Positions 1 through 64,000 of a stretch of 64,000 nucleotides of DNA are shown here, piece after piece. The translations under genes were made by a program, and so were the position numbers. The DNA is taken from the IMG/VR virus record IMGVR_UViG_3300045988_079322, one strand, 5' to 3'. This DNA comes from a virus. The stretch's first letter is position 1, and every line of letters starts with the position of its first letter. The notes beneath the pieces are model-generated. The model was given only the letters and a program-made list of their open reading frames with translations, made no database searches and was not told the DNA's origin.

Positions 1-133
1 CATCACTAAGTTCTCTTCTCGCCGCAAATAAAGCATCCTTATTAATTCTAGCATATATATTATTAGTATTACAAGGCTCTTTATAAATATGACTTACTGT
101 TCGCTAATTAGGACTTCTTCTTTTGTCTGCCAT
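1..133 (-). CDS. hypothetical protein, partial (runs off window start); contains TAG codon
   Basis: minus-strand ATG (plus cat 131-133) with open frame to window edge; overlaps next minus ORF by ~25 nt. Confidence 0.2.
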
Positions 134-326
134 GGCAATCATCCTCCAATAGCGAACTTTGTCCCTTATATTTCTCAATCGCTTCTCTTAATTCCTAAGT
201 ATCTTCAAAAAGATAAACATTTAACCAAGGTTTCTAAGCATTTGGTGCTGTTCCAACAACCTTAAATCCCAACTCACATAGCTTTCTAGCTAACTTCAAA
301 GTAAAAACCTTATAATTATTAGTCAT
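108..326 (-). CDS. small hypothetical protein (72 aa, 2 in-frame TAG)
   Basis: minus-strand ORF MTNNYKVFTLKLARKLCELGFKVV..., RBS aaaggagacg upstream, ends TAA; two TAG read as sense. Confidence 0.4.
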
Positions 327-342
327 TTTGTTTTCGTCTCCT

Positions 343-486
343 TTAGTCGTTCGAATGGTTTTCTATATATTCTTTTACTGCTTTTCTAATTACTTGCGAC
401 ATAGTTAAATCTCTATCCTTCGCAAACTCTTCTAAAGTCTTTTTTTCTTCCTCTGTTAATCTAACAGAAACAGTCGAATAATTCAT
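343..486 (-). CDS. ribbon-helix-helix (CopG/Arc-like) DNA-binding protein, 47 aa
   Basis: minus ORF MNYSTVSVRLTEEEKKTLEEFAKDRDLTMSQVIRKAVKEYIENH; RBS gagaggtga; divergent from plus-strand operon. Confidence 0.5.
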   Translation of the reverse strand: MNYSTVSVRLTEEEKKTLEEFAKDRDLTMSQVIRKAVKEYIENHSND

Positions 487-725
487 ATTATCACCTCTCT
501 ACTATATTTCACTTTTATTATACCATAATTTTTCTGCTTTGTCCTAAAATTTGTTAAACTTTTTTCTAAAAAAATAAACAATATAACAACTGCGGACTGG
601 CAATTTTCTTGCCTAAAATTTTCCCGCATCCGTGAGAAATTATGACGATTCGTTGTATGCCCTCCCGCATCTGAAATTGTATATTTTATATGGTATTATA
701 TTTATATATAAAGGAGGTTAATGTA

Positions 726-1208
726 ATGCTACCTATTATTCTACCTATTGCTTTCTGTATTATGCTGCTCATCTTTTTGCTCGCAGGTTGTGACAGCATT
801 ATCGAGTATATAGTATGCTCACTCTTTTCCATGTTTGGCTCTATATTTCTAACATTTCTATCACTCGTAGTATGCGTATTCATCATTGAATGTGCAAACC
901 CCGAAACCTATTCAGCAGAAACTATCGCAACCTATGATATTATCGCACTAAGTGATAACTTTAGTTCAGAAGATGGACTTTGCTATTCGTTCCTATATCA
1001 AACGGATAAAGGCATCACTTCAAAGTCTATTAAAGCAGATAAAACTTACATTCAAGAAACTTCCGACGCTCCATATGCAACAGAAAACACTGTCCGCTTT
1101 AAAAATCCCGTCCTAAATGTTTTGTTTGGCTCTTGGTCTACAGAATATAATATCTATATTCCAGAAGGGTCATTTATCCAAGATGGATATGGCATTAGCC
1201 TTGAGTAA
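726..1208 (+). CDS. membrane protein (N-terminal TM helices)
   Basis: ATG after RBS aaaggaggt; ORF track 690..1208; hydrophobic N-terminus. Confidence 0.5.
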   Translation: MLPIILPIAFCIMLLIFLLAGCDSIIEYIVCSLFSMFGSIFLTFLSLVVCVFIIECANPETYSAETIATYDIIALSDNFSSEDGLCYSFLYQTDKGITSKSIKADKTYIQETSDAPYATENTVRFKNPVLNVLFGSWSTEYNIYIPEGSFIQDGYGISLE

Positions 1209-1245
1209 ATAAAGACTCCCTTTTAAGGGAGTCTTTATTTTTTTA
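1209..1245 (+). terminator. rho-independent terminator
   Basis: agactccctt ttaa gggagtcttt + T-run. Confidence 0.6.
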
Positions 1246-1293
1246 TAAAAATATTATATAATATATATAGAAAGTAAGAAAGGAAGTAAAATC

Positions 1294-1731
1294 ATGGAGA
1301 TTAGTAAGCTAGTTGAGGCAAAAGGATATAAGAACTCTACTGTAAAAATTTGTGAGTTCCTTGGCTTCTCTGACACTGATCAGCTCAAAAGGGCTAAATT
1401 CTTTGCTATCCAAGAAACTTATAGTCCTATCCCGGTTCTCGGAATTAGTATAAATAATGGAGATCCGACTTGGCGGCTATGCGAAGTAAATAATGATGTG
1501 GATGAACTTTACTCTGTTGATGAAGGATATAAGATTTGTCTCAAAATTTGCAACGAGTACGGAGGCAATATCTATTATCAAAGTGACTTTCTTTCTTTGC
1601 TGAAAAGTGGGCATATTATTTATTGCCCCGATGAAAGTAAATATGAAATCAAACACATTACTTGCGCAGAAAAGATCTCTGATGGAGCCATTCTAATTCA
1701 CGAATTCGACTCTATAGAGAAGAGGAAATAA
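1294..1731 (+). CDS. hypothetical protein 145 aa
   Basis: ORF track; preceded by conserved promoter/UTR cassette. Confidence 0.55.
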   Translation: MEISKLVEAKGYKNSTVKICEFLGFSDTDQLKRAKFFAIQETYSPIPVLGISINNGDPTWRLCEVNNDVDELYSVDEGYKICLKICNEYGGNIYYQSDFLSLLKSGHIIYCPDESKYEIKHITCAEKISDGAILIHEFDSIEKRK

Positions 1732-1733
1732 AT

Positions 1734-1919
1734 ATGTCATTTCTTATCTATACAGGCTCCTTCGAGTTAGCGGCAAGAGAACTTGCTAAAACCCCAGAAG
1801 CGCAAGATGACTTTGACCTACAAGCTAAGATCTGCCGCAAATATGGAATTTTCCTAGAAAATATAACTGATGATGAAGTTGAAATGTTGTCCCGCATGGT
1901 TGAAGAATTTGCTAATTAA
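1734..1919 (+). CDS. hypothetical protein 61 aa
   Basis: ORF track; tight coupling to upstream gene. Confidence 0.45.
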   Translation: MSFLIYTGSFELAARELAKTPEAQDDFDLQAKICRKYGIFLENITDDEVEMLSRMVEEFAN

Positions 1920-1936
1920 GAAAGGAAGAAATAACA

Positions 1937-2481
1937 TGATTGGTGAAACTATTACTGTAAATGGAGTAAAGTGCCTCGTTCTTGACGAAATTAATGGTAA
2001 TCCCTTCGTGATTGCCCTTGAGGTAGAAATTTATTCTGTTTTTGGAGACTCCAATAACTATAAAGAGAGTGGTTCGCGGAAGACCATTGAGTCTTGGTTT
2101 AAAAATACCGGTATCAAGGCTATCGCCCGTGATGTCGATCTCACCGCAATGGATGGATATAAAGGGTACGGCACACTAAATACTACTGTCGCGCCCCTTA
2201 CTTTCGATGAATACCGAAAGTACAATCATATTCTGACTCCTCATATCAAGAATTCGTTCTGGTTGGTTACCCCTTGGGGAAGTCCCAAAAAGGATAATTG
2301 GGCCTCGACCTACGTTTGCGTTGTCAGCTTCGATGGATCTGCGACCTACAACGTCTACAACCACAGCATCGGGCTCGCGCCGGCTTTCATCCTCGACAAA
2401 AACCAGTATTTTAACAAGTCTCTTAATGATTTCACCAATGAGGAATTGATTGCCGAGCTTAACAAGAGATTGAAGGTGTAA
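1937..2481 (+). CDS. hypothetical protein ~181 aa
   Basis: ATG after RBS aagaaaggaag; ORF track 1870..2481 in same frame. Confidence 0.5.
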
Positions 2482-2483
2482 TT

Positions 2484-3359
2484 ATGTATCTTCTCCCCTC
2501 TGCTCTTATTGACTCTATCTTAAATAAATATACTGAAAGAGTTAATTCTAAGTCTGGATATTATAAAATTCCATATGAATCGTGGAGACTTCTAAAGAAA
2601 CTTGCTTCTTCAGATTTAATTTTTGAAGTTGAAACTAAGCTCAAAAACGGAGAAATCCACCTATGTTTGACTAGCGATTCCCTCCACTACGAGATCCCTG
2701 TTACCTACGGTTTTGTAAATGTTATGAAAGAAAGGTTGATTAAGATGACTGATACCAATTCCGCTTATCTCATGCCTGCGAAGAAGAAAACTGCGCTTAA
2801 TATGAATTTTGATTTCGGCCCCATCAATGAAGGCGTGGCTATTTCTCCTTACGGCCTTGCTGTCCTCACCGCAGATTACCGTTGGCTGACCTACAATCCC
2901 GCAACCGCGCAGACTGTCGAAGTAACTGGTTTTACTTTTGATTTCAAGGGCATGATTTATAAAATCCCTGCTACCATTAAAGATATTTCCGCAGGTGATT
3001 TGATTATCCATCAAAAGAAACCCATGTATGTAACTGAAATTACCGATTCTAATATCGGAGTCGTAGATATTATCAATTCTGAGGTAAAGACCGTCATTCC
3101 TATCACCAATATGTTCGGCTTTAATTTCATCACCAAGATCGTATCTTTCCTCAATTTTGGTTCTTCTACTCCCACCGAGGAGCAGCCCTTCGGCAATATT
3201 ATGCCTATTATCATGGCTAGCATGGTATTCAACGAGGATGAAGATTCTACCTTCGGCAACATGGATATGAGCAAGCTGATGATGATTTCTATGCTGTCCG
3301 GTAACTCCAATCCCTTTGGCAATATGTTCAATTTCAACCTCAATACTCAGAATAAGTAA
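2484..3359 (+). CDS. hypothetical protein 291 aa with C-terminal FGN(M/I) repeats
   Basis: ORF track; repeated FGNIM/FGNMD/FGNMF motifs. Confidence 0.55.
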   Translation: MYLLPSALIDSILNKYTERVNSKSGYYKIPYESWRLLKKLASSDLIFEVETKLKNGEIHLCLTSDSLHYEIPVTYGFVNVMKERLIKMTDTNSAYLMPAKKKTALNMNFDFGPINEGVAISPYGLAVLTADYRWLTYNPATAQTVEVTGFTFDFKGMIYKIPATIKDISAGDLIIHQKKPMYVTEITDSNIGVVDIINSEVKTVIPITNMFGFNFITKIVSFLNFGSSTPTEEQPFGNIMPIIMASMVFNEDEDSTFGNMDMSKLMMISMLSGNSNPFGNMFNFNLNTQNK

Positions 3360-3363
3360 TTTA

Positions 3364-3400
3364 AAGAGGATGGTTTTCTGCCATCCTCTTTCTTCTTTTG
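3364..3400 (+). terminator. rho-independent terminator
   Basis: aagaggatgg ttttctg ccatcctctt + T-run. Confidence 0.6.
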
Positions 3401-3462
3401 ATTTTTTATATATTTTATAATATAATATATACATAAAGAATAAGAAAGGAAGAGGATTGCCA

Positions 3463-3690
3463 ATGACTGCTATTATTACTTGTTCCATTGAAGATGCAAC
3501 TTTTGAGAGCCATTTTGCTATTGATAAGGAAACTCCCGAGTATATGATTGCGGATGAGGCATATCGACTTGCTATTCTATTCGCACAAACTCAGTTTATC
3601 GCAAGATTTGGTCGTCTTATCTCTGGATATGATTTTGGTGAATTTCTCAAAAAACTTGATTATGATTATAAAATCAAGGAGGGAGAATGA
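3463..3690 (+). CDS. hypothetical protein 75 aa
   Basis: ATG after cassette RBS aagaaaggaagagg. Confidence 0.45.
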   Translation: MTAIITCSIEDATFESHFAIDKETPEYMIADEAYRLAILFAQTQFIARFGRLISGYDFGEFLKKLDYDYKIKEGE

Positions 3691-3720
3691 TGAAAAATAT
3701 TTTTATGGTCTATTAATTGG

Positions 3721-3755
3721 CAAAGAGCTTTCTTGAGGAAGCTCTTTTTCTTTTG
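3721..3755 (+). terminator. rho-independent terminator
   Basis: agagctttcttgaggaagctcttt + ttcttttg. Confidence 0.55.
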
Positions 3756-3813
3756 CAAAAATTAAAAAATAATGATATAATAATTATAGAAAGTGGTTAA
3801 GGAGGTTTAAATT

Positions 3814-4296
3814 ATGCCTGTTGCTCCTAGTTTTCAGTCCTATAAGCGTATCACTGAAGAGCCTTTTATTAAAAATGGCAAGTATTATGTAACTGTAGAA
3901 CACCCAAATACCAAGAACCATCGAGATGTTCGTTGGTATTCTGAAGCTGAATTCGCCAAAGCGTATGGTAAGAAAATTGTAGATACTGATAAAGGGTATG
4001 ACGGACTGAAGCACGCAAGAGGCTTTGATAACGGCCCTATCCTTGTAATTCGTGGTAATAAGGCTGCGGATGAAGACTGGTTGCGGGAATCCGTAGCTCG
4101 ATATGCCGTAGGGATTGGTTGGTATATCGCTTCGACTGATACTTTTCCTGATGACGCTCCCGATCATCTAAAGTATCTCTTGCTCGGATGGGACGAATTT
4201 CGTGATGGGGATGACCGCCATATGAAGAAGCCTGCGGATCTGTCTACCCTGTTGGATAAGAAAGCAAGAGCAAAAGAGTGGGTGAAGATGAAATAA
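3814..4296 (+). CDS. hypothetical protein 160 aa
   Basis: ORF track; RBS ggttaaggagg. Confidence 0.55.
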   Translation: MPVAPSFQSYKRITEEPFIKNGKYYVTVEHPNTKNHRDVRWYSEAEFAKAYGKKIVDTDKGYDGLKHARGFDNGPILVIRGNKAADEDWLRESVARYAVGIGWYIASTDTFPDDAPDHLKYLLLGWDEFRDGDDRHMKKPADLSTLLDKKARAKEWVKMK

Positions 4297-4502
4297 ATAC
4301 CTTATTAATCATTCTTGACACCTTTATGTCCGCATCATTCTTTGTTTTAGCTATTTTGGCCGATGAAAAAACTATTAAAGCATTGAGTAGTATCACAGCA
4401 GTTTGTTGGCTAATCAGTTGTATTCCTTACTATAATCGGAAAATTGGCAATCTGATTACCACTTTAGTTCAAGGAATCGGTTTGCAAAAAACAAAAAAAT
4501 AA
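4278..4502 (+). CDS. small membrane protein (start uncertain, GTG 4278 or ATG ~4326)
   Basis: ORF track; hydrophobic. Confidence 0.35.
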   Translation: MGEDEINTLLIILDTFMSASFFVLAILADEKTIKALSSITAVCWLISCIPYYNRKIGNLITTLVQGIGLQKTKK

Positions 4503-4543
4503 GTTATAATAATTATAGAAAGTGAGGAAGGAGATTTCTTGTA

Positions 4544-4852
4544 ATGAGCGTTGATTATCGCACTGAAATAGTCTACGGAGTTCTTCTTGATAAGAATGAA
4601 ATTGACATTCTTAATCAAAAGAATGATGAATTTCGGGATACAAATTGTAATTTTATTCACATAGCCGACTGTTATACCGATACCAGTGATATTGTCATCG
4701 GTGTTGAAATAGGCGGTGCTATCGAGGAAGGTACAGCCAGAAAGATTACGCTTCCTAAAATCATTCCCGAAATGGATAAAGTGGAAAATATTCTCCGTGA
4801 ACTTGGCGTTACGCGAGAATTTGCATGGTATGCAGTTCATTGTGTCTCATAA
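4544..4852 (+). CDS. hypothetical protein 102 aa
   Basis: ORF track; cassette RBS gtgaggaaggag. Confidence 0.5.
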   Translation: MSVDYRTEIVYGVLLDKNEIDILNQKNDEFRDTNCNFIHIADCYTDTSDIVIGVEIGGAIEEGTARKITLPKIIPEMDKVENILRELGVTREFAWYAVHCVS

Positions 4853-4932
4853 TCCAAGAAATTTTCTTGACTCTACTCAAAAAATATCATATAATATAAA
4901 TACAATAAAACAAGAGAGGAATTGATTAATTT

Positions 4933-5373
4933 ATGTCTAACACTGTAAAGAAGCCCACTAAGAAAGCCAATTATAATGCTATTTTGAGCATTCTGTCCGC
5001 CGCTGAGGGCGAGGGTCTCGTTCTCGAGTCCACAGAGATTACCTACGATAGTCTGCGCGAGTTCATTGAGCATGAGGTTGAGCTCCTTGATAATAAGGCT
5101 GCTGCTGCCGCTAAGAGAGCTGCTGCTAAGAAGGTCGAGGGAGATGCTCTTCGTGAGAAGATTTATGATGTTCTTACCGATGAGCCTATGACCATCAGCG
5201 ATATTGTAAAGGCTCTGAACGACGAGGATATTTCTGCTCAGATGGTAACTGCACGTCTGACTCAGCTCGCTTCTCCTGAGGTTAACCGTGTTGTGAAGGA
5301 GACTGTGAATGTTCCTGCTTCTAGCGAGGGTGGAAAGAGCAAGAAGCTTTCTGCTTATCGCAGAATTGGCTAA
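4933..5373 (+). CDS. hypothetical Ala/Lys-rich protein 146 aa
   Basis: ORF track. Confidence 0.55.
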   Translation: MSNTVKKPTKKANYNAILSILSAAEGEGLVLESTEITYDSLREFIEHEVELLDNKAAAAAKRAAAKKVEGDALREKIYDVLTDEPMTISDIVKALNDEDISAQMVTARLTQLASPEVNRVVKETVNVPASSEGGKSKKLSAYRRIG

Positions 5374-5380
5374 TTAAAAC

Positions 5381-5422
5381 CTTTAGAAAGGTAGCTACGA
5401 AGAGTAGCTACCTTTCTTTTTA
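5381..5422 (+). terminator. rho-independent terminator
   Basis: aaaggtagctac gaag agtagctaccttt ctttttat. Confidence 0.6.
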
Positions 5423-5673
5423 TCCACATTTTAGTACAAATTGCAAAACCAGAAGGCCCTCCCGGAAAATTCATAATGTGGCATACCGCACATAATATAA
5501 TAGCAATAACAATAGCAATAATAACCAGAAACATAGGTCAAACTCCTTTAACTTTTATTATATATTTATTATAACAAAGCAAAAGCACAATGTCAATTTG
5601 GCATTTTCTTCTCAAGATTGACGGGTTATTTATTATATGCTATAATAAATATATAATAAAGGAGGGTTGTTTA

Positions 5674-6447
5674 ATGATATTTAGTTTAAATTATCATTCT
5701 GACAATAAGAAAAATGCTGGAGAGATCAGATGCCCTTATAATCAACTAGGAACTATTATTAAATTTATCAAAGAAAATCCAACAAAAAGATATAACATTA
5801 TAATTCCAGATGATTTAGTTCAAATAGAATTAACAAGATTAATTGAACAAGTGGATATAGTAAAATCAATAGCATAGAATTACACAATTCAATGTGGAAA
5901 TATCTTACAATTACGAGACTTAAAAGACATGGGGTATAACAGATATTTGCGTTTCCCTGTTACTGATTGGGAAACTTTTCAAGAATTGCGGGAAGCCGAG
6001 GTTAGTGACATCTATATAGATGGACCATTAGGGTTTCAAATGGATCTATTAGAGAAATATAAAGGAGATATAAAGATTAGGGTATCACCCACTATTTCTC
6101 CTAATGCCTCACTGTCCGCAGAAAGAAAACCAACGAGCTTCTTTATTCGCCCAGAAGATCTTAGCCTCTATTCTGCTATTGATGTAATAGATTTTAGTCA
6201 ACCATCTAAAGACAAGGAAGATACATTATTTAGTATCTATACTAGAGGTTCTTTTAATTATGATATAAATCTTCTTATTGATGGATTACCTTCAAGAAAT
6301 AATCTATTATTTAAGGAAGAATTTGGAAAAACTCGTTTAAACTGTAAACAAAAATGTAATATCCCAGGTCATCACTGTCACTACTGCGATACTTATTTCT
6401 CTGTTGCTTCTCGTCTAAACGAATTAGCTCAACTTAGTAAAAAGTAA
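5674..6447 (+). CDS. hypothetical Zn-finger protein; two track ORFs (5590..5877, 5929..6447) joined in frame through one TAG
   Basis: ATG 5674 after RBS aaggagggttg; same frame continues through TAG at 5875 into 5929 ORF, which has no RBS of its own. Confidence 0.4.
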
Positions 6448-6515
6448 AATTAGATTTTATTATTTTTATATATTATAATATAATTATAAAGATAATAAAA
6501 GGAGTGTTTCTAAAA

Positions 6516-7228
6516 TGAAATGGTCAGAAATTCTCCCTCAAGACGCGTTGAATTTAAGTGTTCAACTTGAAAATTATGCTTTGGAAGAGCGTTCAAGAGG
6601 GAAAGTTTTATTTCCAGAGTAGGATAAAATTTTTCGAGCACTTAATCTCACGCGCCCTGAAGATGTAAAAGTTTGTATCGTTGGGCAAGATCCATATCAT
6701 ACTCCAGGCGCAGCCAACGGTCTGGCATTTTCTATTTCTGATGGAAGTCCAATTCAACCTTCTTTAAGAAATATTTTTAGCGAGCTTAATAGCGACTTAG
6801 GGCTGCCAATCCCGCAGTCAGGAGATTTAACGCCTTGGGCTGAACGAGGAGTATTACTCATTAATGCTAGTCTAACCGTTTATGAACATCAAGCTAATAG
6901 TTGTGTTAATTGGGGATGGAATAAGTTTACAACAGCAATATTAAAGGCTGCTACCCAGTTACCGCAGCCTATTGTTTTTATGCTATGGGGAGCTAATGCT
7001 CAGAATTTATTGAAGGATTTAAATTCTAGTCCTATGGTATGGGACGGTCCGGGAATAGCAAGAGAGAATTTAATTAAGAAAGCCTATATTTTATCCTCCC
7101 ATCCAAGTCCCTTTAGTGTAAGTAAGCCATGTAAGGGAACTCCCTCGTTTAAAGGTAGTAAACCATTTTCAACAGCGAATAGTTTATTGCTTTCAATGGG
7201 AGGAGAACCTATTGACTGGACTCTATAA
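6516..7228 (+). CDS. ung: uracil-DNA glycosylase (family 1), one internal TAG
   Basis: GQDPYH and HPSPFS motifs; track ORF 6980..7228 is C-terminal part in same frame; TAG at ~6620 aligns with Gln of E. coli Ung YPPQKDVF. Confidence 0.8.
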
Positions 7229-7249
7229 GATGGGAGATAAAGCATATAG

Positions 7250-8554
7250 ATGATAGATTTAAGAGAATTAAAAAATGATTTTGAATCTATACTTGTTCAT
7301 TCTCAGGATTACCCCTTTTATTTAAACTCGGAGAATTTGATTTCTCAATGGTTAGAGGCTAAAAGGGATATAATCAACCTTTTTGGTGGAGAGTTGGTAT
7401 TAAGGAGTAAAGAACCAGTTAAGATTTTCTTAACAGAAGAACAGAGAGATAAAAGATTTGAAGAGTTCTTACAGGCTCTTGATGAAAACGGGATTCTAAC
7501 AGAGGAATTTGAATTATTTTTGCGCGTTAATAAAGATGGATTCTTTGATAATAAAGTTATGTTACCTTATCCATCTTTTAATATTCCGTTAGGATCAAAG
7601 CTCTCAAAATCTTTCAAAAAGTTTCTTAATAGTAATGAGATTGTCAGATGGGCGCAAGACATAGCATCAAGATATATTCAAGAGAATAAAATAGAAGGAT
7701 ATTTATATTTATCTGTTCATCCTATTGATTTTCTTACTATATCAGAGAATAATGAAAATTGGTGGTCATGTCAATCTTTAGACGGGGATTATAGAAGTGG
7801 AAATTTAAGTTATTTAGTAGATAAGACTACAATAGTAGCATATCTATCAAATGGGAAACAGGAATATTTAAAATGTTTACCAAAAGGAATGACATGGAAT
7901 AGCAAAAAATGGAGAATGTTAGTCCATACAGATGGAGAAAGAAATATCTACTACAATAGACAATATCCATATGAATCTAGAGATTTATTATCTAGTGTCC
8001 ATAGTATGTTAGTTTCATTAATAAAAAATGAAATGACTGAACCGATTGATTATGGCTTTAAAGTAATCCAATCTCAATGGAGTAGCGGGATGCTTACATA
8101 TAATCAGATCAACGCAGGTGGACGAACTTTTGACACTAGAGACGTGATTGATACAAATGACTATCTCGGTTATTCTGATTTAATTATCTCTAGTACATAT
8201 GCTCCTATTATATCGGTGAGCGATGATAAATTTCATGAGTATGCTGAAAACATAAATAAAAGCAAAAAGATTGAAGAAGTGTTCTTTAATAATGCTTTTA
8301 AAATTAAAATTGGGGAACGACCAATTTGTCCATGTTGTGGAACCGAATACATTAAACGTGAAGATTCATTTCTTTGTGATTATTGTATTTCAGAAAAAGA
8401 GGCAGATGAGGACTTCTTTTTGACTTGTGATAGTTGTTATCGTAGAATATACGATGAAGATGAAATTTATTGGATGGATGGCAGACCATATTGTAAAAAG
8501 TGCCATAATTTAATGCAACAAGAGGATAGATTAATCGAGGAGGACGATGAATAA
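7250..8554 (+). CDS. hypothetical protein 434 aa with C-terminal Cys-cluster zinc ribbon
   Basis: ORF track; CPCCG...CDYC...CDSC...CKKC. Confidence 0.6.
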   Translation: MIDLRELKNDFESILVHSQDYPFYLNSENLISQWLEAKRDIINLFGGELVLRSKEPVKIFLTEEQRDKRFEEFLQALDENGILTEEFELFLRVNKDGFFDNKVMLPYPSFNIPLGSKLSKSFKKFLNSNEIVRWAQDIASRYIQENKIEGYLYLSVHPIDFLTISENNENWWSCQSLDGDYRSGNLSYLVDKTTIVAYLSNGKQEYLKCLPKGMTWNSKKWRMLVHTDGERNIYYNRQYPYESRDLLSSVHSMLVSLIKNEMTEPIDYGFKVIQSQWSSGMLTYNQINAGGRTFDTRDVIDTNDYLGYSDLIISSTYAPIISVSDDKFHEYAENINKSKKIEEVFFNNAFKIKIGERPICPCCGTEYIKREDSFLCDYCISEKEADEDFFLTCDSCYRRIYDEDEIYWMDGRPYCKKCHNLMQQEDRLIEEDDE

Positions 8555-8865
8555 TGGCTAAACGTGGAGATGCAGCTCGTCAAAATGTAATGGATATAAT
8601 TTGCAAGGCTTTTGGAGAAGATTTTGTTGGAATTCAAGATAAGAAAATCTATGTGTGGGCACAAGATGGCGTAAATGGAGAGAAAATTCAATTTGCGGTT
8701 TCTATTACTATGCCAAAGACACCGATTGCGGGTGGTGGAGATAATGCGCCCTCTACATCAAGCTCAGGAGGGGCACCAGCAACTGAGTTTACTCCTACTG
8801 AGTTAGCTCCTGAAGATAAGGCCAAGATCGAAGAGCTAAAAAAGAGACTTGGAATTTTTGATTAA
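8554..8865 (+). CDS. hypothetical protein 103 aa
   Basis: ORF track. Confidence 0.5.
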   Translation: MAKRGDAARQNVMDIICKAFGEDFVGIQDKKIYVWAQDGVNGEKIQFAVSITMPKTPIAGGGDNAPSTSSSGGAPATEFTPTELAPEDKAKIEELKKRLGIFD

Positions 8866-8924
8866 AAATTTTGGGTATGGGTAATTAAATTATTCAGTAT
8901 AAAGTTTAATAATAGTACACTTCC

Positions 8925-8970
8925 CTCACTAAAGAGAGGCGTAAAGAAAAGACTTTAGATTTTACGCCTC
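8925..8970 (+). terminator. rho-independent terminator
   Basis: gagaggcgtaaag...ctttagattttacgcctctc + ttg. Confidence 0.5.
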
Positions 8971-8972
8971 TC

Positions 8973-9035
8973 TTGAAAATTAAAAAAAATTATTATATAA
9001 TATATATAGAAAGTTAAGGAAAGGAAGTTCTGAGT
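8973..9035 (+). promoter_or_regulatory. conserved promoter + 5'UTR/SD cassette (TTGAAA-N17-TATAAT + atatatagaaagttaaggaaaggaag)
   Basis: one of >20 near-identical copies upstream of genes. Confidence 0.65.
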
Positions 9036-9926
9036 TTGAAGATTTATCTCGACCTGGAAGCTAATTGCACCACCAATGAAGCAATTTCTATTGGTATGGT
9101 AACAGAGAATGGAGATACATTTTATAGTCTCATTCGTCCGCATACGAAACTTGACCATAATATAAAGGTTTTGACAGGAGTTTCTCAGGAAGATGCAGAC
9201 CAGGCTCCTAGTCTTGAAGAAGCAATGTTAGGAGTTAGAGAGTTCCTTTCCTTTCTTGATGAAGAAAATACTTTCTATCACTACGGCAAGAGTGATAGGG
9301 GTTTTCTTAGAGCTTCTATGGGCTTTACGACTGATATGAAAGCTCTTACTACTCTGCAATACATTCACAATAGATGTGAAAATGTTGACAAAAGGGTGGC
9401 GTCTCATTTTCGCAGGGATGCGATTGGTCTTAGGTCTGCGTATCTGACCATGAAACTTTCTTCTGAGGATCCAATTCAGAATCATAATGCTTTAGAAGAT
9501 GCCTGGATGTTGAAATACGTTTGGGAAAATATTGATGGATACACTCTTCCTGATGGGATTGAGCCGGTAAAAGTACCTAAGGTCAAGATGTCTTATGGTA
9601 AAAGCAAGGCTAATCCTGCAAGCCCGGAAGAGCTGATGAATCGCAGACTGACGGCGAAACAGCCGCGTTCCCGCAGAAATGAAGCGATTAGGAATTGTCC
9701 TGCTATTGATGACGATAAGTATAAGATTGCGGGAGTGGCGATTAAGGGTGAGCGTGAAATTCCCTTTAAAGAGATTTATGAAGTAAAAGGGTTCGTTCAT
9801 GTGGGCAGATTTAAAACTGCGGCCCAGGTTCTTCATGCTCTTGATGTTATTTACGCGGCCATGGAGACCGGTAAAGGTAATCCAGATACCAAAGGCTGGA
9901 TTTTTAAGAAAGTTGAAAAACAATAA
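9036..9926 (+). CDS. DEDDh 3'-5' exonuclease (DnaQ/RNase T-like)
   Basis: Exo motifs YLDLEAN ... HNALEDAWM; TTG start after cassette. Confidence 0.65.
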   Translation: MKIYLDLEANCTTNEAISIGMVTENGDTFYSLIRPHTKLDHNIKVLTGVSQEDADQAPSLEEAMLGVREFLSFLDEENTFYHYGKSDRGFLRASMGFTTDMKALTTLQYIHNRCENVDKRVASHFRRDAIGLRSAYLTMKLSSEDPIQNHNALEDAWMLKYVWENIDGYTLPDGIEPVKVPKVKMSYGKSKANPASPEELMNRRLTAKQPRSRRNEAIRNCPAIDDDKYKIAGVAIKGEREIPFKEIYEVKGFVHVGRFKTAAQVLHALDVIYAAMETGKGNPDTKGWIFKKVEKQ

Positions 9927-47331: not shown

Positions 47332-47483
47332 ATCCTATTTTCTGGATTTTAGTTGTACTTGCTCTTGTTGCAATATGGTTCTTGCTAAATTTCACATTTA
47401 GGAAGATTGGAAAATTCTTTATTAAAATCTATTATAGAACCCGAAAGCGTTTGGGTCTTGAGGAAAGAAAGGAAAGTAAATAA
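47328..47483 (+). CDS. small membrane protein 51 aa
   Basis: overlapping start/stop ATGA; IFWILVVLALVAIWFLL. Confidence 0.35.
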   Translation: MNPIFWILVVLALVAIWFLLNFTFRKIGKFFIKIYYRTRKRLGLEERKESK

Positions 47484-48379
47484 TGAAGAAAAGCGGAATT
47501 ATTGGTGGCGTTATTGTTGCCTTGGTTTTGATTTTTGGTTTGATTGCCGCAATTACTTGTTTGGAGAAGGTGCCGACAGGCTATGTTGGAGTTGTTTATA
47601 ACATGAGCGGCGGTGTTGATGGAGAGGTTCTGACGCAGGGTTGGCATCTTGTCTCTCCCACTAAGAAGGTGACAACTTATTCTATCGGCCTTGAGCAGTC
47701 TTATCTAACCTCCGATGACCGTGGAGATTCTCCCAATGATGAGAGCTTTAATGTTCCCACTAGCGATGGTAAGACCGTAAAGGTAAATCTTGAGTTCTCT
47801 TATCGCTTTGATGAAGCGCGCGTAGCAGAGACATTTACTTTGTTCAAGGGTAAAGATGGAGAGACTATTAAGGATACCTTCATTAAGCCTAAGATTGTGG
47901 CTTGGACTCAGGAGGTAACTGCTAATTATCCCGTAACCGATATTTTTGGCGACCAGCGTACTGCGATCAATGCTGAGTTGGATGTCTACCTTCGTGAGAA
48001 GTTTGACCAGTATGGTATTATTATTGATACCGTGAACTTTACCGACATCTCTGTCGACAATGAAACCGCAGAGGCTATTCAGAAGAAGGTAAATGCTCAG
48101 CAGGAGCTTGAGCTTGCAAACATTGAGGCTCAGACTGCAAAGGTACAGGCAGAGAAAGACAAGGAAGTTGCTGAAATTCAGGCTGAGCAGGCTTTGATTA
48201 AGGCGCAGGCCGAGGCTGATGCTCTTGAGATTGCTGCCCAGGCGGAAGCAGAAGCTAACTCCAAAATCGCTGCTTCTCTTACTCCCGAGTTGATTGAAAA
48301 GATTAAGTATGAACAGTGGAATGGCCAGATGCCTTCTACTATGACAGGAACAGATTCTTCTATTCTGATTACCCCTTAA
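47483..48379 (+). CDS. SPFH/band-7 (prohibitin/HflK-like) membrane protein
   Basis: N-terminal TM then SPFH domain, Ala/Glu-rich coiled-coil tail. Confidence 0.65.
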   Translation: MKKSGIIGGVIVALVLIFGLIAAITCLEKVPTGYVGVVYNMSGGVDGEVLTQGWHLVSPTKKVTTYSIGLEQSYLTSDDRGDSPNDESFNVPTSDGKTVKVNLEFSYRFDEARVAETFTLFKGKDGETIKDTFIKPKIVAWTQEVTANYPVTDIFGDQRTAINAELDVYLREKFDQYGIIIDTVNFTDISVDNETAEAIQKKVNAQQELELANIEAQTAKVQAEKDKEVAEIQAEQALIKAQAEADALEIAAQAEAEANSKIAASLTPELIEKIKYEQWNGQMPSTMTGTDSSILITP

Positions 48380-48418
48380 TTTTAACCCTCCAGGTTTTTA
48401 ACCTGGAGGGTTTTCTTT
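48380..48418 (+). terminator. rho-independent terminator
   Basis: ccctccaggtt tttaa cctggaggg ttttctttt. Confidence 0.65.
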
Positions 48419-48420
48419 TG

Positions 48421-48485
48421 CCACTAGCCTCGTTCTGCTCCGAGTTTCCGTTCGCGCAGGCTCACCAAATTTTTCTTTCAAAATC
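48421..48485 (+). promoter_or_regulatory. conserved ~60-nt post-terminator element (copy 2)
   Basis: cctcgttctgctccgagtttccgttcgcgcaggctcaccaaatttttctttcaaaa. Confidence 0.45.
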
Positions 48486-48560
48486 CTTAAAATTGGATTT
48501 TTCTATAAATAAATGATATAATTTTAATATAAAGATTTAAAAGATTAGGAGAAAACAATA

Positions 48561-49022
48561 ATGAGTGTTATTAGTGCTATATATAAAGCTCCAACAATTA
48601 CATAGCTAGTTAATGAAAAATCTGGCATATGTATTGTTGGAATTAATTATAATGGAAAAATCTTTAGCGGACGAGCCAAGTTAGCGGAAAGCGATAAAGA
48701 TTTTTTTTCTGAAAAGGTAGGTAAAACTATCGCTTTATCAAAAGCAAGAATAAATGCTATGCAATATGAAATGAAAAAAACTCGCAAAGAATTACAATAT
48801 AGATATGACTATTATCAAGAGGCAACAAAATATGAGCGATTAAGTCCTGCGGAAGTTGACCCTACTGGAAACTTTTATTATGCAATTGGACGCTGCTCAG
48901 CTCGAATTTCCGCGCTTGAAAAAGCATTAAAAACAGAAGAAACTAACTTAAAAACTTACATTAAAAATCAAACTAAGGCGCTCTCGATAGTTAGAAAATT
49001 TCGTCAGGGCAATAATAATTAA
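48561..49022 (+). CDS. hypothetical protein ~153 aa (1 TAG), paralogue of 26692..27027
   Basis: frame open through TAG at 48603; track ORF 48759..49022 is C-terminal part. Confidence 0.45.
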
Positions 49023-49067
49023 ATCTCCTTCTTTTTTTGTTATATATAAAGAAGAAGGTGGTACATT

Positions 49068-49298
49068 TTGTTATATTTACTTATAGGTATTCTTATTGGA
49101 TCGTTGGGTATTCCAATCATTTTGGACTTGAAAGAGCTTATTTCTGTCTTTGTAGAACTCTTAAAAGCGAGATTAAGTATAAAAATAGTAGAGTGTAATG
49201 CTAAAATAGATAAATTAAATAACTCTATAAATAAGAGTGTAAAAGTTATAGGATTTACTACTACTACATCAGAAGAGGAAGAGGAAAATTATGAATAA
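49068..49298 (+). CDS. small membrane protein 76 aa (TTG start)
   Basis: ORF track. Confidence 0.35.
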   Translation: MLYLLIGILIGSLGIPIILDLKELISVFVELLKARLSIKIVECNAKIDKLNNSINKSVKVIGFTTTTSEEEEENYE

Positions 49299-50547
49299 AG
49301 ATATTCGGTTCTATGATACTTGTTCACTATTGATATGCGGAGAAGGCTTATTCAATAATGATGAAAAATTTATTGTATCATCAATTACTTTTCAGGAATT
49401 GGAAAGAATTAAAACCGCTAACAATAAAGATTCAGATATAAAATATTCAGCTAGATTATTGCTACATTTATTTGAAACGCACCCTGATATGTATGAAGTA
49501 GTAATCCATCAAACAGATTTTGAAGACTATATTAAAGAAATGTGTCTTGACGTAACGGATGATACAAGGATACTGTCTGATGCAATTTGGTATAATAATA
49601 ATAAAAGAGTGGATGAAGTCATCTTTGTAACAAATGATTTAAGCCTAAAGCATATTGCAAATCTATTCTTCGGGTCTGACATGATAGAAAGTATTCCAGA
49701 AGAAACTGATAATTATAGTGGATATAAAGAAATTTCTGCTAGTGATGAGAATCTTACAGAGTTTTATCAAAAACCAGAGCTGAATCATTTTAATCTTCAT
49801 GTTGGAGAATATCTCATTATAAGAGATATGGATGATAAAGTGGTAGATTTGAGAGTATGGACTGGAAACGACCATAGATATCTAAATTATAATGACTTTA
49901 ATTCAAACTGGTTTGGAAAAGTAAAGCCATATCAAAATGATATTTACCAAAAATTACTTTTTGATAGCTTATCTAATAATAAAATTACCTTGATTAAAGG
50001 GCCTGCGGGATCTGGTAAAACATTTATTAGCTTAGCCTATTTAATGTCTAAGCTAGAAAAAGGCGAACTTGATCATATTATTGTATTTTGCAATACCGTT
50101 GCCACAGCCAATAGTGCAAGATTAGGATTTCTACCTGGAACAAGAGATGAAAAACTATTAGACTCTCAAATCGGCAATCTCCTAATATCTAAATTCGGCG
50201 GTAGAACGGGAGTAGAACATCTTATGAGCGAAGAAAAATTAATTTTACTACCAATGTCGGATATTAGAGGATATGATACCAATGGTTCAAGAGCAGGTAT
50301 ATACATTTCTGAAGCTCAGAATTTAGATCGTACACTTATTAAGTTGGCTCTTCAAAGAATTGGAGAGGATTGCATTTGTATCATTGACGGCGATGAAAAA
50401 ACTCAAGTTGATGATATTCATTTTGCTGGCATAAACAATGGAATGAAACGAGTTTCTAAAGTTTATAGAGGACAAGATATATACGGTGAAGTAGAACTCC
50501 GTAATATTTATAGATCTAGAATCGCGCAAATAGCTGAATATATTTGA
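49291..50547 (+). CDS. phoH: PhoH-like ATPase with N-terminal PIN domain
   Basis: Walker A LIKGPAGSGKTF. Confidence 0.7.
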   Translation: MNKDIRFYDTCSLLICGEGLFNNDEKFIVSSITFQELERIKTANNKDSDIKYSARLLLHLFETHPDMYEVVIHQTDFEDYIKEMCLDVTDDTRILSDAIWYNNNKRVDEVIFVTNDLSLKHIANLFFGSDMIESIPEETDNYSGYKEISASDENLTEFYQKPELNHFNLHVGEYLIIRDMDDKVVDLRVWTGNDHRYLNYNDFNSNWFGKVKPYQNDIYQKLLFDSLSNNKITLIKGPAGSGKTFISLAYLMSKLEKGELDHIIVFCNTVATANSARLGFLPGTRDEKLLDSQIGNLLISKFGGRTGVEHLMSEEKLILLPMSDIRGYDTNGSRAGIYISEAQNLDRTLIKLALQRIGEDCICIIDGDEKTQVDDIHFAGINNGMKRVSKVYRGQDIYGEVELRNIYRSRIAQIAEYI

Positions 50548-50590
50548 TTTAAACCCAATCTCTTTAGAGATTGGGTTTTATTATTGAAAG
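50548..50590 (+). terminator. rho-independent terminator
   Basis: aacccaatctc ttta gagattgggtt ttatt. Confidence 0.65.
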
Positions 50591-50600
50591 GAGATAAAGT

Positions 50601-51455
50601 ATGGGATATAGTATCAAAAAACATAGTCTCTATTCTTATGTTCAAATTGTAACAATTCCCTTCACAGACATTGAAAAAATTGACTTTGCCTTATGCAATC
50701 AACCGACGGAAACTCCAGATGCTTATTATAAAAGACAGGCTACTAAACCAGATATTATTACTAATGGAGGTTTCTTTGCCATGAATAATGGCAACACCTG
50801 CTTTAGTTATAAAGACGAAGGAACTGTTATTTAGTCTGATTTTCGTCATGGAGTTGCAATTAGCGGCAATAAAACACTTATATATACAACATTAAAAGAT
50901 TATGAAACCGCTAGAGATTTTATCGCAGCTTATCCTGCATTAATTGTAGATAGCAAAAAAGTAGTTATAACAGATGGAAAAGAATTAGATTATAAAGCCC
51001 GCAGGACTTGTATTGGATGGAATAAAAATAATTATTATATTGTAACCGTAGATTCTCCAGGTCTTGTTTATGCTGCCCTATAGCAAATTTTTCTTGAATT
51101 GAAAGTAGAATATGCTATTAATTTAGATGGAGGCGGATCTACTAGATTACTAATAGATGGGAAAAGAAAAACTTCTCAAATTTATGCAAGATCAGTTGAT
51201 AATGTAATGTGTGTATATTTTAAGAAAGAACAAGAGGTAGTTCTTTACAGAGTTCAAGTAGGAGCATTTCTATCTAAAACCAATGCAGAGAATATGTTAA
51301 AGGAATTGGAAGAGAAAGGATTTAGCGGGTATGTCAAGAAAGTAGGAATTTTTTATAAAGTTCAATTAGGTGCTTTCTCTGTGAAATTAAATGCAGAAAG
51401 ACTAAAAGATAAATTAAAATCTGCTGGATATAGCTCTTTCATTACAAAAAAATAA
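50601..51455 (+). CDS. phosphodiester-glycosidase (NAGPA-like) domain protein with two C-terminal SPOR repeats (2 TAG)
   Basis: INLDGGGSTRL; SPOR-like YRVQVGAF...KVQLGAF; joins 50601..50834 and 51099..51455. Confidence 0.5.
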
Positions 51456-51457
51456 AA

Positions 51458-51937
51458 ATGACTAATGCTCAAATTATTTGGAAATACTTTAAAGGCAAAG
51501 GTTTTAGTGATTGCGGAATTGCCGGTTTAATGGGTAATCTTTATGCCGAAAGTGGTCTTAATTCTATTAACTTATAGAACACCTATGAAAAAAAATTAAA
51601 AATGACCGACGCAGGATATACCTCCGCAGTTGATGATGGAAGGTATAAAAACTTTGTAAAAGATGGAGCGGGATATGGATTGGCTCAATGGACATTTTGG
51701 AGCAGAAAACAAAATTTGCTTTAGTTCTGTCAAAGTCGAGGTAAATCCATTGGAGATTTAAATACTCAATTAGATTTTTTATATTAGGAGTTAATTACAA
51801 GTTTTTCTAGTTTAGTTAAAATTTTGATTTCTGCCACTTCTGTCACAGAAGCCTCTACCGCAGTATTACTCTAGTTTGAAAGACCTTCAGACTAGAGTTT
51901 TTCTATGCAACAAAAGAGGGCTAATTATGGTCAATAG
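51458..51937 (+). CDS. phage tail-lysozyme-like peptidoglycan hydrolase domain (6 TAG); no TAA/TGA before the amidase gene, so possibly fused with 51989..52864
   Basis: IAGLMGNLYAESGL ... GYGLAQWT ... ERPSDQ...YY. Confidence 0.45.
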
Positions 51938-51988
51938 TATTATAATAAATTTGCTAACATTTCAAATGTAATTGAAGGAGGTAATAAA

Positions 51989-52864
51989 ATGAAATATAGC
52001 GATAGCAATAAACCACTTCAATGTATGATGACAAATAGCACTTGCTATAAACAAACACGCACCATGCAAGTTAAAGGAATCTTATGGCATAGTACTGGTG
52101 CAAATAATCCTAATTTAAAAAGATATGTATAGCCAAGCGATAATGATCCTAACTACACCAGTTTAATAAATAAATTAGGAAAAAATACTAGCAAGAATGA
52201 CTGGAATCATATATCTGTTCAAGCTGGATTAAACTGTTGGATTGGTAAATTGGCTGATGGAACAGTAACAACAGTATAGACAATGCCATGGAATTATCGT
52301 CCTTGGGGATGCGGTTCTGGGTCTAAAGGTTCTTGTAATAATGGATGGATTCAGTTTGAAATTTGCGAAGATGGATTAAATGATGCAAATTATTTTAACA
52401 AAATTTATGAAGAGGCTTGTCAAATTACTGCTTATTTATGTAAAATGTATAACATAAATCCATTGGGAACCACTACTTTAAATGGTATCACCGTTCCGAC
52501 TATTTTATGTCATGCTGATAGTCACAAGCTAGGATTAGGATCTAATCATGCAGATGTAAACCATTGGTTTCCAAAATTTGGGAAAAGCATGGAAACCGCA
52601 AGAACAGATGTTTATAATTTAATGTCAAATATCTAGGAGGATGATGAAGATATGACTGACGAGAAATTCGCTGAACTTATGAATACTTGGCTTACTAATA
52701 AAGCTAATGAAAAAGAAACTTGGGGCACCGATAATCTTGAATGGGCTAAAGCGAATGGGATTATGGCTGGAGACAGTGCTGGAAGAATGATGCCAAATAA
52801 ATTCTGCACTAGATTAGAAACTGTAACTATGTTAAGAAGATTGGCTGAAAAGCTAGGACTTTAA
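51989..52864 (+). CDS. N-acetylmuramoyl-L-alanine amidase (Amidase_2/PGRP) endolysin (3 TAG)
   Basis: RBS gaaggaggtaataaa; ILCHADSHKLGLGSNHADVNHWF; track ORFs 52283.. and 52652.. are in-frame parts. Confidence 0.6.
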
Positions 52865-52865
52865 G

Positions 52866-53150
52866 ATGAAAAAGATAGAATTTTCTAAGAAGCTCATAAA
52901 TGATATTCGCTTGCTATTGTGGATTATAACCATATCAGGAATACTTTTAGCATTTATGTGCGTCTTATTGGGTTATTTGGGGACTTTGCCATGGATTAGT
53001 GCTCTTATAGGTTTACCATGGAGTGCTCATGGTATAGTTTGCTCCTTCTATTTAACAATGGCTAAATCAGATCATAAAAAGGGTGGAATAACCTACGATT
53101 TAGCTTTAAAAGAAATTGAATCTAATTCCGCATCTACATATACTGTTTAG
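52866..53150 (+). CDS. holin candidate (2-TM small membrane protein)
   Basis: adjacent to endolysin; two hydrophobic helices. Confidence 0.4.
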   Translation: MKKIEFSKKLINDIRLLLWIITISGILLAFMCVLLGYLGTLPWISALIGLPWSAHGIVCSFYLTMAKSDHKKGGITYDLALKEIESNSASTYTV

Positions 53151-53211
53151 GCAGAAGATTTTTCGGCATCTAATGATATTCCTATTGATCTCGATGGACC
53201 TATTTAATATA

Positions 53212-53252
53212 AAGGCTTAATGGGTATTTATCCCATTAAGCCTTTATTTGTT
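53212..53252 (+). terminator. rho-independent terminator
   Basis: aaaggcttaatggg tattt atcccattaagccttt atttgtttg. Confidence 0.65.
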
Positions 53253-53333
53253 TGTAGCTTGATTTTTCTTAAAATATATGATATTATATATTCAGAAAAT
53301 GAAAAGAATTAAAATAAAGGAGATTTATGTCTT

Positions 53334-53795
53334 ATGACTATATATACCGATGGTTCCTGCCTAGGTAATCCTGGGCCAGGAGGTTTTGGAGTTATTGTAG
53401 TTGATAATGATGTCGTTATAGATGCTTACTCAGAACGCGAACCACGAACTACAAACAATAGAGAGGAAATGAAAGCTATTATATACGCGCTAGAACACTA
53501 TGGTGCAAAAGAGGGAGATTTCTTTGTCCCAATAGTCTATAGCGATTCTTCTTATTGTGTAAATAGTTTCAATTCATGGATAAATAGCTGGAAAGCAAAT
53601 GGATGGGTGCGCGCAGGCGGAAAGAAACTTGAAAATCTTGATTTAATTAAAATTTATGATATGCTAAGACAAGATTACAAGATTGATCTAAGAAAAATTA
53701 AAGGTCATGATGGTGAGCTTTATAATGAACTAGCCGACGCGCTAGCTACTGAAAGAATGACTAAAGAAGAAATTTTAAGAGAGTATGGTGAATAA
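53334..53795 (+). CDS. rnhA: ribonuclease HI
   Basis: IYTDGSCLGNPGPGG ... ELADALA. Confidence 0.75.
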   Translation: MTIYTDGSCLGNPGPGGFGVIVVDNDVVIDAYSEREPRTTNNREEMKAIIYALEHYGAKEGDFFVPIVYSDSSYCVNSFNSWINSWKANGWVRAGGKKLENLDLIKIYDMLRQDYKIDLRKIKGHDGELYNELADALATERMTKEEILREYGE

Positions 53796-55685
53796 ATGGC
53801 TGGAAAATTATATGATGAAAAAAGTATTGAATCTCTTTCTCCTCTTGAATTTACTCGTTTAAGACCCGGAGTTTATTGCGGAGACACATCTACTTCCACG
53901 CAGTTGGTCGTAGAGATTGTTTCTAATGCCGTTGATGAATTTAGATTAGGTCATGGAAATTTAATCACAGTAGAAATCCTTGGGGCAAGAGTTACAGTTA
54001 GCGATCAGGGACAAGGATTCATTCCAAATTCTTTTAGAGAAGATGGAAAGACAATTCTTGAAGCTGCTTTCAGTGTCTTAAATACAAGCGGAAAATATAG
54101 AGAAGATGGAACTTATGAAGGTACTTCTTTAGGTAGCTTTGGTATAGGTAGTAAACTCGCTACTTATCTCAGTCACGAATTAATTGTTACAACATATAGA
54201 GATGGACAGGGAGAGCGAATCACTTTTAATGAGGGAGTTTTCGCAGATAGAGATTCTACTGAGGTTGATAAAAATATTCATGGAACTTCTGTATTCTGGA
54301 GAGCAAGCGAGGAGTTTTTCACTGATCCTCGTCCAGATGTAAAGGCTCTAACTGAACTGTTTAAAACTATTGTATGTCTCTGTCCGGGTTTAACTATCAA
54401 GCTCGATAACAACGGAGAAAAAACAGAATTCTTCTCAAAGAATGGTCTAATGGATTTACTAGACGAGGCCGTTAAAGGAAAAGAGATCTTAAAGAATCGT
54501 CTATCAATTAATTTTTCCGAAGCTAAAAATAAGTTGGATTTAGCTCTAACTTATACAAATAATTATTCTTCTACCATTGTTCCTTATGTTAATACTGGTT
54601 TAACAGAAGCAGGTCCACATATTACGCAAATTAAAACCCTTTTAACAAGAGAAATGAATAAGTTTTTCCGTGAAAAAGGGTGGCTAAAAGAAAAAGACGA
54701 TAATCTTACCGGCGAAGACTGTCAAGAGGGAATGTATCTCGTCTTTAATATTACCGCTCCCAATGTGGCCTATGACGCGCAGGTTAAGTCAAGAATCACA
54801 AAACTTGATATGAAACCATTTACTCAAGCAATAGCAGAGGAATTGCAATATTGGTTTGCAGCAAACGAAAAAGATATAAAAGGAATCGCGGACAAGGCGC
54901 TTAATGCGCGTAAAGCTAGAGAAGCAGCCAGAAAAGCTAGAGAAGCAGCCAGAGGATTAAAGCCTAAAAAAGAAAATGGACTAAAGGCAAAAATGCAAAT
55001 TAGTAATAAATTTATTGATTGCATAAACAAAAATCCCAAAGAGCGAAATCTACTTCTCGTAGAGGGTTTGTCTGCTGGCGCTTCTGCCGTGGAAGCCCGC
55101 AATCCAAAAACAGACTGTATTTATATGTTAAGAGGTAAAATTATTTCTCCCTTAAAAACTGCCATAGAGAAGATTTTATCTAACCAAGAAATGTCTGATA
55201 TAGTTAGAGTTATAGGCGGCGGATTTGGAACTTCTTTTGATGTATCAAAGATAAATTTTGATAAAGTAGTTATTACTGCTGATGCTGATAGCGATGGGGC
55301 AGATATTGAGCTAATGCTTATTACATTCTTCTTTACTTATATGCGTCCATTGGTAGAGGCGGGTAAGCTATATCGAGCTGTAACTCCCCTATATATTGTT
55401 CGCCAAAGAGGAAACGAATATTACTGTTACTCTGACGATGAGCTAGAAGAGTGGAAAAAAAGTCATAGTGGCTCTTATGATATTTTAAGAGCAAAGGGAC
55501 TCGGAGAATTAAATCCAGAAGATTTGCAGAAAGTTTGCTTCATGAATGAAAGATATAAAAGAATCACTATCTCTGATGCAGAAGAGGCTACAAAGCTATT
55601 AAATGTCCTTATGGGTAGTGCAGTTGAACCTAGAAAGCAATATATTTATGACAATGCCAATGAGCTTGGATTTAATTTTGATTAA
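53796..55685 (+). CDS. type II DNA topoisomerase ATPase/Toprim subunit (GyrB/ParE or T4 gp39-like)
   Basis: GHKL ATPase N-term; Toprim LLVEGLSAG; 629 aa. Confidence 0.8.
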   Translation: MAGKLYDEKSIESLSPLEFTRLRPGVYCGDTSTSTQLVVEIVSNAVDEFRLGHGNLITVEILGARVTVSDQGQGFIPNSFREDGKTILEAAFSVLNTSGKYREDGTYEGTSLGSFGIGSKLATYLSHELIVTTYRDGQGERITFNEGVFADRDSTEVDKNIHGTSVFWRASEEFFTDPRPDVKALTELFKTIVCLCPGLTIKLDNNGEKTEFFSKNGLMDLLDEAVKGKEILKNRLSINFSEAKNKLDLALTYTNNYSSTIVPYVNTGLTEAGPHITQIKTLLTREMNKFFREKGWLKEKDDNLTGEDCQEGMYLVFNITAPNVAYDAQVKSRITKLDMKPFTQAIAEELQYWFAANEKDIKGIADKALNARKAREAARKAREAARGLKPKKENGLKAKMQISNKFIDCINKNPKERNLLLVEGLSAGASAVEARNPKTDCIYMLRGKIISPLKTAIEKILSNQEMSDIVRVIGGGFGTSFDVSKINFDKVVITADADSDGADIELMLITFFFTYMRPLVEAGKLYRAVTPLYIVRQRGNEYYCYSDDELEEWKKSHSGSYDILRAKGLGELNPEDLQKVCFMNERYKRITISDAEEATKLLNVLMGSAVEPRKQYIYDNANELGFNFD

Positions 55686-55702
55686 ATGATGGTGGTGGAA
55701 TA

Positions 55703-58066
55703 ATGAGTTTAATTACTGAAGTTGATATTCTTGATGAAGCTAAAGAAAACTTCTTAACTTATGCAGAAGAGGTTCTTACTGATAGAGCTATCCCAGCCGC
55801 AGAAGATGGACTTCTAAGCGCCCAAAGAAAAATTCTTTGGACTATGGAAGATTATTTAAAGATGGATAATAAGAGTAAAACAAAAAAGTGTAATGCTATT
55901 GTTGGTTCTACTCTTGCAACATCTTACTTCCATGGTGATATAGCTTGCTATGGCGTTTTGAGAAAAATGGCTCAATCATTTTTAATGAGATACCCATTGA
56001 TTACAGGTCAGGGGCAACTGGGAACTCAAGAAAATAATGATATGTTTTCATCCTCTCGTTATACGGAGGCCAAGCCTTCATTATTTGCTGATTTGATGAT
56101 GAATGACTACAAGAAGGAAGTTGTTCCAGTTAAAGAAACTTATAATGGAGAATTTATGGAACCTGTAGTTCTTCCTTCTTTATTTCCTAATGCTATCTGT
56201 AACGGACGACAAGCTATCGGAATTTCTATGGCGCATAATTCAGCCCCGCATAATTTAACAGAGGTATGTAACGCAGCCATTGCCCTAATCGAAAAGGGCG
56301 ATCTTACTATTGATGAATTGCTTTCTTATATGCCCGGGCCAGATTTCCCTCTTGGCGGAACTGTCCTAAATATCAAAGATATAAAGTCCGCATTTGAAAC
56401 TGGAAAATCAAAAATCTCTCTTAAAATTCAAGGCGACTATGAGATAGATGGGCAAACAATTACCTTTACAAGTATCCCTTATCGAACTTACAGAAACAAG
56501 ATAAAGGAGCAAATTGAAAAGAATATAGACACATTTAGTGAGCTATTGGATGATTTCGATGATGAATCCAATATTGGGCAAAATAAGTTAGTATTCCATG
56601 TAAAATCTGGTGTATCTATTTCTAAAGCTCTTAATACCTTATTCCTGCTAACTGATTTACAATCTACTCTATCATACAATATGAATTATATTGTAAATGG
56701 AACTCCCAAATTATGCTCAATGCTGGATTTGCTTAAAGAATACATTAAACATCAAGAGACTGTATTAATTAGCGCTACTAAATTTGATAAAGAGAAAGCC
56801 GAAGCAAGAGCACACGTTCTTGAAGGGCTAATCGCCGCAGTTGATAAAATTGATGAAGTAATCAGTTTAATTAAACAGTCTGCGGGAAGAGCCGATGCGA
56901 AAACGAAGCTAATTGAGTTCTTATCTGTTGATGATGTTCAAGCTGGTGCTATCTTGGATATGAAATTAGGAAAACTTACAAGAATTGATAAGGATGAATT
57001 AGTAAATGAACTTCAAGAAAAGAGAAGTTTTATCGCTCAGTGTATAGAAATTCTAACAAAGCAAGAAGTTAGAAATCTCAAACTTGTCGCTAAAATTAAA
57101 GAACTTCGAGATAAATACGGTGATGCCAGAAGAACAAAACTTCTAAATACCGATATCCCTAAAGCTGAAAAAGAGCAAGTGGTAGTAGAAGCCAAAGACT
57201 GTATGGTAATAGTAACAAAAAAGAATACTGTAAAAAGAATAGATATAAAGAACTTTAAGTCTCAAAAGAGGAATACCACTGGAGTAAAGACCAATGGAGA
57301 TATTACAGTATTCTCGCAAAAAACCAATACACAAGATATGTTGATGGTCTTTTCTTCAAAAGGAAAAATGTATCGTGTCCTTGTTGATAATATCCCCGAG
57401 GGTACTAATACTTCTGTCGGTACTCCATTATCAGCAATTATTGAATTTGAAGATAATGAAGTTCCTATTGCTTATACTACTTTAGCGAGAGATACAGATA
57501 AAAAGTTTATATTCTTTGCTACAAAACGAGGAATTATTAAAAAGGTTCCCTTAGAAGAGTATGATGCAATGAAGAGAACCGGTATCGTTGCTATTAAGCT
57601 AAAAGAAAACGACGAGCTTTCTTCAATCACATTTATCAATCAAGAGGAAATGATGTTAGTTACAAAGAATGGTATGGTTATTAGATTCCCAACAGCGGAA
57701 ATGCCAATTTCTTCCAGAACCGCACAAGGAGTTAAGGGTATGAATGTTGCAGAAGATGATTATGTAATTGCTGCATTGCCCATCGACCAAGCTAAATATT
57801 TGGCTATTGTTTCTTCTAACGGATTAGGAAAAAAGGTTGAGTTAAAAGAATTTACATTGCAAAACCGTGGAGGAAAGGGCATCTCCTGTTATAAAGATAC
57901 TATCTCGGGTGCAGAGTTAGTGGATGATGATGATCTGATTTTAATTTCTGGAAATAAAACTTCTATAGTTATTAAAGTGTCAGATTTTCCTTTGTTAAAT
58001 AGAACTTCTATGGGAAATATTATGCTGAAAGATAATGAGCAAATAATTTCAACATCTAAGATTTAA
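55703..58066 (+). CDS. type II DNA topoisomerase breakage-reunion subunit (GyrA/ParC-like)
   Basis: AIPAAEDGLLSAQRKILW; 787 aa with C-terminal beta-pinwheel-like repeats. Confidence 0.8.
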   Translation: MSLITEVDILDEAKENFLTYAEEVLTDRAIPAAEDGLLSAQRKILWTMEDYLKMDNKSKTKKCNAIVGSTLATSYFHGDIACYGVLRKMAQSFLMRYPLITGQGQLGTQENNDMFSSSRYTEAKPSLFADLMMNDYKKEVVPVKETYNGEFMEPVVLPSLFPNAICNGRQAIGISMAHNSAPHNLTEVCNAAIALIEKGDLTIDELLSYMPGPDFPLGGTVLNIKDIKSAFETGKSKISLKIQGDYEIDGQTITFTSIPYRTYRNKIKEQIEKNIDTFSELLDDFDDESNIGQNKLVFHVKSGVSISKALNTLFLLTDLQSTLSYNMNYIVNGTPKLCSMLDLLKEYIKHQETVLISATKFDKEKAEARAHVLEGLIAAVDKIDEVISLIKQSAGRADAKTKLIEFLSVDDVQAGAILDMKLGKLTRIDKDELVNELQEKRSFIAQCIEILTKQEVRNLKLVAKIKELRDKYGDARRTKLLNTDIPKAEKEQVVVEAKDCMVIVTKKNTVKRIDIKNFKSQKRNTTGVKTNGDITVFSQKTNTQDMLMVFSSKGKMYRVLVDNIPEGTNTSVGTPLSAIIEFEDNEVPIAYTTLARDTDKKFIFFATKRGIIKKVPLEEYDAMKRTGIVAIKLKENDELSSITFINQEEMMLVTKNGMVIRFPTAEMPISSRTAQGVKGMNVAEDDYVIAALPIDQAKYLAIVSSNGLGKKVELKEFTLQNRGGKGISCYKDTISGAELVDDDDLILISGNKTSIVIKVSDFPLLNRTSMGNIMLKDNEQIISTSKI

Positions 58067-58068
58067 AG

Positions 58069-58105
58069 ATAAGAGTAGCTTTGCTACTCTTATCTTTAGT
58101 TGACT
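58069..58105 (+). terminator. rho-independent terminator
   Basis: agataagagtagc tttg ctactcttatct tt. Confidence 0.6.
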
Positions 58106-58171
58106 TTTATTTTTAATAAGATTATAATATTATATATAATAAAAGTAATATTATAATAGAAAGGTTATAAT

Positions 58172-58366
58172 ATGGACGATAGAGATAAATTAAAAAAGAT
58201 TGCTCTCTTTGCTCTAGCCGGTATTGTTATATTATTTGTAATAATGATTTCTATTGCAGTACCACTTATTTTAATGATTAAAGTTAGTGTTTGGTTTATA
58301 CTTCTCTATGCCATTCCTGTTGGAGCGGTTTTGGGAGTGTATGTTTATTATGAGGAGTTTGATTAA
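58172..58366 (+). CDS. small membrane protein 64 aa
   Basis: ORF track. Confidence 0.4.
   Translation: MDDRDKLKKIALFALAGIVILFVIMISIAVPLILMIKVSVWFILLYAIPVGAVLGVYVYYEEFD

Positions 58367-64000: not shown

Follow-up and report, generated by a model that had tools for sequence, protein, structure and literature searches.

The window, by which we mean the whole 64,000-nt stretch of viral DNA analysed here, carries all of its genes on the + strand and looks like the early or auxiliary part of the genome of an uncultivated phage, a large one from gut or rumen that infects Gram-positive bacteria. Positions 8973-9035 hold TTGAAA, 17 nt, TATAAT, ATATAT and AGAAAGTTAAGGAAAGGAAGTTCTGAGT, followed by TTG at 9036, in agreement with the description in an earlier note on this DNA. 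That note held that such a cassette is reused upstream of more than 20 genes, which is borne out and was an under-count: a position matrix iterated from the copies recovers 27 sites, every one on the + strand, and the promoter at 58100 (TTGACT-17-TATAAT, without the leader) raises the total to 28 (Table 1). All 19 positions that had been listed correspond to a sigma-A-like promoter, with a promoter-like site within about 20 nt, and nine sites were absent from that list (-35 starts at 3398, 4867, 5618, 6451, 9913, 10518, 11899, 48494 and 59461). The cassettes are co-oriented with genes and lie upstream of them; the four minus-strand matches to the matrix are weak mirror images of four AT-palindromic + sites, and none is independent.

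Copies are also far more frequent than expected by chance. The pattern of -35 box, 17-nt spacer and TATAAT recognized earlier holds up, since exact TTGMAA-N17-TATAAT occurs 11 times in the window against 0.16 expected, and the 24-mer TATAATATATATAGAAAGTTAAGG (six matches with at most three mismatches, 0.00 expected) and the leader 20-mer (six matches, 0.05 expected) are similarly in excess.

Table 1. Positions of the cassettes and adjoining features in the window.
Feature	Position	Strand	Elements and what follows	Hairpin
cassette	1234-1293	+	TTTATT at -35 position, TATAAT 1257-1262, ATATAT, AGAAAGT..., ATG 1294	terminator-like, 1207-1240, fused upstream
cassette	3398-3462	+	TTGATT-17-TATAAT (3421), ATAAAG leader, ATG 3463	3363-3391 upstream
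cassette	3753-3813	+	TTGCAA-17-TGaTATAAT (3776), AGAAAGT, SD AAGGAGG, ATG 3814	3722-3747 upstream
cassette	4482-4543	+	TTGCAA-17-TATAAT (4505), AGAAAGT, ATG 4544	
cassette variant	4867-4932	+	TTGACT-17-TATAAT (4890), leader ACAATAAAAC..., ATG 4933	
divergent partner of 5618 cassette	5596-5568	minus	TTGACA-17-TATAAT	
cassette variant	5618-5673	+	TTGACG-17-TGcTATAAT (5641), ATG 5674	
cassette variant	6451-6514	+	TAGATT at -35 position, TATAAT (6474), ATAAAG, ATG 6515	
hairpin of focal cassette	about 8932-8974			overlaps -35
focal cassette	8973-9035	+	TTGAAA-17-TATAAT (8996), ATATAT, AGAAAGTTAAGGAAAGGAAG, TTG 9036 of RNase T-like DEDD exonuclease gene	
tRNA-type promoter	9913-10012	+	TTGAAA-17-TATAAT (9936), ATTTAT, without AGAAAGT leader; before tRNA-Ile 10013	
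cassette	10263-10321	+	TTGAAA-17-TGaTATAAT (10286), AGAAAGT, ATG 10322	
tRNA-type promoter copy	10518-10560	+	TATAAT 10541; 175-nt leader to TAG-containing HNH-like gene at 10722	
tRNA-type promoter copy	11899-11940	+	TATAAT 11922; upstream of tRNA-Ala 12110	
cassette	14427-14492	+	TTGAAA-17-TATAAT (14450), leader complete but for 1 mismatch, ATG 14493	
cassette	18208-18268	+	TTGAAA-17-TGaTATAAT (18231), leader complete but for 1 mismatch, ATG 18269; heads tRNA-Val/tRNA-Gln/ROOL RNA unit	
cassette	26611-26691	+	TTGCAA-17-TATAAT (26634), AGAAAGTTAAAG, ATG 26692	
cassette	27326-27375	+	TTGACA-17-TGaTATAAT (27349), AGAAAGTTGAAAG, ATG 27376; suppressor tRNA(CTA) at 27798 downstream	
cassette	30468-30527	+	TAGACA at -35 position, TATAAT (30491), AGAAAT, ATG 30528; vault-like gene unit	30422-30454 upstream
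terminator-fused cassette	33269-33335	+	TTTATT, TGaTATAAT (33292), ATAAAGGA, ATG 33336	33240-33274
terminator-fused cassette	36246-36308	+	TTTATT, TGaTATAAT (36269), exact full leader, ATG 36309	about 36222-36249
terminator-fused cassette	39895-39953	+	TGaTATAAT (39918), ATAAAGGAAAAGGAG, ATG 39954 (isochorismatase/nicotinamidase-like gene)	39869-39902
terminator-fused cassette	42145-42203	+	TGaTATAAT (42168), ATG 42204 (NAPRTase)	42122-42146
terminator-fused cassette	44535-44595	+	TGaTATAAT (44558), ATG 44596 (phosphoesterase)	44513-44538
cassette	46190-46252	+	TTGAAA-17-TATAAT (46213), AGAAAGTTGAGGAATGGAGG, ATG 46253 (polynucleotide-kinase-like gene)	
cassette variant	48494-48560	+	TGaTATAAT (48517), ATAAAG, ATG 48561	
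cassette variant	53259-53333	+	TTGATT-17-TGaTATTAT (53282), AGAAAA, ATG 53334; gyrB + gyrA unit	53209-53247 upstream
hairpin upstream of 58100	about 58066-58096			placed by eye on sequence
promoter without conserved leader	58100-58171	+	TTGACT-17-TATAAT (58123), ATG 58172; DNA ligase unit	
cassette variant	59461-59524	+	TTGACA-17-TATTAT (59484), ATG 59525 (ORF with in-frame TAG codons)	
cassette variant	61885-61935	+	TTGACA-17-TGtTATTAT (61908), ATG 61936 (MarR-like winged-helix protein)	

Promoter architecture and spread among phages

Aligned by position, the copies share the core TTGA-N19-TAT(G)nTATAAT-ATWTAT-A(G/T)AAA(G)(T), and conservation extends from the -35 box to about +6 of the predicted transcript. 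A TTGACA-related hexamer beginning TTGA stands at -35 in about 18-20 of the 28 copies, the spacer is 17 bp in all 28 (within the range of 17 +/- 1 bp), and the -10 box is TATAAT in 25 and TATTAT in three. Of 27 copies, 15 have the G of an extended -10 (TGn) and 24-26 the TAT 5' of that position; TG is found in each of the five terminator-fused copies from 33269 to 44535, none of which has TTG at -35, although across all copies the association of TG with a poor -35 (6/9 versus 8/18, counted by hand) is not significant. An all-A/T discriminator, an A at the predicted +1 and a purine-rich start complete the pattern. The same architecture emerges when sites are chosen by only one half of it: among 131 distinct sites picked only by TATAAT-N6-AGAAAGTTAAGGA, 112 have TTG exactly 17 nt 5' of the -10 box and TGn/TRTG is also seen, and a scan with the -35-to--10 matrix only yields 213 further distinct sites in related phage loci, in which the bases 3' of the site, outside the scan, give the same ATaTATA(G/T)AAA consensus. 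The repeated sequence is, to judge from its letters, a near-consensus housekeeping-sigma (sigma-A type) promoter joined to a short purine-rich leader.

Cultured phages PMBT4, SAC12B, ZEF1, H1 and CF5 carry the same sequence, and Lactobacillus, Enterococcus and Staphylococcus phages are represented. In Lactobacillus phage LL-Ku it is annotated as the -35/-10 of a putative promoter P5, downstream of a putative terminator T7, and in Enterococcus phage H1 all 16 matrix sites are co-oriented with local genes, 15 of them outside the structural block at 34.5-87 kb. Because of the LL-Ku annotation and the distribution in H1, the cassettes can by analogy reasonably be called strong, early-type promoters; again by analogy with phage H1, they would be absent from the late genes of the present phage, 64 kb of whose genome is visible here. 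The first 13 bases of the predicted transcript are common to many unrelated phages in the exact -10 register, and this 13-mer is carried by Bacillota phages of very different size: podoviruses of 18 kb, siphoviruses of 31 kb and, in gut and rumen samples, contigs 115-200 kb long. Among 185,579 species genomes, the 24-mer form occurs in only eight contigs, and the scattered labels of these metagenome-assembled genomes (Clostridia, Bacilli, Erysipelotrichia, even Methanobrevibacter) probably reflect mis-binned phage contigs. Neither a megablast of positions 8000-12000 against GenBank phages nor a tblastn with the 434-aa ORF at 7250-8554 gave a match, so that no cultured close relative was found by either query, and a full-text literature search for AGAAAGTTAAGG returned no paper.

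We hold it about 80% probable that each copy is a promoter for the host RNA polymerase with its housekeeping sigma factor, mostly followed by a Shine-Dalgarno (SD) leader, and that the class is likely early. The polymerase, the start site, the strength and timing of expression and any role in recombination we infer from sequence features. Every known element would be optimised: a TTGA(M)A -35 box, an A-rich spacer of 17 bp, a -16 TRTG or extended -10 (TATGnTATAAT) and a consensus -10, after which an all-A/T discriminator of 6 nt would lead to an A at +1 (the seventh base after the -10), G or T at +2 and a purine-rich transcribed start, a kind of initial sequence that favours promoter escape (PMC12464699). 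Before protein genes, the promoter would run into a short, C-poor, unstructured leader, in which the AAGGA/GGAG purines would serve as the SD. Because the genes served are those for tRNAs, ROOL RNA, NAD salvage, tRNA repair, gyrase, ligase and ORFans, the class would most likely be early (or early/middle) and dependent on the host polymerase. A Gram-positive bacterium of low GC content (Bacillota) is the probable host. The earlier idea of one class of promoter, short 5'UTR and SD units stands as far as co-orientation, sigma-A architecture and the auxiliary, replication and tRNA genes are concerned; its further suggestion, that the fixed leader could be the target of a regulator, is not supported, as set out below.

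Hairpins and exchange at the cassettes

About 12 of the 28 copies lie directly behind a hairpin resembling an intrinsic terminator (-14 to -24 kcal/mol), the T-tail of which enters the -35 position, and with such hairpins ahead of them these copies would divide the region into many short, insulated transcription units. These composite terminator and promoter units are among the reasons to ask whether the cassettes are primarily recombination modules, mobile and PeSL-like, their identity kept by gene conversion and horizontal spread while they shuffle accessory genes, a reading to which we give somewhat less than an even chance. Precedents are found in PeSLs (PMC2839356, PMC4122927) and putative mobile promoters (PMC3488235). 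The copies at 8973 and 14427 share 81% identity across 72 nt, a match that reaches beyond the SD as far as the start codon, even though the genes behind them are unrelated, and the three tRNA-type copies at 9913, 10518 and 11899 (family D6) are 87-97% identical over 38 nt. A clear replacement junction occurs at 9022/9037, where in five related loci homology with the window crosses the cassette and then ends: L018, L027 and L040 have a different gene 3' of the 8973 cassette, and L060 and L083 diverge inside the leader at 9022. Further indels adjoin cassettes at 8842/8853, 39860 and 48411. Overall, however, the enrichment is weak, with cassette intervals containing just 4 of 47 collapsed breakpoints where 4.6% would be expected (11 of 47 lie within 100 nt), and many breakpoints are situated between tRNA genes, far from any cassette. 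A function in recombination would be compatible with promoter function and additional to it. Under the promoter reading, the near-identity of some copies from the -35 box to the start codon would result from selection on each element together with copy-and-paste recombination between cassettes, as in T4-type PeSL.

The predicted transcript start and the leader

The leader is less constant than was first thought. It had been called near-invariant over 26 nt, which is overstated: only six copies match its 20-nt core within three mismatches, the full leader being exact in two (8973 and 36246), with one mismatch in two more and three mismatches in another two, and AGAAAGT is exact at 11 of the 28 sites and A(G/T)AAA at 19. 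Ahead of protein genes the leader is short (about 15-40 nt, mostly 23-31), C-poor and purine-rich (18 of 20 bases), and it carries an SD. Short-leader copies have a -10-to-start-codon distance of 21-52 nt, and the start codon lies 27-38 nt 3' of the -10 in 17 of 21 coding copies, which indicates that the purine tract is a working SD. An unusually strong SD was rejected, as the pairing energy is ordinary (-11.2 kcal/mol for cassette-led genes versus -9.5 for internal genes, with overlapping ranges).

The start of the leader is bound to the promoter. TATAAT-N6-AGAAAGTTAAGGA is found in at least 115 IMG/VR stretches, compared with none for N5 and three for N7, so it is the -10 box, and not the start codon, that sets the position of the core; this constant register is indirect support for a predicted transcript 5' end 6-8 nt beyond the -10. 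In 208 clusters remaining after orthologue collapse, the core is found as often ahead of tRNA genes and in other contexts as ahead of coding genes; the stretch from the -10 box to +5 is conserved equally before tRNA genes, and the SD part alone is specific to coding genes (88% of coding-gene clusters versus only 38% of tRNA clusters). When 14 leaders were folded, as the earlier note had proposed, their minimum free energies (-1 to -8 kcal/mol; z-scores -1.2 to +1.8) lay within the range of shuffled controls, with no conserved structure, and an Rfam gathering scan found no family for the leader itself. The suggestion that the leader is a target for a translational regulator or RNase accordingly finds no support: its core is as frequent before tRNA genes, locked to the -10, unstructured and present in unrelated phages, and with only the SD specific to coding genes such a target is unnecessary to explain the conservation.

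Some features count against the promoter reading. Unrelated phages all keep the GTT that separates AGAAA from AAGGA, an invariance that selection on known promoter elements does not obviously explain, and a G at +2, which would yield an RNA preferred by Bacillus RppH and is counter-selected in B. subtilis transcripts (PMC3997798), is odd for a design of maximal expression. In a feature that is otherwise ordinary, it is the 13-nt start sequence common to unrelated phages that stands out. We entertain, tentatively and as a thing that is probably not so, the idea that the start-locked 13 bases (5'-AGAAAGUUAAGGA, at exactly 6 nt from the -10) work as a functional element of their own, spreading within a mobile promoter cassette, which would explain the invariant GTT and the register, unlike ordinary promoter and SD rules. 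If so, it might act as a 30S docking module, tune decay by RppH and RNase J1, or be a DNA element of the start region that maximises promoter escape by sigma-A polymerase on phage DNA entering the cell. NAD-capping of the transcripts beginning with A at +1 was also considered, given the NAD-salvage genes of the phage, and is speculation.

It is unlikely, by our estimate, that the leader (AGAAAGUUAAGGAAAGGA...) is a specific RNA element, be it a regulator or RNase site or a 5' polypurine stabiliser of the STAB-SD/SP82 type against RNase J1. Precedents for SD-like 5' stabilisers exist (PMC4113751, PMC7509114), the exact 13-mer is common to unrelated phages, and the purine content would suit such a role. 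Several related loci whose leaders are long have an ACTTTCT further downstream, with which the initial AGAAAGT would pair into a 5'-terminal hairpin. The Bacillota-type 16S 3' tail is CCUCCUUUCUA, and AGAAAG and GAAAGGAAG are complementary to it at about -11.6 kcal/mol, given that this general tail may not be that of the phage's host; the T following AGAAAG, however, does not pair with it. Further arguments against an RNA element are that its best-conserved part is as frequent before tRNA as before coding genes, that it keeps to N6 after the -10 while the distance to the start codon varies, that the leaders show no structure beyond shuffled controls, that the purine tract of short-leader copies is a working SD of ordinary strength, and that a single regulator common to phages as small as 18 kb and as large as 200 kb is unlikely. 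Two other candidates were dropped: a sigma-dependent pause element in the initial transcribed region, because TTAAGG and TAAGGA match a -10 box poorly (judged by eye), and pairing of the leader with the 16S segment targeted by the T7 epsilon enhancer, which has the same sense as the leader and is not its complement.

The bases around +1 are improbable as an operator through which a phage DNA-binding protein would shut off or time the whole promoter class: the conserved block does overlap the start site in all members of the class, and a MarR-like winged-helix protein (61936-62337) is encoded directly behind one cassette, but AGAAAGTTAAGG is without dyad symmetry and the block is conserved across phage families with few common genes. 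We reject as very improbable a T7/SP6-like promoter for a phage-encoded RNA polymerase or sigma factor, with a core spanning the start (...TATAG at -4..+1); the core of about 24 nt is unusually long and exact for a sigma-70-type promoter, and TATAGAAAG resembles the SP6-type start region, TATAGAAG, but a canonical -35/-10 is present (TTG at the exact distance in 112 of 131 sites not chosen for TTG, with TGn/TRTG), the NADFDGD polymerase motif is absent from 800 kb comprising the window and related loci (a weak negative), no sigma or polymerase domain was found in a scanned subset of about 40 window ORFs, and the motif also occurs in 18-kb and 31-kb phages (ZEF1/AE4_17, LL-Ku, PMBT4), a size range, 18-31 kb, in which phages are not known to have a polymerase of their own.

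Significance and relation to known systems

As host-type promoters, the cassettes provide a ready-made transcription map of about 28 short units for an uncultivated, tRNA-rich, TAG-recoding phage, among these units those that probably express its ROOL RNA, tmRNA, suppressor tRNA and NAD-salvage genes. In Gram-positive hosts of low GC content, the motif would serve as an expression unit that is compact, portable and probably very strong. With at least 115 IMG/VR stretches carrying it, against eight contigs with the 24-mer among 185,579 species genomes, TATAAT-N6-AGAAAGTTAAGGA is a simple signature that could flag Bacillota phage DNA in metagenomes and expose mis-binned phage contigs. If the start-locked 13-mer had a function of its own, phages would share in it a new element controlling their early expression.

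Among known promoter elements, the -16 region or extended -10 (TRTGn) of Gram-positive sigma-A promoters, reportedly described by Voskuil and Chambliss in 1998, is matched with its TATAAT by the cassette consensus TATGnTATAAT, the difference being that TRTGn is just one element of the cassette. The closest analogue of the whole unit is the T4-type PeSL terminator/promoter cassette, filed here as something that works alike and not as the same thing, because no T4-like hallmark genes were found among the window ORFs scanned (about 40) and the promoter and SD features point to Gram-positive bacteria. Both systems join a repeated terminator stem-loop to a sigma-70-like promoter, strong and early in PeSLs (PMC2839356, PMC4122927) and predicted to be so here, and both are intergenic, before small accessory genes or ORFans. 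PeSLs sit at junctions where close relatives differ in genes, for which the cassettes offer one clear case, that at 9022/9037. They differ in phage group and host type, PeSLs belonging to T4-like myoviruses and forming mini-circles, and here the promoter is of the Gram-positive type with TRTG and a strong SD, the hairpin is present in just about 12 of 28 copies with stems that are not of the GGGG...CCCC type, conservation continues through +1 into the leader, and the enrichment of breakpoints is weak.

The strong early promoters of T4 are reportedly read by the host sigma-70 polymerase, and Lactobacillus phage SAC12B carries TATAATAGATTCATA, which we take to be the -10/start region of T5 N25. 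In the present cassettes the 13-nt start (AGAAAGTTAAGGA) is common across phage families and locked at +1, whereas the early promoters of coliphages are not known to have an initial transcribed sequence in common in this way. What the cassettes have in common with the early promoters of T5, T7 and T4 (for T5 N25, PMC12464699) is a near-consensus -35/-10, an A/T-rich context, a purine-rich transcribed start, many copies per genome and, as we would predict here, use of the host polymerase immediately after infection.

Two further comparisons concern the leader. Like the STAB-SD/SP82 stabiliser (PMC4113751, PMC7509114, PMC3997798 ref. 179), the cassettes would place an SD-like polypurine tract within the first ~20 nt of a Gram-positive or phage transcript. 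The tract is also complementary to the 16S 3' end, at the energy given above for the Bacillota-type tail. A STAB-SD is, however, unused for translation initiation, whereas in 17 of 21 coding copies the tract is a working SD; since the first gene uses it as its SD in most copies, there is no need for a stabiliser in addition. SAS/ESAS of Cluster K mycobacteriophages (PMC3203893) are likewise short asymmetric repeats with an SD core upstream of many non-structural genes, in a single orientation, conserved among related phages and rare in host genomes. They sit 3-7 bp from the start codon and outside any promoter, in contrast to the present element, which is fixed to the -10, stands at a variable distance (21-52 nt from -10 to start) from the start codon and also precedes tRNA genes. 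Finally, putative mobile promoters (PMC3488235) resemble the cassettes in that highly similar upstream regions stand before non-homologous genes, whether in one genome or in different ones; the survey dealt with chromosomes of bacteria, whereas here the carriers are phages and the predicted transcription start and the leader belong to the unit.

Cassette copies and their architecture

The focal cassette, at 8973-9035, comprises a TTGAAA -35 box, a 17-nt spacer (ATTAAAAAAAATTATTA), a TATAAT -10 box, ATATAT and AGAAAGTTAAGGAAAGGAAGTTCTGAGT, and is followed directly by a TTG start codon at 9036 that opens the gene for a 296-aa RNase T-like DEDD exonuclease. Within the 64-kb window, a part of the genome, TTGMAA-N17-TATAAT has 11 matches against 0.16 expected from shuffles, TATAATATATATAGAAAGTTAAGG at up to three mismatches has six against 0.00, and the leader 20-mer has six against 0.05; a repeat finder sorted 9-14 copies into overlapping families. 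A position matrix, refined iteratively on the copies, converged at 27 sites, all on the plus strand, its only minus-strand matches being low-scoring mirror images of four AT-palindromic plus-strand sites, and the genes of the window likewise all lie on the plus strand, one small ORF possibly excepted. Reuse of the cassette upstream of more than 20 genes, as claimed in an earlier note made from the sequence alone, is real: all 19 positions listed there are sites, but the count was too low by nine, the matrix sites reaching 28 with the inclusion of 58100 (sites are named by the start of their -35), a TTGACT-17-TATAAT promoter lacking the leader. A divergent pair of consensus promoters occupies 5568-5646 (TTGACA-17-TGtTATAAT at 5596-5568 on the minus strand, TTGACG-17-TATAAT at 5618-5646 on the plus strand), the former preceding ORF 5370-5534 (54 aa), the only obvious minus-strand ORF in the window.

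Among the 27 matrix copies, T, T, G and A at the -35 position are present in 27, 24, 21 and 24, the T, A and T just 5' of the -10 box in 24, 26 and 26, and the subsequent G in 15 (a TRTG/TGn extended -10), with TATAAT itself nearly invariant; the A-rich spacer measures 17 nt in all 28 sites. Downstream of the -10 box, A, T, W, T, A, T, A, (G/T), A, A, A, G and T each occur in 17-27 of the 27 copies, and the base 7 nt past it is A in 25 of 28 sites. C hardly occurs between the -35 and a point about 40 nt beyond the -10, and G is just as rare from the -35 up to the predicted start. Calling the 26-nt leader "near-invariant" had overstated the case, since it is exact in two copies and within three mismatches in six; AGAAAGT is exact in 11 and A(G/T)AAA occurs in 19 sites. 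Copies 9913, 10518 and 11899 of the tRNA array, mutually 87-97% identical, lack the AGAAAGT leader. Some 12 copies have an upstream hairpin (-14 to -24 kcal/mol) whose T-tail extends into the -35 position; all five hairpin-preceded copies at 33-45 kb are without TTG at -35 and have the TG extended -10.

A transcription-level core and a translation-level tract

The start codon lies 27-38 nt past the -10 in 17 of 21 coding copies, implying a 5'UTR of roughly 20-31 nt, the AAGGA/GGAG purines of which are the Shine-Dalgarno (SD) sequence. Against an assumed anti-SD tail of the Bacillota-type 16S 3' end, the mean pairing energy is -11.2 kcal/mol in cassette-led genes and -9.5 in 35 internal genes; the SD strength of cassette-led genes is ordinary, not exceptional.

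Related loci were fetched with the motif itself, and the controls were a scan restricted to the -35 and -10 and the collapse of orthologues. Applied to 736 kb of these loci, the -35 to -10 matrix found 213 further distinct sites, at which ATaTATA(G/T)AAA appeared again with the downstream bases left out of the scan. After collapse to 208 clusters (coding, n=112; tRNA, n=21; other contexts, n=75), an all-A/T discriminator was present in 88%, 90% and 83%, A at +1 in 97%, 81% and 84%, and AGAAAG in 37%, 52% and 35%, respectively, whereas an SD-like tract was found in 88% of coding clusters but only 38% and 45% of the others. These frequencies define a two-part cassette: a core, from -35 to about +7, that is independent of what is transcribed, and an SD tract that constitutes its translation-level part.

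Genes served and spread of the motif

The cassettes serve RNA genes (tRNA genes, tmRNA and ROOL RNA) as well as protein genes (an NAD-salvage set; Thg1-like, polynucleotide-kinase-like and phosphoesterase genes; gyrase, ligase and PhoH; many ORFans); no sigma factor or RNA polymerase domains were found among about 40 scanned window ORFs. From its position downstream of cassette 18208, between tRNA-Gln(ttg) and tRNA-Gln(ctg), the ROOL RNA is probably transcribed from that cassette, and the NAD-related cluster is served by three terminator-fused copies.

Features of the window
Feature	Position	Strand	Remarks
30 tRNA genes and tmRNA	10013-28764	+	ARAGORN
tRNA-Ile(tat)	10013-10107	+	unusually long, 95 nt
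Paralogous gene pair	10722-11243 and 38998-39870	+	5' ends 77% identical (repeat D17); Cys-rich repeats; many in-frame TAG
tmRNA	16370-16685	+	ARAGORN; tag DNDYFENYLAA
ROOL RNA	18994-19589	+	Rfam RF03087, 350 bits, model positions 1-574, full-length
tRNA-like match	19856-19974	+	119 nt, possibly intron-containing; Rfam, additional to ARAGORN
tRNA-like match	20249-20333	+	Rfam, additional to ARAGORN
Suppressor tRNA, anticodon CTA	27798-27872	+	
DUF2828/DUF7788 protein (506 aa), small ORF, then 811-aa major-vault-protein (MVP) shoulder and repeat domain protein	28894-33229	+	
NAD-related cluster	39954-44515	+	isochorismatase/nicotinamidase-like, phosphoribosyltransferase/PRPP-synthetase-like, YqeY-like, NAPRTase, NAD synthase
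Thg1-like tRNA-His guanylyltransferase, polynucleotide-kinase-like P-loop protein, metallophosphoesterase	45308-47331	+	suggests a tRNA or RNA repair module
MarR/TrmB-like winged-helix DNA-binding protein	61936-62337	+	directly behind a cassette; candidate phage transcription regulator

TAG ends 8 of 57 long plus-strand ORFs, all eight of which stay open in frame for 18-298 codons beyond, and several genes (both paralogues, 51458-52864 and 60070-60981) contain 4-11 in-frame TAG codons; given this read-on and the CTA suppressor tRNA, TAG seems to serve as a sense codon in this phage. Of the 26 genes that come first after a cassette, 21 are free of TAG. By eye, the two paralogues resemble HNH or homing endonucleases, and the second looks like a mobile insertion adjoining a cassette, because it is absent from a 97%-identical relative (L055) in which some 220 bp stand in place of window 38844-39860.

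The only GenBank-phage matches of the MVP-domain protein are uncultured 462-735 kb phages (38% identity), and a search with 8000-12000 gave no DNA-level match among GenBank phages; the window shares 95-99.7% identity with pieces of the 114-kb IMG/VR contig 3300045988_093451. An exact 24-mer of the motif occurs in 75 IMG/VR stretches and in only eight contigs among 185,579 species genomes, all eight in metagenome-assembled genomes (MAGs), several labelled gut or rumen; four of these contigs, 139-149 kb long, probably represent phage DNA that was binned wrongly. Two of the eight were assigned to Methanobrevibacter, L076 (139 kb, rumen) and L078 (21 kb, goat ileum); almost certainly both derive from phages and ended up in archaeal MAGs by mis-binning. 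A low-GC Gram-positive host is suggested by the strong SD use, the TRTG motif and the MAG labels.

Cultured phages have the unit too: PMBT4 carries an exact 27-mer, and close variants occur in Enterococcus podovirus ZEF1, Enterococcus phage H1, L. brevis phage SAC12B and Staphylococcus phage CF5. The sequence in L. delbrueckii phage LL-Ku, TTGACT-17-TATAAT-TAATAT-AGAAAGTTAAGGAAA, was annotated by its depositors as the -35 and -10 of a putative promoter, P5, immediately behind putative terminator T7. In H1, whose 138-kb genome is complete, the window-derived matrix recovers 16 sites, each co-oriented with local genes: 15 lie in replication, nucleotide-metabolism, ORFan and tRNA regions and one borders the structural block (at 88.1 kb), with none inside that block (34.5-87 kb), a distribution that would be expected of early or middle promoters using the host polymerase.

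Function of the cassette and comparison with known systems

We consider it likely (probability about 0.8) that the cassettes form one class of phage promoters that depend on host sigma-A and have each known element at its optimum; before protein genes the promoter would run into a short, unstructured, purine-rich leader with the SD. The purine-rich initial transcribed sequence would fit strong phage promoters that are limited by escape, since escape is efficient from starts rich in purines but not from those rich in pyrimidines (PMC12464699). Melting should be easy in the stretch between -10 and +1, which is all A/T, and this may matter on freshly injected DNA, and terminator-promoter fusion would insulate units from each other.

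The cassettes may additionally serve recombination or gene shuffling. In three related loci (L018, L027, L040), homology to the window spans the cassette and stops at 9037, beyond which an unrelated gene follows at chance-level ungapped identity (28%); in two others (L060, L083) it stops at 9022, inside the leader; and cassettes 8973 and 14427 share 81% identity across 72 nt, reaching the start codons of unrelated genes. However, cassettes contain just 4 of the 47 breakpoints (4.6% expected), so we rate this role as an additional one that is no more than plausible.

TATAAT-N6-AGAAAGTTAAGGA occurs in at least 115 IMG/VR stretches, as opposed to none with N5 and three with N7, which ties the 13-mer to the -10 box, i.e., to the transcription start; N6 is almost always A/T only (131 distinct sites). 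Its occurrence in unrelated Bacillota phages is the one feature that may surprise the specialist, but that this start-locked 13-mer is a functional element of its own seems doubtful.

An RNA-level role of the leader is also rather unlikely, whether as a target of a translational regulator or RNase, as the earlier note proposed, or as a STAB-SD or SP82-like 5' stabilizer (PMC4113751, PMC7509114): the core is equally frequent before tRNA genes, the 13-mer keeps its register with the -10 box, and 14 leaders folded as RNA, a check that the note had suggested, yielded no conserved structure (-1 to -8 kcal/mol; z-scores -1.2 to +1.8). A regulator or RNase target is accordingly not borne out as the main cause. 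The sigma-A promoter reading leaves unexplained the invariant GTT and the G at +2, a base that is the preferred determinant of the decay enzyme RppH and is counter-selected in B. subtilis (PMC3997798). In six related loci with a long leader or a tRNA downstream (L060, at about 10938-11010, L050, L063, L064, L010 and L034), the starting AGAAAGT (or GTTAAGGAAG) pairs with a downstream ACTTTCT (or CTTCCTTAAC), which puts a hairpin at the very 5' end of the predicted transcript.

An operator for early shut-off is improbable, and a promoter of a phage-encoded polymerase more so, given that TTG lies exactly 17 nt upstream of the -10 in 112 of the 131 N6 sites, which were picked irrespective of their -35, and that small phages also carry the motif.

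A full-text literature search found no paper containing a 12-mer of the cassette. Unlike the start-associated sequence (SAS; PMC3203893), the cassette takes its register from the -10 box rather than the start codon, and it falls outside the T4 family of promoter-early stem-loop (PeSL) cassettes, which belong to another phage group with another type of host. Nevertheless, it resembles a PeSL or an early promoter unit of the T5 type in how it works, and its homology breaks and shared copies mirror both the PeSL-mediated modular shuffling of T4-type phages (PMC2839356, PMC4122927) and "mobile promoters" (PMC3488235).

Follow-up and report, generated by a model that had tools for sequence, protein, structure and literature searches.

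Nine in-frame TAG codons and candidate internal translation starts in a three-module endolysin gene of a TAG-recoded phage

The 64,000-nucleotide viral window studied here (the whole stretch of DNA that was analysed) very probably carries one late gene of a code 15 phage that encodes a 468-aa endolysin of three modules, reads nine UAG codons as sense and contains putative internal translation starts (Table 1). An earlier note, made from the letters alone, had described lysozyme-like and amidase lysin domains in a single frame separated only by TAG codons. It raised the possibility that some of these codons act as stops and divide the frame into genes. Comparison with relatives, including TAG-free homologues from standard-code genomes, supports one fused gene.

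Table 1. Features of the endolysin gene and its surroundings (positions in the window)
Feature	Position	Strand	Details
Amber suppressor tRNA, CUA anticodon	27798..27872	+	ARAGORN and Rfam
Terminator-like hairpin, 5' of three-gene lysis cassette	50551..50578	+	
NAGPA (phosphodiester glycosidase) and SPOR gene	50601..51455	+	2 TAGs; TAA ends 2 nt before endolysin ATG
Endolysin ORF	51458..52864	+	468 codons and TAA; 9 in-frame TAG, predicted Gln; full-length homologues, some TAG-free in standard-code genomes
Module A, Phage_lysozyme2 muramidase/transglycosylase-like and linker, aa 1-177	51458..51988	+	PF18013; phrog_20388 endolysin
Candidate internal start 1 (Type I-like)	51974..51991	+	GAAGGAGGT at 51974-51982, 7-nt spacer, ATG 51989 (Met178)
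Module B, Amidase_2/PGRP-type N-acetylmuramoyl-L-alanine amidase, aa 178-392	51989..52633	+	PF01510; PlyL-like fold
Candidate internal start 2 (Type II-like)	52634..52654	+	TAG codon 393 overlaps GGAGG 52636-52640; 11-nt spacer; ATG 52652 (Met399)
Module C, one SLH-type wall-binding repeat, aa 399-468	52652..52861	+	Pfam SLH, borderline; no TAG
113-aa membrane protein, putative holin	52866..53207	+	Hydrophobic segments; 1 TAG; begins 1 nt past endolysin TAA
Terminator-like hairpin closing lysis cassette	53209..53247	+	16-bp stem and T-run

The earlier note was right that the frame opening at ATG 51458 contains neither TAA nor TGA before the TAA at 52862-52864. It had counted six TAGs, and our recount gives nine, at 51575, 51722, 51785, 51872, 51893, 51935, 52130, 52277, and 52634. 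TAA and TGA together make up about 5% of the triplets in the window, and by our own arithmetic a run of 468 codons without either has a chance of about 1e-11, so the frame does not reflect chance. It is likewise uninterrupted in independent assemblies (L004, 98%; L084, 94%; L085, 87%; L086 and L087, 78-79%), which argues against an assembly artefact. A TAA or TGA inside the interval in an error-free assembly had been named as a finding that would speak against a single gene. We looked for one in at least five assemblies and found the frame intact.

What do the nine TAGs encode? Six of them lie opposite conserved, predominantly Q positions in an alignment with TAG-free homologues, and Q is the commonest residue opposite any TAG. 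In the protein of Dulem virus 33, Q stands exactly opposite TAG 52130, 52277, and 52634. TAG is exchanged with CAA or CAG at many sites among relatives of 79-94% identity, and TAG positions vary among the recoded relatives. Public gene callers already translate the TAGs as Q and list the endolysin at 468-469 aa. Moreover, the phage encodes a tRNA(CUA) whose D and anticodon arms resemble those of the phage tRNA-Gln(UUG) and which would decode UAG. Comparison with relatives shows that all nine UAGs are sense codons, with TAA 52862 as the sole terminator; judged from the alignment, TAG is glutamine in this gene, and the Gln identity of the suppressor is read from the same source. For Gln at UAG, proteomics has been carried out for crAss-like phages (PMC9523058). 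Peptides that would carry Q at TAG sites here include YVQPSDNDPNYTSLINK and the QEDDEDMTDEK region.

The endolysin is built of three modules: Phage_lysozyme2, Amidase_2, and one SLH repeat. The lysozyme-like and amidase domains of the earlier note therefore stand, while its count of two modules does not, as Pfam adds the SLH repeat as a third. We used the AlphaFold model of P0002, a 99%-identical proxy for the TAG-to-Q product, as the structure; its mean pLDDT is 78.7, and the only segments below 50 are residues 168-176 and 393-398. Phage_lysozyme2 matches aa 3-165 at 121.5 bits (cut-off 28.2; profile positions 2-140 of 140), and the fold of module A resembles the N-terminal domain of phi29 gp13 (3csr, TMt 0.67, Foldseek). 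E31 of an AESG motif is invariant and is a candidate for the conserved catalytic Glu of the lysozyme-like fold. Amidase_2 matches aa 202-353 at 45 bits (cut-off 26), and module B matches PlyL (1yb0) with TMt 0.76 and E = 4e-6 (Foldseek). Four residues that are candidates for the zinc site, H211, H352, H364, and D366, do not vary among 36 sequences. The SLH match (PF00395, aa 422-454) straddles its cut-off of 20.8, with 23.7 bits for the 70-aa module alone and 19.8 in the full protein, and PF00395 is precomputed for many homologues. In the canonical SLH arrangement, three tandem repeats form one binding unit. The endolysin has one repeat only, and a single repeat would need oligomerisation to function. 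We propose that the Phage_lysozyme2 module would hydrolyse glycan strands, the zinc-dependent amidase would cut the MurNAc-L-Ala bond, and the SLH repeat would anchor the enzyme to the wall.

Among the 80 IMG/VR loci, modules A and B share one frame and one ORF wherever both occur, a set that takes in loci with an identical code 11/code 15 gene map or with TAG-ending neighbours. We also compared standard-code lysins, as the earlier note had proposed, and found the same architecture as a single ORF. TAG-free homologues of this kind occur in standard-code phages and bacterial genomes (e.g. FP_Lagaffe, L017, L036, L041, L088, and L092). The fused ORFs in bacterial genomes (prophages) have the same amidase module in L088 and L092 and a different amidase family in the middle in L142 and L153. 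Among the matches listed, all 120 database proteins of 442-487 aa share the architecture. The single fused product of ~468 aa that had been predicted for TAG=Gln decoding thus has TAG-free counterparts that are each one ORF. Across its junctions the fusion would read ...NVIEGGNK-MKYSD... and ...NIQEDDEDMTDEK..., and FANISNVIEGGNKMK is an example of a junction-spanning peptide.

The strong in-frame RBS that had been noticed before ATG 51989 holds up on re-examination. A second in-frame GGAGG with ATG 52652, just before the SLH repeat, had been overlooked. The predicted anti-SD duplex energies are -13.4 kcal/mol for ATG 51989 and -10.2 kcal/mol for ATG 52652, whereas 409 other internal ATGs have a median of -2.2. 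At the A/B junction, 32/32 distinct fused homologues, TAG-free ones included, carry an SD signal whose strength falls in the top decile. The same is true of the B/C junction in 17/17 distinct A-B-C homologues in which the C-module match starts at Met399 (-9.3 to -11.6 kcal/mol). Mann-Whitney tests of SD strength, made on related sequences, give p = 2e-20 (A/B) and p = 3e-12 (B/C). At 11 nt, the B/C spacer is long for an SD; several relatives have 8 nt there. Met178 is invariant and Met399 almost invariant, both ATGs follow the two low-pLDDT segments, and stand-alone amidase homologues begin at the same Met-Lys as ATG 51989. The RNA surrounding the first internal SD folds no more stably than shuffled sequence (z = -0.02). 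Because the SD and ATG are common to all fused homologues and lie in disordered linkers, they resemble the iTSS of endolysins rather than gene starts. We infer from this conservation that ATGs 51989 and 52652 are internal translation starts, which would add a 291-aa amidase-SLH isoform and a free 70-aa SLH module to the full-length enzyme.

Could the TAGs nonetheless mark gene ends? Leaky UAG boundaries at 51935 and 52634 would yield separate lysozyme, amidase, and SLH proteins in a ratio set by suppression efficiency. These two TAGs lie 54 nt and 18 nt 5' of the internal ATGs, the second overlaps an SD, and full suppression is, on general knowledge, improbable in a standard-code host. However, TAG 51935..51937 is codon 160, which in the model falls inside helix 148-169 that ends module A, and the Pfam match extends to residue 165. 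This codon is variously R, K, N, T, E, or Q in homologues (TAG in L084 and L085), and codon 393 is CAG (Q) in Dulem virus 33 and mostly GAG (E) in others; L086 has Glu at both codons; at both positions TAG is kept only in relatives down to ~87% identity. The suggestion that a stop at 51935 would give two proteins is thus at odds with both the helix and the lack of conservation. Most of the remaining TAGs (six) sit at conserved Gln in domain cores, so termination there would truncate the domains rather than separate them and would give only inactive fragments. The homologues without TAG are fused, and because they carry the RBS and ATG at the same junction, this signal marks no separate gene. 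With junction TAGs that are not conserved and loci in which both domains are always fused, the notion that TAG delimits genes here is not supported, and we judge leaky boundaries very improbable. Still less credence belongs to a pseudogene or assembly artefact, i.e. a standard-code cluster broken by stops. Code 11 does split the frame into ten pieces, but the comparative data refute this explanation: the frame is kept in at least five independent assemblies, its in-frame stops are all TAG and mostly at conserved Gln, a suppressor tRNA is encoded, and whole-length protein identity to relatives is high.

A more serious alternative accepts one fused gene and holds that the internal SDs and ATGs are non-functional fossils of module shuffling or recombination joints, with only the full-length enzyme made. 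The amidase carries its SD-ATG wherever it is placed, whether as the first domain, after CHAP, or after lysozyme. The GG..M and EEDEDM junction motifs stay the same where different amidase families have been swapped in between them (L142, L145, L153), and a gene-fusion origin of Type I iTSS has been discussed (PMC12203907). Fossils would nevertheless have to account for an SD retained across lineages at only 50-65% identity, in differing codon registers and by means of the rare codons GGG and GAG, amid linker residues that drift (EGG, KEE, TGE, KGD). Moreover, experiments on other endolysins have demonstrated that comparable sites serve as internal starts (PMC9430671; PMC12203907). We therefore regard the fossil explanation as plausible, though on balance we doubt it.

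If both internal starts of the fused gene were used, three nested products could arise from a Type I-like and a Type II-like start, ordered by rising tRNA(CUA) and followed by SLH co-assembly. The full-length enzyme would need nine amber suppressions, the amidase-SLH isoform three, and the SLH module none. As tRNA(CUA) rises, wall binding would come first, the amidase next, and the bifunctional enzyme last, and the free single-repeat SLH would join the enzyme to make a multi-repeat binding unit. We consider this full scheme unlikely. It would require both a Type I and a Type II iTSS in our gene, a combination of which we found no description in the literature.

How does this arrangement compare with known systems? 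The endolysin of the Faecalibacterium phage FP_Lagaffe (AUV56383.1, phrog_20388) also has an N-terminal Phage_lysozyme2 fused to an amidase in one ORF. It is 58% identical over module A (51% in a longer HSP) and carries AAGGAGGT-N6-ATG at the junction that corresponds to our ATG 51989. However, FP_Lagaffe is a cultured standard-code phage whose gene is TAG-free, its amidase belongs to another family, and its C-terminus is SPOR and SH3-like rather than SLH. The 'PGRP protein' of Dulem virus 33 (XCD07637.1) is collinear with our amidase-SLH portion (aa 187-467, 45% identity). Its Met start lies just past the position of ATG 51989 (its residue 10 is our aa 187), and it has an EDDDM linker. Unlike ours, it lacks both a lysozyme module and in-frame TAGs, and its locus looks standard-code; it matches the predicted short isoform.

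Among endolysins with internal starts, Ply2638A of staphylococcal phage phi2638A (Type I iTSS) has the same order of EAD, Amidase_2, and CBD, and an in-frame start between its catalytic domains gives an amidase-CBD short isoform in addition to the full-length enzyme (PMC12203907). It differs in its M23 peptidase as the first domain, SH3b CBD, TTG start, and experimental isoforms, whereas ours are predicted. CTP1L, CD27L, Lys170, and LysIME-EF1 (Type II iTSS) resemble our gene in that an in-frame SD and ATG lie in the linker that precedes the wall-binding domain, and additional free copies of their CBD associate with the full-length enzyme (PMC4777826, PMC4110038, PMC7098653, PMC9430671). These endolysins have other CBD folds and one catalytic domain, and our second start is read from sequence.

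The endolysin sits in a tight cassette between the NAGPA-SPOR gene and the putative holin, with terminator-like hairpins on both sides. Its own ATG has no SD. The NAGPA-SPOR gene is present in L004, L084, and L085 and absent in L086, and the putative holin lies directly 3' of the endolysin in most matching loci. The 113-aa membrane protein has no Pfam or PHROG match; since the endolysin has no signal peptide, it presumably reaches the wall by way of this protein. A hairpin at 51868-51898 (-19.8 kcal/mol, z = -5.5) is followed by a T-run and holds TAG 51872 and TAG 51893 in opposite arms. We weighed a role for it in read-through or attenuation but rejected it as a conserved feature, because L084, at 94% identity, has already lost it and no other relative has it. 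Promoter-like matches in 49000-54000 number 28 against a shuffle expectation of 25.6, and we therefore claim no internal promoter.

TAG is enriched in the endolysin, where it accounts for 9/23 Gln codons vs 40/430 (~9%) across the remaining 51 genes (Fisher p = 2.5e-4). This enrichment fits a published proposal in which recoding gates lysis genes and acts as a lock against premature lysis (doi 10.1101/2021.08.26.457843). Under that model, host RF1 would halt ribosomes at codon 40 until the suppressor tRNA builds up, and the nine ambers would act as a lock against too-early lysis. Six TAGs fall in module A (codons 40, 89, 110, 139, 146, and 160), two in module B (codons 225 and 274, both opposite Q in Dulem virus 33), one in the linker, and none in module C. 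We rejected selection for a TAG gradient from A to C: by our own count, module C lacks Gln altogether and TAG makes up similar fractions in A and B, so the gradient is no evidence of selection.

The phage resembles other TAG-recoded gut phages (doi 10.1101/2021.08.26.457843; PMC10607447) in its tRNA(CUA), the recoding of only some genes, and TAG-rich lysis genes. Its large tRNA array and Clostridia-type host signal also resemble those of Phassvirus-like phages (PMC10607447). A nucleotide search of the GenBank phage collection for close relatives gave short unrelated matches only, and the best protein matches of the largest neighbouring gene among GenBank phages are uncultured megaphages at 38% identity. 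For want of a close GenBank phage relative, we do not place the phage in a named clade. Related contigs are ~148 kb, and a cluster look-up gave no database names. The host is probably a member of Oscillospiraceae or related Clostridia.

Since the apparent gene boundaries are predicted internal RBSs that standard-code relatives keep as well, the locus is ordinary for such phages. In partly recoded phages, runs of domains parted only by TAG are best taken as single genes, and standard-code homologues settle the matter quickly. The endolysin is another lysis gene rich in amber codons and backs the published idea that recoding delays lysis. A modest new angle is the conservation of RBSs in both linkers of a widespread family of gut-phage endolysins. 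If both starts are used, this family would be a natural system for multi-isoform endolysins, and its recoded members could show how suppression efficiency affects isoform ratios. If true, this would be helpful for engineering endolysins against Oscillospiraceae and other Clostridia.

The lysozyme-like and amidase domains lie in a single ORF that runs from ATG 51458 to TAA 52862-52864, 468 codons without TAA or TGA, as the earlier note had described. About 5% of the window's triplets are TAA or TGA, and by our own arithmetic the chance probability of such a run is about 1e-11. We counted nine in-frame TAG codons rather than the six previously reported. Public gene calls cover the whole length of the ORFs of three related contigs. 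Moreover, more than 100 full-length homologues of 442-487 aa are on record in the protein database, some of them 99%-identical entries in which the TAGs already appear as Q.

TAG in this gene is decoded as sense, consistent with Gln. Alignment of the window ORF to 31 distinct homologous ORFs places six of the nine TAGs (codons 40, 110, 139, 146, 225, and 274) at positions where Q predominates and the remaining three (codons 89, 160, and 393) at variable positions. In relatives whose proteins are 94%, 87%, and 79% identical, TAG is exchanged with CAA or CAG at many sites (including 77, 86, 199, 204, 225, 255, 274, 299, and 322), which is how synonymous codons behave. Dulem virus 33, whose locus looks standard-code, has no TAG in the gene and encodes Q opposite TAG 52130, 52277, and 52634.

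Is this one gene or several? The earlier note had considered a fusion as well as two separate proteins and had proposed a comparison with lysins of standard-code phages. That comparison supports a single gene; indeed, the question is settled because relatives without TAG in the gene carry the modules fused. The cultured Faecalibacterium phage FP_Lagaffe, which is annotated with the standard code, encodes a 527-aa endolysin in which the lysozyme2 module is fused to an amidase. The two modules share frame and ORF in every locus having both, in either order (80 IMG/VR loci), and many of these fused ORFs contain zero TAG. At the loci of TAG-free fused ORFs, the gene maps under the standard code (code 11) and under code 15, which reads TAG as Gln, are identical, or neighboring genes end in TAG. 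Cultured or complete bacterial genomes also carry TAG-free fused ORFs, with the same amidase module in "Oscillospiraceae bacterium 50-58" (locus L088) and an amidase of another family at the middle position in Clostridiales bacterium CCNA10 (AP018533.1) and Hominicoprocola fusiformis.

It had also been suggested that TAG might act as a boundary or tunable stop, perhaps at 51935. This codon (160) lies inside the last lysozyme helix of the structural model (H148-169) and within the Pfam lysozyme match, in which the full profile is covered up to residue 165. At this position homologues carry R, K, N, T, E, or Q; the codon is TAG in the 94%- and 87%-identical relatives (L084 and L085) and Glu in the 79%-identical one (L086). 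At codon 393 (TAG 52634), Dulem virus 33 has CAG, and most of the other relatives compared have GAG. Since TAG is not conserved at either junction-proximal codon, nothing indicates a delimiting role, and with TAG-free homologues fused, the suggestion is not supported.

The description of a two-domain endolysin was correct as to fusion but not as to domain count, because a third, C-terminal module (SLH-type, with a borderline Pfam score) had been overlooked. The architecture is three modules. The ORF matches PHROG endolysin families, and an AlphaFold model built on a 99%-identical proxy protein has three folded modules (mean pLDDT 78.7), with pLDDT below 50 only at residues 168-176 and 393-398, the linkers directly before Met178 and Met399.

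Features of the endolysin locus and of the wider window (aa, residues of the endolysin; SD energies are duplex energies with the anti-SD sequence)
Feature	Position	Strand	Details
tmRNA	16370-16685	+	in tRNA array; tag peptide DNDYFENYLAA
tRNA-Gln(UUG)	18900-18973		flanks ROOL RNA
ROOL RNA, full-length	18994-19589	+	inside tRNA array; Rfam RF03087, 350 bits
tRNA-Gln(CUG)	19609-19683		flanks ROOL RNA
Rfam tRNA match	19856-19974	+	119 nt; missed by ARAGORN
Rfam tRNA match	20249-20333	+	missed by ARAGORN
tRNA(CUA)	27798-27872		D and anticodon arms resemble the phage's own tRNA-Gln(UUG)
Cys-rich protein gene	38998-39870	+	290 aa; 6 TAGs; no Pfam match
Terminator-like hairpins	50551-50578 and 53209-53247		flank the three-gene cassette
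NAGPA (phosphodiester glycosidase) + SPOR gene	50601-51455	+	upstream of endolysin
In-frame TAGs of endolysin	51575, 51722, 51785, 51872, 51893, 51935, 52130, 52277, 52634		
Phage_lysozyme2	aa 3-165		Pfam 121.5 bits; structural match phi29 gp13 lysozyme-like domain, 3csr, TMt 0.67
Hairpin inside lysozyme module	51868-51898	+	13 bp, then T-run; -19.8 kcal/mol, z = -5.5
SD of lysozyme-amidase junction	51974-51982		GAAGGAGGT; spacer 7 nt
Lysozyme-amidase junction ATG (Met178)	51989		SD -13.4 kcal/mol; homologue mean -11.4 (32 distinct ORFs)
Amidase_2	aa 202-353		Pfam 45 bits; structural match PlyL 1yb0, TMt 0.76
GGAGG of amidase-SLH junction	52636-52640		overlaps TAG 52634
Amidase-SLH junction ATG (Met399)	52652		SD -10.2 kcal/mol; homologue mean -11.3 (17 distinct ORFs)
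SLH	aa 422-454		Pfam 23.7 bits scanned alone, 19.8 bits in full protein; structural match none
113-aa membrane protein gene	52866-53207	+	starts 1 nt after endolysin TAA
GIY-YIG protein gene	60070-60981	+	303 aa; C-terminal nuclease domain; 11 TAGs

The strong ribosome-binding site and in-frame ATG reported for the amidase were confirmed, and a second in-frame GGAGG, missing from the earlier note, precedes the ATG of the SLH module. Judged from the aligned homologues, SD and ATG are conserved in both linkers. An SD-like motif and in-frame ATG stand at the amidase start in every fused lysozyme-amidase ORF, TAG-free ones included, and in FP_Lagaffe this junction carries AAGGAGGT-N6-ATG. Stand-alone amidase genes begin exactly at the junction Met-Lys. 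When SD strength was scored against 409 other internal in-frame ATGs (median -2.2 kcal/mol), the strongest decile included all sites of both junctions, although the sequences are phylogenetically related and p-values overstate their independence. Among 36 homologues Met178 is invariant and Met399 nearly so. The SD is retained while linker residues vary (EGG, KEE, TGE, TGG, KGG, RGD, KGD), so that different codon registers and otherwise rare GGG and GAG codons are used.

This pattern is the signature of the documented in-frame internal translation start sites of Gram-positive phage endolysins, and we infer that the sites are used here. About half of Gram-positive phage endolysin genes were predicted in a screen to hold internal starts (PMC9430671); Type I starts are found between two catalytic domains (for example, in Ply2638A) and Type II starts ahead of the binding domain (for example, in CTP1L, Lys170, and LysIME-EF1; PMC12203907). 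The main rival explanation is that the junction signals are relics of modular shuffling. In its favor, unrelated amidase families are found between the same GG..M and EEDEDM motifs, as in three bacterial genome loci (L142, L145, and L153), so the conserved linkers may also serve as joints for recombination. Modules around the lysozyme2 and amidase domains are heavily shuffled in these three loci and in six IMG/VR loci (L026, L027, L030, L045, L053, and L079), with Peptidase_M15-like, CHAP-like, SH3, and SPOR modules and reversed amidase-lysozyme order.

The endolysin ATG lacks an SD and lies 2 nt past the TAA of the NAGPA+SPOR gene, to which the endolysin is translationally coupled in the window lineage. 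L086 lacks the NAGPA+SPOR gene, and its endolysin is preceded by a GGAGG of its own that follows a terminator hairpin. The 113-aa membrane protein, directly 3' of the endolysin in most matching loci, is a putative holin; it has no family match in Pfam or PHROG and may therefore represent an undescribed holin family. TAG 51872 and TAG 51893 lie in opposite arms of the hairpin inside the lysozyme module, which is probably fortuitous because it is lost in L084.

TAG is enriched in the endolysin gene, where it makes up 9/23 Gln codons; the remaining 51 genes together have 40/430 (odds ratio 6.3, p = 2.5e-4). In the three-gene cassette it accounts for 12/34 Gln codons (p = 6e-5). In recoded phages, in-frame stops have been observed to be concentrated in structural and lysis genes, which in the published model are translated only after a code switch (doi 10.1101/2021.08.26.457843); the enrichment found here fits that model. 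Just 17 of the 52 window genes of at least 100 aa contain in-frame TAG; the credible genes lie almost without exception on the + strand and use TAA or TGA as their stop, which indicates a partly recoded, code-15-type phage. Besides the endolysin, the GIY-YIG and Cys-rich protein genes are the most TAG-dense, so heavy recoding is not confined to lysis genes.

The window holds 30 tRNA genes, a tmRNA, which is notable given stop-codon reassignment, and a tRNA with anticodon CUA. The 119-nt Rfam tRNA match may contain an intron. Related contigs are about 148 kb. Matches in bacterial genomes, among them a contig of 148,971 bp assigned to the bin of an Oscillospiraceae MAG, are overwhelmingly from Oscillospiraceae, Acutalibacteraceae, Lachnospiraceae, and other Clostridia, and therefore point to a host of that kind. 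TAG-recoded, tRNA-rich gut phages with Clostridia hosts, a comparable group, have been described (PMC10607447).

How might such a gene be expressed? We propose that the phage tRNA(CUA) would supply UAG decoding. Before it accumulates, host RF1 would halt translation at codon 40, and ribosomes starting at 51989 would stop at codon 225, so that no active lysin would be made early. The putative holin would let the signal-less endolysin reach the wall. Internal initiation would add an amidase-SLH isoform (291 aa, 3 TAGs) and a free SLH module (70 aa, 0 TAG). We speculate, from general SLH and SPOR biology, that single SLH repeats oligomerize, free modules making up the rest of a multi-repeat binding unit, and that the upstream enzyme uses its SPOR domain to follow amidase-denuded glycan.

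Recoded lysis genes, endolysin internal starts, and modular gut-phage endolysins, including Phage_lysozyme2 and Amidase_2 combinations (PMC13284279), are already described, and the family is already public as single proteins. What interest remains lies in the possibility that one gene carries two conserved internal starts, and in their interplay with amber suppression.
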